Origin: Promethearchaeia archaeon
GTDB taxonomy: Archaea; Asgardarchaeota; Lokiarchaeia; Sigyniarchaeales; SOKP01
Direction of reading: 5' to 3'
NCBI GenBank assembly: GCA_029856145.1
Contig: JAHQWK010000019.1
Span: 1,927-65,926, forward strand
DNA length: 64,000 bases
Below are positions 1 to 64,000 of the stretch, one piece after another. Under the pieces are notes generated by a model. The model ran no database searches, was not told the DNA's origin, and saw nothing but the letters and a program-made list of their open reading frames with translations. Positions within the stretch are counted from its first letter, which is position 1. Every line of letters starts with the position of its first letter. Made by a program: the position numbers and the translations under genes.

Positions 1-2
1 TA

Positions 3-782
3 GGAGGTACTAAGACAACAATAAAACCAGATGGTGATGGTTTTGTTGTGAATGGTGAAAAAATGTATATTAGTGGAGTAAGGGAGGCAGCAACACATGG
101 GGGCGGACATATCACAATTGCCCATCAAACACCTGAGCGTGGGACAAGAGGTATGACTACATTTTATTTACCATTAACAGCTGAAGGAATTACCCCTACT
201 TATATAAACGATTTAGGTAGAGAGGGGATTTCATGTGGTGGTTTCGCTATAGATAATGTAAAAATCCCTAAACATTATATATTAGGAGAAGAAAACAAAG
301 GATTTTATATACTTCATGAAGGATATGAATATGCAAGGGCATTAATTTCTGTTATTTGTGCATCCGCCGGCTTGAAATCGCTGGAAAACGGAATTAATTA
401 TATTAAAGAAAGAAAATCATTTGGAAAACCTTTAGCACAATATCAAGAAATAAACTTTAGACTATCTGAACATTATACAAAATTGAATATGCTTAGGGAT
501 TTGGGTTATAAAGCTTTAAAAACTATTGATTTAGAACAAGAAGGCAAGGTAAGTAGATTCGAGACAAGCAATATTGTGGCTCAAGCAAAAATGTTCTGCT
601 CAGATTGGGCTTGTGAGGCTATAAATGATGTCATGCAATGGCAAGGTGCTTTTGGATATTCACGAGAATGCCCTGATCAAGCTGCATGGAGAGCTGTTAG
701 ATCATTCTCACTTGCAGAAGGAACTAAAGAAGTAATGAAAATGATTGTAGCAAGAGAACTACTTGGTAAGAAACAATATTAA
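3..782 (+). CDS. Acyl-CoA dehydrogenase (5'-truncated by window edge)
   Basis: Frame open from position 3. Motifs NGEKMYISG, ERKSFGKPL, QWQGAFGY, AEGTKEVMK. Confidence 0.9.
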   Translation, partial: GGTKTTIKPDGDGFVVNGEKMYISGVREAATHGGGHITIAHQTPERGTRGMTTFYLPLTAEGITPTYINDLGREGISCGGFAIDNVKIPKHYILGEENKGFYILHEGYEYARALISVICASAGLKSLENGINYIKERKSFGKPLAQYQEINFRLSEHYTKLNMLRDLGYKALKTIDLEQEGKVSRFETSNIVAQAKMFCSDWACEAINDVMQWQGAFGYSRECPDQAAWRAVRSFSLAEGTKEVMKMIVARELLGKKQY

Positions 783-882
783 AATTTTTTTATATTTTTT
801 ATTTTTCCATTCTTAATAAGTTTCATAAAGAAATTGAGTCACTCGGAAATAACCTTAATCATAAAATAAAAAAAGGATTTAG

Positions 883-1701
883 TTAATGAGCTTCTATTTC
901 AATTTTCTCAGTTAAAAAATCATTTATCATAATACTTACTCTTTCTGGATATGGTTGGAAGAGAAAATGAGCTGTTTTATCCAACATTATCATTTTTGCA
1001 CCAGGGATTCTTTTTGCTAATATTTCAGCATTTTTTGGCGGGACTAAAACATCCTCTGTCCCATGAAGTATTAAAGTAGGAGCCTCAATCTTTTTAAGTC
1101 TCATGGCTGTGCTAAATCCCATTTCTGCGCTTACTTGGCGTTGATATGAATCTAGCGAGATTGGAATTTTAAGTATTCGCTGTTTATATGACTCTATGAA
1201 ATCTGGATTATTTTTAAAGAAATCATCTGTAAAGCAGAGGGACAATATTTCATTAACTAATTCTTCTGGTGTCATTTTTCTAGGGGTCATCATCATTTGT
1301 ATGATTTCATTAGAAGGATATACTTGTTTAGATCCTCCGCAATGAGTACAACAAAGTACTAGCTTTTCAACTCTCTCAGGATAATTAAGCGCTATTTCCT
1401 GAGCAATCATTCCACCCATTGAAACTCCAAGTACATGAGCTTTTTCTATATTTAAAGCATTCATTAGCCCTACAGTATCATCAGCAAACATTTTTATCGA
1501 ATAATCCATTACAGATTTATCAGTCCGCCCGGATCCTCTATTATCAAAAATAATAGTTTTAAAATATTTTGATGGTGCTTCTATTTGTTCTGGAATCCAC
1601 CAGTTAACATCACAGGGAGATCCTGATATCATGACATACGGAAAACCCTCTCCATGAATTTCATAATATATATTAATATCATTTACTTTTATTGTAGGCA
1701 A
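883..1701 (-). CDS. Alpha/beta hydrolase (3-oxoadipate enol-lactonase-like)
   Basis: DNRGSG, GVSMGG nucleophile elbow, HGTED, C-terminal His. Confidence 0.9.
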   Translation of the reverse strand: MPTIKVNDINIYYEIHGEGFPYVMISGSPCDVNWWIPEQIEAPSKYFKTIIFDNRGSGRTDKSVMDYSIKMFADDTVGLMNALNIEKAHVLGVSMGGMIAQEIALNYPERVEKLVLCCTHCGGSKQVYPSNEIIQMMMTPRKMTPEELVNEILSLCFTDDFFKNNPDFIESYKQRILKIPISLDSYQRQVSAEMGFSTAMRLKKIEAPTLILHGTEDVLVPPKNAEILAKRIPGAKMIMLDKTAHFLFQPYPERVSIMINDFLTEKIEIEAH

Positions 1702-1892
1702 GTAAAAACCACTTCAATTTGGAATTATTTTTATGCAAATTTCGGATTAATAGTATATTTCTAAGATTATTTATTATTTAATTTTTCGGGATTTGGTATT
1801 TCATATTGGAATTATGAAAAAACAATAATAATTAACTTTTTTTTTGATTTTTAATATCCTTATTTAACTCTTAAAAGATTAATTGTGAAACT

Positions 1893-2681
1893 ATGAAATT
1901 TATAGTGTGTGTAAAACAGGTACCAGATACAACTGAGGTTAAAATCGATCCTGAAACGAACACCTTGATAAGAGAGGGTGTCCCTAGCATTCTGAATCCA
2001 TTCGATCAGTTTGCGCTTGAAGAAGCTATTAAGATCAGACAAGAAGGAGATGAAATTATTGTTGTTTCAATGGGACCACCTCAAGCTAAAAAAGCCTTAT
2101 TGAAATGTCTTGCATTAGGAGCAGATAGAGCTGTTTTGCTTAGTGACAGAGCTTTTGCTGGTGCTGATACATGGGCAACATCGTTTACTTTAACTCAGTG
2201 TATCAAGAAAATTGGTGATTTCAATATTATTTTTTGTGGTTTACAAGCCATTGATGGAGACACTGCTCAAGTAGGACCTGAAATTGCTGCTCAACTAGGG
2301 ATCCCTCAGATAACTTATGTTGAAAGTGTTGAAAAATTAGAAGGAAAAAAATTGATCGCAAAAGTTCAAACCGATGATGGATACAAAATTGTAGAAACAA
2401 GACTCCCAGTACTCATAACTGGAATAACTCCGTCCTCATTTGAGCCAACAAATCCTCCTATGATGAGTATAATGAAAGCAAATAAAAAACCATTTTCTAC
2501 ATGGGATGCTGACGAACTTGGGGGTAGTAAAGATAATTATGGATTGAATGGGTCATTAACAGAAGTTATTAAAGTTTACTCGCCTCCGGCAAGGGAGCAA
2601 GGAGTCATTATTGATGAGGAAACAGCTGAAGCTGCGGTCCAAAAATTAATCGATTTATTATCAAAAGATAAGGTGATTTAA
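1893..2681 (+). CDS. etfB: Electron transfer flavoprotein beta subunit
   Basis: VCVKQVPDT, AGADTWAT, QAIDGDTAQVGP. Confidence 0.95.
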   Translation: MKFIVCVKQVPDTTEVKIDPETNTLIREGVPSILNPFDQFALEEAIKIRQEGDEIIVVSMGPPQAKKALLKCLALGADRAVLLSDRAFAGADTWATSFTLTQCIKKIGDFNIIFCGLQAIDGDTAQVGPEIAAQLGIPQITYVESVEKLEGKKLIAKVQTDDGYKIVETRLPVLITGITPSSFEPTNPPMMSIMKANKKPFSTWDADELGGSKDNYGLNGSLTEVIKVYSPPAREQGVIIDEETAEAAVQKLIDLLSKDKVI

Positions 2682-2682
2682 A

Positions 2683-3876
2683 CTGATAAACGTAGATAAA
2701 GAAAAATGTACTGGATGTGGACTGTGCGAAAAAGCATGCCCATTTGGAGCAATAACAATCGTGGATAAAATCGCAGTAATAGGAGATGAATGTACTCTTT
2801 GTGGTGCTTGTGTTGATATATGCAATGTGGAAGCAATAACTATCCAACGGAAAAAAATTGAAGATGTTGATTTATCACAATATCAAGATGTCTGGATTGT
2901 TGCGGAAATAAAAGATAATAAAGTAAGAAATGTATCTTTTGAATTGCTAGGTAAGGCTAAAGAGCTTGCTAATGAATTAAAGCAAAAACCATGTGTCTTA
3001 CTTTTAGGAGATAATGTAAAAAGATTCTCTCAAGATTTTTCAAACCGCGGTGCCAATAGAATATATGTTGCAGAACATGAAGCTCTTAAAGATTATTACA
3101 CTGAAACTTATTCTTCTGTTATCACGGGTATAATCTCAAAATACAAACCAAATATTGTATTATATCCCGCAACAATAAATGGAAGGGATCTAGCACCAAG
3201 GGTGGCTGCTACTCTTGAATTAGGACTTACTGCTGATTGTACTGGCTTATCTATACGAGAGGGATTATTATTACAAACAAGACCTGCATTTGGCGGAAAT
3301 ATTATGGCAGATATTATATGTCCTGCAACACGCCCACAAATGGCAACAGTTAGACCTAATGTTATGGAAATGGCGCCAATCCAAGGCAATAATAATGCAG
3401 AAATCATAGAAGTACCTGTAAAAGTAGATCTCCAAAGTTTGAAGGTAAAAACTAAAGAAATTATCAGTGGAGCTGCTTTTGAATGTGGTATTCCAGTTTG
3501 CGAAGCAGATGCAATTGTATCTGGAGGAAGAGGTGTTGGGAGTAAGGAGAATTTTAAATTAATTGAAGATTTAGCTGTTGTTTTAAATGCTGCAGTAGGA
3601 GCAAGCAGAGCAGCAGTAGATTTAGGTTGGATTCCAAAATCACAACAAGTTGGACAAAGTGGAAATACCGTTTCTCCGAAGATTTATATCGCATGTGGAA
3701 TCTCAGGAACGATCCAACATTTAGTTGGAATGAAAACTAGTGATATAATTATTGCGATAAATAAAGATCCTGAAGCTTCGATATTTAGCGTAGCTAATTA
3801 TGGTATTATTGGAGATCTTTGTGAAGTTTTGCCTCTATTAACTAAGGCTTTAGAGAAAAAGTTAAGTGAAAATTAA
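2683..3876 (+). CDS. etfA: Electron transfer flavoprotein alpha subunit with N-terminal 2x[4Fe-4S] ferredoxin; start extended to CTG 2683
   Basis: In-frame upstream extension encodes CTGCGLCEKACP, which pairs with CTLCGACVDIC. ETF motifs GLTADC, RPAFGG, SGGRG, QVGQSG, AINKD. GGTGA SD lies 6 nt before the CTG. Confidence 0.9.
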   Translation: MINVDKEKCTGCGLCEKACPFGAITIVDKIAVIGDECTLCGACVDICNVEAITIQRKKIEDVDLSQYQDVWIVAEIKDNKVRNVSFELLGKAKELANELKQKPCVLLLGDNVKRFSQDFSNRGANRIYVAEHEALKDYYTETYSSVITGIISKYKPNIVLYPATINGRDLAPRVAATLELGLTADCTGLSIREGLLLQTRPAFGGNIMADIICPATRPQMATVRPNVMEMAPIQGNNNAEIIEVPVKVDLQSLKVKTKEIISGAAFECGIPVCEADAIVSGGRGVGSKENFKLIEDLAVVLNAAVGASRAAVDLGWIPKSQQVGQSGNTVSPKIYIACGISGTIQHLVGMKTSDIIIAINKDPEASIFSVANYGIIGDLCEVLPLLTKALEKKLSEN

Positions 3877-3982
3877 ATTTACAAAAGATTCTTCAAGAAA
3901 AATATTTATTAGACCAAAAAGAATTTTAAGTTACATATAGAAAAAGAGTTTCTAGTCAGCATATATTTTGGAGGTGGTTTAG

Positions 3983-4456
3983 ATGGCATATACACAAGCT
4001 CCTCATCTAACTGATAAAGAAATAGATGATTTTCTGAAAAAAGCTCCGACGGCAAGAATATGCAGTATCAATGAAGAAGGTACCATACATGCAGTTCCTG
4101 TTTGGTTTAAGTATGAAAATAGACAATTTATTATATGGACACCAGAAAAAAGTCGTAAAATTAGAAATATTGTGAGAAACAACAATGTAACATTATCAAT
4201 TGATGAAGGGAGTCCATCCACTAGGGGGGTTATAGTTTATGGTAAAGCTGAAGTAGATTACAGAGAATGGAATACAGAAGCTATTAATAAACTTGAAAAA
4301 TACATGTCTAGAGAAGAAGCCGAAAAGGCTTGGCAAATTATGAATGAGTGGGCGAAATGGGTGAAAATTACTGTTAATCCAGAACGAATGGCATCGTTTG
4401 ATTATGATAAAGATGATAAATGGCAAGAACTGCTAACTAAAATGGGATGGAAGTAA
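3983..4456 (+). CDS. Pyridoxamine 5'-phosphate oxidase-like (split-barrel flavin/F420-binding) protein
   Basis: GTIHAVPVWF, SRKIRNIVRNNNVTL, GVIVYGKAE. Confidence 0.8.
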   Translation: MAYTQAPHLTDKEIDDFLKKAPTARICSINEEGTIHAVPVWFKYENRQFIIWTPEKSRKIRNIVRNNNVTLSIDEGSPSTRGVIVYGKAEVDYREWNTEAINKLEKYMSREEAEKAWQIMNEWAKWVKITVNPERMASFDYDKDDKWQELLTKMGWK

Positions 4457-4522
4457 AAAGTACTATAATTTTAAATATTTTGAAATAATTAAAATGCTTA
4501 ATTGCACTCATTTAAAACCTAA

Positions 4523-5581
4523 GTGTTGAACATGTCTATTCCCTATCACAAGTTCGGTCAGATAACCATTGCGAAAGTAAGCAACTCTGATGAATTAAAG
4601 CAGTTATTGATTGACCCGTGGCTCGAATCTGAGACCATCATTATCAAACCGAACTGGGTGTCAGCCGAACCGGCCGCTTTCATCGACTCCAAAACTTTGA
4701 GAATGATATTGGAGACACTTGACTCCCACATCGTGGTCACGGAGTCACATACACACTCATTTAACCTTCTTGAGGAAGGGATGAGCTTCACCATCGGAGA
4801 TAAGGATATCAATTGGAAGTGGTTCACAAAGGATGACGGTTGGAACTGGCTCATCGAAAACCCAGACTGGGACTGGTTCAAGAAAAGCGGGTACTGGGAC
4901 AAGCTCAAGAAAGTGGACAAAGTCTTTTTAGATGAATATGGTTTCACTGATCTCTTCAAGGAGTTTGACGTCAGTTACATTAATGTAACCGATGAAGTCT
5001 GGAATGGAAGGATAGCAGAACCAACTGAAGTAAAGAGGTTAGTTGAGTCACGTTTTAGCCCGGTCCAAGTAGATAAGCTCTATGGTATTGTACCAAAAAA
5101 ACTTTACGACCTGTGTGGATCAACGTTCATCAGTTTTGCCAAGCTGAAGCACTACGCCTCCTTTACTATAAAGAACATTTTTGGAATGATACCTGATCCA
5201 ATGAGGCCTTGGTGGCATGGTCTAAATAATTCGAGAATTGCTACAAGCATAATCGATATCAACAAGATATACCATTCTCTCTTCAATGTTTACGGGATAT
5301 GTGAAGCATTGAACGCCACAGCTTTCCCTCACCCAGAAGGTAAGTTCGAAGATTTATTCATGGGTAAGTATAACATTATAGAGGAATTGGGGGTTGTGAC
5401 CTTTGGTAGACATCTTGTATCCCTTGACGCTATCATCCTTAACCTTACTGATCAATGGATAAAGCAGGTTACAGAGATAAATAAGGTACCGATTGACATG
5501 GCCCAGGAGGAGTTCGGAGCCTACGATAGGGGGTTACTCAAAGAATCAAAATTGAAGGTGGGGAACTGGTTATCACCCTAA
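4523..5581 (+). CDS. DUF362-like Fe-S/racemase-family protein
   Basis: IIIKPNWVS, KLKH...TIKNIFG, VSLDA motifs. Confidence 0.7.
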   Translation: MLNMSIPYHKFGQITIAKVSNSDELKQLLIDPWLESETIIIKPNWVSAEPAAFIDSKTLRMILETLDSHIVVTESHTHSFNLLEEGMSFTIGDKDINWKWFTKDDGWNWLIENPDWDWFKKSGYWDKLKKVDKVFLDEYGFTDLFKEFDVSYINVTDEVWNGRIAEPTEVKRLVESRFSPVQVDKLYGIVPKKLYDLCGSTFISFAKLKHYASFTIKNIFGMIPDPMRPWWHGLNNSRIATSIIDINKIYHSLFNVYGICEALNATAFPHPEGKFEDLFMGKYNIIEELGVVTFGRHLVSLDAIILNLTDQWIKQVTEINKVPIDMAQEEFGAYDRGLLKESKLKVGNWLSP

Positions 5582-5655
5582 TTATCCTTATAACGACCTG
5601 TAGTACTTTTAATTTTATATGATTGATAAGTCTTATATTGTTGTTTCTCAAAATT

Positions 5656-8187
5656 TTAAAAAAGATCATCATCAAGATCTTCATTCCCTTCGGGGAATCT
5701 TCCGAATTCTTGTATAAATTGTTGGAGTAATTCACTCTCTCTCTTTGTGTACATCGGATCTTCATCATAATTAAAATAACAAGCTTTTGAATTTGTTGAC
5801 AACTGTTCTTCCAATGCTAAACGCAAATTAGCAGTTCCTTGTATAAAGATTATCTCTTGATTTTCATTTAAGACTTGAATCGCACCTTCAGTATTAGGGA
5901 CATTTTGAATATTCTCATTATTTAATTCTAACCATTTTTGAGGTGGAAGCACTACTGGTGAGATTTCAAAACGTAAATCGCATCTTAAGCATCGATTTGC
6001 CTCTTCTAAGGCTAATGCTTCACTAAAACCTAATTCAATTTCATTAAAACTGCTCTGACGATCTTCTAATGTTAAAAGTGGCATTTGAATACGTTGTTTA
6101 TCATAAAAAGCTTCATCACGTCCTAGGTCTGGATTAGGAACATCTGACTCGATAAGTACATCTTCAATTTCACCATTCCCTCCCAAGTATTTATCAATTG
6201 AAGAAGCGGCTCTTCGTCCCATTTCAATTGCATCAACTACAGAGCTGGGACTATTTATAACTTCTCCACCCGCAAAAATCCCAGAAACATTTGTCTCCAA
6301 AGTTCCTTCTTTTGCTTGAATTAGCCCTGATTTAGAGATATTAATTTTACTCTCACTTCCTAAAAGAGACAAATCTGGAATTTGACCTATAGCCATTATT
6401 ATTATATCGGTCTTAATGGATTTTGTATTCTTTTCATCAAATATTGGATTAAATATATTATTATCGTCGAACACAGAGTCACAGTGGATAATCTCTAATT
6501 CAGACACTTTACCATCAGTACCAATTATAGTTTTTGGTCCCCATGAGCAGTTAATTGTTATGCCTTCATCTATCGCTTTTTGAATTTCCCATTCATGAGC
6601 AGGCATCTCTTCTCTGCATTCTAAACATGTTAATTGAACATCTTTAGCCCCTAATCGTCGAGCTGTTAATGCTACATCTATAGCTACATTACCTCCACCA
6701 ATAACGATAACATTATCTGTTATTTTAACTTCTTCACCAAGATTAACCCTTTTAAGAAAGTCAAGACCCCAGAGAATATTTGGCAAATTTGAACCTTCTA
6801 GATCAAGTTTTTTAGTATTTTGAGCGCCAATGGCTAAAAAAGTTGCACTGAATCCCTGTTTTTCCAAATCATCAAGCGATAAATGTTCCCCTACAACTTT
6901 TTCAGTTTGAATCTCAATTCCCAAACTCATAATATGGTCAAGGTCTTTTTGAAGGATTGTTCTTGGCAATCGATATTCAGGAATTCCAACTCTTAACATG
7001 CCTCCCACATATGAATTTGCTTCAAATACTGTAACAGAATGCCCGAGTCTTCTCAAATAATATGCCGCTGTAAGACCCGTTGGACCAGAACCTACAACAG
7101 CTACATTTTTACCTGTTGAAGGACTGATTTTTATTTTTGTTTTCCAAAATTCACTATCATTATCCATAGCAAAACGTTTCAAGGCACAAATAGCGATAGA
7201 CTCATTAATTTGGCTTCGACGGCATTCAATTTCGCAATCATGAAAGCAAACTCTTCCAAGAACTGAAGGAAAAGGTGTTTTTTCGCGGACGACTGCTGCT
7301 GCTTCAGCATATTTCTTCTCTGAAATTAAACGAACATATCGTGGCACATCTATCCCTAATGGACAAGTGTCTCTACAAGGGACAAGTAATTTTTCGCGCT
7401 CAGCCCAAAAGATATCTTTATCTGTGAGTGCTCCTGTAGGACAAACTTCAACACAGGATCCACAAAATTTACAACCGGATTCTTTAAGAGAAGGTGCAAG
7501 GCTTCCTACTATAGTTTCTCCATTAGAATAGACAAACCCTAAGGCTTCAACACCACGAACATCTCGACAAACTCTAACACATCTAGTACATCCAATACAT
7601 AACTCATAATTTCGAATGAAAAGTGGTTCATCTTCGATAATTGCTCGCCCTTGAGGTCTATAACGTGGAGTGTCTTCTCGAATTCCAATATACTCTGCAA
7701 CTTTTTGTAATTCACATCGTCCTAAGATTGGACAACATCGTTCCTCCACCGGTACATTAGGTGAGCATGGCTCGCGAGGGCAACCTTCACGTTGCGCACA
7801 CATTAAGCATGCATGAGGATGCTTTGAAAGTATATTCATCAACTTTTCACGCCGTAAGATTTGAATTTCTGGTGAATCAGTCGAGATTATCATACCTTCT
7901 TCTACAATAGTACTACAAGATGTTGCCAATCCTTCTGTCTCTTCTATTTTTACCACACAAAGTTTACATCCTTGATGCTCTTGAGAATCAGTATTTTTAA
8001 ATTTAGAATCTCCCTGGAAAATTTCTTCATTTGGCTTTAGACCTACTAAAGGTGGCAAATCAGGATGTGCACAAAGACTAGGAATATATATTCCAGCATT
8101 TTGAGACGCTTCTAAAATAGTAGTTCCTTTCTCAGCTTCAACTTTAGTCCCATTGATAATTATTGATATCGTTTCCATTTTATACAC
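5656..8187 (-). CDS. bzdV: BzdV-like NAD(P)H:ferredoxin oxidoreductase (2Fe-2S + 4Fe-4S + GltD-like FAD domain + C-terminal GIY-YIG-like domain)
   Basis: IPSLC..CKLC, CIGCTRCVRVC, CKFCGSCVEVCP, PCRDTCP, GSGPTG, GGGNVA. Last gene of the bzd cluster. Confidence 0.8.
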   Translation of the reverse strand: MYKMETISIIINGTKVEAEKGTTILEASQNAGIYIPSLCAHPDLPPLVGLKPNEEIFQGDSKFKNTDSQEHQGCKLCVVKIEETEGLATSCSTIVEEGMIISTDSPEIQILRREKLMNILSKHPHACLMCAQREGCPREPCSPNVPVEERCCPILGRCELQKVAEYIGIREDTPRYRPQGRAIIEDEPLFIRNYELCIGCTRCVRVCRDVRGVEALGFVYSNGETIVGSLAPSLKESGCKFCGSCVEVCPTGALTDKDIFWAEREKLLVPCRDTCPLGIDVPRYVRLISEKKYAEAAAVVREKTPFPSVLGRVCFHDCEIECRRSQINESIAICALKRFAMDNDSEFWKTKIKISPSTGKNVAVVGSGPTGLTAAYYLRRLGHSVTVFEANSYVGGMLRVGIPEYRLPRTILQKDLDHIMSLGIEIQTEKVVGEHLSLDDLEKQGFSATFLAIGAQNTKKLDLEGSNLPNILWGLDFLKRVNLGEEVKITDNVIVIGGGNVAIDVALTARRLGAKDVQLTCLECREEMPAHEWEIQKAIDEGITINCSWGPKTIIGTDGKVSELEIIHCDSVFDDNNIFNPIFDEKNTKSIKTDIIIMAIGQIPDLSLLGSESKINISKSGLIQAKEGTLETNVSGIFAGGEVINSPSSVVDAIEMGRRAASSIDKYLGGNGEIEDVLIESDVPNPDLGRDEAFYDKQRIQMPLLTLEDRQSSFNEIELGFSEALALEEANRCLRCDLRFEISPVVLPPQKWLELNNENIQNVPNTEGAIQVLNENQEIIFIQGTANLRLALEEQLSTNSKACYFNYDEDPMYTKRESELLQQFIQEFGRFPEGNEDLDDDLF

Positions 8188-8286
8188 TCTCTAAAATTAA
8201 TTAATTCTAGAAGTAATCAAAAAAAAAAATTATGGTATAGATCGATAATAATAACTGAAAATAATAAATAAAGATGTGTTTATGGA

Positions 8287-8577
8287 TTACCAAGAATGAG
8301 TTATTGCTCCAGGTTCACAGGCTTTTACACAAGGTAATTCTTTTGCTTCACCACTGGGCTTACAAGGAGCACATGAGTATTTAATCTTCTTACGGTGTTC
8401 TTCAGAAACAATTGCGATAATTTCATCACCTAAAGGATCTAACTCATCTTCTGCCATTTCGAGAACACCAGCAGGACATACTTCTACACATTTTCCACAT
8501 GAAGTACATAAATCCGTATCTATAGTAATAAAATACTCTCCCGAACCATCCTTGTAACCATAATTAGCTTTTGTCAT
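8287..8577 (-). CDS. bzdM: Benzoyl-CoA reductase-associated ferredoxin
   Basis: ANYGYKDGSGEYFITID, CTSCGKCVEVCP, KIKYSCAPCKP, AITHSW. Confidence 0.9.
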   Translation of the reverse strand: MTKANYGYKDGSGEYFITIDTDLCTSCGKCVEVCPAGVLEMAEDELDPLGDEIIAIVSEEHRKKIKYSCAPCKPSGEAKELPCVKACEPGAITHSW

Positions 8578-8613
8578 TTACTTCCTCCAATTTTGGATTA
8601 TTAATTAAATAAT

Positions 8614-9501
8614 TTAAGCTTTCTTGCGTTCTTTTTCGACAAGGGCTTTAGCAAATAAGGCAGCACCAATTGCTCCTGCAAGTTGTGGGTCGATACTTGG
8701 CTCAGGAGCTTTGAGTTTTAACTCATCTTCAATTCTTTTGACTACTCCAACATTTTTAGCAATCCCACCAGTTATAGCAAATTTCTCTTCTATTCCAAGT
8801 CGTAATAAAAGAGTCACTACACGATGCGCCATGGCTGAACAATATGCTGCCAAAACTTTTTCTTTTGGCCACCCCTTTCTCAGTAATCCAACTGCTTCTG
8901 ACTTTGCAAATACTACACAAGTACTACTAACTGGTTCAGGTTCTTCATCCACCTCTAAGGACATTTTTCCTACATCATTAATATGTACTTGAAGTAAATC
9001 AGCAAATACTTCCATTCCTCTGCCTGTTCCTGCCGCACACTTGTCATTCATAAGAAACGCTGTTACTTTACCGCGTTGATCACAGCGTATTGCTTTACAA
9101 TCTTGACCACCCATGTCCAAAACTGTTCTTATCTCAGGACCATAAATAAAGTTAGCACCTCGCGCATGACATGCAATTTCTGTAATTGCTCTCTTTGCGA
9201 ATGGAACATTGACTCGTCCATATCCTGTTCCTACAACATATTGAATTTTATCTAGAGGTAAACTAGTACCCTCAAGCGCCCAATCCATAGCATTATTCGC
9301 ACTATCTGGACTATTACTTCCAGTTCGCATACTTGAATAACAGTATAATTCTCCATCTACCATTATTACAGCTTGAGTACTAACTGATCCAACATCCACT
9401 CCAGCTGAAATGATATCACCATCTTCCCAACTTAAGTCGGGATTGGTATAACGAGATTCGGTCCATCTCCAATATTCCTTTTCTGATTCTGCATTTGACA
9501 T
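8614..9501 (-). CDS. bzdQ: Benzoyl-CoA reductase (Bzd type) ATPase subunit Q
   Basis: EYWRW N-terminus, GVDVGSVS, TGYGR, EIACHARG, DMGGQD, MNDKCAAGTG. Confidence 0.93.
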   Translation of the reverse strand: MSNAESEKEYWRWTESRYTNPDLSWEDGDIISAGVDVGSVSTQAVIMVDGELYCYSSMRTGSNSPDSANNAMDWALEGTSLPLDKIQYVVGTGYGRVNVPFAKRAITEIACHARGANFIYGPEIRTVLDMGGQDCKAIRCDQRGKVTAFLMNDKCAAGTGRGMEVFADLLQVHINDVGKMSLEVDEEPEPVSSTCVVFAKSEAVGLLRKGWPKEKVLAAYCSAMAHRVVTLLLRLGIEEKFAITGGIAKNVGVVKRIEDELKLKAPEPSIDPQLAGAIGAALFAKALVEKERKKA

Positions 9502-9506
9502 TTTTA

Positions 9507-10292
9507 TTAACCTCCACTTTTTTCTTGGGCTATAAGTGCTGCTCCTAAAGCACTCACATATTCTGGGGCAATTCTGTCCTTGGGTACCAAGAGATCAAAC
9601 CCTAGATTTTTATTCATGGCATCCACAAATCCTATATTATTCGCAACACCACCTATCAACGCTACATCTTTCTCAATACCTATTTGACGAACCATGCTTG
9701 TATTTCTATCCGCAATTGCATCATGAACAGCACGAATTATATCTTCTTTAAGAGTTTTTTGGTGAATTAATGATACTACCTCAGATTCAGCAAAAATCGT
9801 ACATTGTGCATTCATAGGGATTTTTTTTGTTGATTTTAAAGATAACTCTCCCATAGTTTCAATATCTACTTCTAATGCTCTCGACATAGCTTCTATAAAC
9901 GCACCTGCTCCTGCAGCACATTTTTCATTTATTCCAAAATCCTTAACTTTTCCTTGATCATCGATTTTTACAACTAATCCTTCCTCAGCTCCAATATCAA
10001 TGATTGTACGGGTTGAAGGGAAGAGAAGATAAGTACCACGAGCATCTGCCGTTATCGTAGTGATTGTATCATTGGAAAACTTAATTGCTTCCATTCCAGC
10101 TCCAGTAGCCGTAATATGTTTAACCTCGTCACGTTTAATTCCAGCTTTTTCAAGAGCACTGTTTAATGCTTGTTCTGCTGATTCTTCTTGATCAAATCCA
10201 CTTAATACAGAAGCTGTCGACAAAATATTCCCTTCCTTCATAAGAACAACTTTAGTATTTTTAGATCCGCAATCAATTCCAGCTGTTATCAT
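9507..10292 (-). CDS. bzdP: Benzoyl-CoA reductase (Bzd type) ATPase subunit P
   Basis: MITAGIDCGS, DIGAEE, NEKCAAGAG, AQCTIFAESEVVSLIH. Confidence 0.93.
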   Translation of the reverse strand: MITAGIDCGSKNTKVVLMKEGNILSTASVLSGFDQEESAEQALNSALEKAGIKRDEVKHITATGAGMEAIKFSNDTITTITADARGTYLLFPSTRTIIDIGAEEGLVVKIDDQGKVKDFGINEKCAAGAGAFIEAMSRALEVDIETMGELSLKSTKKIPMNAQCTIFAESEVVSLIHQKTLKEDIIRAVHDAIADRNTSMVRQIGIEKDVALIGGVANNIGFVDAMNKNLGFDLLVPKDRIAPEYVSALGAALIAQEKSGG

Positions 10293-10383
10293 ATTAAATC
10301 ATTTTATCTTTTCAATTTAATTCTTATTGAATAACTTTTTCTTGATTTTAATCCTAATTTTTAAAAAAATATCTGTAATTTGA

Positions 10384-11697
10384 TTATTGTTTAAGTTTAT
10401 CTAATCCTAATGATTCCATAAAAGCGTCTACACGCTTCATAGTTCGTGCGAGATCAAATTCTCTCTCATCACCCATGTTACCTTCAAAAGGCATGGTTGG
10501 AATCCCTGCTTTTTGAATAGCTAAACGGTTTTCTGCAATTCCGAGGCTTAGACCCTCACAACCTCTGTTATAATGTAGGAAAACCCCATCCAATTTCCAT
10601 TCCTTAGCAATCCTAATCATCATATCAGATTTGAGTTTTGGATGATAAAAATGCTGCCATTCTGGCTTGCTCAAATTCCAATCAGTAAGAGCTCTTAGAG
10701 CTTCATCTCTATTAGTTATCTCAATATCCGGAATAGATTTAGGACCCCATGTTCCATCTTCTTTTACTTCCCACAATCCTATAAGACCAAAAGTGTAAAG
10801 ACTTCCAACAGAAACGCAACCAAATTGTTCCAAATAGCGAAATATTCTTAAAAATGCCCAAGGGGGTTGAGTATCTGTCATAATTCGACATCTTTCATTT
10901 CCTATAGCAGCAATTCCTCTCTCAACTCGATCTTTTACCTCAGGGTATAGCTCTTTTTCATAAAAATCTGCAGCCCATTGAGCTGATTTTCTTAAAGTAC
11001 CTAGAACGTATAAAGAATACATTGATTTTTCATCTAAAGGAGCGGGAATTGCTTTATTAAGCTCGCAAATTGCCGACCAATAATGACATGAACGAAACTC
11101 ATTCTTAACTGCTTGAATTAATAGTTCATCATCATAATCTCTTCCAGTAACTTTTTCAAGCCAATTGATTCCATCATGCATCTGTCCAACAATATAATTG
11201 ATCTTGTGTTCTGTTCGTTTTTCATAAGGCCCTACTGACACATCAATTGAAAACATTGGAATCCCTCCTTCGAGATCGCTTGCTACTTGATACCATTTAG
11301 CATGAGAACAACAAATATGATCTTGCCAAATAAAGTCCGGTTTGGGGAATTCCTCAGAAAATTGTGGCCAAGCATATTTATTTATGAGGATAGATCCCCA
11401 ATAATTACGCATATATGAACATAGATCTCGCGCAAATCCCTTAGCTTCAGTAGCCTCCTGACATTCTAAAGCTAATTTATCATTAAATGCAACAGTTGCA
11501 CCATATGGTTCCCCCGTTAAGGAATATACATCATCTCCTAAGCCAGCAGGAATTGCATCAAAAGACCAAGCTCCTCCTGCCCATCGAAGGCCCCCTTTTT
11601 CATGAGCCTCAGCAAAATCTTTATAATAATTCTCTCTAAGAATTTTAGCTTTATTCCAACACTTTAATGGTTCTGTTGGATATTTATTTTCTACCAT
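10384..11697 (-). CDS. bzdO: Benzoyl-CoA reductase (Bzd type) subunit O
   Basis: [49 protein letters not shown]. Confidence 0.93.
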
Positions 11698-11708
11698 TTT
11701 AAATCCTC

Positions 11709-12833
11709 CTAAAAAAGATCTTCCTCTCTTATTATTTCAAGAAACGCTTCTACCCGCGTTTTAAATTGCCCTATTGGAACAGTAACATCGAATTCAAGGA
11801 ATATCGTAGGAATTCCAACATCATTTTCTAATGCTTCCTTAATTGCAGGAGTATCTAATTCGTGAGGGTCACAGAATTTCATCTGCATCACGATCACTCC
11901 TTGAACATCATATTCCTTTGCTAATTTTATTATATGGTCAAGTCTTGTTCGTTCAGGCCAGTCTTTGCTTGGACATGGCACACGATTAACATATCTTTCT
12001 GCTATTGAAGCTAGAGCATCTCCATTTGTATTTACTTCCTCATAAAAATATCGAGTACCAGTACAATGTTCATCAATAACGATTCTTGCACCTAAATCTT
12101 CAACCATTGCTACAAATTCAGTATCATCATCTTCAGACCCCAATATCATTAGACGTTCACCTGACTCATCTAAACTTCTTGAGGGAAGTTTTTGTAAAAG
12201 TTCTTCTAAAGCTTTATTATGTTCTCGTTTATCAGTCATTTGGGAAGATACAACCATAAGCATTGCTTCAAGCCCCGTCAATGGCGGATTTGGCTTTTTT
12301 CTAAGCTCATATACTTGTTGCAAAAGACGCCTGTTCTTATTCATTATCTCAATTCCTCGATTTAGATCATCATTAGATATTTCCTTACCTGTCCATTCTT
12401 CTATAGCTTTCTTGAACACTTTTAGTTCCTCTGTTAAATAAGGAATGGCTTGAGGGCTTTGAACGTGCATAGGATGTGGTAGATAATATCTAAAATCCAC
12501 AGGAATATGGAGATCCCAACTCGTAAAAGTCTGTCTAATATGAAGACAACTTTGAGCAATTGTAATTCCATCAAGATAGTCATATCTACCTTTTAGCCCT
12601 TGAGCTAAACAATCACGACAGAAAGGGCAAAACATAGCAAAAATATGAGGTTCAGAGACATCTTGCGGCTCATGACTACCTAATATTCTTACGGGTAGAA
12701 TATCTGCCGCATAGAGAATTTCTTCAGGTACGTATGTACAGAACGTTCCTAATACTTTTCCACCGGTACGCTCTTTCCACTTTTTCGCATATTCATGTCG
12801 GTTATCATACCATTCTTTAAATTGTTCAAACAA
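11709..12833 (-). CDS. bzdN: Benzoyl-CoA reductase (Bzd type) subunit N
   Basis: [48 protein letters not shown]. Confidence 0.93.
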
Positions 12834-12900
12834 TCTTTATATCCCCTTGATTCATTCTATTTTGGAAAGTTAAAAATAAATTAAAAATTTTATTAAACCT

Positions 12901-13947
12901 CTATTTTTGACATAACATAATTATTCTAATTCCTTCTCCGCGACGCATCACATCAAAAGCTTCATTAATTTCTGAAAGTGGGAATTTGTGGGTAATTAAT
13001 GGTTTAAGCTGAAGTGAACCATTCTTAACTAAGTCAATAATGTGAGGATAATCTACAGGACGGCATCCAAGGCTTCCCATTATTTCCATTTCTCGAAACA
13101 TTACACGACCTATATCGAATCCATCCCATCGTTTAGGTGAATATCCCACAACAACTAAACGACCTCCAGTTCTTAAACTATTGAATGCTTGTTTCATTGT
13201 TGCTGGGTGGCCAATTGCCTCAAAAGCTATATCTACTCCACCTCCTGTTATTTTTCGAATAGCTCCAACGATTTCTCTATCATCCATATCTTTTGCTAAA
13301 ATAGTTTCTACAGCACCAATTTGTTTAGCAATCTCAAGCTTTTTTGGGACAATATCAACAGCTATAGGTAAGCCACCCGCCGCTTTTATATTTTGAACGA
13401 CATTTAAACCAATTCCACCACAACCAATCACCACCGCCCAATCACCAGGTCTTACTTGACCTCGATTTTTTACAGCGTGGTATGGTGTTGAAACAGCATC
13501 CGAAATGATACAACTTTCTTCTAAAGACATTTCAGTGGGCAGATGGACTACATCTTTTATAGGAACCTTAATTTGTTCTGCAAATCCCCCATCAATATGG
13601 TTTCCAAGCATTATTTGATTAAGGCAAATATTTTCTCTACCTGTTCTACAATTAACGCAGTACCCACAGGAAAGCACAGCAGGAATAATAACATGATCTC
13701 CTTCTTTAAAATTTGTTATATCTCCACTTACCTCTTTAATACGTCCTGAGATTTCATGACCTAATATAAGAGGTGGCTGTTTAACTGTTGGTACACCATG
13801 CTCTAAATAACCAAAATCAGTATGACAGACTCCACATGCTTCGATCTCTATTATAGCTTGACCCATCTCTTCCGAAATATTTGGGTCAGGATAATTATCA
13901 TCTAATTTTAAAGGTTCCTTAACTTTTTCAAAAACGGCTGCTTTCAT
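12901..13947 (-). CDS. had: 6-hydroxycyclohex-1-ene-1-carbonyl-CoA dehydrogenase (Zn-ADH family; BzdX/Had)
   Basis: CGVCHTD, GHEISG, CGYCVNC..C, DAVSTPY, GSLGCR. Cluster context. Confidence 0.85.
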   Translation of the reverse strand: MKAAVFEKVKEPLKLDDNYPDPNISEEMGQAIIEIEACGVCHTDFGYLEHGVPTVKQPPLILGHEISGRIKEVSGDITNFKEGDHVIIPAVLSCGYCVNCRTGRENICLNQIMLGNHIDGGFAEQIKVPIKDVVHLPTEMSLEESCIISDAVSTPYHAVKNRGQVRPGDWAVVIGCGGIGLNVVQNIKAAGGLPIAVDIVPKKLEIAKQIGAVETILAKDMDDREIVGAIRKITGGGVDIAFEAIGHPATMKQAFNSLRTGGRLVVVGYSPKRWDGFDIGRVMFREMEIMGSLGCRPVDYPHIIDLVKNGSLQLKPLITHKFPLSEINEAFDVMRRGEGIRIIMLCQK

Positions 13948-14015
13948 TTCAATTTCCTACAATTTGTTTTAATATTATTATAATTTAAACCTAATTCTTA
14001 TTAAATTTAAGAAAA

Positions 14016-14783
14016 TTAACGGTTCTGCCAATTGGGTGATCTTTTCTCTAAAAATGCTTGTAAACCTTCATTTGCGTCATGCGTAGACATTAGTTCTTTA
14101 AGATAAAATTCTTCGATTTCATCTAATTGTCTTTCAAATTCGATTCCTAATGCTTTATTGAATGCCTTTTTTGTGTATTGTAAAATAATAGTACTTATAT
14201 CATTAAAAGATTCAATAAATTTAGCAAAATCCTGCTCATATGATTCAAGTGGGAAAATGTGATTGGAAATTCCAAGTCTATGTGCTTCGTTAGCATCGAT
14301 TATTTCACCTAACATAATAAGTTCAAAAGCTTTTTTATGTCCGATAATTTGAGGAAAAGCCAATACAGCAATGGGTGGCAATACTCCTACTTTTATTTCT
14401 GGTTGCCCGAATTTTGCTTTATCTGAGGTAAGTACAATATCACAGAATATAGCTATTTCACAACCTCCACCAAGAGCGGCTCCTTTAATGCTTGCAATTG
14501 TTGGACATTTTAACTTGTTAAGCTTTCTGAAAATTCCATGAAATTCTTTAATCATTTTGGGAGCCTTATCACCCATATGGTCACTTATGTCAACCCCCGC
14601 TGAAAAAGCTTTTCCGTTATGGTCGAAAATAACTGCTTTTAATGATTGATCTTCGAGAAAACCATCAAGGGCTCTATTGATTTGCTCCATCATAGCTATA
14701 GTTAATATATTCAATGGACCATTGTTTAATATTATTTTCCCAATATTATTGGCTTTTTCGACTATAATTAAATCATTTGTCAA
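14016..14783 (-). CDS. dch: Cyclohexa-1,5-dienecarbonyl-CoA hydratase (BzdW/Dch)
   Basis: Crotonase motifs FSAGVD, LGGGCE, GQPEIKVG, THDANEGL. Cluster context. Confidence 0.85.
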   Translation of the reverse strand: MTNDLIIVEKANNIGKIILNNGPLNILTIAMMEQINRALDGFLEDQSLKAVIFDHNGKAFSAGVDISDHMGDKAPKMIKEFHGIFRKLNKLKCPTIASIKGAALGGGCEIAIFCDIVLTSDKAKFGQPEIKVGVLPPIAVLAFPQIIGHKKAFELIMLGEIIDANEAHRLGISNHIFPLESYEQDFAKFIESFNDISTIILQYTKKAFNKALGIEFERQLDEIEEFYLKELMSTHDANEGLQAFLEKRSPNWQNR

Positions 14784-14868
14784 TTTAAATCATCCAATAT
14801 GGCTATTAACTTCTTTTAAACTAATCTTATTTTTTTCTAATAAAAAAAATTTTTATATTTTATTATTA

Positions 14869-15828
14869 TTATTCGAGTTTAGCTCCACAATTACCGCAAA
14901 ACTTGAAATCAGAAGGTATACTTTTAACTTGACATGAAGGGCATGTTTTAGAAGGTGGTCCCCATAAAAATTCTGGATGAGGGCTTTCTCGTACACCTCT
15001 ATAATTTGGAGGGCGTTTTTCTACAAATGCCGACATTCCTTCAAGTGGTTCCCAAGAAGTATAGTGAATTGATAACCAATCTTTTGCGTGTCCAATTGTT
15101 TGATGCCAAACAAAATCCTTCCAAAAATTAACCTGCTGTTTTGTATATCTCATGCATTCTGGAAATTTGTCAATAAGCTTCTGACACATTTTATCCACTG
15201 CAGCATCTATTTCTGCATATGGTACTACTTCATTAACTAAACCCCATTCCATCGCTTTTTTAGCTGAGATTGGCTCACATAGAAATAGAATTTCTCTAGC
15301 ACGACGGTCACCAACTATGATGGGTAACCATTGAGTAGCACCTCCACATGCCACGGAACCTACTCTCGTCCCTACTTGTTGGATTGTTGCGTGTTCTGCT
15401 GCTATTGCTAAATCACATGCCATTTGCCATTCATTCCCTCCACCTGCGACGATTCCGTTAATTCTCGCGATCGTAGGTTTGCCAATATTGCGGAATACAT
15501 CGTGAGCTTCTTGAAAGATGGACATCCATTTCCAATATTCAGCAGGTTGAATGGTAAATCTTTCTCTATACTCTTTTACATCTCCGCCAGTACAAAAAGC
15601 TTTATCACCTGCTCCTGTTAAGATAATAACGGCAACTTTATTATCCCAGGCGGCATCATGAAAAGCTTCAATCATTTCCATTAATGTAAGGGTCGAATAA
15701 GCATTATATACTTCTGGACGGTTAATTGTAACTTTTGCTTTCCAGTCTTTCTTTTCATAAATTATTTCTTTAAAATCAAATTCTTTTGGGTCCTTAGGAG
15801 TAAAATTCGGTTCTTTGGTATAGCTCAT
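14869..15828 (-). CDS. oah: 6-oxocyclohex-1-ene-1-carbonyl-CoA hydrolase (BzdY/Oah) with C-terminal zinc ribbon
   Basis: AFCTGGDVKEY, GGGNE..ACD, GSVACGGATQWLP, TKQQVNFWK. C-terminal CPSC..CGNCG. Confidence 0.8.
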   Translation of the reverse strand: MSYTKEPNFTPKDPKEFDFKEIIYEKKDWKAKVTINRPEVYNAYSTLTLMEMIEAFHDAAWDNKVAVIILTGAGDKAFCTGGDVKEYRERFTIQPAEYWKWMSIFQEAHDVFRNIGKPTIARINGIVAGGGNEWQMACDLAIAAEHATIQQVGTRVGSVACGGATQWLPIIVGDRRAREILFLCEPISAKKAMEWGLVNEVVPYAEIDAAVDKMCQKLIDKFPECMRYTKQQVNFWKDFVWHQTIGHAKDWLSIHYTSWEPLEGMSAFVEKRPPNYRGVRESPHPEFLWGPPSKTCPSCQVKSIPSDFKFCGNCGAKLE

Positions 15829-16043
15829 AAAATCACATCTATTATTGATTTTTTTGATTTCTTTTATTTTTATTATTATTCTTAGATAATTTTACAAATT
15901 CATTTAAAATTTGTTAATAGAAAACGTTTGGTGGGAATAAAATTCCACTATAAGAGCAATTAGGATGGAATATAAAAAAGAGTAATATTTAAACTGAACA
16001 TTATCATAATATCTAATGTAGATTCGGAAAAGAAAATAAAAAA

Positions 16044-16340
16044 TTGGACAGAATAACTGTGGTATCAGATAAAGAAAAAAGACAAGAAGAAAAAGACTTA
16101 GAGATTCCACCTAGAGGAAAAGACTGGGAGAGGGGATTCACAGTTGAAGAAAATAGAGTTGCTGAGTACGTAGAATTGTATGAATCAATTGGATATGAAA
16201 TACGTGTTGAACCTGCTACTCCTGATGAGATGGAAGATTGTCAAGTATGCTTTAAAGATGATTTTGATAATTTGCGAACAATCTACATTAAACGAAATAA
16301 AAATAAAGATAATGAAATGAATTTAGAAGACTTATTATAA
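16044..16340 (+). CDS. Small CxxC-containing hypothetical protein divergent from the bzd operon
   Basis: WERGFT..YVELYESIGYEIRVE..CQVC..TIY. Normal codon usage. Confidence 0.7.
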   Translation: MDRITVVSDKEKRQEEKDLEIPPRGKDWERGFTVEENRVAEYVELYESIGYEIRVEPATPDEMEDCQVCFKDDFDNLRTIYIKRNKNKDNEMNLEDLL

Positions 16341-16351
16341 TTTATTTCAAA

Positions 16352-17611
16352 TCACACCTCAAAAGCCCATTCTCCACTCCGCATAATCGGTTCCGATGTT
16401 CCATTTTCTAATATTCCATCAACATCCATTTCTCCCGAACCAATCATGAAATCTACATGTATAAGACTCATATTACCACCAATATTCATAAATTCTTCAT
16501 CAGACATCTTCTCACCATTTTCCAAACATGGACTATAAGCCCTACCTAGAGCAATATGACAAGAAGCATTTTCATCAATTAAGCTATTATAAAATAATAA
16601 ACCGGATTGTGATATGGGTGAACTATGTGGAACTAATGCGATTTCACCCAAACGGCTTGCTCCTTCATCAGTTTTTATAAATTGATCTAAGAATTTTTGG
16701 CCTTTTCCTGCAGTTGCTTCTATAACTTTCCCTTCTGAAAATTTCAGTTTGAAATCCTCAATACGAGATCCAGCATAATTTAGTGGTTTAGTTGCGGTTA
16801 CAACTCCTTCTATTTTATCTTTATGAGGTAATGTAAAAATTTCCTCAGTAGGGAGATTTGCAGTAAAAACAATCCCATTTTGACTTTTTTCACTTCCACC
16901 AATCCAAATATGTTTCTTTGGTAGTCCAATCACTAAATCTGTTCCAGGAGCTTTTAATTTTAAGGTTGAATATTGCTTATTGTTCAAAAATCTTCTCCTT
17001 GCATGGAGTTTGTTATTATGATCGTTCCAAGCTGAAACTGGGTCTTTTTGTTTCACACGGCAGATATCAAAGATTGTATCCCATAATTTGGTTTTTCGTT
17101 TATCAGGTGCTATATTGGGGAAGATTTTATTGGCCCAACCATCAACAGGAGCAGCAATCACTGTCCAATTCGTAGCATTTTTACTAATTAACTTATTAAA
17201 AGGTTTATTGTGCTTTAAAGAAGTTCTTCTTCTAATATCCATAAGGTCAGGATCTTGTTCAATGAATAAATCAGGGTTAGAAGCTAAAATTCCTAATATC
17301 GCATCACCTTTTTCTGCAAACTCAAGCTTTACATCCCGTCTCCACGTTGGGAATTCTTCAAAAGAATCTCGGGGAGCATGCTGGAATCTAATCAAATGAA
17401 TCTGGGGATGATCCCATAGTACTTCAACAAATCTAGCACCCAATTGATATGCCTTCCTCACAAGTATCTCGACAAAGGGGGCTAGTTCAAGGGGAAATGA
17501 AGCAAATGTAGTCTGAAAAATCAAAAGACGTTGTCCTTTTTGTAGATTAAGACCTACTTTCAATATTACTTCAGTATACTTTTCTAAATTTTGGTCAAAT
17601 TCTAATGACAT
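16352..17611 (-). CDS. Aminopeptidase, M29 family (AmpS/AmpT)
   Basis: ANLPTEEIFT, LGEIAL, DENASCHIALG, SLIHVDFMIG. Confidence 0.93.
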   Translation of the reverse strand: MSLEFDQNLEKYTEVILKVGLNLQKGQRLLIFQTTFASFPLELAPFVEILVRKAYQLGARFVEVLWDHPQIHLIRFQHAPRDSFEEFPTWRRDVKLEFAEKGDAILGILASNPDLFIEQDPDLMDIRRRTSLKHNKPFNKLISKNATNWTVIAAPVDGWANKIFPNIAPDKRKTKLWDTIFDICRVKQKDPVSAWNDHNNKLHARRRFLNNKQYSTLKLKAPGTDLVIGLPKKHIWIGGSEKSQNGIVFTANLPTEEIFTLPHKDKIEGVVTATKPLNYAGSRIEDFKLKFSEGKVIEATAGKGQKFLDQFIKTDEGASRLGEIALVPHSSPISQSGLLFYNSLIDENASCHIALGRAYSPCLENGEKMSDEEFMNIGGNMSLIHVDFMIGSGEMDVDGILENGTSEPIMRSGEWAFEV

Positions 17612-17790
17612 TGAATTTTCATTTTAATTTTTGAATTTAATTAATTATATTGGATTATATTTACTATAAAAAAGTTATACATTTTTGAAATGTTTTAAAG
17701 ATGTTAATTTAAAGAAGGATTTTGTAAATTCTGTTTTGACTCTGAAATTTTTAGTCAATATTTTTATCTATTTTTTCATTAGATTTATTT

Positions 17791-18231
17791 ATGTCGAAAA
17801 CAGATATCGTTAAATTTGACGATTATAATGAGGGTGATTCTGCTTCTTGCAGTAAAACTATTACTGAAGCGGATGTAACCCTATTTGCGGGAATCAGTGG
17901 AGATTTTAATCCTCTTCACGTGAATGAAGAGTTTGCAAAAACCCAAATGTTCGGTACACGGGTAGTTCATGGTGCTTTTAGTTCAGCATTAATTTCAGCA
18001 GTACTTGGTGTTCATTTATTTGGTCCAGGAGCTCTCTATGCTTCGCAAAAAGTAGTATTTAAGAAACCAGTGTTTATTGGGGATACATTAACAGCAGTAG
18101 CAACTGTAATAAAGAAATATACTAAAGAAGGAAAAAGTGGAGTATTACAATTTCTAGATATAGAAACCAAAGTCTTGAATCAAAAAAAGGAAGTTGTTAC
18201 AGACGGCGAAGCCCAAGTATTAGTTATGTAA
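17791..18231 (+). CDS. MaoC-family (R)-enoyl-CoA hydratase
   Basis: FAGISGDFNPLH, RVVHG, PGA..F.KPVFIGD. Confidence 0.9.
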   Translation: MSKTDIVKFDDYNEGDSASCSKTITEADVTLFAGISGDFNPLHVNEEFAKTQMFGTRVVHGAFSSALISAVLGVHLFGPGALYASQKVVFKKPVFIGDTLTAVATVIKKYTKEGKSGVLQFLDIETKVLNQKKEVVTDGEAQVLVM

Positions 18232-18415
18232 ACTCTTTTTTTTCTATTTTGATTTTTTTTTGTTATTTCACTTTTATAATAGCTCTTTGAGCAAAAGGTT
18301 TTCGAAAAATTTTTTGTATTTGCTTTATTTATTTTAAATAGAGTATCTTAGAATAGCACGTTATAAGAGATACTTAAATAGAAGCACACTAATTACCGTA
18401 GAATAGGATCAAGAA

Positions 18416-19552
18416 ATGTCTGAAAAAGTCGAAGATCGAATAAAAGAACTAGAAGAACGATTGGCTTCCACTAAAGTAAACAAAGCTACACAAAAAAGTA
18501 TAAATTTCCTTAAAGCACAATTAGCTAAACTCCGCAATGACTTGATTCGTATCGCAAGTTCTAAGAAAGGCGGTGGTGGTGGCTTCGGTATTAAAAGAAC
18601 AGGAGATGCCCAAGTGGCATTCATTGGATTTCCCTCAGTTGGGAAATCTTCTTTATTAAATTTGCTAACTGAAGGTAATACTCACTCTAAAGTTGCATCA
18701 TATGATTTTACTACTGTTAAAGCCATACCTGGTATGATGAATATCGAAGAAGCGAAAATTCAGCTTATTGATTTACCTGGAATAATTTTGGGTGCTGCTG
18801 CTGGTAAAGGGCGAGGAAAAGAAGTATTAGCAGCAGTCCGCTCGGCAGAGTTAGTGTTAATTATAATATGTTTTCGTTCTGATGGAACGATTAATCTTTC
18901 TGATTTGCAAACTATTAGAATGGAGTTGAATAACGCAGGAATCCGGTTAAATACAAGACCACCTAAGATTGTAATTAAAGAACGCACACGTGGAGGAATT
19001 CATTTTACTTACAAAGGTCGCCAACTCATGGATGCTGATGAAGTTAAATCTCTAATGAATGAACTTAAAGTCCGGAACGCAGGGGTTTATTTCTCTGAAC
19101 CAGATATTACGCCCGATGAATTAATAGATTTCATATTTGGAAATCGTATCTACACAAGAGAATACGTGGTAATTAATAAATCAGATTTGATGAAAGAAAA
19201 AATACCAAATAAAGTCATTACAGAGGCAATTGGTCACGAACATTGGGTTATGATCTCAGTTAAAAATCATAAAAAAATTAAGACGCTCCGTCATAAAATT
19301 TTCGAGGAATTGAATTTAATTAGAATATATTTAAAACCTCCAAGACAAGAAGCGGATTTGGATGAACCTATTATTCTTCATCATGGAGATACTATTGAAA
19401 CACTCTGTCGTAAAATTCACAAACGATTCATAAGCGATTATCGCTACTCGTTAATATGGGGTAAATCTGCTAAGCACCCAGGTCAAAAATTTGATAACCT
19501 AGATCACGTAGTTGAGGATGGTGACATAATTTCAATTTATCTGAAGCGATAG
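18416..19552 (+). CDS. DRG/Rbg1-family GTPase with TGS domain
   Basis: GFPSVGKSS, YDFTT, DLPG, GKGRG, NKSD, WGKSAKHPGQ. Confidence 0.93.
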   Translation: MSEKVEDRIKELEERLASTKVNKATQKSINFLKAQLAKLRNDLIRIASSKKGGGGGFGIKRTGDAQVAFIGFPSVGKSSLLNLLTEGNTHSKVASYDFTTVKAIPGMMNIEEAKIQLIDLPGIILGAAAGKGRGKEVLAAVRSAELVLIIICFRSDGTINLSDLQTIRMELNNAGIRLNTRPPKIVIKERTRGGIHFTYKGRQLMDADEVKSLMNELKVRNAGVYFSEPDITPDELIDFIFGNRIYTREYVVINKSDLMKEKIPNKVITEAIGHEHWVMISVKNHKKIKTLRHKIFEELNLIRIYLKPPRQEADLDEPIILHHGDTIETLCRKIHKRFISDYRYSLIWGKSAKHPGQKFDNLDHVVEDGDIISIYLKR

Positions 19553-19645
19553 TAGGAATTCTCATGGCTTGTATATATATCTATAATTCTATTAATAAAA
19601 TAAATATCTCTAAGATGGATGAATTAGCTAAAAAACTTTATAAAA

Positions 19646-20962
19646 TCAATTTTGCAGGAAAAACAAAACTGTTGGAATTAACTGCCCTTTAAGCGATAAT
19701 CTTTCGTTTTTTGGTAAATTCACTAAATTTGCCGCCATGTTATTTATTGACTGTTCAGCAGAATCGAGGTCAAATAACCTCCTGTATTTAGGATTGTCTG
19801 GATATGATACGATTGATTTTTCCCACCGCAAACCTAAAGCGTTGGCTTGGAGTTGTAATCCTGTCAGTGCCATTCCTGCTTCAATCTCAGCCCAGTATTT
19901 TGGATCCATGAAGGCCTTTCCAATTTTGCTATGCATGAACCCTGAACACGGTTTTTTTCTATCTATACACAGTAAAATTATATAGTTTGAGTAATTAATG
20001 CCAAATTCCTTTTCTATTTCGCCTTTAATATTGTTAGAGGTAAATTTGTGAATTGCATGATCGTAGGTTACCTTTTCATCAACGCGAATCCATCTATTTA
20101 ACGCGGAAAATCCCACGGGGTTGTAAAAATAAGCTCCTTTTGGCAAGTTAGCGAGTTGATCAACTAAGACTATTGGATATACAGCGTATCCCGCACATCC
20201 AGAAGCATGGACTCTACCATAACCATTTTTCTCTAAAGCATCTCTGTTTCCATGAGTAGCATGATCATTTTCGCCTTGGCAAGCCCATAATAATTGAGAA
20301 ATCTCATGTAAGGTTGAATGATTTGGAGCTTCTTTTTCCATCTGATTAAAAATGGCTTTATCTAATGGTATACCCTGATATTGATTTTTATAGATTGCGC
20401 GATCTTTGTAACATCCTGGCGTTTCGAGTAGTACAGTACCGCTCTCCAGTTCTTTTTGAAGAGGCTTTGATGTATCTTCTACTAAAGCCCCTCGATCTCT
20501 TTCTCGAACTGCTACTGAATACAAAAAGACATAATTTTGATTAAATTCGTTGTTAATGATTTTATTATATTTTTTCGGAGCTTTAGCTCGTTGTGATACT
20601 CCAAGCCCCATGCTTTCCACTTTTAATGAGAGATATTGCCAAATAAGCCCTAAGTCGATTAATTCATCTAATTCGATTGATTCTTTCCAAATTAATTCTG
20701 GATAGATCTCCATTGAATATTGAGTTTTTTCTTTATTTGCAATTAACGTTAACTTGTTATCTTTATACAAATATATTCCACCCGAATAATCCTCTCCATT
20801 GGGCAGTACTATAAATAAAGACTTTGAGGGTGCAGCTTGGTTGGCAGACTTACAAATATCCAAGATATCCGTTAGTGATAAAGTTCGACCCTCCCCTGAA
20901 CAGTCTTTACGACTTGCTAAACATTCTTGTAGACTCATTTTCAATTCATTTTTATTACTCAT
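19646..20962 (-). CDS. SagB/nitroreductase-like duplicated-domain protein
   Basis: ISQLLWACQG, RVHASG.A..YP, LPKGAYFYNP, EAGM..LQLQA.ALGL. N-terminal half looks like a degenerate copy. Confidence 0.65.
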   Translation of the reverse strand: MSNKNELKMSLQECLASRKDCSGEGRTLSLTDILDICKSANQAAPSKSLFIVLPNGEDYSGGIYLYKDNKLTLIANKEKTQYSMEIYPELIWKESIELDELIDLGLIWQYLSLKVESMGLGVSQRAKAPKKYNKIINNEFNQNYVFLYSVAVRERDRGALVEDTSKPLQKELESGTVLLETPGCYKDRAIYKNQYQGIPLDKAIFNQMEKEAPNHSTLHEISQLLWACQGENDHATHGNRDALEKNGYGRVHASGCAGYAVYPIVLVDQLANLPKGAYFYNPVGFSALNRWIRVDEKVTYDHAIHKFTSNNIKGEIEKEFGINYSNYIILLCIDRKKPCSGFMHSKIGKAFMDPKYWAEIEAGMALTGLQLQANALGLRWEKSIVSYPDNPKYRRLFDLDSAEQSINNMAANLVNLPKNERLSLKGQLIPTVLFFLQN

Positions 20963-21167
20963 TAACTCTGATTAGACATTTATTTCAAATTAATTTTATG
21001 CAAAGTGATTTTCAAAGAAATTTCCCATAAATATGGGAAAAGATAAAATTTTTTATATAATTTAGATGTTTAAAATAAGATTAAAATATTTTTGAAATCG
21101 TTCTGAGTCATTAAAACAGAGAAATTATTTATTTAAATGAATGTATGCATGAAAGGAGGATAAATAT

Positions 21168-22748
21168 ATGACATGGCTTAATATTGGTGAAATAATTAAT
21201 GTTAATGCGAATAAATATCCAGACAAACTTGCTTTAAAAGATGCAAGACGACAATTAACATTCAAACAGTTTAATGAAAGAACTAATAAACTTGCCAATG
21301 GAATTCTAAAAAGTGGAATAAAAAAAGGCGATAAATTAGCTGTTTTATCAAATAATTCCATTGAATTTATGGAAATTTATGTAGCTGCTGCTAAAGGAGG
21401 ATTTATAATCGTTCCCTTGAATTTTCGCTTACACCCAGATGATATCTCATTTATAATCAATAATTCAGATGCAAAATGGTTATTTGTAGAATCTCGATTC
21501 TATGAGGCTACAGAAAAAATTTGGGAACGAGCTGAAGAATTAGGATTTGAAGATGTAGAACGTGTACTAATAGCTGATCAACCGGCAGAGGGTTGGAGAT
21601 ATTTTGAAGATATTGTAGAAATAGGAGAAATTACTTATCCATCTGTAAAAGTCAATCCAGAAGATACATGGGTTATTCTCTATACATCCGGGACTACAGG
21701 GAAACCAAAGGGTGTTATTCGATCACATCGCTCTTATATTGCCTTTTTCTTAATTAATGAGGCAGAATTTTCCTTTACCCCTCAAGATTATGGAATGATT
21801 TTGATGCCATTATCTCATGTAAATTCCACGTTCTATTCATTTGTCTTTACTTACCTAGGGGCTTCAGTTTATATCCATATTGAATATAAATTTGAACCTG
21901 AGGAAGTATTAAAAATAATAGATCGAGAGCAAATAACGTTTACATCAATGATACCTACTCATTATAATTTAATATTAAGCCTTCCAGATGAAATAAAACA
22001 AAAATATGATCTTAGCAGTGTAAAAGCATTATTAACTTCTTCAGCACCTGCGACTAAGCAAATGAAGTTAGATGTAATGAACCTCTTTAATAAAACAAAA
22101 CTTTTTGAAGCTTACGGATCAACAGAAGCAGGTCTTGTAACACTCCTCAGACCTGAAGACCAGATGAATAAATTAGGCTCGATTGGAAAAGAATGTATAG
22201 GATCTGATATCATTAAATTATTGGATGAAGAGGGAAATCCAGTACCTCTAGGAGAAATTGGTGAATTATATTCCCGGGGTCCACAAATGTTTGATGAGTA
22301 CTATAAACTACCAGAAAAAACTAAGCAAGCTTTTAAAGGAGAATATTTTAGCGCTGGGGATATGGGTAAAAAAGATAAAGATGGATTTTATACACTTGTA
22401 GACAGAAAGCAGAATATGATAATTACTGGAGGAGAACATGTTTTTCCTTCGGAAGTTGAAAAAGTTGTTGTTTCGCATCCTTTAGTCGTAGAATGTGCAG
22501 TAATTGGATTACAAGATTACAAATGGGGCGAAAGTGTGACAGCTGTGTGTATATTAAATAAAGAAATACCAACTCCAGACGCTTTTAATAAAGAAATGCA
22601 TCAATATTGTGAAGATAAATTAGCCAGATTTAAGATCCCAAAACGTTTTTTATGTATAAATTCCGAAGAAATGCCTAAGACAGGTTCTGGAAAAGTAGTT
22701 CACCGAAGATTACGAGAACGATTTAATAAGCAAATTAATAATAAATAA
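21168..22748 (+). CDS. Acyl/aryl-CoA ligase (ANL superfamily)
   Basis: YTSGTTGKPKG, YGSTE, GD, DRK, PKTGSGK. Confidence 0.93.
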   Translation: MTWLNIGEIINVNANKYPDKLALKDARRQLTFKQFNERTNKLANGILKSGIKKGDKLAVLSNNSIEFMEIYVAAAKGGFIIVPLNFRLHPDDISFIINNSDAKWLFVESRFYEATEKIWERAEELGFEDVERVLIADQPAEGWRYFEDIVEIGEITYPSVKVNPEDTWVILYTSGTTGKPKGVIRSHRSYIAFFLINEAEFSFTPQDYGMILMPLSHVNSTFYSFVFTYLGASVYIHIEYKFEPEEVLKIIDREQITFTSMIPTHYNLILSLPDEIKQKYDLSSVKALLTSSAPATKQMKLDVMNLFNKTKLFEAYGSTEAGLVTLLRPEDQMNKLGSIGKECIGSDIIKLLDEEGNPVPLGEIGELYSRGPQMFDEYYKLPEKTKQAFKGEYFSAGDMGKKDKDGFYTLVDRKQNMIITGGEHVFPSEVEKVVVSHPLVVECAVIGLQDYKWGESVTAVCILNKEIPTPDAFNKEMHQYCEDKLARFKIPKRFLCINSEEMPKTGSGKVVHRRLRERFNKQINNK

Positions 22749-22795
22749 GAAATTATCAAAATAACAATTAAGAAATAAATTAGGTTGTTAAAAAA

Positions 22796-24004
22796 ATGTC
22801 TTTTAAAAAAGCTTACATACCTTATGGCCAATACTGGAGTACTCCTTTTTCAAGGTGGCAAATGAGTTTTCAAAATCTCCATGCTATAAAGTTTGCAGCA
22901 GATATAACAACACGCTTTTTAAATGAAAGGGAAATTTCTCCTAATGACTTTGATGAACTAATATTTGGTATCACAATTCCGCAACTCTATTGTTTCTATG
23001 GAGGCCCTTGGTTAGCAAGTATGATTGGAGCTGAACATGTTACCGGACCTATGATTAGTCAAGCATGTGCTACAGGAACTAATACTATTTCTATCGCTGC
23101 TCAGAATATTGAGACAGGAATAAATAAAAATGTACTTGTAGTAACAGCTGATCGCTGCTCAAATGGGCCTCATCTTGTTTATCCGAATCCACAGGCTCCA
23201 GGTAGCACGGTGGATGCAGAAAGTTGGGTATGGGATAATTTTGGAAGAGATCCTTTTGCTAAAAACTCAATGATTCAAACAGCTGAGAATGTAGCTAAAG
23301 AAGTAGGGATTACTAAAAAGGAACAAGACGAAGTCACTTTGATGCGTTATAATCAATATCAAGATTCTATGAAAGATAATAGAGCTTTTCAAAAGAAATA
23401 TATGATTGAGCCAATCGAGGTTAAAGATCGCTCTGGTCGAAAGGTGCTTGCAACAGTAGAAGGAGATGAGGGGATATTTCCAACAACTATAGAAGGATTA
23501 TCAAAGCTTAGACCCGTACTTCCAGAAGGGACAGTTACATATGGAACTCAAACGCATCCAGGAGATGCTAATTGCGGGGTTATAGTTGCTACAAAAGAAA
23601 AAGCAGATCAATTAAGGAAAAGAGGCGATGTTGAGATTAGGATTGTATCTTATGGAGAACATAAAACAAAGAAAGGATATATGGCAATGGCGATAGTTCC
23701 AGCCGCAAAAAAAGCTTTGGACAATGCTGAGATTACAATAAAAGATGTATCAGTTATTAAAACACATAACCCTTTTGCAGTTAATGATGTATATTTCTGT
23801 AGAGAGATGGATATCGAATGGAAAGATATGAACAATTATGGAAGCTCACTTATATATGGTCATCCTCAAGCACCTACAATGATGAGAATTATTATCGAAT
23901 TAATAGAAGAATTGGTGGAGAAAGGTGGAGGAATCGGTTTAGCCGACGGTTGTGCTGCGGGGGATACTGGTGCAGCTCTGGTCTTAGAAGTTAAAGTAGA
24001 ATGA
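22796..24004 (+). CDS. Thiolase (HNPF variant; candidate 3-oxopimeloyl-CoA/aryl thiolase)
   Basis: QACATG, THNPFA, YGHPQ, GCAAG. Confidence 0.85.
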   Translation: MSFKKAYIPYGQYWSTPFSRWQMSFQNLHAIKFAADITTRFLNEREISPNDFDELIFGITIPQLYCFYGGPWLASMIGAEHVTGPMISQACATGTNTISIAAQNIETGINKNVLVVTADRCSNGPHLVYPNPQAPGSTVDAESWVWDNFGRDPFAKNSMIQTAENVAKEVGITKKEQDEVTLMRYNQYQDSMKDNRAFQKKYMIEPIEVKDRSGRKVLATVEGDEGIFPTTIEGLSKLRPVLPEGTVTYGTQTHPGDANCGVIVATKEKADQLRKRGDVEIRIVSYGEHKTKKGYMAMAIVPAAKKALDNAEITIKDVSVIKTHNPFAVNDVYFCREMDIEWKDMNNYGSSLIYGHPQAPTMMRIIIELIEELVEKGGGIGLADGCAAGDTGAALVLEVKVE

Positions 24005-24065
24005 CTTAAAATCTTATTATTTATTTTTTTAAAAATATAAAAATAACAATAGGAAAGTATGTTTA

Positions 24066-25292
24066 ATGCTTAGAAAGAAAATAGAAGCATCAAAAGAGTT
24101 AAACCAACTCATGTCTGATTATTATCATGAGTTAGATCATGCCTCCAAAGTAAGTGATAAAAAGGTTGCATGGTGTTCTAGTGTTGGTCCAGCTGAAATC
24201 TTAAGGAGCTTAGATTTTGAGGTTTATTTCCCAGAAAATCATAGTGCTATGTTAGGTTCTTCTAGAATGGCCACAGATTTAATTCCATACGCTAACGCAA
24301 TAGGTTATTCTCCTGAAATATGTTCTTATCTTACTGCTGATATAGGTGCTTATTTAAAACAAGTAACTCCATTATCAAAAGCTTATCCCGATATTAAAAG
24401 TGTCCCAAGACCTGATGTGTTGGTGTTTAATACAAACCAATGTAGAGAGGTCCAAGATTGGTTTGGTTGGTACGCAAATAAATTTAAAGTGCCATTAGTA
24501 GGTATTTCTACACCCAGAACTGTGAATAAAGTTACAAATGCACATGTTACCTTTGTAGCACAACAGATGGAAGAGCTTATTGAACAATTAGAACATATTT
24601 CAATCACTAAATTTGATCTTAATAAACTTAAAGAGATTTTATCACTCTCACGTGAATGCTCTGAACTTTGGAAAAAAGTTTTAGAAACAGCAGCTACTAT
24701 ACCTTCACCTTTTACCTTCTTTGATGGAACTATTCATATGGGACCTGCTGTAGTTATGAGAGGGACTCAACAAGCTGTAGATTATTATAAGATTCTATTA
24801 GTAGAATTACAAGATAGAGTAAAAAATCACATTGGAGCAGTAGATGGTGAGCGTTTTAGACTTTATTGGGAAGGAATGCCTATTTGGGGAAGACTGAGAC
24901 ACTATTCTGAAATATTTGCAAGCCTTAAAGCATGTGTTGTTGCATCAACTTATTGTAATAGTTGGATTTTTTCAGCTTTTAATGAAAATGATCCTTTTAG
25001 AAGTATGGCAAAAGCATATACTGAACTATTCATCGTACGTTCTGATGAATATAAAGAAGAATATCTAAAAAAAATGATAGAATTCTTTAAAATTGATGGA
25101 GTTATTTTCCACGATGCAAAGACATGTCCACATAATACTAACTCCCGGTATGGTATGCCCCAAAGACTCGAAAAAGAAATAAAAGTGCCGAATTTGGTAA
25201 TAAATGGAGACTTAAATGACTTAAGATGCCTTTCGGATGAACAATCACGAACAAGTATCGAAGCTTTTATTGAACAATTGGAAGAGAGTTAA
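24066..25292 (+). CDS. 2-hydroxyacyl-CoA dehydratase/BCR-family Fe-S subunit
   Basis: PENH, EICSY, NQC, HDAKTC, IEAFIEQL. Confidence 0.88.
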   Translation: MLRKKIEASKELNQLMSDYYHELDHASKVSDKKVAWCSSVGPAEILRSLDFEVYFPENHSAMLGSSRMATDLIPYANAIGYSPEICSYLTADIGAYLKQVTPLSKAYPDIKSVPRPDVLVFNTNQCREVQDWFGWYANKFKVPLVGISTPRTVNKVTNAHVTFVAQQMEELIEQLEHISITKFDLNKLKEILSLSRECSELWKKVLETAATIPSPFTFFDGTIHMGPAVVMRGTQQAVDYYKILLVELQDRVKNHIGAVDGERFRLYWEGMPIWGRLRHYSEIFASLKACVVASTYCNSWIFSAFNENDPFRSMAKAYTELFIVRSDEYKEEYLKKMIEFFKIDGVIFHDAKTCPHNTNSRYGMPQRLEKEIKVPNLVINGDLNDLRCLSDEQSRTSIEAFIEQLEES

Positions 25293-25352
25293 ATATAGTA
25301 TAATTTTTAAAGAATTGTGAATAAGAAATTTTGAAAATACCTTAAATGAGAG

Positions 25353-25832
25353 TTGCTAGAAATGGTTGATAAAATAAAAGCTATTGAAATTAAAAATTAT
25401 ATTGGTAAGGAATTTAAAACTCCTTGGATCCAAGTTACTCAAGAAGCTATAGATAAATTTGCTGATCTTACGAAAGACCATCAATTTATCCATGTTAATC
25501 CTGAAATGGCTAAGAGATCGATTTATGGAGAGACTGTTGCACATGGTTTTTATGTTTTATCTATGCTTGGATTTTTCACTTTACAAGATGGAGAGCGAGA
25601 ATCCATGCAATTCTACGTAACTGATGCGAAGGCGGTAATTAATTATGGATTTGATAAGATAAGATTTATATCCGCTGTTCCTGTTGGTGGATTAATTCGA
25701 GACGTAACTTATATTTCTAAAGTTGAATTAGTTAAAAGAGGATTGAAATTCACGTCTCATCATACAATCGAAGTTCGAGGACAATCTAAACCAGCACTTA
25801 TTTGTGACTGGATTAATTTGCTAATTTTGTAA
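25353..25832 (+). CDS. MaoC/NodN-family dehydratase
   Basis: FADLTKDHQFIH, TVAHGF, INYGFDKIRF. Confidence 0.9.
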   Translation: MLEMVDKIKAIEIKNYIGKEFKTPWIQVTQEAIDKFADLTKDHQFIHVNPEMAKRSIYGETVAHGFYVLSMLGFFTLQDGERESMQFYVTDAKAVINYGFDKIRFISAVPVGGLIRDVTYISKVELVKRGLKFTSHHTIEVRGQSKPALICDWINLLIL

Positions 25833-25844
25833 AGTTTGTTTTTT

Positions 25845-26126
25845 TTAACCCCCAATTAAAGGAGGGGATATAACTATTTGATCTCCATCTTTCAATTTTG
25901 TGGTTAACTCATCTAAAAATAGATAATTCCTCCCATTTATCAAAATTACTACGTGGCTCTCTAATTTTCCTTTTGAGTTTATAAAAATTTTACGTATTTT
26001 GTTTCCATGTTCACTCATGAATAGATCGATGACATCACCTAATGTCTCAACACCGGAATAATCGATCTGAGATAATCCGACATCAGTAGAAAATATTGCC
26101 ATTAACTTTAATATGACATTTGCCAT
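25845..26126 (-). CDS. MoaD/SAMP ubiquitin-like sulfur carrier
   Basis: ILINGR, L.T.LKDGD, C-terminal PPLIGG. Confidence 0.9.
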   Translation of the reverse strand: MANVILKLMAIFSTDVGLSQIDYSGVETLGDVIDLFMSEHGNKIRKIFINSKGKLESHVVILINGRNYLFLDELTTKLKDGDQIVISPPLIGG

Positions 26127-26257
26127 TAAATCTTTAATATTCTATTGGTGTTAAAAATTTTATTCAATAGAATTATAAAGATTAATCATAAGGTTAAAAA
26201 TTATATATTAATATTTTCAAATAAAGTATTATAAATCTCTCAATTCAAGTGAAGTGA

Positions 26258-27808
26258 ATGAATTTCAAAAATGAAATCATCAAAGAATTAAATCAGATAC
26301 TAAAAAAAGGTCAAGTGTTAACAGATTTAGAAGACCTTTATGTGTATTCTTTTGAAAAAATCTTTTTGGATCAGCTTAACATAAAACCTGATATTGTGGT
26401 TAGAGTTTCCTCTTTGGTCGAAGAGAATGAGCTAAAAAAATTAGCCAAAAAAGAGGATTTCATCTTAATTGAGAGGGGAAAAAGCATTGTACCAATTTTA
26501 AACAAATCTTCAAAACCTATAGTTTTATTAGATAATGTGGAAATTCCTAAACTCGAAAGTTGCCTTGATGAAACGAATCAAAAAGATGATTTAATCACAA
26601 GTTTAAACAAATTCCCTATAAGTGGGTATGGAACTTATAGAAATCTTGCTTCAGCGGTCCAGAATTTACTTATAGGAAAAACATTAAATAAATGTCAAAA
26701 ATGTACGACGTGTAGTGGTTATTGCACAGTAAGTCCTTCTTTTAATGGAGTTGAGACGTTGTCATCGAAAGGAAGAATGCTTATTACTAAGGGTATTATG
26801 AAAGGCGATTTAACTTTTTCAGAGAAGATTGTTGATATTTTATATAACTGTACAGAATGTGGTCTTTGTTTTGCCCAATGTTTTCAAGATCTAGAGTTTC
26901 ACGAGGCAATACTTTATTTAAGACATAAAATAGCCGAAAATAATTTGGTCCCACAAATTTTTCATACAGCAGCCAGTAACATTTTTGAACATGGAGATCC
27001 TAGTGCTATACCAGTTAACCGTCGACTTTCAAGGGTAAAAAATTATTCCAAATTGAATTTGCCAGAAAAAGCAGAAAACCTTTGTTGGTTAGGGTGTACA
27101 GTTGCAACTCGAACTCCAAAAACAGCTGAATCATTTATCAATATTTTAAACCATGTTGACATTGATTTCACGATGCTAGGAGAAGAAGAGGGATGCTGTG
27201 GTTATGTTTTAATTTCATCAGGGTTATGGGAAGAAGCAAAAAAAGTTGCGAAGAGAGTTATTGAAAGAGTTGAAAAAACCAAGGCTAAATCTTTAATAAC
27301 ATCTTGTTCTGGTTGTTATTACACTTTCACAAGACTCTATCCTGAAATTCTAGATGTTCAAATGCCGTGTGAGATCCTCCATACGTCTCAATTTTTTGAG
27401 AAAATGATAAAAAATGAAAAAATTAAGCTTAAACCTTTAGACATAAGTGTTACTTATCATGATCCTTGTTCACTTGGAAGGCATAGTAATGTCTACGATG
27501 CACCACGTAATATATTGAAAGCAATTCCCCGTTTAAAACTTATTGAAATGTCAATGAATAGAAATTGCGCGAGATGTTGTGGAGGTGGGGGGGGATTATG
27601 GTCGTTTAATAACAAGGTTAGTTTAGAATCAACAAAAACAAGACTTAAGGAAGATTTAGCTCCTACAAATGTTAATATTTTAACGACTGCTTGTCCTCAA
27701 TGTCAATTAAACTTCCGGTTTGCTTCTCGTACTAAAGCTCTTGCTAATAAATCATTAAAAATCTATGATATTACAGAATTATTTGAATTAGCAATGAATT
27801 TTGAATGA
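26258..27808 (+). CDS. HdrD/GlcF-type Fe-S oxidoreductase (2 CCG domains) with partial FAD-oxidase-like N-terminus
   Basis: CTECGLC..C, EGCCG, YHDPC.LGR, CCGGGGG, TACPQC. N-terminal EDLYVYS..PDIVV..RG. Confidence 0.85.
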   Translation: MNFKNEIIKELNQILKKGQVLTDLEDLYVYSFEKIFLDQLNIKPDIVVRVSSLVEENELKKLAKKEDFILIERGKSIVPILNKSSKPIVLLDNVEIPKLESCLDETNQKDDLITSLNKFPISGYGTYRNLASAVQNLLIGKTLNKCQKCTTCSGYCTVSPSFNGVETLSSKGRMLITKGIMKGDLTFSEKIVDILYNCTECGLCFAQCFQDLEFHEAILYLRHKIAENNLVPQIFHTAASNIFEHGDPSAIPVNRRLSRVKNYSKLNLPEKAENLCWLGCTVATRTPKTAESFINILNHVDIDFTMLGEEEGCCGYVLISSGLWEEAKKVAKRVIERVEKTKAKSLITSCSGCYYTFTRLYPEILDVQMPCEILHTSQFFEKMIKNEKIKLKPLDISVTYHDPCSLGRHSNVYDAPRNILKAIPRLKLIEMSMNRNCARCCGGGGGLWSFNNKVSLESTKTRLKEDLAPTNVNILTTACPQCQLNFRFASRTKALANKSLKIYDITELFELAMNFE

Positions 27809-27815
27809 TTTGATC

Positions 27816-27971
27816 TTATTTTGCCAAACCTCGAACCTTTGGTTGGCCTGGCCATGGCCAAGAAATTCTATATTTGATATTACAGTGAGGACAAGTTGCT
27901 TCTTTGGCATTTGGTTGAACTGGAAAACGTTCAAGACAATTCAGACATCTACACTTAAGATTTTCACTCAT
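27816..27971 (-). CDS. 51-aa zinc-ribbon protein (not in ORF track)
   Basis: Manual translation MSENLKCRCLNCLERFPVQPNAKEATCPHCNIKYRISWPWPGQPKVRGLAK. GTGAT SD-like motif upstream. Confidence 0.75.
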   Translation of the reverse strand: MSENLKCRCLNCLERFPVQPNAKEATCPHCNIKYRISWPWPGQPKVRGLAK

Positions 27972-28307
27972 ATATTCATCACTTCTTTATATAAAATTTC
28001 AAGTAAATCTAATAGTTTTTAAGGCTTTTATAGTAATTAATTTGTTTTCTTAATTCTTAAATTGTTGTTAAATGGGTTCTATTATATTAATTTAAAGTAA
28101 ATTACTAATTATTAGTTTTCGTTGAAATATTTAAATCTGATGGATAATTTAAATAAAAAGTAAAAATTTTTAATTTTTCAAGTGAATACTAATATTAAAA
28201 TTGATTCTGAGTTTAATTCTGTAATATATGTGGGTACATATTCCCATCGCACTGAAAAGAATAGTGATTTACGATAAAACGAAATCAAGAGGTAAGGGTG
28301 AAAAATT

Positions 28308-30197
28308 ATAGTTTGGAATAAAGAGATTGCTTATATTGATTTATCTACTGGTGAAATAATAAAAAAACAGATTCCAAAATCAATTCGAGAGCAATTTTTA
28401 GGGGGTAGAGGTATAAATATGTATCTTCTATACAATCACCTCTCACCTGGAACTGATCCTTTAAGCCCTGAAAATATATTACTTATAGGTGCAGGTTTAC
28501 TTACTGGAATCCCCGCAATGGGGAGCGGAAGATGTGATATCGCGGCAAAATCACCTATAACTGGTGCTATTGGCGATTCAAATGTAGGAGGATTTTTTGC
28601 ACCCGAAATGAGAATGGCTGGATTAGATCATTTGGTTATAACAGGAAAAGCTGAAAAACCGAGCTATCTTTGGATACATGATGGAGATATAGAAATATTA
28701 GATGCAAGCCATCTATGGGGAAAGGACACATTTGAAACGCAAAGCTTAATCCGCTCGGATCACGGAGATGAAGAAATCAAATCTTTAGTAATAGGTAGAG
28801 CAGGAGAAAATCTTGTACGTTTTGCTAATATAAGAACTGGGATGAAAAACTCTGCTGGACGAACTGGTATGGGTTGTGTTATGGGCTCAAAGAATTTAAA
28901 GGCAATAGCCGCTCGTGGAACTATGGATATTGAATTTGCTTATCCAGAGGAATTATTAGCTTATTGTAAAGAAATGATCGATATGGTTATGAAGAATCGA
29001 TATTCTAGAGCCGCATCAAAGTGGGGTACTCTTATTATATATAGTACTACAAATACTACAGGATTGATTCGAACTAGAAACTTTCAGTTAAATCAGTTGG
29101 AGCAAGGTTGGGATATTGAACCTGAAGAAATGGATAAATATACAGTTGGAATGTCGGGCTGTTATGGATGTCCTGTGAGCTGTCGCCATCGTTATACTTT
29201 GAAAGAAGGTTCTTTTGCTCCTATTTTTGCAGAAGGGCCAGAATACACTTCTTTAGGAGCATTTGGTACAATGGTTGATTGTAAAAAAATGGAAACTATT
29301 CTTGTGGCAAACCATCTAGTTAACAAGTATGGCTTGGATACATTAGAAACTGGGGGACTCATCGCTTGGGCAATGGAACTGTATGAGAAGGGAATACTCA
29401 CTGAAAAAAAGACAGATGGACTAAAACTTGAATGGGGTAATGAAGAAGTTCTTTATGAGCTAATCCGAAAAATTGCCTATCGTGAAGGTTTTGGGGATGT
29501 ACTTGCTGATGGATTCAAGATAGCAATCCCTAAGATAGGCGAAGAATCTAGATATTATGCTATTGAAGTAAAAGGTATGAGTAATTTACATTCAGATGAA
29601 CGTCCTACGCCTAGCTTGGCATTGGGTATTACCACATCAACGAGAGGTGCTGATCATTTGAGAGGGCGTCCAGCTATAGATCTGTATGGATTACCAGAAG
29701 ATTATCTAGAGGAGATATATGGAGGAAAAATATCTTCAGATTATCGATCTTATGAAGGAAAGAGTCGCATGGTATGGTGGCAAGAACTCTTGTATGCAGT
29801 TACAGATTCAATTGGTACATGCAAGTTTCAAACAGTTTTTTTAGCTGTTCATGCTCCAAAATGGGAGGAGTACTCAAAACTAATCTATTTAGTTTCAGGG
29901 ATGCAGTATTCACGCTCTCAACTCATGGATATTGGTGAAAGAATTTACACTCTTGAAAGAATGTTCAATAATAGAGAAGGTTTTTCAAGAAAAGATGATA
30001 CTCTACCAGAAAGATACTTCGAAGAACCAACTCCTATAGGATTACCACGAGTGAAAGGACTAAAAATCGATAGAGAAAAATTTGAAAAAATGCTCGATGA
30101 ACATTATAACCTTCATGGTTGGGATAATAAAGGAGTTCCTACTGAAAAAACTCTCCGAAGACTAGGGATTGAAAAAGAACCAACTCATATTATTTAA
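28308..30197 (+). CDS. aor: Tungsten-containing aldehyde:ferredoxin oxidoreductase family protein; start extended to a non-canonical ATA/ATT
   Basis: In-frame extension VWNKEIAYIDLSTGE..FLGGRG upstream of ATG 28419. KSP.TG, AGRTGMGCVMGSKNLKA, CYGCPVSC, GPEY, GLD, RGADH. Confidence 0.9.
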   Translation: MVWNKEIAYIDLSTGEIIKKQIPKSIREQFLGGRGINMYLLYNHLSPGTDPLSPENILLIGAGLLTGIPAMGSGRCDIAAKSPITGAIGDSNVGGFFAPEMRMAGLDHLVITGKAEKPSYLWIHDGDIEILDASHLWGKDTFETQSLIRSDHGDEEIKSLVIGRAGENLVRFANIRTGMKNSAGRTGMGCVMGSKNLKAIAARGTMDIEFAYPEELLAYCKEMIDMVMKNRYSRAASKWGTLIIYSTTNTTGLIRTRNFQLNQLEQGWDIEPEEMDKYTVGMSGCYGCPVSCRHRYTLKEGSFAPIFAEGPEYTSLGAFGTMVDCKKMETILVANHLVNKYGLDTLETGGLIAWAMELYEKGILTEKKTDGLKLEWGNEEVLYELIRKIAYREGFGDVLADGFKIAIPKIGEESRYYAIEVKGMSNLHSDERPTPSLALGITTSTRGADHLRGRPAIDLYGLPEDYLEEIYGGKISSDYRSYEGKSRMVWWQELLYAVTDSIGTCKFQTVFLAVHAPKWEEYSKLIYLVSGMQYSRSQLMDIGERIYTLERMFNNREGFSRKDDTLPERYFEEPTPIGLPRVKGLKIDREKFEKMLDEHYNLHGWDNKGVPTEKTLRRLGIEKEPTHII

Positions 30198-30213
30198 AAT
30201 TGAGGGATATCAA

Positions 30214-30702
30214 ATGCAAAAAATATTATTTGTCGATCCGGAAAAATGTACTGGATGTAGGCTATGTGAAAATGCATGTTCTCTCTTTCATGAAAAAGTT
30301 AGTAATCCCTCTCGAGCAAGAATTCATATTGTAAAATGGGAAAATGCTGGTTTATATGTGCCAATGATTTGTCAGCAATGTGAAACACCTATTTGCGAAA
30401 TTGTGTGTCCTATGGGAGCTATAAGTAGAAATGAAAAGACAGGGGCAGTGATTATCAATGAAGATTTATGTGTAGGATGTAACCTTTGCGTAACTTTTTG
30501 TCCACTTGGTGGAGTAGGAATTAATAAGAATAGAAAGATTATAAAATGCGATCTTTGTGAGGGTGACCCTATATGCGTAAAATTTTGCCAACCTGGTGCC
30601 CTTCAATTTATAGATGCTAATACTATTAATCTAAAAAAAAGAAGAATTGCAGCAGAAAAATTATCAGAATTAATGAAAAAATTGTTAGATGTATCAATAT
30701 AA
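30214..30702 (+). CDS. 4x[4Fe-4S] electron-transfer subunit partnering AOR
   Basis: CTGCRLCENAC, CQQCETPIC..CP, CVGCNLC..CP, KCDLC. Confidence 0.9.
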   Translation: MQKILFVDPEKCTGCRLCENACSLFHEKVSNPSRARIHIVKWENAGLYVPMICQQCETPICEIVCPMGAISRNEKTGAVIINEDLCVGCNLCVTFCPLGGVGINKNRKIIKCDLCEGDPICVKFCQPGALQFIDANTINLKKRRIAAEKLSELMKKLLDVSI

Positions 30703-30735
30703 AGATTTTTTATGAATATTTAAAGAGGATTCAAT

Positions 30736-31683
30736 ATGCAGGAAAAATTTAAAATTGGAATAATTGGTATTGGACCAACTGGGGGGATTTTAGCAGCACA
30801 ACTTGTTAAAGCAGGACACAACGTGGTTCTTGTTGATATCAATAAAAGCCATATGGATAAGATAAAAAAGAATGGATTAACTTTAACGAACCTCAATGAT
30901 TTCAATGTGAAATTCCCAAAAGAAAACATATGCTATTCGATAGATGAGCTGGAAAATAAAGAACTAGATACTTTATTCATCGCTGTAAAAGCATCTCATC
31001 TTGAGGAGATTTTACCACAAATAAAAAAAATAATGGAACCCAACACAACCATAATTAGCTTACAGAACGGTTTTGATACTGAGGAACTTATTGCAGAGTA
31101 TGTAGGAGAAGAAAATACGATTCGTATTGTTGTTAACTATGCTGGAAATATTTTAGAGGATGGAGTCATAAGGATGTCATTTTTTAATCCACCAAACTAC
31201 TTAGGTGTATTAGTTACTGAAGCTGAAGACAAAGCCAAAAAACTAGCAGAAATCATCAATTCAGCAGGATTAGAAACTGTATATACTCCAGATATCAAAA
31301 AATATGAATGGACAAAATGTATACTTAACACAATAAGCCCTGTTTGCGTTGTCACCCGTACGACTATGAAGCAAACAATGGGATTTGAAGACACAAGAAA
31401 GATTTGCCGAGAAATATTACGCGAAGGAATTGAAGTTGCACGTGCGCGAGGTCTTAATTTTGAACCAGATTTTTTAGATAAATGTATGAGCTACTTGGAT
31501 AAAGCAGGACACCATAGAGTTTCAATGGAAGCTGATATTAATGCTGGAAATCCATCAGAAATAGGATATCTTAATGGAAAAATAGTAGAATATGGAGAAC
31601 TCGAAGGAATACCGACACTTTATAACAAAATATTCGTTTCGTTAATTAAAGGATGCGAATTACCTCCTGTAAATCGTGATTAA
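30736..31683 (+). CDS. panE: Ketopantoate reductase/2-ketoacid reductase family
   Basis: GIGPTG, AVKA, SLQNG, WTK..LN, SM..D..G.PSEI..LNG. Confidence 0.85.
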   Translation: MQEKFKIGIIGIGPTGGILAAQLVKAGHNVVLVDINKSHMDKIKKNGLTLTNLNDFNVKFPKENICYSIDELENKELDTLFIAVKASHLEEILPQIKKIMEPNTTIISLQNGFDTEELIAEYVGEENTIRIVVNYAGNILEDGVIRMSFFNPPNYLGVLVTEAEDKAKKLAEIINSAGLETVYTPDIKKYEWTKCILNTISPVCVVTRTTMKQTMGFEDTRKICREILREGIEVARARGLNFEPDFLDKCMSYLDKAGHHRVSMEADINAGNPSEIGYLNGKIVEYGELEGIPTLYNKIFVSLIKGCELPPVNRD

Positions 31684-31706
31684 ATAAATTCGATTAATGC
31701 TAAACT

Positions 31707-32495
31707 ATGAGCAATGAAATATACTTTGTTGGTATTGATGTTGGAACTAGCTATGTAAAATCAGTTCTTATCAATAATACAAAAGAAATTCTAAGTTCTT
31801 TTTTTAAACGTACTGGTACTTCCATTGAGAATTCCAGTAAAACTGCTTTTCAAAAAGTTATTTCAGATGGAACTCTATCCGAAACTACTATATCATCTAT
31901 TATGGCAACAGGATATGGAAAAAATAAAGTTTCCTTTGCTAATAATTATAAAACTGAAATAAGTTGTCATGCAAAAGGAGCATATCACTATTTTCCTAAA
32001 AAAATTACAGTTATTGATATAGGAGGCCAGGATACTAAAGTTATTAAACTTGATGAGAAAGGAAAAATAGTAAGGTTTAAAATGAATAGAAAGTGTGCTG
32101 CTGGAACAGGCGCATTTATAGAGGAGATAGCTTATCGTCTTGATATTCCCTTAAAAGACTTAAATAATTTGGCTGCTAAATCTACTTTAAATGTTCCTCT
32201 TGCTAGCTTTTGTACTGTTTTTGCGAAAACAGAAATTCTTACTCGTATTAAAGACGGAGAAAAAGTAGAAGATATGATAAAGAGTGCGTTTGGCTCTGTT
32301 ATAAAGAGAATAATTGAAATGACTGAGATTGAAGGTACAGTTGTTCTTACCGGTGGAGTGATAGCTCATAATAATATCGTGGGGGAAATCTTGAAAACAG
32401 AATTAAAAGCAGATATCTTAATTCCACCTCACCCACAATTTATAGGGGCAATAGGAGCAGCTCTATTTGCGTTGGAAACCTATAATCTAGAGTGA
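31707..32495 (+). CDS. ATP-dependent activase of 2-hydroxyacyl-CoA dehydratase (HgdC/FldI family)
   Basis: GIDVGT, TGYG, EISCHAKG, DIGGQD, MNRKCAAGTG, FCTVFA. Confidence 0.92.
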   Translation: MSNEIYFVGIDVGTSYVKSVLINNTKEILSSFFKRTGTSIENSSKTAFQKVISDGTLSETTISSIMATGYGKNKVSFANNYKTEISCHAKGAYHYFPKKITVIDIGGQDTKVIKLDEKGKIVRFKMNRKCAAGTGAFIEEIAYRLDIPLKDLNNLAAKSTLNVPLASFCTVFAKTEILTRIKDGEKVEDMIKSAFGSVIKRIIEMTEIEGTVVLTGGVIAHNNIVGEILKTELKADILIPPHPQFIGAIGAALFALETYNLE

Positions 32496-32544
32496 AAACG
32501 ATAAATTTTAAAAAAAAGAATAAATTAAGATAGATTTAACCTTT

Positions 32545-33063
32545 TTAACTTATTACTCTACCAAGTTCTTTTCTTGATTTCTTTGTATTCTCATTAGTAA
32601 TATAGAAACCGATAAAATAAGCGATTAGAGCTAGAAGGAAAAGACACAATGCTGATACGTAAAACCAGCGCCCTCTTTCTCCCAAAACCTCTATGATTAC
32701 CCATTTAAGTAACCAGGTCGCAACCCCACCTACGAGAACAAAAACAATATCGAAAAATGCATTGATAAAAGTATCCTTTCTATTTTCATATTTTAGTCCT
32801 AGTCTCCACAGAATTGTGTTTTCTATGATTTCCCATATAACACCTACGATAAGAACTAATAATAAGATGAAAAACCATGGTATAAGAGCTGGACCTATAA
32901 ATAGTTCCCATAAAGTTATAATTAATGAAAATAATGAAAATGCACCAATTCCAAAGGCAATATGACCCCAACTATAATAATCCCATGGAGAACGGCCCAC
33001 GTAATCTTCTAGAAGGCCTACAAAAGGTAAATAATGTTTATTTTCTGATTCTGTATCTGACAT
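32545..33063 (-). CDS. Integral membrane protein of unknown function (H..WE..EN..D motif)
   Basis: About 4 hydrophobic segments. WGH, WEIIEN, FFD. Confidence 0.7.
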   Translation of the reverse strand: MSDTESENKHYLPFVGLLEDYVGRSPWDYYSWGHIAFGIGAFSLFSLIITLWELFIGPALIPWFFILLLVLIVGVIWEIIENTILWRLGLKYENRKDTFINAFFDIVFVLVGGVATWLLKWVIIEVLGERGRWFYVSALCLFLLALIAYFIGFYITNENTKKSRKELGRVIS

Positions 33064-33665
33064 ATTTAATCCTTTTTTTTTGATATTTCAAATTAAAGTA
33101 TGAATAATAAAGAAATAAATAAATTTATAATTAATCCTACAAATGTTTCGGTTAATCCTATTATAAGTAAACTAATATTTTTTTTTAAGTAATTTATCTA
33201 TTTATAATATGATTTAAGAATCTATGAGGGATTTTTAATAAAAATTTGAAAGATTGTTGTGTAACCAATAGTGGAGTAAGTTATTAAATTATTTTGTCGG
33301 TAGCATTCTAAAATTTAAAACATAAACACTTTTGATTATTTAAAATGAACTTCATGCTTATTAAGAACTTAATAAAATGTAAAATTATTTTTATTAGAAT
33401 GAAGAGGAACAAAAATTTATAAAAAATTTCGGAATACCTTTTTCAAAAAAATCTGGTTAATGCGTTTTTTAGAGAAGCAAATTTTTTTTTTTCAATTAAA
33501 ATTATGAGCTCTTTTAACTTTTATTTCTAAAATAAGGATGTAATAAAGAAAGCTAATAAAATTAATCTCATAATGTTATCATACCAATTATATTTACAGA
33601 AAAATGGAACAGAACGTTCATAAAATTCACGAAACATTTATTAATATAGTTGACTAGATACATAA

Positions 33666-33763
33666 TAGAAAAAAATTAATTTTTTTTCTAGTAGTGGAAT
33701 GTTTAAGCCATATTTATTCCTCCACGAATAATAAAAATTCATTCCATTACTCTCTTTTTTTTT
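33666..33763 (+). ncRNA. Candidate small structured RNA (two hairpins and a U-tract)
   Basis: A/T inverted repeat 33666-33690. AGTAGTGGAATG (33690-33701) pairs with CATTCCATTACT (33740-33751). Inner TTATTC/GAATAA stem with CTCCAC loop. T9 tail and upstream TTTATTAATA TATA-like box. Confidence 0.35.
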
Positions 33764-33861
33764 ATAAATAATAAATTACTGAAAGTTTTAGTTTTGTAAA
33801 TTTAGTCTAATTGACAGTTAACTTAAATTTAAGAAAATTTTCTTTTAATTAACTATTTAAG

Positions 33862-34017
33862 TTAATCTACAGATTTACTTTTCATAAATTCTTTAATAAG
33901 TGTAGGTAGGACTTCATATAAATCACCCACGATTCCATAGTGAGCGATACTATAAATAGGGGCATTTGGATCTTTATTGATTGCTACAATAATTTCAGAA
34001 TTTTGCATCCCTACTAA
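33862..34017 (-). pseudogene. C-terminal relic of a second etfA
   Basis: [44 protein letters not shown] aligns by eye with the C-terminus of EtfA 2683-3876. Confidence 0.85.
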
Positions 34018-34018
34018 A

Positions 34019-35176
34019 TTATTGAATTCCTTTTCGTAATAGGTGATTAGCTATTACTAATCTTTGGATTTCTGAGGTTCCCTCATATATCTCCCCCATC
34101 TTAGCATCGCGAAAATATCTTTCAACAGGATAAGCTTTCATTAGCCCATATCCACCATGTATTTGAACTGCATCATGTGCCGCTTGCATTGCTGCTTCAG
34201 ATGCAACTAACTTTTCCATCGAACTTGTATATCCATATTCTTTTCCTTGATCACACAAATATGCAGCCTTATAAGTTAACAAACGGCCAGATTCAATAGC
34301 ACATGCCATATTGGATATCATCCACTGGATTCCTTGAAACCTTCCTATTGGTTGTCCAAATTGAACTCTTTCATTTGCATATTTAATAGAAGCTTCTAAT
34401 GCCGCCTGACCTAATCCTACACATTGAGCTGCTATGGAAATTCTCCCAAAATCCAATGTCTGCATAGCCAATTTAAATCCATCTCCTTGTTTTCCCAAAA
34501 TATTATCCTCTGGGACACGAACATCTTGAAAAACAAGCTCTGAAGTATTTGAACCTCGAACTCCCAATTTATCCTCTTTTACACCAACAGAATAACCATG
34601 TGTATCAGTGTCAACAATAAAAATAGTTAATTCTTTTCGAGAACCTTTTTCTCCTGTTGCAGCAACTACTAATAAAGTTTCTGCTATACCCCCATTTGTA
34701 GCAAAAATTTTACTACCATTTAAAATCCATTCATCACCATCTTTCTCAGCTTTTAATTGCACTCCTGCAGCATCAGAACCCGCATTTGCTTCAGTTAAAC
34801 AGAAAGCACCAATTTTATTACCTTTTGCAAGGTCAATTAGAAATTGTTGTTTTTGATCTTCTGTACCAAACCTATAAAGGGGTTTTGCGACAACAGAACA
34901 ATGAACTCCCGTTGTAACCGACCATGATGCATCCACTCGTCCAATTTCTTCAGTAACAACACAAAAACTTACTGTATCATTATGAAGTCCTGCTCCACCA
35001 TATTCTTCTGGAATACAAGTCCCAAAGTAATTCATTTCTTTCATCTTTTCCATTACTGTCTCGTCTAATTTTTGAATATCATCGCTTTCTTGTGCGACCG
35101 GAGCAATATATTTCTCAGCAAATTCTCGTGTAACTTCTTTTAGTAGCTTTTGCTCATCATTTAAGGCAAAATCCAT
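34019..35176 (-). CDS. Short-chain acyl-CoA dehydrogenase (butyryl-CoA dehydrogenase-like)
   Basis: [49 protein letters not shown]. Confidence 0.93.
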
Positions 35177-35500
35177 AATAAATCAACAAATTCTTTACTC
35201 TTTTATTAAAATCTTACTAATGAAATATTCTATTTTAAAAAACTAGTTAATAATCATAATTATATTTTATTAAATTTTTAACGCAGTAAGAAAAAGGATA
35301 ATAGACAGTCAATATTTGCCTTTTAAAAAAAGCATCTTTTATACACAATTTTTATATAGTTTCGAGATCAAATTTTATATTAAATTAGTTAATTAAATAA
35401 ATAAGTTTTTAAGCAAAATTAAAAACAAAAAAAATATTGTTCATTCTAGTTTTTAAAATTGTTTAATTACAAATTATAATATAAAAGGAAAGAAATTTCA

Positions 35501-36766
35501 ATGGAAGTTGAACAAGTTTTTTTAAAACTCTTTGGGAGAAATCTCATAAGTTATAAAAAGCTTGAAAATGGTCAAGTTGCAGGTTCAGGGATTCTCAATC
35601 CAATTCTTGATAGGTTAAGTATTTACCGACTAATTTTCATGATTCTCTTACAAGCTAATTTTTATAAAAATATGGAAGTTGGAAGATGGAAAGGAAAAAT
35701 AGTTTCAAATACTTTTGCTCCGCCAGTCGGAAGTCGACCTATGTTACGTGCTTTAAAGGGTTTAATAAGATCCCAATTATTGCCGTATCCATTCCCAATT
35801 GCAATGACTTTTGCGATAACTTATAATTGTCAATGCAAATGTGTTCATTGTAGTGCTGGGAGGCATCTTAGAAAAGATAGAAAAGAATTATCTACAGAAG
35901 AGGCAAAAAAGTTAATAGACGATGCTCAAAAACTAGGAGTAACTATTATTGCCTTCACTGGAGGGGAACCCTTACTACGAGAAGATCTTTTCGAGCTTAT
36001 TTCTCATGTAGATAAGAGAAAAGCAATGCCTGTTATGTTTACAAATGGTCAATTTCTTACTGATGAAAATGTTGACAAACTGGCTGAGGCGGGGCTTTAT
36101 TCGATATTCTTGAGTATAGATTCACCTGATGCTGAAGAACATAACAACTTAAGAGGAATGCCAGGTCTTTTTGAGACTGCTATAGAAGGAATTAAGAGAG
36201 TTCAATCAAAAGGGATCTTTGCAGGATTTTCCGGTTATGCAACTCGTTCTGGAACAGAAAAAGGAACATACAAGAAACTACATAAATTAGCTATAGATCT
36301 TGGTCTAAAAAATATAATTTATTTCGATTGTGTACCTACCGGAAATATGTTGCATGATACGAGTGAAATGTTGACATTTGATTTACGAGAAGAACTTCAT
36401 AATTATTCTGCTGAGGTTTTTAGGAAAAAGATTATACCTCCTCTGTCATCTCAATCGTGGCAGAATTCTGTGGAAGCCTACCTCTCAGGAATAGGATGTC
36501 TTGCCGCAAATATTCAATTATATGCTTCTGCTTATGGAGATATTGCTCCCTGCGATTTCACACCTCTCTCGTTTGGAAATGTCCGAAAGGAATCCTTAAA
36601 GAAGATTTGGATGCGGATGGTAAAACATCCTGCTTATAATCATCGAAGTCCTTTCTGTAGAATGCAAAATAAAGAATTTAGGCATTTCTACATTGATCCT
36701 ATCCCTAATGATGCTTATTTACCCTATAAAATAAGCAAACTTCCCAGGGTTGATTATAGAAAATAA
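35501..36766 (+). CDS. Radical SAM/SPASM-like protein
   Basis: CQCKCVHC, TGGEP, GCLAA..GDIAPCDF..GNV. Confidence 0.9.
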   Translation: MEVEQVFLKLFGRNLISYKKLENGQVAGSGILNPILDRLSIYRLIFMILLQANFYKNMEVGRWKGKIVSNTFAPPVGSRPMLRALKGLIRSQLLPYPFPIAMTFAITYNCQCKCVHCSAGRHLRKDRKELSTEEAKKLIDDAQKLGVTIIAFTGGEPLLREDLFELISHVDKRKAMPVMFTNGQFLTDENVDKLAEAGLYSIFLSIDSPDAEEHNNLRGMPGLFETAIEGIKRVQSKGIFAGFSGYATRSGTEKGTYKKLHKLAIDLGLKNIIYFDCVPTGNMLHDTSEMLTFDLREELHNYSAEVFRKKIIPPLSSQSWQNSVEAYLSGIGCLAANIQLYASAYGDIAPCDFTPLSFGNVRKESLKKIWMRMVKHPAYNHRSPFCRMQNKEFRHFYIDPIPNDAYLPYKISKLPRVDYRK

Positions 36767-36890
36767 AATAAATCAAATCTTCCTTTCCTTTATCTTCTTA
36801 TTTTAATTTTATTTTTTTATAGTTTTCTTGAAACTTTAGTCTTTATTATTAGCAAATAAAATTAAATCTATTACAATCATTACTTGATGT

Positions 36891-37700
36891 ATGAGTGTTG
36901 ATAACCAACATTTTGAAATTTCAAAACAAAAGGAATATTTGTATGTAATAAAAGAAAACATCTCGTTGGTTCATCCTGCTTATACAAATGATCCTCTTAA
37001 TATGTATTTACTTTTAGGATCTCATACGGCTCTTTTACTTGATACGGGATGTGGGCTTTCCCCTCTAAAACCAATAGTAGATCATGTGATAGGGGAAAGA
37101 AAACTCATAGTCTTCAATACTCATTATCATTGGGATCATCCTTTGGGTAATGTAGAATTTGGAGAGGTTTACATTCATGAAAATGAAGTTGATAATGTTT
37201 CAAAACCTTATGATGTTTCATTTTTAAAAGACTCTCCCAACGAGATTGTAAAGATATATGCAAAACAAAATTTTCAAATCCCTCCAGCAAAAACAATTAA
37301 AACTTTAAAAGATGGAGATGTTTTTGATTTAGGTGAAATAGAGATAAAAATCATTCACTGTCCAGGACATTCTCCTGGTTCAATTTGCTTATTGACATCC
37401 ACAGGTGAACTTTTTACAACTGATGTAGCTTATTATGGAGATCAATTCTTGCCTAAAAAAGAAAATTTTCCTGAGGTTCTTAATACTCTTTCTAAATTGA
37501 TAACTTTAAGTGAAAAACAAAAAAATCTTGAACTTTATCCTTCGCATAGAAATTATCCATGTGATAAGACACTATTAACAGATCTTTACAAGGGAATTGA
37601 AAATCTAGAGAATCTATGGGATACTAAGATAATGTTTGATTTTTTTGAGATGTGGCAGATCGATGATGATAAATTTAGATACTATATATCTCAAACATAA
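36891..37700 (+). CDS. Metallo-beta-lactamase-fold hydrolase
   Basis: LDTG, THYHWDH, PGHSPG, PSH. Confidence 0.9.
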   Translation: MSVDNQHFEISKQKEYLYVIKENISLVHPAYTNDPLNMYLLLGSHTALLLDTGCGLSPLKPIVDHVIGERKLIVFNTHYHWDHPLGNVEFGEVYIHENEVDNVSKPYDVSFLKDSPNEIVKIYAKQNFQIPPAKTIKTLKDGDVFDLGEIEIKIIHCPGHSPGSICLLTSTGELFTTDVAYYGDQFLPKKENFPEVLNTLSKLITLSEKQKNLELYPSHRNYPCDKTLLTDLYKGIENLENLWDTKIMFDFFEMWQIDDDKFRYYISQT

Positions 37701-37783
37701 GGATATTTCAACATCAAACTTTTATATTCTTTTACTGAATAAAAACTTTAAAACTGTCATTGAGTATTTTATAATAATTAGAG

Positions 37784-38092
37784 GCGACAAGTGCTGAATA
37801 ATCTATTGGAATTTCAAATAAATCAGAATACGGTCTTCAAGGAATGATATTTACAGAAGATATTGATCTTGAATTCAATATAGCTCAGGAAGTAGAGGTT
37901 GGAACAGATCAAATTAACAGGAAGAGTGCTCGTGGACCAGATCATTTTCCTTTTTTAGGGACAAAATCATCTGATTTGGGTACCCAAGGTAAAAAATATT
38001 CTATTGAAGCTATGAGCCGCCCTAAAATCGTTATTATAAATTTATCTGAAAGGGGAAAATTAGTAAAACAGTGTTTTGCTCCAGAGAAATAA
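37784..38092 (+). pseudogene. C-terminal relic of a GAPN-like aldehyde dehydrogenase
   Basis: ATSAE*SIGISNKSEYGLQGMIFT..RGPDHFPFLGTKSS.LG.QG with in-frame TAA at 37799. No N-terminal domains. Confidence 0.8.
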
Positions 38093-38186
38093 ATTTCAAA
38101 TGTAATAGGAATTAGGTCTGTTATATCTTCCTGCTAAACTAATTTTCGAATATCAAACTTAATTTCAATAGTATTTCTCCACATAT

Positions 38187-38265
38187 TACAAAATTGTAGT
38201 CCAATTAAATTTATATATGATCAAATTTTAATCATTAAACAAGAAATCTAATTTACAAATTTGTA
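38187..38265. promoter_or_regulatory. Paired palindromic sites TACAAAATTGTA / TACAAATTTGTA flanking a TATA-like box
   Basis: Sites at 38187-38198 and 38254-38265 with TTTATATA between them, just upstream of the Gly-rich gene. Confidence 0.45.
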
Positions 38266-38278
38266 GTTTTGATTAAAA

Positions 38279-40024
38279 ATGAGATTAAAAAAATATTTAA
38301 TTTCAGGTATAATTGCTGTAGGTCTAGTTACAGGAACGATATTTTTAGCTGTATTTTATCTTTTTCCACCACCTCCTCAACAAGAAGAACCTAAGGAATT
38401 ATTTAACTTTGATTTGTCTATTACATCACATGAAAATGATTCAGTAGTAAAATCTTGTGCAGTCGTTTTAAGAGGAAATACCTCTGGATCGCCAGATATT
38501 AATGAAATTGTTGTGAATGGTAAAAATGCTATTAGCTTGGAATCTAATTTTAAAAAGTGGGGAGTAATTTTGAATTTAATACATGGTTCAAATCAAATTC
38601 TAATAGATATCATATATAATATAACATATAAAATTGAAAATGCCTCAGACTTCTGTATTAACGCTGACACAAATCCTTTTCCAAAAGATTTAGATCGTCC
38701 TGATTCGAGTTATCAAGATATGAACAACGATGGAATTGATGGTATGTGTGATAATGCAATTTTTGTATCTAAAGGTGGATCCGATCTAAATTCAGGTGAT
38801 ATAGCTCATCCCATGTTAACAATTATTGCAGGAGTCGCTAAAGCAAATGAAAGTGGAAAAAAAGATGTATACATTTCAGAGGGAACTTACAATGGAAGTG
38901 TCGTAATGGTAGATGGAATTAGTATATATGGAGGGTATAGAGAATCAGATTTATGGTCAAGGGATGTATCAACCTATCCAATAATAAATTCAACAAAGGA
39001 AGTAGATAATCATATTATTGGAGTCAAAGCTCATAATATTCATTCACCAACATATTTGGATACTATGGAAATAATTACTGGAAATTCTACTAGTGGTACT
39101 TCTTGTGGGATCTGGTGCTATAATATCTCTGATTTTATGCTTAGCATAAATAATTGTATCATTCATTCAGGAAATGGTGGAGATGGTGTTAATGGCCCTA
39201 ATGGAGTTAATGGTGCGTCAGGTAGCGCTGGAAGCGCTGGGGTAGGAGTAAATGGTGGGTCAGGAGGCTCTGGAGTTTATAATGGCGGTTCTGGCGGAGC
39301 AGGGGGTATATTCGTGTTAATTCCTTTACCAGGAAACCCTGGACTCGGTGGGGCGGGACCAAGCGGTGGTTCTGGGGGTATTCTTGGCCCTCCTCTCCTT
39401 CCAGGGCTTGCTGGAGGTAATGGTGGTAATGGTGGAAATGGTGGTCATGGTGCTGTTGGAGATGGAAATGGTACGATTGTAAATAATTTTTGGTATGGAA
39501 ATGATGGACATAATGGTGGAAATGGTGGTCATGGAAGTGGTGGCGGCGGAGGCGGAGGCGGAGGCTCTGGTCTAATTTTGCCTTCTTGGGGCGGTGGCGG
39601 CGGAGGTGGAGGCGGTGGTGGCCAACTTGGAATTGGAGGTATCGGAGGTACTAGCGGCGGTGGTTCAATTGGTATTTTGCTCGTCGAGGCTAATATCACC
39701 AGTACTTATAATACGATCTTTACTGGTAACGGTGGTGCTGGTGGTGCTGGTGGTAGTGGTGGTATAGGAGGTTCTGGTGGTTCTGGTGGTGCTGGGGGAA
39801 TACCACTTCTAGGAGGTCTAGGAGGAAAAGGTGGTAATGGAGGAAAAGGTGGTGATGGTGGCGCAGGAGGCGGAGGAGCTGGGGGTGTATCTTACGGTAT
39901 ATATTGTTATAACTCAAATTCCGTAATAATCGGTAATTTGTATACCATAGGTTCTGGAGGCTCAGGTGGTTCAAGCACTGGCAATAATGGAGTACAAGGA
40001 GAATCAGGAGACGTTTACATTTAA
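38279..40024 (+). CDS. Membrane-anchored surface protein: N-terminal TM, Ig-like domain, D.N.DGIDG motif, DUF1565-like beta-helix start, PGRS-like Gly-rich repeats
   Basis: Hydrophobic N-terminus followed by PPPP. QDMNNDGIDG, IFVS..G.D.N.G, ISEGTY, IYGGY. Long GGxGGxG tracts. Confidence 0.75.
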   Translation: MRLKKYLISGIIAVGLVTGTIFLAVFYLFPPPPQQEEPKELFNFDLSITSHENDSVVKSCAVVLRGNTSGSPDINEIVVNGKNAISLESNFKKWGVILNLIHGSNQILIDIIYNITYKIENASDFCINADTNPFPKDLDRPDSSYQDMNNDGIDGMCDNAIFVSKGGSDLNSGDIAHPMLTIIAGVAKANESGKKDVYISEGTYNGSVVMVDGISIYGGYRESDLWSRDVSTYPIINSTKEVDNHIIGVKAHNIHSPTYLDTMEIITGNSTSGTSCGIWCYNISDFMLSINNCIIHSGNGGDGVNGPNGVNGASGSAGSAGVGVNGGSGGSGVYNGGSGGAGGIFVLIPLPGNPGLGGAGPSGGSGGILGPPLLPGLAGGNGGNGGNGGHGAVGDGNGTIVNNFWYGNDGHNGGNGGHGSGGGGGGGGGSGLILPSWGGGGGGGGGGGQLGIGGIGGTSGGGSIGILLVEANITSTYNTIFTGNGGAGGAGGSGGIGGSGGSGGAGGIPLLGGLGGKGGNGGKGGDGGAGGGGAGGVSYGIYCYNSNSVIIGNLYTIGSGGSGGSSTGNNGVQGESGDVYI

Positions 40025-40159
40025 GAAATAGAATTTTTAAGAAATTTTAACAAATTTTTTTTTTATTATTATTCAATATTTAGTAGGTGAAACATATAAA
40101 GTTCTTTTTGGTACATTAGTACGAAATTGTGTTAAAAAAACTTAAGAAAATAATTATTA

Positions 40160-40365
40160 ATTTCAATATTAAAAAATCTTCTAAGAAAAATTGTTGAGGG
40201 TTTGGTAGACAATCACATATATATCTATATAAAAAATTAGGTAAAGAATTTGCTGGGAAAATTAATTCTATAATGGATTCGGATACAATCATTTTAGAAG
40301 ATAAAAATGAGAACCTTTCTTCAATACCCCTTTCAGAAATAAGTGTAATCACTGAAAGAAGATAA
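40160..40365 (+). pseudogene. Small Sm/LSm-like-fold ORF split by a -1 frameshift
   Basis: ISILKNLLRKIVEGLVDNHIYIYIK then, in the -1 frame, LGKEFAGKINSIMDSDTIILEDKNENLSSIPLSEISVITERR*. Junction at A6 run 40231-40236. Confidence 0.45.
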
Positions 40366-40499
40366 AGTATCTCAGTTTTTATAAAGAAACCAATGAGTTA
40401 AGATAGATTTGTTTAGGTAAACAGCAAGAAAATGATAGACTTAATAAATTTTTATAACTATTTAAAAATTATTTTTAATAAATAAAACTACAAGATAAT

Positions 40500-41945
40500 A
40501 TGATAATTAGTATAATCATAATTTTGGCATGTTTTATCGCAGTTATTTTATTAATTATAACCAATAAATTAAATCGAGCGATCTCTTCTCTACTAGGAGC
40601 AATAATTACATATTTCGTGCTTATATTTATTGAAGGTTTAGATTTTTCAATAATAGTTGAATTACTATTTGGGTCTCCTTCTGAAGGATTTGTTAACTTG
40701 CATTCTTTAATTATGATAATTGGAACAATGATGATTGTACAAATTGCTCATGAAGCGGGATCATTCCAATTTATTGCGGGGAAATTAATAAAACTATCAG
40801 GAGGAAAGCCTGTTAATTTAATGATAATCTTTTGTGTTGTGACTGTTTTTATATCCGCTATTTTAAATAACATTTTAACAGTTATTATTATTATTCCGCT
40901 CACTATTACAGTTTCAAGAATTTTAAACATAAATCCCTCACCATACATATTAACTCAAGCGGTATTAGTAAATGTTGGAGGAACAGTTTTTTCAATTTCC
41001 TCAATTCCAAACATTTTAATTACAACATACGCGGGGATAGAGTTTTTAGAATTCTTTATTAATGTAGGGCTAATATCTTTTATTGTTTTTATTTTTACTC
41101 TCTTTTTTTTCATTTTGATATATAAAAAAGAGTTAATAATACCAGAAGAAGGTCAAAAAGCATTAGAAGAATTTGATGTTTGGAATGTCGTTCAAAATAA
41201 AAGATTATTATATCAATCGTTAATATCATTAGTCGGTTTATTAATTTTACTTATACTTATTCCTTCTTCATTAATTTCTCCAGATATTATTGCTTTAACT
41301 ACTGCTATCATCTTAATCATTATAACAAGATTAGATCCAAAAGAAATTATTAAAAAAATAGATTTTGAATTGATCTTTTATCTACTGGGTATCTTTATAA
41401 TTGTGGGAGGACTTGAGGTAACAGGAGCAACAGGAGCTCTAGGAATTTTTATCCAAAATATTGGTGGAAGTAATCTTTTTTTCCAACTTCTTTTGGTACT
41501 ATGGTTTTCAGCCTATTTAAGCAGTTGTATTGATAATATACCAATCACAAAAGTATTGATTCCGGTTGCAGATACTATGACTGAAACAGCTTCAATATTT
41601 AATAGAAAGCAAGTTTTTTACAGTCTTGCATTTGGGGCAAATTGGGGGGATAATTTAACACCATTAGGAGATAATATTCTTGTGGTTAATATTGCGGAAC
41701 AAAATAAGCGTCCTATTACTTTCAAATCATTTTTCAAATTAGGTTTTATTACAGCAAATTATCAATTAATAATTATTTCAATCTATTATTGTCTAATTTT
41801 TTATATCCAAATAGGAATTATTATTTTAGGGATTGTGGGCTTATTTCTAATAGTAATCTACTGTTTGAATAAATTTGGAAGTAAAACTATTAAATCTCGT
41901 ATGAATACACTTAGCAATAAATTAAGAGAAATTATAATAAGGTGA
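40500..41945 (+). CDS. ArsB/NhaD/P-protein (IT superfamily) anion/cation permease
   Basis: About 13 TM segments. SAILNN, NVGG..S.PNI, SSCIDNIP, GANWGDNLTPLG. Confidence 0.88.
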   Translation: MIISIIIILACFIAVILLIITNKLNRAISSLLGAIITYFVLIFIEGLDFSIIVELLFGSPSEGFVNLHSLIMIIGTMMIVQIAHEAGSFQFIAGKLIKLSGGKPVNLMIIFCVVTVFISAILNNILTVIIIIPLTITVSRILNINPSPYILTQAVLVNVGGTVFSISSIPNILITTYAGIEFLEFFINVGLISFIVFIFTLFFFILIYKKELIIPEEGQKALEEFDVWNVVQNKRLLYQSLISLVGLLILLILIPSSLISPDIIALTTAIILIIITRLDPKEIIKKIDFELIFYLLGIFIIVGGLEVTGATGALGIFIQNIGGSNLFFQLLLVLWFSAYLSSCIDNIPITKVLIPVADTMTETASIFNRKQVFYSLAFGANWGDNLTPLGDNILVVNIAEQNKRPITFKSFFKLGFITANYQLIIISIYYCLIFYIQIGIIILGIVGLFLIVIYCLNKFGSKTIKSRMNTLSNKLREIIIR

Positions 41946-41952
41946 TAATGAT

Positions 41953-42591
41953 ATGGTATTTAAAAATATTCTAAGAATAAAAGCAGCCTTACCTGAAGTT
42001 AAACATGTTGTAATGTTCTATAACAATGGTACAATTTTTCAAACTACATTTGAGCAAGAAATTAATATTCCAAAATTAGGTGAAAATTTAGCAGAAATAT
42101 TAGATCATGCTAAACGACTCTATGATATCTCTAATTATAATTTTGATAATTATAAAAAAATTATTCTTGAAACTAATGATATGTCTATTATTATTTTAAA
42201 GCTTGGTGAAGATAGTAATATTGCTCTTTTTTTTAGGAAAGAAGAAGAAAAAGAATTAAAATTGACGGCAATAAAAAGGTATATAACTAGAATTGAAGAA
42301 TTAATTGATATGGATGAAAGAGAACTTGTAATACAAAATATACTGGTAAAAGAGGAAGAAATTAAACACTTAAAGGAACTACTAAGTGAAAAAGAGAAAA
42401 TTGGTGAAGAATTAAAAACAGAATTAATTAATATGGAGAAAGGAAATATAGAAGGAGATAAAAGAAAAATAACTAGTGAAATAAATAGCCTTGATTTTGA
42501 ATGTGAAAATTTGAGAAAGCATTTAGAAAAATCCAATAATGAAATCAAACATTTAAAAGAAAAAATAGAAAAGAGTCACAAAAAAGAATGA
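41953..42591 (+). CDS. Roadblock/LC7-like domain plus C-terminal coiled coil
   Basis: VKHVVMFYNNG..helix..IILETND.SIIILKLGED.IALFF pattern, then E/K-rich heptads. Confidence 0.55.
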   Translation: MVFKNILRIKAALPEVKHVVMFYNNGTIFQTTFEQEINIPKLGENLAEILDHAKRLYDISNYNFDNYKKIILETNDMSIIILKLGEDSNIALFFRKEEEKELKLTAIKRYITRIEELIDMDERELVIQNILVKEEEIKHLKELLSEKEKIGEELKTELINMEKGNIEGDKRKITSEINSLDFECENLRKHLEKSNNEIKHLKEKIEKSHKKE

Positions 42592-42601
42592 AAAAAAAGA
42601 T

Positions 42602-42799
42602 TTACAAATTTAAGTCTTGAATGACACCTAGTAATACCGGTATTAAAAGAATTATCGCAATACTTATAACAATAAGAAGTATAAGGGATTCATTAGATTC
42701 TTTTTTCATTTGTTCAAAAAAGATGTAGACCAATATTATCAAGGATACTGCTAAGACTCCGAATAACAGTAAAATTAAAATTATTTCATTTAATGACAT
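42602..42799 (-). CDS. Small two-TM membrane protein
   Basis: Two hydrophobic segments around QMKKESNES. Confidence 0.65.
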   Translation of the reverse strand: MSLNEIILILLLFGVLAVSLIILVYIFFEQMKKESNESLILLIVISIAIILLIPVLLGVIQDLNL

Positions 42800-42855
42800 G
42801 ATATTCCTAAATTATTATCATTATTTTTTAATTCAAATTTAGATTTCTTTTAAAA

Positions 42856-44418
42856 TTAAGTCTCTCCAAACTTAATTAATCCATACCTTTTCAATTTTTC
42901 ACTTTGCATAAACTGTCTAATCATATCTTCCTTCAAATCTACCTTCTGTTTTACACGACGTCGAGTTCGATGGATGGATAATCCATAAACATCTTCTGCA
43001 GCTTCTAAGACCATTTCTGATAATGTAGGATGACTATGTACAGTATTGGTGATATCATGAATAGTTAACCCATTTTTCATAGCAAGAGCAATCTCAGCAA
43101 TTAATTCTGAGGCCGCAACACCTATACAAGAAGCACCTAATATATCATCAGTATCTTCATCAGTAATGATCATTAAAAAACCTTCATCTTCACCCATACA
43201 TTTAGCTTTTCCTAATGAGGCATATCCAAATCGACCAGTTCTTATTTTTATTCCCCTATCTTCAAGAAATTTCGATTTATAACCAACAGAACCAATTTCA
43301 AGTGCTGTAAATATTGATGCGGGAATAACAGTATAATCTGCTACCACAGGAAAAGTATCAAAATTCCCAATACTACTAAGAGCATTGAAGACAGCAATAT
43401 CTCCTTCATAACTAGCAACATGAGCTAACATGACACCCCCTGTAACATCACCAATCGCATAAATTCCTCTCTCATTGGATTCTAAAGTAGATGGATTTAC
43501 TTTTATTTTACCCCGATAAATTTCTATTTTAGTATTTTCTAATCCAAGTTCTTCAATATTTGCTTTTCGTCCTACAGACACTAAACAAAGATCTGCTTCA
43601 TAAATAAACTTCTCAGTTGCGGCAGTTTCATCCTGTTGTATGGTTGAATCACAGCTATTTGCTCTTACTTTTGAATCAACAATTTCAATGTTTAATATTT
43701 TTCGATTCTCATAAATTTCAATTCCCATAACTTTAAATTTTTTTTTTAGTTCACGGACAACTAGTGGTTCTTCAATGGCTAGAATTGATGGTAAGTATTC
43801 CAAAATTGTTACTTTTGAACCAAAACTATTAAATATATTGGCAAATTCGCATCCGATTACTCCACCACCCACAATTAGAAGACTTCTTGGAATTACATGA
43901 AAATCCTGAGCAAGAATATCATCACTTGTTAAAATATGTTTATGATCAATATTAAACGCTGGGATCAGTATTGGTCTGGATCCAGTAGCAATAATAATTC
44001 GCTTACCTATAATTTGTTTAGAATCTTCTCCTACTATTTCAATGGTAAATCCATCTTCTACCGAACCTGATGTAATTCTTCCCACGCCATAGATCAAATC
44101 AATCTTTCTTTGTCTAATTAAAACTTCTATACCTGAAATCAATTCATTAACCACTTTATTTTTTCGAACAACCGCACTTTTGAAATTCGGTTTAACTTCT
44201 CCCTCAATATCTACTCCAAAATCCTTTGCATTACGTTTGATATTCTCGATTAATTTTGCTGAACTATGGAGAGCTTTTGTTGGAATACAACCTCGGTTTA
44301 AACAAGTCCCACCAACATTTTCTTTTTCTATTAAGGCAACTTTAGCATCATATTGAGCTGCACGAATTGCAGCATGATAACCTCCTGGTCCCGCACCAAT
44401 TATAACAATATCATACAT
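42856..44418 (-). CDS. lpdA: Dihydrolipoamide dehydrogenase
   Basis: GAGPGG, GGTCLNRGCIPTK, GGGVIG, HPTLSE. Confidence 0.93.
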   Translation of the reverse strand: MYDIVIIGAGPGGYHAAIRAAQYDAKVALIEKENVGGTCLNRGCIPTKALHSSAKLIENIKRNAKDFGVDIEGEVKPNFKSAVVRKNKVVNELISGIEVLIRQRKIDLIYGVGRITSGSVEDGFTIEIVGEDSKQIIGKRIIIATGSRPILIPAFNIDHKHILTSDDILAQDFHVIPRSLLIVGGGVIGCEFANIFNSFGSKVTILEYLPSILAIEEPLVVRELKKKFKVMGIEIYENRKILNIEIVDSKVRANSCDSTIQQDETAATEKFIYEADLCLVSVGRKANIEELGLENTKIEIYRGKIKVNPSTLESNERGIYAIGDVTGGVMLAHVASYEGDIAVFNALSSIGNFDTFPVVADYTVIPASIFTALEIGSVGYKSKFLEDRGIKIRTGRFGYASLGKAKCMGEDEGFLMIITDEDTDDILGASCIGVAASELIAEIALAMKNGLTIHDITNTVHSHPTLSEMVLEAAEDVYGLSIHRTRRRVKQKVDLKEDMIRQFMQSEKLKRYGLIKFGET

Positions 44419-44482
44419 AATTTCTTCCCTAATATATTCTTTTGCTTAATTTTATAAAATAAAAAAAAAATTAGTTAATTAC

Positions 44483-45139
44483 TTAAGCATTTAGTCCTAA
44501 CGGTCTAATTTTTTCTCGTTCAGATAGTTTATCTGAGTGTTGTTTCTTAAGATCAGCTAATTTATTCTGCTTTTCAACTATATTTTTATTCAAATCTAGC
44601 GCATCAATTTCAAGTTTAGTTAATAACTTCTGAATACTAAGATATGCTTCCTCTGCTTTAGAAATTTTATCGCTAGGAGCATTACTATTTACTAACTTTA
44701 CATAGATCATTATTTTTTTTGCTAAATTATCTCGTTCTTTAGCCTCATCAAGCTTCCTATTAGCAATCTTTACTTTTATTTGGGTTATATCAGTTTCAAC
44801 AATCGCAATCTTTTTTTGAATTTCAGCAATTTTAGTCTGAATTTCAGCAATTTCCCGGTTGTATCTTGCCTGTGCTTTCTCCGCTTTTAAGATTTCATCA
44901 CCAATTTTTACAAGATCTCTTACTTTTTCTTTCCTCTCGACTAATTTTTTACTCTTATCTGCTAATCTATGTCTTAATTTTGCTACCTCTATTTCATTCC
45001 TAGCTAGCATTTCTCGAGCTTTGGCTCTTTTTACTGATTGCTTAGCTAAAACTTTCATTTCACTTGCTGTTTCTTTTTCAATTCTTGCTAAATTTGAATT
45101 CTCTTCTGCTATTTTTTCAATATTTTTAGTTTCTTCCAT
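44483..45139 (-). CDS. Long coiled-coil protein, paralog of 46298-46966
   Basis: K/E/A heptads. Shared motifs YNR/YNE.IA, A.KL.KK..Y.K, AP..KI.KA, NKLA.LKK, SEREKIR. Confidence 0.8.
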   Translation of the reverse strand: MEETKNIEKIAEENSNLARIEKETASEMKVLAKQSVKRAKAREMLARNEIEVAKLRHRLADKSKKLVERKEKVRDLVKIGDEILKAEKAQARYNREIAEIQTKIAEIQKKIAIVETDITQIKVKIANRKLDEAKERDNLAKKIMIYVKLVNSNAPSDKISKAEEAYLSIQKLLTKLEIDALDLNKNIVEKQNKLADLKKQHSDKLSEREKIRPLGLNA

Positions 45140-45186
45140 AATTACATCTCCTTAATTTTTATTGATTTTACTATAATTTTATTAAA

Positions 45187-45339
45187 TTAACTATATTGTT
45201 CATCCGAATCCTCTAAATCGTCTTCTCCTTCATCCTCTTCCTGATCTTCATCACTTTCCTCATTAGAATCATCATCTTCGAAATAATCATCATATTCATA
45301 ATCATATCTCTTCTTCTTTTTTTTAGAGTCTTCCTTCAT
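45187..45339 (-). CDS. 50-aa polybasic/hyperacidic protein (not in ORF track)
   Basis: Manual translation MKEDSKKKKKRYDYEYDDYFEDDDSNEESDEDQEEDEGEDDLEDSDEQYS. Confidence 0.7.
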   Translation of the reverse strand: MKEDSKKKKKRYDYEYDDYFEDDDSNEESDEDQEEDEGEDDLEDSDEQYS

Positions 45340-45430
45340 TTTAAATTAAATTTCTCTTATATTTTGTTGTTTTATGTTTAATTTATCTTAATGATTGCAA
45401 GTTATTTAAATGTTTTCATTTGAAAACGAA

Positions 45431-45473
45431 ATCATATATCGACAACTTTATATACTCTGATATCATATATTGA
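45431..45473. promoter_or_regulatory. Direct repeat ATCATATAT(C/T)GA flanking a TTTATATA box upstream of the RHH regulator
   Basis: Copies at 45431-45442 and 45462-45473. Confidence 0.45.
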
Positions 45474-45513
45474 TATATAAAAGAAGGAAAAATGAACGGA
45501 AAAGATATTTAAA

Positions 45514-46083
45514 ATGACCAAAAAACAAATAAAAAAAAAAAGTAATTTTTTGGGATTTAGACTTTCAGAAGAAATTATTGATAAATTAGAGTTAATAGCA
45601 AAACAGGAAAATAAGTCACGTGGTCTGGTTGCAAAAGATGCTATCGAACAATGGCTCAATTTAGAACTTTTCAATCAAACAAATGAAATGATTATGATCT
45701 CTAAATCTATATTCTCTAAAATCCTTTCTAAATTAGATGAAATAACATTAGATATCATTGCTAAAGATTTTGCTGATTTATTTTCAGATATAATGAAATT
45801 CTCAACTGCAAAACCAATGAATGAAGATACTTTGAAGTCATATACCATTTTTTTAATTAATTTTTTCGGCAAAAATGGATTGAAATGGTTTAATACTCTT
45901 GATATTCAGACACATGATAATTCTTTTATTTTTAGAGGTTTGCATGATATGGATGAAATCTATTCAAATTTCTTCACAAAATTCTATAAATATCTCTTAT
46001 CTGAATATTTTGACTTAGAATTTACTACAAAAGTAGAAGAAAAAACATCTAATTTAATTCATCTGGAATTTAAAATTAAATAA
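45514..46083 (+). CDS. Ribbon-helix-helix (CopG-like) transcription regulator with C-terminal effector-like domain
   Basis: FLGFRLSEEIIDKLELIAKQENKSRGLVAKDAIEQWL. Confidence 0.8.
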   Translation: MTKKQIKKKSNFLGFRLSEEIIDKLELIAKQENKSRGLVAKDAIEQWLNLELFNQTNEMIMISKSIFSKILSKLDEITLDIIAKDFADLFSDIMKFSTAKPMNEDTLKSYTIFLINFFGKNGLKWFNTLDIQTHDNSFIFRGLHDMDEIYSNFFTKFYKYLLSEYFDLEFTTKVEEKTSNLIHLEFKIK

Positions 46084-46297
46084 GGTTTATTCTGATAAAA
46101 AGATGAAAACTAAAATACGTACTAAAGTAAAGATTAGAGATTATTTTCTAACTTTTTTAATGTATAGGATTTGAAGGCAATACGCATCCAAAAACCAAAG
46201 CAAATATTATAAACAAATTAAATTTAAATATTATTCATACTAGCTAAAATATGTTTATTAATTCATTTTTTATATCATCATTTAAAGGTAAAGAGAT

Positions 46298-46966
46298 ATG
46301 GAAAATTTAACTATTATTGAGAAAGAAGCTCAACAAAATTTTAAAATAGCTCAATTTGAAAAAGAACTTGCCCAAAAATTAAAAATTAATGCTATAACTG
46401 AAATTAAAAAATCAAAAGCTAGAGTAAACTTACTGAAAATTGAATATGAATTAGCAGAAATAAAAAAAGATTTAGCAGAAAAGAGAAGGGTTTTAGCCAA
46501 GGAAAAATTAGAGATTAAAAAAAATCAAATTCTGGATTTTTCAGAAGAGGAATTAAAAATTGAGAATGATTATGCAATTTATAACGAGAAGATTGCAAAA
46601 AACCAAAAAGGAATCGCTGAGATTAACAAGAAAATTGCCTTAGTTGAGAAGCAAATAGCTGAGCAAAAATTAAAGCTATCTGGAGAAAAATTAGATGTGG
46701 CGAAAGCACGAGGAAAATTATCCAAAAAACAAATAAATTATCTAAAAGTAGCTAGAGGAAGTGCCCCAGAAAATAAAATTCTGAAAGCTAAAAATAATTT
46801 AGAGAGCCAAAAAGAATCACTATTAAAACAGAAAAACGATGTATTTGATAAGGAAAGAGATGTAAAGAAAAAAGAAAATAAACTTGCCGAATTAAAGAAG
46901 GAACTATCCTTGAAATTTTCAGAAAGAGAAAAAATAAGACATCCTGGTGTCGTTCTAGCAGAATAA
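46298..46966 (+). CDS. Long coiled-coil protein, paralog of 44483-45139
   Basis: K/E heptads, C-terminal SEREKIR. Confidence 0.8.
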   Translation: MENLTIIEKEAQQNFKIAQFEKELAQKLKINAITEIKKSKARVNLLKIEYELAEIKKDLAEKRRVLAKEKLEIKKNQILDFSEEELKIENDYAIYNEKIAKNQKGIAEINKKIALVEKQIAEQKLKLSGEKLDVAKARGKLSKKQINYLKVARGSAPENKILKAKNNLESQKESLLKQKNDVFDKERDVKKKENKLAELKKELSLKFSEREKIRHPGVVLAE

Positions 46967-47008
46967 ATTAAATAGAGTTATTACCTAAAAGAAAATAGGT
47001 CGATATAA

Positions 47009-47821
47009 TTGATTTTTCAAAATTTTTTCGAAATCTTTTTAGACTGGTTATCTCTATATTTTTTTCCTATTCTCATTTCAATATTAGCAATAATTATCGG
47101 TTATATTATTTATGTCTTGATTAGAAGACAATTTTTAAAACTTGCTAAACATGAGAAATTAGAACTGAGTACGGCAAAAAATATCACAAAAGTAATTAAA
47201 TATCTCATTATTTTGATCATTTTAACTGCTATTCTTATACAATTTGCAGAAAGTTTAGGTTTAATTACAGCATTATTCACTCTTGTTGGTGGGACTATAA
47301 TTGGTTTTGCAGCTATGAATACTTTAGGAAATATGATTGCTGGCATTATTATAATGGTTAGTAGACCGTTTTCTGTAGGTGATAGAATATTATATGATGG
47401 TAAAATCACTGATATTGTCGAAATAAAATTGATCTACACAATTATGGTTGATCTTGATAATGTTAAGATTTCTGTTCCAAATCAAAAGTTGTTATCACAA
47501 GAGATTAATGACTTCGGGAAAAAAGAGATTATTAGAAGACATGTGACTATAACACCTGGATTTGAAGAAGATAGGAGAAAAGTTGAAGAGGTTTTATTAG
47601 AGGCTGCGGGTAAATCATATCAAGTATTAAAAGACCCTAAACCATATGTTTGGATAAATTCCTTCCAGAATTATGCAGTTGAATATAGATTATATGTTTT
47701 CATAAAAGATATTAAAAATTTACCACTAATTGAATCTGAATTACATAAAGCTGTATTGGATACTTGTAAAGAAAATAATATAGATATCAGAACTCCTCTT
47801 CTGCACAAGAAAATAGAATAA
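47009..47821 (+). CDS. mscS: Small-conductance mechanosensitive channel
   Basis: IGFAA..LGNMIAGI..RPFSVGD, VPN, P.P.V. Confidence 0.9.
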   Translation: MIFQNFFEIFLDWLSLYFFPILISILAIIIGYIIYVLIRRQFLKLAKHEKLELSTAKNITKVIKYLIILIILTAILIQFAESLGLITALFTLVGGTIIGFAAMNTLGNMIAGIIIMVSRPFSVGDRILYDGKITDIVEIKLIYTIMVDLDNVKISVPNQKLLSQEINDFGKKEIIRRHVTITPGFEEDRRKVEEVLLEAAGKSYQVLKDPKPYVWINSFQNYAVEYRLYVFIKDIKNLPLIESELHKAVLDTCKENNIDIRTPLLHKKIE

Positions 47822-47845
47822 AAAATTTGTATTAATTTAACTTTC

Positions 47846-48937
47846 TTAAATCCATTTTTTTCTTCTAAAAAAATATAACATAATAACGGCAATTATAGCC
47901 ATTGTGCCTATTAAGAATGGATATGCGATTGGGTTTGACAGTTCGGGCATATAAAGAAAGTTCATTCCATAAAAACCTGCTAAAAATGATATTGGAATAA
48001 AAATTGTTGAAATAATTGTTAATACTTTCATGATATCATTCATCCTATTACTAACACTTGATAAATACATATCTAACATTCCAAAAATTATATCTCGATA
48101 ATTTTCTAAAAGATCACTAATTCTAAAAATGTGTTCGTATATATCTCTTAGATATATCTGCAATTCATCACTGATTAGCTTTGATGGTTCACGCTGCAAT
48201 TTATTGATTAATTCTCTTATTGGCCATATTGATTTTCTCAACTCAATAGAAGATCTTTTCAATCGATAAATATTTTGTAGTGTTTCTGGATCAGGATTCT
48301 TTATTAAAATGTCTTCAATGTTATCTATATCCTCGCCTACCTTTTCTATAACAACAAAATAATCGTCAATTATAATGTCAATTAAAACATAAAATAGGTA
48401 ATCTGCACCCATTACCCGAACCTTTCCTCTTGGAACTTTAATCCTCTCGTAAATGGGATTAAAAAGGTTAGTATCCCGCTCTTGGAATGATATTACATAA
48501 TTCTCTCCTAATATTAAACTAATTTGTTCATATTTAAATTCCTCTTCTTCTTCATTCCAACTCAATTTTTTTAATACTGCAAAAATATAATTCCCAAAAT
48601 CCTCTAATTTAGGTCTTTGATTTGGGCTTAAAATGTCTTCCAGAACAAGAGGATGTAAATTGAATTGATGGCCAACCTCTTCAATAACTTTTACTTGTGC
48701 TAGACCATAAATATCAATCCATCTAATAAATGGCTTTTCAATTTTTGTGAGATCAATCTGAATATCCTGAAATTCTTGAAAATTAAATTGGTCTTTATTA
48801 TAATCCGTTACTTTAATTTTAGTTTTTTCATTTACTTTATCTCCTGTGTAAATTAAAGTTCCTGGAGGAAGACCAACTTTTTTCTTCTTTTTAGTTGAAG
48901 AATGTTTATTCCTTTGAGGTCTAGAAAATTTCCTCAA
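47846..48937 (-). CDS. corA: Magnesium/cobalt transporter CorA
   Basis: GLPPGTL, LHPLVLEDI, QRPK, MKVLT, YGMNF, MPEL. Confidence 0.95.
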   Translation of the reverse strand: MRKFSRPQRNKHSSTKKKKKVGLPPGTLIYTGDKVNEKTKIKVTDYNKDQFNFQEFQDIQIDLTKIEKPFIRWIDIYGLAQVKVIEEVGHQFNLHPLVLEDILSPNQRPKLEDFGNYIFAVLKKLSWNEEEEEFKYEQISLILGENYVISFQERDTNLFNPIYERIKVPRGKVRVMGADYLFYVLIDIIIDDYFVVIEKVGEDIDNIEDILIKNPDPETLQNIYRLKRSSIELRKSIWPIRELINKLQREPSKLISDELQIYLRDIYEHIFRISDLLENYRDIIFGMLDMYLSSVSNRMNDIMKVLTIISTIFIPISFLAGFYGMNFLYMPELSNPIAYPFLIGTMAIIAVIMLYFFRRKKWI

Positions 48938-49057
48938 ATTGTCTCACTTAAACTATAGAGTAAATATTATCTAATAATTTAATAAACCAACCTTTAAAAT
49001 ATAAGTTTTCTTATATTTTTTCTATATAAAATTTGTATTCTCAAAATAATAAAAACT

Positions 49058-49993
49058 TTGGAGATATGGTTTCTTGTGAAGAGAATTTATAAAATAGTCA
49101 CATGGATATCAATTATAGGAATTATTGTATTAGTTTATTTTTACTTTGGATTTGAGCAATTATTATTAAATATAGTAATTGTAAATTTGGTTGCTTATGT
49201 CTTAAGGTCAATATTAATTGATATATTTCATAGCTTGATTAAAAACTTATTAGTTCGTTATATTACCATGATAATTATAAATATAATATGGTTATTATTT
49301 CCATTTTGGTTGATTTTTATTATTTCACCAACTTTTTTTGTAGCAATTATTTCTTTTCTGGTTGTAGCAATAGCACTAACGTTTCAAAATATAATTAATA
49401 ATATTGCCTCAGGAGTAATGCTTTTATCCTCAGGAGGTTTTGAGGCTGGCGATTTAGTCGAAACCAACGGAATTGAAGGTATTGTTAAAGAGATAACATT
49501 AAATAGTTTGAAGCTAGAAGATTTTGATGGTTCTATCACCTATATTCCCAACAAAAATGCTTTTAATTCATCAGTAGTTCGCTTTACTCACAAATCTATT
49601 AAAAAAGAAAAAAAGATAGAAATTTCGGAACTAGTTAGAAAATTCGGCAAGTTAGTAACTGGTGAAAAAAAACTCACTCGTTATATTAAAGTAGTTGAGC
49701 TTTTAGGTACCGTAGATTTAGAGAAACTTGATGAATTATTAACGCCAATATTTGAGAAATATGAACCCATTTTTGGGATAAGACCTTACTTTTATGCAAA
49801 TAATACTGTTAGTGGGATTGTAAATCGTTTAAGTATCACTATTCAAATTATTACAGAGGATCCAAAATTAATCTTAACATATACAGACCCATTGCTCAAA
49901 GAAATTCTTTTTAAAATATATAATAAAGAAATTAATTATGGATGGAAGAATAGCGAAAACGAATATCCAGGAAATAGCCTAGAGGTGGATTGA
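49058..49993 (+). CDS. MscS-family mechanosensitive channel
   Basis: NIASG..FEAGDLV..G.V.EI..DG...IPN. Confidence 0.8.
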   Translation: MEIWFLVKRIYKIVTWISIIGIIVLVYFYFGFEQLLLNIVIVNLVAYVLRSILIDIFHSLIKNLLVRYITMIIINIIWLLFPFWLIFIISPTFFVAIISFLVVAIALTFQNIINNIASGVMLLSSGGFEAGDLVETNGIEGIVKEITLNSLKLEDFDGSITYIPNKNAFNSSVVRFTHKSIKKEKKIEISELVRKFGKLVTGEKKLTRYIKVVELLGTVDLEKLDELLTPIFEKYEPIFGIRPYFYANNTVSGIVNRLSITIQIITEDPKLILTYTDPLLKEILFKIYNKEINYGWKNSENEYPGNSLEVD

Positions 49994-50904
49994 AAACGGC
50001 ATTATTTAGTTCAGATTTGGAAGCATTAATATATCTCTTAATTATTGGGATAGGGTTTTACCTTTTAAATAAAGTAATTTCTGCGACAATTGGGAAAAGT
50101 AAAAAAGTATCTTTAAAGCAAAAAATCATCGTTAATTTTGCATTAAAAATTGTTACTGTTCTCGTAATAGTGTTCTTTATTATTGAGGGTTTTCCACTCG
50201 TTTCTTCAATTGATCCAACTGGAACTTACACAGCTGTACTTACTGGAGCAATTAGCACTGCGATTGCATTTGCATCTAGCGGTATATTCGCAAACTTTAT
50301 TTCAGGGATTGTTATAATGTTAATAAGACCTTTTGAAGTTGACGATTTGGTCAAAATTGAAGGAGATAAAGGAATTGTACGAGAAATTAATTTAACAAAG
50401 ATGAAAATAGAGACATTTGATAATATAATAATTGAAAAATCAAATGGTCAAGTTATTTCATCAAAGATAGTAAATTATACTATCAAATTAGGTAAAAAGA
50501 AGTCTTTTAAAGATTTTAAAAGTAAGATCTTAGCCCCTCAGGATACTGGATTTAAAGGTATTTATGAAGATATTTTGAATTCTAAAAGGGAATTTGAAAG
50601 TACTTTAAAAAAGGCTTATGATTCCTTTTCAACTAAGTTCTATCCAAAATTATACAATTATACTTTCAGAATGGCTTTTCCTTATAATGGATATCGAGTA
50701 ATGATGAATAAAGTTGCAGAACTTTGTAATTATTATAATGAGAAAAATATTTTCAGGATAAAACCACAATTTGATGTAGTCGATTTAAATATAAGTATTA
50801 TTGTGAAATTTCGATTATTAACATTTGATGCACAAAAAATATTTGATTTTCAACCTAAATTTGCTGAAGATGTATATAAAATAATTTATAAATATAAAAT
50901 TTAA
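49990..50904 (+). CDS. MscS-family mechanosensitive channel
   Basis: AIAFA..ANFISG..RPFEVDD..G.V.EI. Confidence 0.8.
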   Translation: MKTALFSSDLEALIYLLIIGIGFYLLNKVISATIGKSKKVSLKQKIIVNFALKIVTVLVIVFFIIEGFPLVSSIDPTGTYTAVLTGAISTAIAFASSGIFANFISGIVIMLIRPFEVDDLVKIEGDKGIVREINLTKMKIETFDNIIIEKSNGQVISSKIVNYTIKLGKKKSFKDFKSKILAPQDTGFKGIYEDILNSKREFESTLKKAYDSFSTKFYPKLYNYTFRMAFPYNGYRVMMNKVAELCNYYNEKNIFRIKPQFDVVDLNISIIVKFRLLTFDAQKIFDFQPKFAEDVYKIIYKYKI

Positions 50905-51037
50905 GAATTTGACTCTATTTAATTATAATTAACACAGATTAAATAAAAAGGATTTTTTTAGAGATGTCTAAATTTTTAAATAATTTTATACTGAAATACA
51001 CTATAAAAAATTTTTTTAATATTATGGAGGTAAAAAA

Positions 51038-51592
51038 ATGAAGGAAGATGTAAAACAAAAAATTTTAACATCATCAAATATCATATTTGGCGCATTGATT
51101 ATTATTTTTTCTATAATTGTAATGACATTTACTGTTGCGGCTGTAATAACTCTACTATTTATACTTTCCATCGCGATAATTATTATTGGATTAGCAAGGC
51201 TGGTAAATGCGTATGCAAATGATGAACTTGATACAAGTGGGAAAATTGCCAAATTTATAACAGCCATTATTGCTCTAATTTTTGGGGTTATTGTTATTGT
51301 AAATACAGCAACATCTCCTACACTTACAGTTGAAATTTTAATAATTTTAGTTAATTCTTTATTATTAATCATTGGATTTGTGAGGATTTATATAGGATTG
51401 GCAACAAAAGAGTATTATAAAGGATATCGAGGTTTTTTAGTACTTTTTGGAATCGTTATGATCATATTATCGCTTTTAGTGTTCTTAAGTCCTACATTTG
51501 ATAACACAACTTCTATCATAATAGTTGCAACAACAATGTTGCTAAGTGGAATTGCTCGTTTTGTACTGGGAATAATAGGAATTAAAAAATAA
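51038..51592 (+). CDS. HdeD/DUF308-like membrane protein
   Basis: Six TM segments in three repeated hairpins ending G..R. Confidence 0.7.
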   Translation: MKEDVKQKILTSSNIIFGALIIIFSIIVMTFTVAAVITLLFILSIAIIIIGLARLVNAYANDELDTSGKIAKFITAIIALIFGVIVIVNTATSPTLTVEILIILVNSLLLIIGFVRIYIGLATKEYYKGYRGFLVLFGIVMIILSLLVFLSPTFDNTTSIIIVATTMLLSGIARFVLGIIGIKK

Positions 51593-51658
51593 CTTTCTTT
51601 TTTTTTTAAAAACTTATTAGATAATATTCTAGTAAATGCTTGTTAGCTTACTCAGTTG

Positions 51659-52663
51659 TTAATCCTTGAGAGCTTTTTTAGTTTTTTTTTTAGTTATTTT
51701 TACACCTAAACTTAATTGACCCGACTTCTCCTCAGGACCCTTCCAAAAAGGATAATTTTTTTCCAAAATTTTTATTTTTTTAAGTTTAAATATCAAAATT
51801 GCCATAAAATTAATGGCAAGAATATTTGATCCTAAAAGGACAAAACTTCCAAATGATAAAAGTAAATTTCCATAAATTAGAGTTACTCCAATATTAACGG
51901 CAGGAGGCATCAACGATACAGCAATAGCGATCCCTACTAAAGAAGATTGTATTGTTCCCGTTATGGCAAATCCTATAGCTAAACCTGCACCGATAGAAAC
52001 GATCAAATCAAAAATCGTTGGAAAATTTCTACTCATCATTTCATTTGTTATAGAGGGTGAAACATAAATAAGGATGGCTAAGCTAGCTAGTAAAACTCCA
52101 ATTCCTATTGAGATAAGAACACTAAATAATTGTCCAAGTATTCCCTTTTCAACTAAGAGATAATTTTTGCTTATTATTCCATATGAAACGCCCAGAATAG
52201 GACCCATTAATGGAGATATGATCATTGACCCGATAATGATCGCAGTAGAATTTAAAATAAGCCCTGCCCCTGCGATAAAAGCAGCTATCATAATAAAGAG
52301 ATAAAAATTAATATTCAATTCCATTCCTTCTTTTATTGAGGATTCGATTTCTTCTACGGATACTCTGCTTGATAGCTCTTCGGAAACCTCTATTTGATCC
52401 TCTTTTAACTCTGGAATCGTAGCTTGTAATTTTAATATATCTACTATCCCAAATTCAATTCCTACTCCAACTTCATTAAGGACCTCAAGTACTCTAGGAA
52501 CCATGTTCCTTTGACAACGAATAATGACCAATGAATTGTTAACTCCTTCTAATAAAATTATACTTTTAATATTAAGCTTCTCATTTATAGCAGTAATTAA
52601 GTTTTCAGTATGCCCTTTTGGTTCATTAGGAAGACTTATCTGAATTTGACTCATATAACACAC
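51659..52663 (-). CDS. DUF389/TIGR00341-family membrane protein
   Basis: GLILNSTAIIIGSMIISPLMGP, LVGIAIAVSLMPPA. Confidence 0.88.
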   Translation of the reverse strand: MCYMSQIQISLPNEPKGHTENLITAINEKLNIKSIILLEGVNNSLVIIRCQRNMVPRVLEVLNEVGVGIEFGIVDILKLQATIPELKEDQIEVSEELSSRVSVEEIESSIKEGMELNINFYLFIMIAAFIAGAGLILNSTAIIIGSMIISPLMGPILGVSYGIISKNYLLVEKGILGQLFSVLISIGIGVLLASLAILIYVSPSITNEMMSRNFPTIFDLIVSIGAGLAIGFAITGTIQSSLVGIAIAVSLMPPAVNIGVTLIYGNLLLSFGSFVLLGSNILAINFMAILIFKLKKIKILEKNYPFWKGPEEKSGQLSLGVKITKKKTKKALKD

Positions 52664-52845
52664 ATCTATTTTTTTTGAAGGATTTTTTTATCAGATATTT
52701 TCATATAATTTTTTTTAAAAGTTGTATTAAATCTAGCAAAAGCCATTTAAATTCTTTTTCTAGATTTTATAAAAAAACTAAAAGACTCAAAAAATTAAAG
52801 ACTATCCCTCTCTTATAAGAGATTTCGATAGAAGTTTTAGATTGT

Positions 52846-53946
52846 CTAATTATTAGCAGTTATTCTCGGAGGAGGTATAAAGACTCTTCTCATTTCTGTT
52901 CGGGCCAAATTAATGGCATTCTCGGGACATAAATGAGCACAAACACCACAACCTATACATCTTTCTTCATTAACTTCTGCTATTGTGTCTATAAGTTCAA
53001 CAGCCTCAGCTGCACAACTCTCTACACATGTTCCACATCCAGCACATAGATCTTTATCGATATGTGCTAGGTGAGAAGTATAATCCATTAAAGGAACTGC
53101 TCCTGTATAATGGAGTAAAAAAGTACCACAACAGCACTTGCAACAATTGCAAATACCATCAAGCTCTTTTTCTATATCCAAGTTAGTATGGAAAGCCTTA
53201 TGAACCAAACCCTCATCTTCAGCTTTTTTCATTATATCCAATGCTTCTTCTTTTGAAACTTTTTCAGAAAAACCGTGTGAGATAAGAAATTCTGCAGTTC
53301 TACCGAACGCAAAGCAATTCCTTCTTTCTTTTGTTGTTTCACAGGGTTCATCAAGAAGATCTTTTTTATGTCTACAATAACAAGGCGATACTCCTATTGG
53401 ATCATATTTATCAATGATTTTTGAGATTTCTTCTAATTGCAGAACTACTTCTTCCCTTACTTTAACTTCTTCTTCAACAGGAATAACTCTATCTAGAGAT
53501 GGACCATTCCTATATTCTTGGACCATTTGATCGTAATTAGTTTGAGTGTCTTGAACTACTTGTTTATATAATCTTGAATATAATTTTGCTAAGTTTTTTG
53601 CTCTTTCATTCGTTTCACCACGCATTAATGTAAATTCAATAATTCCTGGAAGTAAGGGTGTTTTCCGATAAACCATAACTCCTGTGCTTCTACTGGGTAT
53701 ACCAGTAATCACACCAATATTCATTAGGTCACTTAACATATTATTAAGTGCCTCCTCATCCATATCAGTTAAAGGTTTAATCTCGTCAATGTTATATGAA
53801 CGTTTTCTAAGTAAAGTGATAAATTTCGCTTGTTCTTCTGTTAATAAAGTTTGCATTATTTCGATAATAATATCACTTACCCGTATTGGCAACCTTCCTG
53901 CTTTTATAAAATTTCTTGCTACTTTATACCATAATTTTTCAGCCAT
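52846..53946 (-). CDS. Fe-S protein with N-terminal wHTH-like region and C-terminal 2x[4Fe-4S] ferredoxin
   Basis: CYCR, GLVH, ICNCCKCCC, CAGCGTC, CIGCGVC..CP. Confidence 0.85.
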   Translation of the reverse strand: MAEKLWYKVARNFIKAGRLPIRVSDIIIEIMQTLLTEEQAKFITLLRKRSYNIDEIKPLTDMDEEALNNMLSDLMNIGVITGIPSRSTGVMVYRKTPLLPGIIEFTLMRGETNERAKNLAKLYSRLYKQVVQDTQTNYDQMVQEYRNGPSLDRVIPVEEEVKVREEVVLQLEEISKIIDKYDPIGVSPCYCRHKKDLLDEPCETTKERRNCFAFGRTAEFLISHGFSEKVSKEEALDIMKKAEDEGLVHKAFHTNLDIEKELDGICNCCKCCCGTFLLHYTGAVPLMDYTSHLAHIDKDLCAGCGTCVESCAAEAVELIDTIAEVNEERCIGCGVCAHLCPENAINLARTEMRRVFIPPPRITANN

Positions 53947-54065
53947 TATTAATCAATTTCTGGATTTTGATAATTAATATAAAATTTTACTTTCTATAGT
54001 TAATTATTATAACTATATTTTACTAAATTACATAAATATAATTTGCTAATTAGCGTGATTTAAGA

Positions 54066-55742
54066 TTGTTTGATAAAAATTATTTGGAAGAAGTCAGAGA
54101 AGAAAAAGAAAAATGGGATAAACTCTATGAAAGTTTGAAAGAGCGCGATGTAAAATTTGTTTCTGATTCTGAAATCCCTATTAAAAACCTTTATACACCT
54201 TTAGATATAAAAGATAAAGATTATGTGAGTGATATCAGTTTTCCTGGAGTACCACCATATACGCGTGGTGTTTACCCCTCTATGTATAGAGGAAGATTAT
54301 GGACTATGCGATTATTTTCAGGTCATGGGACTCCTGAAGAAACTAATAAAAGATGGAAATTTCTCTATGAGAATGGTGAAACTGGGTTTAGTGCTGCGGT
54401 TGATGCTTTAACCTTTAATGGGATTGATCCGACTAACAAAGATGGAGCAGCAGAAGTAGGAACGTCTGGAGTTCCTCTCTATTGTATTGATAGTCTTTTT
54501 GCTCTGACTGAAGATATTCCGATCGATAAAATTAGCGTAGCTTTAGTAGTAGAACCTTTCACAACCGCTCCTGTGTGTTCTATGTATTTTAATATGGCGC
54601 AAATGCGGGGGTATGATTTAAAACAATTGATGGGAACAACTCAAAATGATATCTTAACTATGACGGTAGGATATATTCCATATAAAAATAGTCCTCCTAA
54701 CCATATACTTCGCTTAGCATGTGATTTCATTGAATGGACAGTAGCTATGAAAAATGTACCCAAATGGCATCCAATAAATTTCACAGGATATAATTATAGA
54801 GAAGGAGGAATTGATGCCGTACAGGAATTAGGTTTTGTATTTGCGAGTGCATGTTCTCATATTGATAATTTAATTGAAAGAGGATGGAAAGCGGATGATT
54901 TTGTTGGTCGTTTAGCATTTCACTTGTCGGCACATAAAGATTTTTTTGAAGAAATTGCAAAATTTAGAGCAGCAAGGAGAATTTGGTATAAATTAATGAA
55001 AGATAAGTATGAAGTCAAAGATCCAAGGAATCTGGGTTTTCGATTTCACGTTCAAACTGCAGGATCTTCTTTAACAGCACAATCACCTAAAGTAAATATT
55101 GTAAGAACAGCAATCCAAGCATTAGAAGCGAATTTAGGTGGCTGTCAATCATTACACACTAATTCTTATGATGAAGCTATTTGTTTACCCTCAGAAGAAG
55201 CAGTATTGATCGCCTTGAGAACCCAACAGGTGATCTCAGATGAAACTAAAATCCATAATACTATAGACCCTTTTGCTGGGTCCTATTTTATTGAATGGTT
55301 AACAGATGAAGTTGAAGATAGAGTATGGAAATATATAGATAAAATTCAAAAAGCAGGCACTATTGATAAGACTCTATCATCAGGATTCTTATATAAAGAA
55401 ATGAGAGATGCTTTTCATAAAAGAAGAATGCGTATGGAATCTGGCGATGAAATTATGTTAGGGGTTAATAAATATCCCGTGCCATATGATACGGTGACTG
55501 ATGTATTTAGAACTAATGAAGAAGCAATAAATATTGAAATTAGTCGAATTGAGAAATTAAAAGCTCGAAGAGATAATGCAAAATTAGAGAAAATTTTAGA
55601 TAAACTACGAAATGTTTGTGAAAAAGAAGAAAATGTAATGCCAATAATTATGGAAGCTACAAAAGAAGGAGCTACTGTTGGGGAAGTATGTAATATCTAT
55701 AGAGAAATATGGGGAACTTGGGATCCTCCATTAGCAATCTAA
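54066..55742 (+). CDS. B12-dependent acyl-CoA mutase, substrate-binding large subunit (MCM/ICM family, divergent specificity)
   Basis: PPYTRG, WTMRLFSG, GTTQNDIL, FFEEIAKFRAARR, FHVQTAG, QSLHTNSYDEA. Confidence 0.92.
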   Translation: MFDKNYLEEVREEKEKWDKLYESLKERDVKFVSDSEIPIKNLYTPLDIKDKDYVSDISFPGVPPYTRGVYPSMYRGRLWTMRLFSGHGTPEETNKRWKFLYENGETGFSAAVDALTFNGIDPTNKDGAAEVGTSGVPLYCIDSLFALTEDIPIDKISVALVVEPFTTAPVCSMYFNMAQMRGYDLKQLMGTTQNDILTMTVGYIPYKNSPPNHILRLACDFIEWTVAMKNVPKWHPINFTGYNYREGGIDAVQELGFVFASACSHIDNLIERGWKADDFVGRLAFHLSAHKDFFEEIAKFRAARRIWYKLMKDKYEVKDPRNLGFRFHVQTAGSSLTAQSPKVNIVRTAIQALEANLGGCQSLHTNSYDEAICLPSEEAVLIALRTQQVISDETKIHNTIDPFAGSYFIEWLTDEVEDRVWKYIDKIQKAGTIDKTLSSGFLYKEMRDAFHKRRMRMESGDEIMLGVNKYPVPYDTVTDVFRTNEEAINIEISRIEKLKARRDNAKLEKILDKLRNVCEKEENVMPIIMEATKEGATVGEVCNIYREIWGTWDPPLAI

Positions 55743-55759
55743 ATATTGAGGTGATAAAT

Positions 55760-56190
55760 ATGAGTGAGAAAAAAATTAGAGTTTTGATGTCCAAGCCCGG
55801 CATAGATTTATTCTAAACTTATTAGGATATAATGCATACGGGCATTGGCGTGGTGGAATCGTAGTTTCAAGAGCTATTAGGGATGCTGGGATGGAGCTTA
55901 TTTTCGGAGGATTTCAAAATGTAGAACAAATTGTTGAATCTGCAATTCAAGAAGACGTTGACGTTATAGGACTAAGTATTCATTCTGGTGCTCATTTTGC
56001 TTACACGCAGCAGGTTATTGATCTATTGAAAGAACGTGGAGTACTTGACGATGTTATGATACTTGTTGGCGGAATAGTTCCTGCAAAGGACTTTCCTAAA
56101 TTAAAAGAGATGGGGGTTGCAAACATCTATGGACCTGGAAGTATGACCTCAGATATCGTAGAGTTTATTAAAACACATGTCAAAAAATAA
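55760..56190 (+). CDS. Cobalamin-binding small subunit of the acyl-CoA mutase, join(55760..55805,55838..56190), 132 aa
   Basis: GAGGTGA SD then ATG 55760. Spliced product [52 protein letters not shown]..GPG. Confidence 0.85.
55806..55837 (+). other. 32-nt bulge-helix-bulge (BHB) mRNA intron (candidate)
   Basis: Exon helix GCCCG/CGGGC, 4-bp central helix GCAT/ATGC, 3-nt bulges AGA and ATA, internal hairpin TATTCTAA/TTAGGATA. Cleavage after the 2nd nt of each bulge gives ATA G|AC GGG CAT (I-D-G-H). Confidence 0.8.
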
Positions 56191-56205
56191 AGGAGATAAC
56201 TCGCA

Positions 56206-56248
56206 TCGGATATTGTCGATTTTATTAAACCTTATGTTAAAAAAATAA
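56206..56248 (+). repeat. Diverged duplicate of the 3' end of the B12-binding gene
   Basis: Encodes SDIVDFIKPYVKK versus SDIVEFIKTHVKK at 56149-56190. Confidence 0.7.
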
Positions 56249-56318
56249 AAAAGACATGTAATATTTTTTTTTTCAAATTATAATTTTACTTCAATTTCTC
56301 ATCGAGGAATGTATTTCA

Positions 56319-57296
56319 TTGAATATCGCATATAATATTGATACTTTAGTTAGTAAATTTAAACAAAAAAACAAAGTAGCGTTAGCAAAATTAATAACGA
56401 TTATTGAAAATGAGCCAGAAAGAGCACATGAGATATTTAAACATTTTGAAGGTATCTCTCATGATTCCTATATTATAGGTATAACAGGATCTCCTGGTGT
56501 TGGAAAGAGTACTTTAACTGGTGAAATATCTAAAAAATTATTAGAAGATGGAAAATCTGTTGGCATTATATGTGTCGATCCTACATCTCCTTTTAGTGGA
56601 GGTGCATTCTTAGGAGACAGGGTTCGTATGACAGATATATCACTGCATCCAAATATATTCTTACGAAGCCTCGCATCAAGAGGGTATAAAGGCGGAATTT
56701 CAAGAGCAGTTTTTGATATTAGTTTATTATATGAAGCATACGGAATGGATGTAATCATTATTGAGACTGTTGGCGTTGGACAAGCTGAATTCGACATTTA
56801 TAATCTTGCTTATTCTGTTGTAGTAGTTTTAGTTCCAGGATATGGTGATGCAATTCAAATGCAAAAAGCGGGGATAATTGAGATTGGAGATATATACAAT
56901 ATAAATAAAAAAGATTTAGGTGGAGAAGATATTGCCGTTCAAATTGAAATGATGCTTGATGATACTGTTTTTAAAAGTGGGTGGAGACCACCAGTTTCTA
57001 TGACTGATGCAATTTCAGGAGAAGGTGTAGAAGAACTTATCCAAAATATAAGGGATCATAAGGAACATATTGAATTATCAGAAGCAATTAATGACAAAAA
57101 GAAAAATAGATTCACATATAAGATCAAGGAACTTATTTATTCAAAGATTGAAAAACTAATTTCAGAGAGTTTCATTGATGAGAAAGAGATTAATGAAATT
57201 GTTAACCATGCGGTAGATGATGGTAAATTTAAAATTTATCGTACAATCCATAATAAATTCGAAGATGTGAATTTTGAAATAAAAAAGAAAAATTAA
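56319..57296 (+). CDS. meaB: MeaB/ArgK G3E GTPase chaperone of B12 mutases
   Basis: GITGSPGVGKST, VDPTSPFSGGA.LGDRVRM, RSLASRG, ETVGVGQ, NK.D. Confidence 0.93.
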   Translation: MNIAYNIDTLVSKFKQKNKVALAKLITIIENEPERAHEIFKHFEGISHDSYIIGITGSPGVGKSTLTGEISKKLLEDGKSVGIICVDPTSPFSGGAFLGDRVRMTDISLHPNIFLRSLASRGYKGGISRAVFDISLLYEAYGMDVIIIETVGVGQAEFDIYNLAYSVVVVLVPGYGDAIQMQKAGIIEIGDIYNINKKDLGGEDIAVQIEMMLDDTVFKSGWRPPVSMTDAISGEGVEELIQNIRDHKEHIELSEAINDKKKNRFTYKIKELIYSKIEKLISESFIDEKEINEIVNHAVDDGKFKIYRTIHNKFEDVNFEIKKKN

Positions 57297-57434
57297 AGAA
57301 TTTTATTTTAGCACTCAACTAATATCTTTTAATGAGTTTTGAGTGATAACAGAGAGTTCAATTGTAATTATAAAATTAGAGACTTTTTAATTAATTATAA
57401 CCTATTATACACATTTAAAGGTGATATAAGAATA

Positions 57435-57797
57435 GTGGTTGAATTCTGTCCTGAATGTGGAAATATGCTAAGGAAAAAATCTTGTAAGTGTGGATATAAC
57501 AACCAAAATATTCATTCTAAGAATGTATCTAACATGTCCTTGAACGAAATATGGGATCCTCCCCCTCCTAAGATCATTTATTGTAAACTAACGGCGACAT
57601 CACACAATAAACTTGAAACCATGTTAAGTAAAAGAAAATATCCTGAAAAATTAAAGGATATAACTAAAAAACTAAAAAATCATCTCTTCTCTTGTTGCAA
57701 TTGTGTCTACTATAATGAGGCGATATTTCATTGTCAAATTAAGAATAAATATTTAACAAAGGAATCTATTTGTAGAAGTTTTGAACCTTATGAGTAA
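57435..57797 (+). CDS. Cys-rich zinc-binding protein with RpoM/TFS-like N-terminal ribbon
   Basis: GTG start after GGTGA. FCPECGNML..CKCGY and CCNC..C..C. Confidence 0.65.
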   Translation: MVEFCPECGNMLRKKSCKCGYNNQNIHSKNVSNMSLNEIWDPPPPKIIYCKLTATSHNKLETMLSKRKYPEKLKDITKKLKNHLFSCCNCVYYNEAIFHCQIKNKYLTKESICRSFEPYE

Positions 57798-57885
57798 CTT
57801 TAATTCCCGTATTAGAATAACAATTTGATAATAAAATCTTTAAATACTTGAAAATTCAAATTATATTAACTGCAATCTCACATAA

Positions 57886-58374
57886 TTGGTGGCAGCTATA
57901 AATCAAATCGACCCCATAAAAAAGAACGATTTAAACATAAGAGCTGAGAATTTAATTAAAGATACAAAGATTCTCAACATTGCTAGATTGGCTAAAATGT
58001 TAGTTGATTTATATGGGCAAGTTGAGCCCTTTAAAAAGATAGGAAAACTTGAGGGTAAAGAAATTGAATTATATTTAAAAGAATTAGATGGATATATAAC
58101 ATTTATCCTAACATCTGATAAGAACAATTTTACCTGTCATGCAGAGAAAGCTATAGATCCTGTCGCAAGAATTATTATAAATGTTAAAGAAGAGAAAATC
58201 CTTAATGTGATAAGTAATATAATTCGTTCTAAGAGCAATATTTTTGGGTTAGCAAAACTTTTAAAATATATCATTCCAGGAAAAGCTAAAATAAAAGGAT
58301 CTTATGTTGCCGCTATTAAATTGATAAGATGTTTAATGATAGGTAAACATGAAATGTATAAAAAGAGTAAATGA
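57886..58374 (+). CDS. Hypothetical protein, possible SCP2-like lipid/acyl-binding fold
   Basis: Size and the C-terminal GKAKIKG pattern are typical of SCP2 domains. Overlaps the next gene. Confidence 0.5.
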   Translation: MVAAINQIDPIKKNDLNIRAENLIKDTKILNIARLAKMLVDLYGQVEPFKKIGKLEGKEIELYLKELDGYITFILTSDKNNFTCHAEKAIDPVARIIINVKEEKILNVISNIIRSKSNIFGLAKLLKYIIPGKAKIKGSYVAAIKLIRCLMIGKHEMYKKSK

Positions 58375-59537
58375 GGTGTTATTTTATAAGTTTAAATAGT
58401 GATCCTTTTTTATCAATCTCCAATTCTATAAAAAATTCCTCTATTGATGAGTGGCAAAAAGAAGGCAGAAAAGTAGTAGGTTTTTATTGCACATATATCC
58501 CAGAAGAACTGCTTCATGCTGCAGATTTATTACCTTTCAGAATCAGAGCAACTGGTAATAAAGATACTGATCTGGGCGATATATATATGGTTAGATTCAC
58601 TTGCTCCTTTGTTAGAGCGACTTTAGACATGGCTCTAAAGGGAGTATACGATTTTCTAGACGGATTTTTAGTTTGTAATAGCTGTGATCACAGTCGTAGA
58701 ATGTATGAACTGTTTGATCTTAAAGTATTTAATCGTGAAAACTTTCACAAGAAAGTTCATAGATTTTATTTGGCGATACCTCATGTTATAACTAACGAGG
58801 GATTTGAATGGTATAAAACAGAAATCGAAGAACTTAAAGAAGAGTTAGAGCTTAAATTTAACATAAAAGAGATAACAAAGGAGAAATTAAAGAAAGCAAT
58901 TGAAGTATATAATGAAAATAGAAGACTTCTGCGAGAGATACATGAATTAAGGATCCAAAATAATCCTAAACTTACGGGTACTGAAGCGTTACAAATAAAT
59001 ATGGCAAATTCTTCAATTCCGAAAGATCTTGCTAATGAAGAATTAAAAAGACTTAAGAATATCCTAATTCAACGCGAAGGTATTCATATAAAAGATAAAA
59101 AACGGATTCTTTTAGTAGGTAGTGTTGTGGATAACATTGAATTTACAGAATTGATAGAAAATTCAGGAGCTTTTATAGCTTCAGACATTTTATGTTTTGG
59201 AACTCGGAATTTCATGGATGATGTACAACTAGAAAATAATAAAAGCCCTATAGAAAACATCTCTAAACGTTTATATTATAGACTATCATGTCCACGGATG
59301 ATGGATGATCATGAAAGGCGATTAGATTTTCTCAAAAAAGAGATTAAAAGAGCAAATATTGAGGGAGTCATTTTACAAAGAATAAACAATTGCGATCTAC
59401 ATGGGTGCGATAATATGCTCTTTACGCATGAATTAAAGGATTTAGAAATCCCTGTTCTAAACATGGACAGAGAATTCTATCAAGCAGATACATCTCGCTT
59501 ACAAACACGAATAGAAGCATTCTTAGAAATGATATAA
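58371..59537 (+). CDS. 2-hydroxyacyl-CoA dehydratase-family subunit (BzdN/HgdB-like)
   Basis: GFYCTYIPEEL, CSFVR, NSCD, CPRM, NCDLH, QTRIEAFLEMI. Confidence 0.9.
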   Translation: MRCYFISLNSDPFLSISNSIKNSSIDEWQKEGRKVVGFYCTYIPEELLHAADLLPFRIRATGNKDTDLGDIYMVRFTCSFVRATLDMALKGVYDFLDGFLVCNSCDHSRRMYELFDLKVFNRENFHKKVHRFYLAIPHVITNEGFEWYKTEIEELKEELELKFNIKEITKEKLKKAIEVYNENRRLLREIHELRIQNNPKLTGTEALQINMANSSIPKDLANEELKRLKNILIQREGIHIKDKKRILLVGSVVDNIEFTELIENSGAFIASDILCFGTRNFMDDVQLENNKSPIENISKRLYYRLSCPRMMDDHERRLDFLKKEIKRANIEGVILQRINNCDLHGCDNMLFTHELKDLEIPVLNMDREFYQADTSRLQTRIEAFLEMI

Positions 59538-59564
59538 AATCAAAATATAATAGGTAATAGAATA

Positions 59565-60851
59565 GTGAATAAACTAGAAATGCTAAATAGAATAATTCCA
59601 TATAGAATGTTGTATGAAGCGGTTACATCTACTTATGGATTAGTTGAAGGCATACTCCCAGATAGTGGAATACCTTCATTAAGAATTGGATTAAAACATT
59701 TAAAATCAGTGATGGAAGAATATATCCAAAAAGCTAGAGAAGGATTACCTATAATTGGACACCATTTTTCTTTTCCTACAGAGTATCTTTCTTGTTTCGA
59801 ATGTGTCCCCGTTTGCATTGAAGCTGTTTCATATTTATTAGCAGCATTGTTACCACACGGTTCCGAACCATATTATGATTTAATCACTAATTGGGGTCAT
59901 CCCTTTCATACATGTACCTCACAAAAAGGTACAATGGGAATGACTTTAGATGATTTATTTAAATTTGATGCTATAATAACTCCAACAGCTCCGTGTGATA
60001 ATACTTATGCATCATATCCGTTTTTCTCTTATTATAAAAAAATCCCACTGATCGCACCTGACTTACCTTTTTTGAAAGAGGAAAAGAGTTATCATTATCA
60101 TGGTGAACAAATTCATCTGGGATTAGAAGCGTTAGGTAAAGTTATTAATCAAAAACCTAATTATAATAAATTAAGAAAATCAATTGAAATAGAAAACCAA
60201 GTTTCTAAGATACAATTGGAAATTTTCGATTTAAAAAAGGCAAAACCATGTCCAGTAGAGAATATGTTTAATGTAATGTCGGCTGCCGCATCAATTTACT
60301 TCTCTGGGCGTAATGAAAAATTAAGTTTTTATAATGATATGCTAGAAATTGCACAAAATCGGTATAAGAATAGTAAACATCATGCTGGAGAAGAAAAAAT
60401 TAGGAGTATTTGGCCATATATGGTTATATTTTTTGATTTAGAACTTGGAGAATGGTTAGATCGCCATCTAGGAATGTCCATTCTATTTGATATTTTTAAT
60501 TATAATTTTGCTGAACCAATTAATACGAAATCAGATTTAGATACTATGCTTTATGGAATGGCAAAAAAATCAATGGAAGCTCCTATGGTTAAGCAATCTG
60601 CAGAGTTTTACTATTCATTTATAGATGATTGTGTTCAATTTGCAAAAGATTATTCCGCTGATTGTTTTATCTTTACATCACATATAGGTTGCAAGCAATT
60701 TGGAAGTGTTCCTCAGATTTTAAGAGAAGCTTTAAGAGATGAAGTTGGCATACCAATGCTCCTAATTGATGTGGATGTAGGCGATGCCCGATTTGCTTCT
60801 GAGAAAATTATAAGAGAAAAAATTAAAATGTTTGCTCAAACTCTAATGTAA
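59565..60851 (+). CDS. 2-hydroxyacyl-CoA dehydratase-family subunit (HgdA-like)
   Basis: HTCTSQKG, TAPCD, SHIGCKQ, IDVDVGD.R. Confidence 0.85.
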   Translation: MNKLEMLNRIIPYRMLYEAVTSTYGLVEGILPDSGIPSLRIGLKHLKSVMEEYIQKAREGLPIIGHHFSFPTEYLSCFECVPVCIEAVSYLLAALLPHGSEPYYDLITNWGHPFHTCTSQKGTMGMTLDDLFKFDAIITPTAPCDNTYASYPFFSYYKKIPLIAPDLPFLKEEKSYHYHGEQIHLGLEALGKVINQKPNYNKLRKSIEIENQVSKIQLEIFDLKKAKPCPVENMFNVMSAAASIYFSGRNEKLSFYNDMLEIAQNRYKNSKHHAGEEKIRSIWPYMVIFFDLELGEWLDRHLGMSILFDIFNYNFAEPINTKSDLDTMLYGMAKKSMEAPMVKQSAEFYYSFIDDCVQFAKDYSADCFIFTSHIGCKQFGSVPQILREALRDEVGIPMLLIDVDVGDARFASEKIIREKIKMFAQTLM

Positions 60852-60968
60852 AATTTATTAAAATTTCTCTGTAATTTTAAACTATTATACGAAAACGCTT
60901 TAATATCATTAAGTCAATATTTTTAAATATTATCTTATAATTAAAATACTTAAAAGGGCAAATTTAAA

Positions 60969-62444
60969 ATGAATAATAGCAGTATTGTAGCAGAATTAGG
61001 AAAAATTGTTGGAGATCGATATGTATCTGAAGAACCAGAAATACAATTTTTATACCATTATGATTTTATAACCGCAGAACCAGAAGGCAAATGTGATATT
61101 GCTATAATGCCTGAAACTGCTGAAGAAGTCCAAGAAATTGTAAAAATTGCGAATAAATATAAGATTCCAATCGTTCCATGGGTTTCAGGGATTAATTTTG
61201 GCTCGATTGCTACACCTCGAAAAGGAGGTATTGTTGTAGATTTACGGCGCATGAATCGGGTGCTTGAAGTAAATGAGGATGATATGTATGCTTTGATTGA
61301 AGGTGGGACAACATGGGCAGATTTCAAAGGATACCTAGATAAACATCATCCCAACTTTAGGGCAGGAGTAACTTTTTCCCCTCCTGGTACCGGTGTAATT
61401 CCCTCATGTTTATGTTATGGAATGTTTGATCTAGGGATGCTCGGAGGTACTGGAGCAGAATTCCTTAATGGATTAGAGGTAATTCTACCAACAGGGGAAT
61501 TAATAAGAGCTGGCTCATGTAGCCTTACTGATTATTGGTACGGTAGACAGCCTTTACCAGATATTTCAGGATTATTTATTGGATGGGAGGGCACAACTGG
61601 AATTGTAACAAAAGCAGCAATAAAAATATGGCCAAAACTCCCATATCGAACTGATTTTCTTCCTTTTGCAGCAAGAGTTGAAGATGGTGTTCCTATGTTG
61701 CTTAAATTATCAAAAGCTGGGTTAGGAATTGTAGACCTCTTAATGACAAATATGGGATGGGCTCAATCTCTTCAATGTTTTGATCAGAAAAGTGTAGCAA
61801 TAGACCCTGTATCACTTGGGCTACCTGATTTTATTGGCTTAATTACAACTGAAGCATATACAGAAGAACAGCATAAAGCACAATGTGATGCTATAAAAAA
61901 GATATGTAGGGAGTATGGCATTGAACCCTTGACTGCTGATGTACAAGTAAGAAATTTTCCAAAAAGTATGAGGGGTGTATTGGGTCATATTTTTCCAATA
62001 ACAGGAGGTCAAATGCCAATACAATTTTGGGGTTGTTGGAATTTTACTAGAGGTGGTGGAGGAGAATGGATTGGATGTTATAATTCAACACGTAATATCA
62101 TAAAATATTATGATCTATCAAGAGAGATTTGTCTTAAACATGGAAAATCACCTCAATACTATTGTAGAATTATGTTTGGGGGGCATTATTGTGTGACTAG
62201 GACAAATGTGAATTTCAATAAAAATGATCCAGAGGATATAAAAAAAACAAGGCAAATTCTAAAGGAAATTCATGATGCTGTTCAAAAACTTGAAGGAACA
62301 ATAATGTATAAACCTCCAAAATGGGTAGTTCAACACCATAAAGATAAAACCCTTCCAGAAACAAGGAATCTAATTGAGAGAATAAAAAAATTTCTTGATC
62401 CAAATAATATTATGAATCCAGGACAGGGTATTGGAGATGATTAA
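60969..62444 (+). CDS. FAD-linked oxidase (GlcD/D-lactate dehydrogenase/alkyl-DHAP synthase family)
   Basis: PETAEEVQ, GGIVVDLRRMN, GLEVILPTG, GWEGTTGIVT, LDPNNIMNPG. Confidence 0.9.
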   Translation: MNNSSIVAELGKIVGDRYVSEEPEIQFLYHYDFITAEPEGKCDIAIMPETAEEVQEIVKIANKYKIPIVPWVSGINFGSIATPRKGGIVVDLRRMNRVLEVNEDDMYALIEGGTTWADFKGYLDKHHPNFRAGVTFSPPGTGVIPSCLCYGMFDLGMLGGTGAEFLNGLEVILPTGELIRAGSCSLTDYWYGRQPLPDISGLFIGWEGTTGIVTKAAIKIWPKLPYRTDFLPFAARVEDGVPMLLKLSKAGLGIVDLLMTNMGWAQSLQCFDQKSVAIDPVSLGLPDFIGLITTEAYTEEQHKAQCDAIKKICREYGIEPLTADVQVRNFPKSMRGVLGHIFPITGGQMPIQFWGCWNFTRGGGGEWIGCYNSTRNIIKYYDLSREICLKHGKSPQYYCRIMFGGHYCVTRTNVNFNKNDPEDIKKTRQILKEIHDAVQKLEGTIMYKPPKWVVQHHKDKTLPETRNLIERIKKFLDPNNIMNPGQGIGDD

Positions 62445-62445
62445 A

Positions 62446-63696
62446 ATGGTGAAAGAAGAAAAAATAAAATTTGTAGATGGTAAAGGCATAACTCGTATTG
62501 AAACCGTCCCAGATCAACAAAAACTTGATAGACATAAAAATTTAGAATATTATAAAGACATCTTATATCAATGTGGAAAATGTGGTACATGCCGAACTGG
62601 ATATCAGGAAGAGGGTTGGTTTCGAGTTTGTCCCTCTGGAGAATTTGGAAAGTTTGAGGCTTATTATTTAGGAGGAAAAAATCTCATTTCTTGGGGAATT
62701 ACTTCGGGGCGTTTAGATTGGACAGAAAATTTAGCAAATATATTTTACCAATGTTCCGTTTGCTTAGCGTGTATTCAGCAATGTCAAATCCCAGAGATTC
62801 ATAATTATGCTGGCGAATGGCTAATGGCATTTAGAGAGGAAGCAGTTAAAAAAGGTTTTGGTCCAATGCCTGAACAAAAAAAGTATACTGATCATATTAG
62901 TAAAGAACATAATCCCTATATGGAAAAGCATAAAGATAGAACAAACTGGATTACCTCGAACATTAAACAAAGCCCTAACGCAAAATTGATATATTTTGTC
63001 GGTTGCACTACGAGTTATCGAGAAAAAAGTGTAGCTATAGCTACAGCTGAAATATTAAATTCGTTACAAATTGATTTTAGAATATTTAAGGATGAACAAT
63101 GTTGTGGATCTCCTGTATATATGACTGGACAAACTGAAAAAGCAAAAAAAATTGCTGAGACTAATGTAGATTTCTTTAAAAATGAAGGAATTGAAAAAAT
63201 AATAACATCTTGCGCTGGTTGTTATCGAACATTAAAAGAGACGTACCCTAAGAAATTTGGGCTTGACCATGGTATTGAGATACTTCATTTACCTGAGTTT
63301 ATTCAGGAAAAACTGAAAAATAATGAGATAAAATTCAATAACAATTTAAACATGAAAACAACATATCACGATCCTTGTCATATTGGTCGTCACATGGGAA
63401 TCTATGAACCTCCTAGAGAAGTACTGAATAGTATTCCTGGTATTGAATTAATAGAAATGCCAAGAAATAAACAAAATGCTTGGTGTTGTGGTTCTGGAGG
63501 AGGTGTGAGGTCAGCATTTAAAGATTTATCGAGTTTTGCTGCGAATGAAAGAATTGAGGAAGCAAAAGAAACCACTGCCGAAGCAATTGTATCCTGCTGC
63601 CCATTCTGTTTAAACCAATTCAAGACAAATATTAAAAATGATGAAATTAAAACATTCGATCTATCAGAATTAATAAATAAAGCAATTAAGAGTTAA
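62446..63696 (+). CDS. GlcF/HdrD-type Fe-S oxidoreductase (CCG domains)
   Basis: CGKCGTC, CSVCLAC..C, QCCG, YHDPCH.GR, CCGSGGG, CPFC. Confidence 0.9.
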   Translation: MVKEEKIKFVDGKGITRIETVPDQQKLDRHKNLEYYKDILYQCGKCGTCRTGYQEEGWFRVCPSGEFGKFEAYYLGGKNLISWGITSGRLDWTENLANIFYQCSVCLACIQQCQIPEIHNYAGEWLMAFREEAVKKGFGPMPEQKKYTDHISKEHNPYMEKHKDRTNWITSNIKQSPNAKLIYFVGCTTSYREKSVAIATAEILNSLQIDFRIFKDEQCCGSPVYMTGQTEKAKKIAETNVDFFKNEGIEKIITSCAGCYRTLKETYPKKFGLDHGIEILHLPEFIQEKLKNNEIKFNNNLNMKTTYHDPCHIGRHMGIYEPPREVLNSIPGIELIEMPRNKQNAWCCGSGGGVRSAFKDLSSFAANERIEEAKETTAEAIVSCCPFCLNQFKTNIKNDEIKTFDLSELINKAIKS

Positions 63697-63748
63697 ACCT
63701 ATTAATCCTTTTTTTATATTATCTTTATAGAAATATAAATGCGATTAA

Positions 63749-64000
63749 ATGAAAATCGAATTACTAGAAGAAATTCTTGATAATTTAAGGAATTATTTAA
63801 ACTCTGAATCTCAAAAAGGGAAAAACATATTAATCTATGAAAAAAAACCTAATTCCTCTAAATTATTTAAAAAGTTAGATATCAAAGTTGAATTAGATAA
63901 ACACAAAGAGATAATTCTTCAAGAAGAAACTAAGCTTGAACTGGGGGGTATCAACAAAAAGTCCTTTTCTTTAATCTATCCCTTTTCTAATTTAGATTTT
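63749..64000 (+). CDS. Partial CDS running off the window; weak resemblance to CdhC/ACS-beta-related proteins
   Basis: 84 open codons from ATG 63749. IILQEETKLELGG..SFSL. Confidence 0.55.
   Translation, partial: MKIELLEEILDNLRNYLNSESQKGKNILIYEKKPNSSKLFKKLDIKVELDKHKEIILQEETKLELGGINKKSFSLIYPFSNLDF

Follow-up and report, generated by a model that had tools for sequence, protein, structure and literature searches.

Within the analysed window, a 64,000-nt stretch of archaeal DNA that occupies 1927-65926 of contig C19 in the host genome (G000), positions 54066-57296 carry three genes on the forward strand: the large (catalytic) subunit of methylmalonyl-CoA mutase (54066-55742; a 558-aa open reading frame, PF01642, E = 5.5e-163), the small (B12-binding) subunit directly downstream of it, and MeaB, the mutase-associated GTPase (56319-57296; PF03308, E = 2.3e-76). 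The identity of the small subunit is established by its domain matches (PF02310, E = 5.5e-17; TIGR00640, E = 4.3e-34, covering profile positions 14-129 of 132) and by its operon with the large subunit and MeaB, a gene order that is kept in relatives. The host genome consists of 32 contigs with 29.9% GC and an estimated contamination of 5.38%. Its named close relatives are all Promethearchaeota MAGs or MAGs with other Asgard labels, in agreement with the "probable Asgard archaeon" of a first-pass annotation made from the sequence alone; Promethearchaeota is a member of the kingdom Promethearchaeati. Just past the small-subunit stop, at 56196-56245, the gene's last ~13 codons recur in degenerate form; this repeat is absent in the aligned relative L038 and looks like a lineage-specific tail duplication.

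The small-subunit frame is interrupted. Translation from the ATG at 55760, which is preceded by a Shine-Dalgarno-like GAGGTGA (55748-55754) that also precedes the start in orthologs, would run for 18 codons and end at a TAA at 55814-55816, while the conserved continuation (GHWRGG) lies in another frame, from 55840, and extends over 116 codons to a stop at 56188-56190. The first ATG, GTG or TTG in this second frame is at 55891, so that a complete domain, or any product holding both the N-terminal strand and the histidine loop, requires the intervening DNA to be removed. In-silico removal of 32 nt (55806-55837, or alternatively 55807-55838, as A55806 equals A55838) yields a 399-nt frame of 132 codons, whose N-terminus is that of uninterrupted orthologs and in which DxHxxG, presumably the cobalt-ligand motif of the small subunit, is restored. 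Exon 1 (55760-55805) thereby comprises codons 1-15, whose 15 residues match the N-termini of the uninterrupted loci L037 and L038, and the first base of codon 16; exon 2 (55838-56190) supplies the last two bases of codon 16, the remaining 116 codons with the B12-binding domain, and the stop. In the DNA the motif is split within its Asp codon, which contributes base 1 to exon 1 and its remainder to exon 2; it becomes continuous only once the 32 nt are gone. The first-pass annotation had predicted this very restoration, and its coordinates for the gene, the stop, the helices and the bulges hold to the base. An intact small-subunit paralog (46% identical) resides elsewhere in the genome, on contig G000:C10, so loss of the interrupted copy might be tolerated.

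Unconstrained RNA folding of 55785-55853 returned a canonical bulge-helix-bulge (BHB) structure of the hBHBh' type at minimum free energy (MFE; -22.9 kcal/mol, z = -3.62, with none of 200 shuffles as stable), identical to the structure that the first-pass annotation had drawn. The outer, exon-exon helix h (5' strand 55791-55799, 3' strand 55839-55848) consists of five G-C pairs (55795-55799 with 55839-55843) and a 4-bp extension (55791-55794 with 55845-55848) past one bulged A, A55844. The central 4-bp helix H joins 55800-55803 on the exon side to 55832-55835 on the intron side and is flanked by two 3-nt bulges, 55804-55806 and 55836-55838, while the inner helix h' and its 5-nt loop occupy 55807-55831, with 1 bp, a T55808/T55830 mismatch and 8 bp (55809-55816 with 55822-55829; loop 55817-55821). 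Canonical BHBs are cut after the second base of each bulge; the predicted cuts fall at 55805/55806 on the 5' side and 55837/55838 on the 3' side. A GCATA repeat at 55800-04 and 55834-38 was considered as a target-site duplication and rejected, as the pre-insertion gene would then be 2 nt too short; the repeat arises because the central helix is palindromic.

The exon sequence itself is unusual in its capacity to form this helix. All five core positions are Watson-Crick G-C pairs in the window, a number that none of 72 unique same-length orthologs reaches; a single ortholog comes to four, and for most the count is one or two. The codons that build the exon helix are correspondingly rare: among 80 unique sequences, the host genome's own included, AAG occurs in 9, CCC in 7, GAC in 7 and GGG in 14. 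Characteristics of a self-splicing (group I/II) or homing-endonuclease intron were not found in the insert, which is 32 nt long and holds no open reading frame, and 55500-56300 gave no Rfam match at E <= 1.

How readily such a structure arises by chance depends on where it is sought. Across the genome, a pairing-only BHB pattern (outer helix of at least 5 pairs, central helix of 4, inner helix of at least 1) matched 109,274 times, or at ~1.1e-4 of all position and length pairs (2 x 3,554,888 positions x 139 lengths); a looser pattern gave 650,848 matches, from which these 109,274 are the ones with an outer helix of at least 5 pairs. A pattern match alone therefore means little in an AT-rich genome, but chance would seldom place one exactly where an insertion begins and ends. 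When the matches that had an outer helix of at least 4 pairs and enclosed 26-38 nt were ranked by BHB-constrained energy, the mutase site came third of 24,769. The sites at ranks 1, 2 and 7 are tRNA-Lys(CTT), tRNA-Ser(TGA) and tRNA-Thr(GGT); ARAGORN recognized each of them only once the sequence had been spliced in silico where predicted, which indicates that the scan recovers true endonuclease substrates of this organism. By BHB energy the mutase site is thus as good as the genome's tRNA introns, and its geometry is equal to that of the host's own tRNA T-arm introns. These ~30-nt BHB introns with T-arm-like flanks lie on the minus strand of contigs G000:C18 (76788-76818 and 76926-76956, reverse-complement offsets) and G000:C3 (118480-118510); two of the three genes carry a further intron, and since all three emerged only after in-silico splicing, the tRNA set (27 genes found) is under-called by standard tools.

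The first-pass annotation had also suggested that the insert might belong to a wider unannotated class. Screening the host genome produced no second convincing case: blastn-short searches with the intron and its flanks returned only 11-18-nt chance matches, and a strict screen for frame-restoring BHBs (inserts of at most 60 nt, BHB-constrained energy within 0.6 kcal/mol of the MFE) left 14 candidates, among which only the mutase site gave a protein-like product. This screen requires at least 30 open codons to either side of the insert, and relaxed motifs would escape it. A looser version was uninformative (38,571 candidates, compared with 37,530 in a shifted-junction control), and a helix-only pattern scan of genome contigs gave a single unrelated match in a Rhodobacterales MAG (L198), which we took as chance. 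The idea of a wider class is kept alive by a second, 30-nt insert in the same gene of other genomes, described below.

The insertion is present in independent DNA data. Contigs from two other studies carry it with 0 mismatches and 0 gaps, one spanning 55652-56269 (X3 record 9) and two covering 55194-55816 and 55788-55932 (X4 records 13 and 17). Among these data we saw no contig that skips the 32 nt; rare variants drop out of contigs, and an intronless allele is therefore possible. None of the sequencing runs listed as carrying this DNA is recorded as RNA. Two runs labelled as metatranscriptomic contain contigs from related organisms, one in X9 (12 differences, ending at 55782) and four in X20 (2-23 differences, none over 55700-55940); because none of them covers the intron, they are silent on splicing.

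Most relatives have the gene without the insert. It is absent from 29/29 congeneric loci (L005-L033; 83-97% protein identity), in which Lys-Pro-Gly-Ile-Asp-Gly-His-Trp is uninterrupted, and from 80/80 loci in species-representative (GTDB-representative) genomes, mostly titled Promethearchaeota or another Asgard name and some only "uncultured archaeon"; the two sets overlap, their 110 coding sequences comprising 81 unique ones. This absence from the representative loci fits a rare, possibly mildly deleterious element. The nearest ortholog has only 86.5% DNA identity but 97% protein identity. Thirteen base changes are specific to the window's lineage and all but one are protein-neutral, the exception being N87D; three of the 13 make up a Ser-to-Ser swap at codon 117. 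By this pattern of sequence change, the gene is under purifying selection along this branch. Two other irregular copies came up in the comparison. A match with an internal TAA (L117, G054:C291:1400-2500, minus strand) was rejected as an intron case: it comes from another genus and is a fragment of the gene, cut short at the N-terminal end, that lacks the N-terminal third and the upstream partner gene; L091 has a stop among its first codons, next to an A-run at the gene start, probably a homopolymer length error or a different start.

A metagenome survey of 80 loci extended the comparison. In 62 of them the gene was uninterrupted by pattern and in 5 uninterrupted with a variant motif, 10 were distant or partial, one (L129) held a different 30-nt insert, and two (L180 and L181) carried a 32-nt insert at the mutase-intron site. 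The latter inserts are homologous to the window's intron, with 8 of 69 aligned columns varying, while exon 2 of L180/L181 lies 0.81 substitutions per site from the window's (~72% protein identity). In an exon-2 tree (134 unique sequences of 174), L180 and L181 nest with L115, L116 and L179, all three intronless (supports 0.883 and 0.976), and the host genome's exon 2 pairs with the intronless L123. Both alleles fold at MFE as a BHB (-22.6 and -24.3 kcal/mol), more cleanly than the window's, and an A at position 55830 closes the mismatch there, giving a continuous 10-bp inner helix. Once the insert is removed, both have intact 132-codon frames.

Structure is conserved across these homologous introns, in three alleles and with no double compensatory change. 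Overall, 68/69 pair cells are paired in the three alleles, compared with 30-49% when partners are slid, and the exon-side strand of the central helix is invariant. Four of the five variable columns among the intron's 32 fall within the 8 unpaired ones, in the loop and in bulge 2, both of whose intron bases vary freely, and the fifth makes a pair (hypergeometric estimate, p ~0.009); in the exons, one column alternates between C and T opposite a G. Covariation is weak support on its own, because there are three alleles and no pair has changed on both sides in any of them. The annotation had held that relatives carrying the insertion with lost BHB geometry and a decayed gene would speak against an intron; L180 and L181, the only relatives with this insertion, show the opposite, keeping both the geometry and the gene.

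The flanks of the L180/L181 intron are mosaic. Relative to their intronless sisters L115/L116, these two loci are 95-100% identical upstream, beyond ~130 nt before the Gly-His codons, and everywhere downstream, and between these regions identity drops to 0.85, 0.57 and 0.69 in successive windows. In this low-identity tract, spacer, ribosome-binding site and start codon included, the sequence type is that of the host genome's clade; exon 1 of L180/L181 is 0.92 identical to the window's. Over 110 nt the foreign tract shares only 82% identity with the window, so the donor would be another, unsampled intron-bearing lineage. A chimeric assembly is argued against by the fact that L180 and L181 come from different records and are unlike each other. 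These sequence patterns suggest an intron old enough to have diverged, which homologous recombination carried from one lineage to another along with ~120 nt of upstream flank; we infer the direction of this transfer and its mechanism.

As a separate observation, the same gene has a different insert in other genomes. This insert, 30 nt long, in frame and containing a stop, follows Gly-His-Trp-Arg-Gly-Gly, six codons further downstream than the first site, in one species genome (L031, G032:C85, minus strand, equivalent to L054 620-649) and in the metagenome contig L129 (420-449). Its removal restores the 132-codon frame. It fits a relaxed BHB in which the bulges measure 3 nt, the central helix forms 3 of its 4 pairs and the exon-exon helix, of 7 bp, is distant; this fold comes within 0.7-1.8 kcal/mol of the MFE. 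Between the two alleles, one central-helix pair has changed on both sides, G-C to A-T, and other changes close two inner-helix mismatches. The 30-nt insert is possibly a second, independent intron of this gene.

Enzymes of the kind predicted to excise the 32-nt insert are encoded in the host genome. There are two paralogs of the splicing endonuclease EndA, of 198 and 205 residues and 32% identical, on contigs G000:C11 (L034 1177-1773, plus strand) and G000:C24 (L035 1423-2040, minus strand), both above the PF01974 and TIGR00324 cut-offs, and one RtcB (PF01139, E = 1.1e-170). On the model of the two-unit enzyme, one EndA paralog matches the C-terminal half and its partner the N-terminal half, a division that, read in the light of the literature, suggests a heteromeric enzyme with a catalytic and a structural subunit. 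Hetero-oligomeric endonucleases have been linked to a broad substrate range (PMC5829648).

Together, the fold, its rarity, its conservation, the restored frame, the enzyme genes and the independent DNA data sets argue that 55806-55837 is an hBHBh' intron in the small-subunit pre-mRNA, and the second family of BHB introns in archaeal protein genes after that of cbf5; we put the probability of this reading at about 85%. In the predicted course of events, exon 1 (55791-55803) would pair both with exon 2 (55839-55848) and with the intron's 3' end (55832-35), exposing two 3-nt bulges that flank a 4-bp helix; the host endonuclease, formed by the two EndA paralogs, would cut after the second base of each bulge, and RtcB would ligate the exons. 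The joined message would then carry the restored Asp codon, followed by Gly-His-Trp-Arg-Gly, and encode a 132-residue protein with the cobalt-ligating His, while an unspliced message would give only an 18-residue peptide. Because the intron begins only 46 nt behind the start codon, splicing would have to compete with ribosomes. The EndA/RtcB-type mRNA intron put forward in the first-pass annotation is, as a prediction from DNA, strongly supported by structure, genome-wide rank, comparative data and enzyme genes.

The same 32 nt could instead have inactivated the gene, leaving a young pseudogene or tolerated null allele whose BHB-like fold is fortuitous or a relic of the insertion, with the paralog on G000:C10 covering the function. 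The intact paralog and the rarity of the insert (0/80 representative loci) are what such an account would predict, but it would also require a BHB at the exact insertion boundaries, with a chance of ~1e-4, to have arisen with the stability of real tRNA introns. Moreover, a lineage at a distance of 0.81 substitutions per site has kept a homologous insert, its helices unbroken, along with a complete 132-codon frame, the lineage-specific changes in the window's gene are almost all synonymous, and the allele is identical in three studies, all of which make inactivation unlikely. An assembly or binning artefact, for which the 32-contig assembly and its 5.38% estimated contamination might be cited, is refuted by the other-study contigs that span the insert with 0 mismatches, as well as by related alleles in two further metagenome records, and we give it practically no credence.

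Two further alternatives accept that the structure acts on the message. EndA might cleave the BHB mainly for message control or decay, with partial or conditional splicing gating the supply of the B12 subunit. By analogy, the location of the structure within the first 90 nt of the coding region and the effect of a 5'-UTR BHB intron on HVO_1309 expression in Haloferax (PMC7714728, in the part available) could be read this way, yet an element that is patchily distributed and has spread laterally along with flanking DNA looks more like a passenger than like a conserved regulator, and 29 congeneric orthologs manage without the insert. We regard a primarily regulatory role as quite improbable, and the "regulatory switch" of the first-pass annotation, like its parallel to HAC1/XBP1, would be an analogy. 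Alternatively, the frame might be restored during translation, by ribosomal bypass of the ~32 nt or by frameshifting, with the RNA left unspliced; a stop codon and a hairpin after the interruption superficially resemble phage T4 gene 60, the case of ribosomal bypass. This candidate was rejected, as no pair of take-off and landing codons restores the conserved frame: a ribosome leaving at ATA 55802-04 and resuming at ATA 55836-38 would read the wrong frame, and for the Asp codon there is no landing codon that matches. Frameshifting would destroy conserved residues ahead of the His, and in L180/L181 the exon-2 frame has a stop inside the insert, so that frameshifting cannot rescue these alleles. 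Restoration in translation is accordingly very hard to credit, and we retain the spliced intron as the preferred reading.

In kind, the predicted mutase intron resembles that of cbf5 in Crenarchaeota (Watanabe et al. 2002; Yoshinari et al. 2006; Yokobori et al. 2009, PMC2738675), likewise a short BHB intron within a gene that codes for a protein. The cbf5 intron is removed by the tRNA-splicing endonuclease and a ligase, as is predicted for the mutase intron; its distribution is patchy, with gain and loss (available part of PMC2738675), as that of the mutase intron is also patchy; and it has been tied to a hetero-oligomeric endonuclease (Yoshinari 2006, in the part available), just as the host genome has two EndA paralogs. 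The differences are that the mutase gene encodes a metabolic B12-binding subunit and not an RNA-modifying enzyme, that the phylum is Promethearchaeota (Asgard), that the mutase intron has a recombinant flank indicating lateral spread, and that its splicing is predicted from DNA. The intron would work like that of cbf5 and falls outside the cbf5 family, because it lies outside that gene, a TruB-family pseudouridine synthase; the host genome's own cbf5 (L199/L200, G000:C18:13605-13946, minus strand) has no intron, being an open 337-codon frame without stops.

Other archaeal BHBs bear on the comparison as well. The 5'-UTR BHB of Haloferax volcanii HVO_1309 is, according to the available part of PMC7714728, an mRNA structure processed by the splicing endonuclease in vivo and in vitro; it sits in an untranslated leader, whereas the mutase intron interrupts the frame beside a catalytic-site residue. 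Archaeal tRNA introns, including many Asgard ones, have the same motif and the same predicted enzymes and have been gained repeatedly at BHB-capable sites (bioRxiv 10.64898/2026.10.13.758758, in the part available), differing in that the mutase intron's host RNA is an mRNA. In the available part of PMC7714728, the cbf5 coding-sequence case and the authors' own 5'-UTR case were stated in 2020 to be the only ones known in archaeal mRNA. The reference list of PMC12397907 cites only cbf5 papers for introns in protein genes, a 2026 review (PMC13149111) names only tRNA substrates for archaea, and the 2026 preprint on Asgard tRNA introns (bioRxiv 10.64898/2026.10.13.758758) does not contain the word "mRNA". 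In the texts searched, we came upon no BHB intron reported for a protein gene of an Asgard archaeon. The kind of intron is thus known, and what is new is the intron family, the host gene, the phylum and the signs of lateral mobility.

Outside the archaea, in eukaryotes, HAC1 and XBP1 mRNAs lose a short segment, with a change of reading frame, in a reaction that needs proteins only and no spliceosome; the nuclease is IRE1, and in animals ligation is of the RtcB type. The mutase case, as predicted, is alike in that removing a short mRNA segment changes the frame. It differs in that HAC1/XBP1 splicing relies on IRE1 acting on paired stem-loops and not on a BHB, and serves a regulated stress response; no homology is implied.

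If the mutase intron is confirmed, the tRNA-splicing machinery would be usable on messenger RNA well beyond cbf5, with a second, unrelated case in a metabolic gene of an Asgard archaeon. Standard pipelines call such genes truncated or pseudogenes; here the gene would appear as an 18-codon stub and a 99-codon fragment. The 69-nt RNA is a concrete and cheap substrate for Asgard EndA and RtcB, and the mosaic alleles offer a rare view of intron movement. More broadly, and at somewhat less than even odds, Asgard archaea may hold short, protein-spliced mRNA introns that are repeatedly gained and spread by recombination with flanking exon DNA, in a homing-like manner that needs no intron-encoded enzyme, two unrelated inserts having been found within seven codons of the mutase's cobalt-binding histidine. 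If true, the closest relatives of eukaryotes would show, in a living case, how reading frames came to be interrupted at first and to rely on an RNA-splicing machine.
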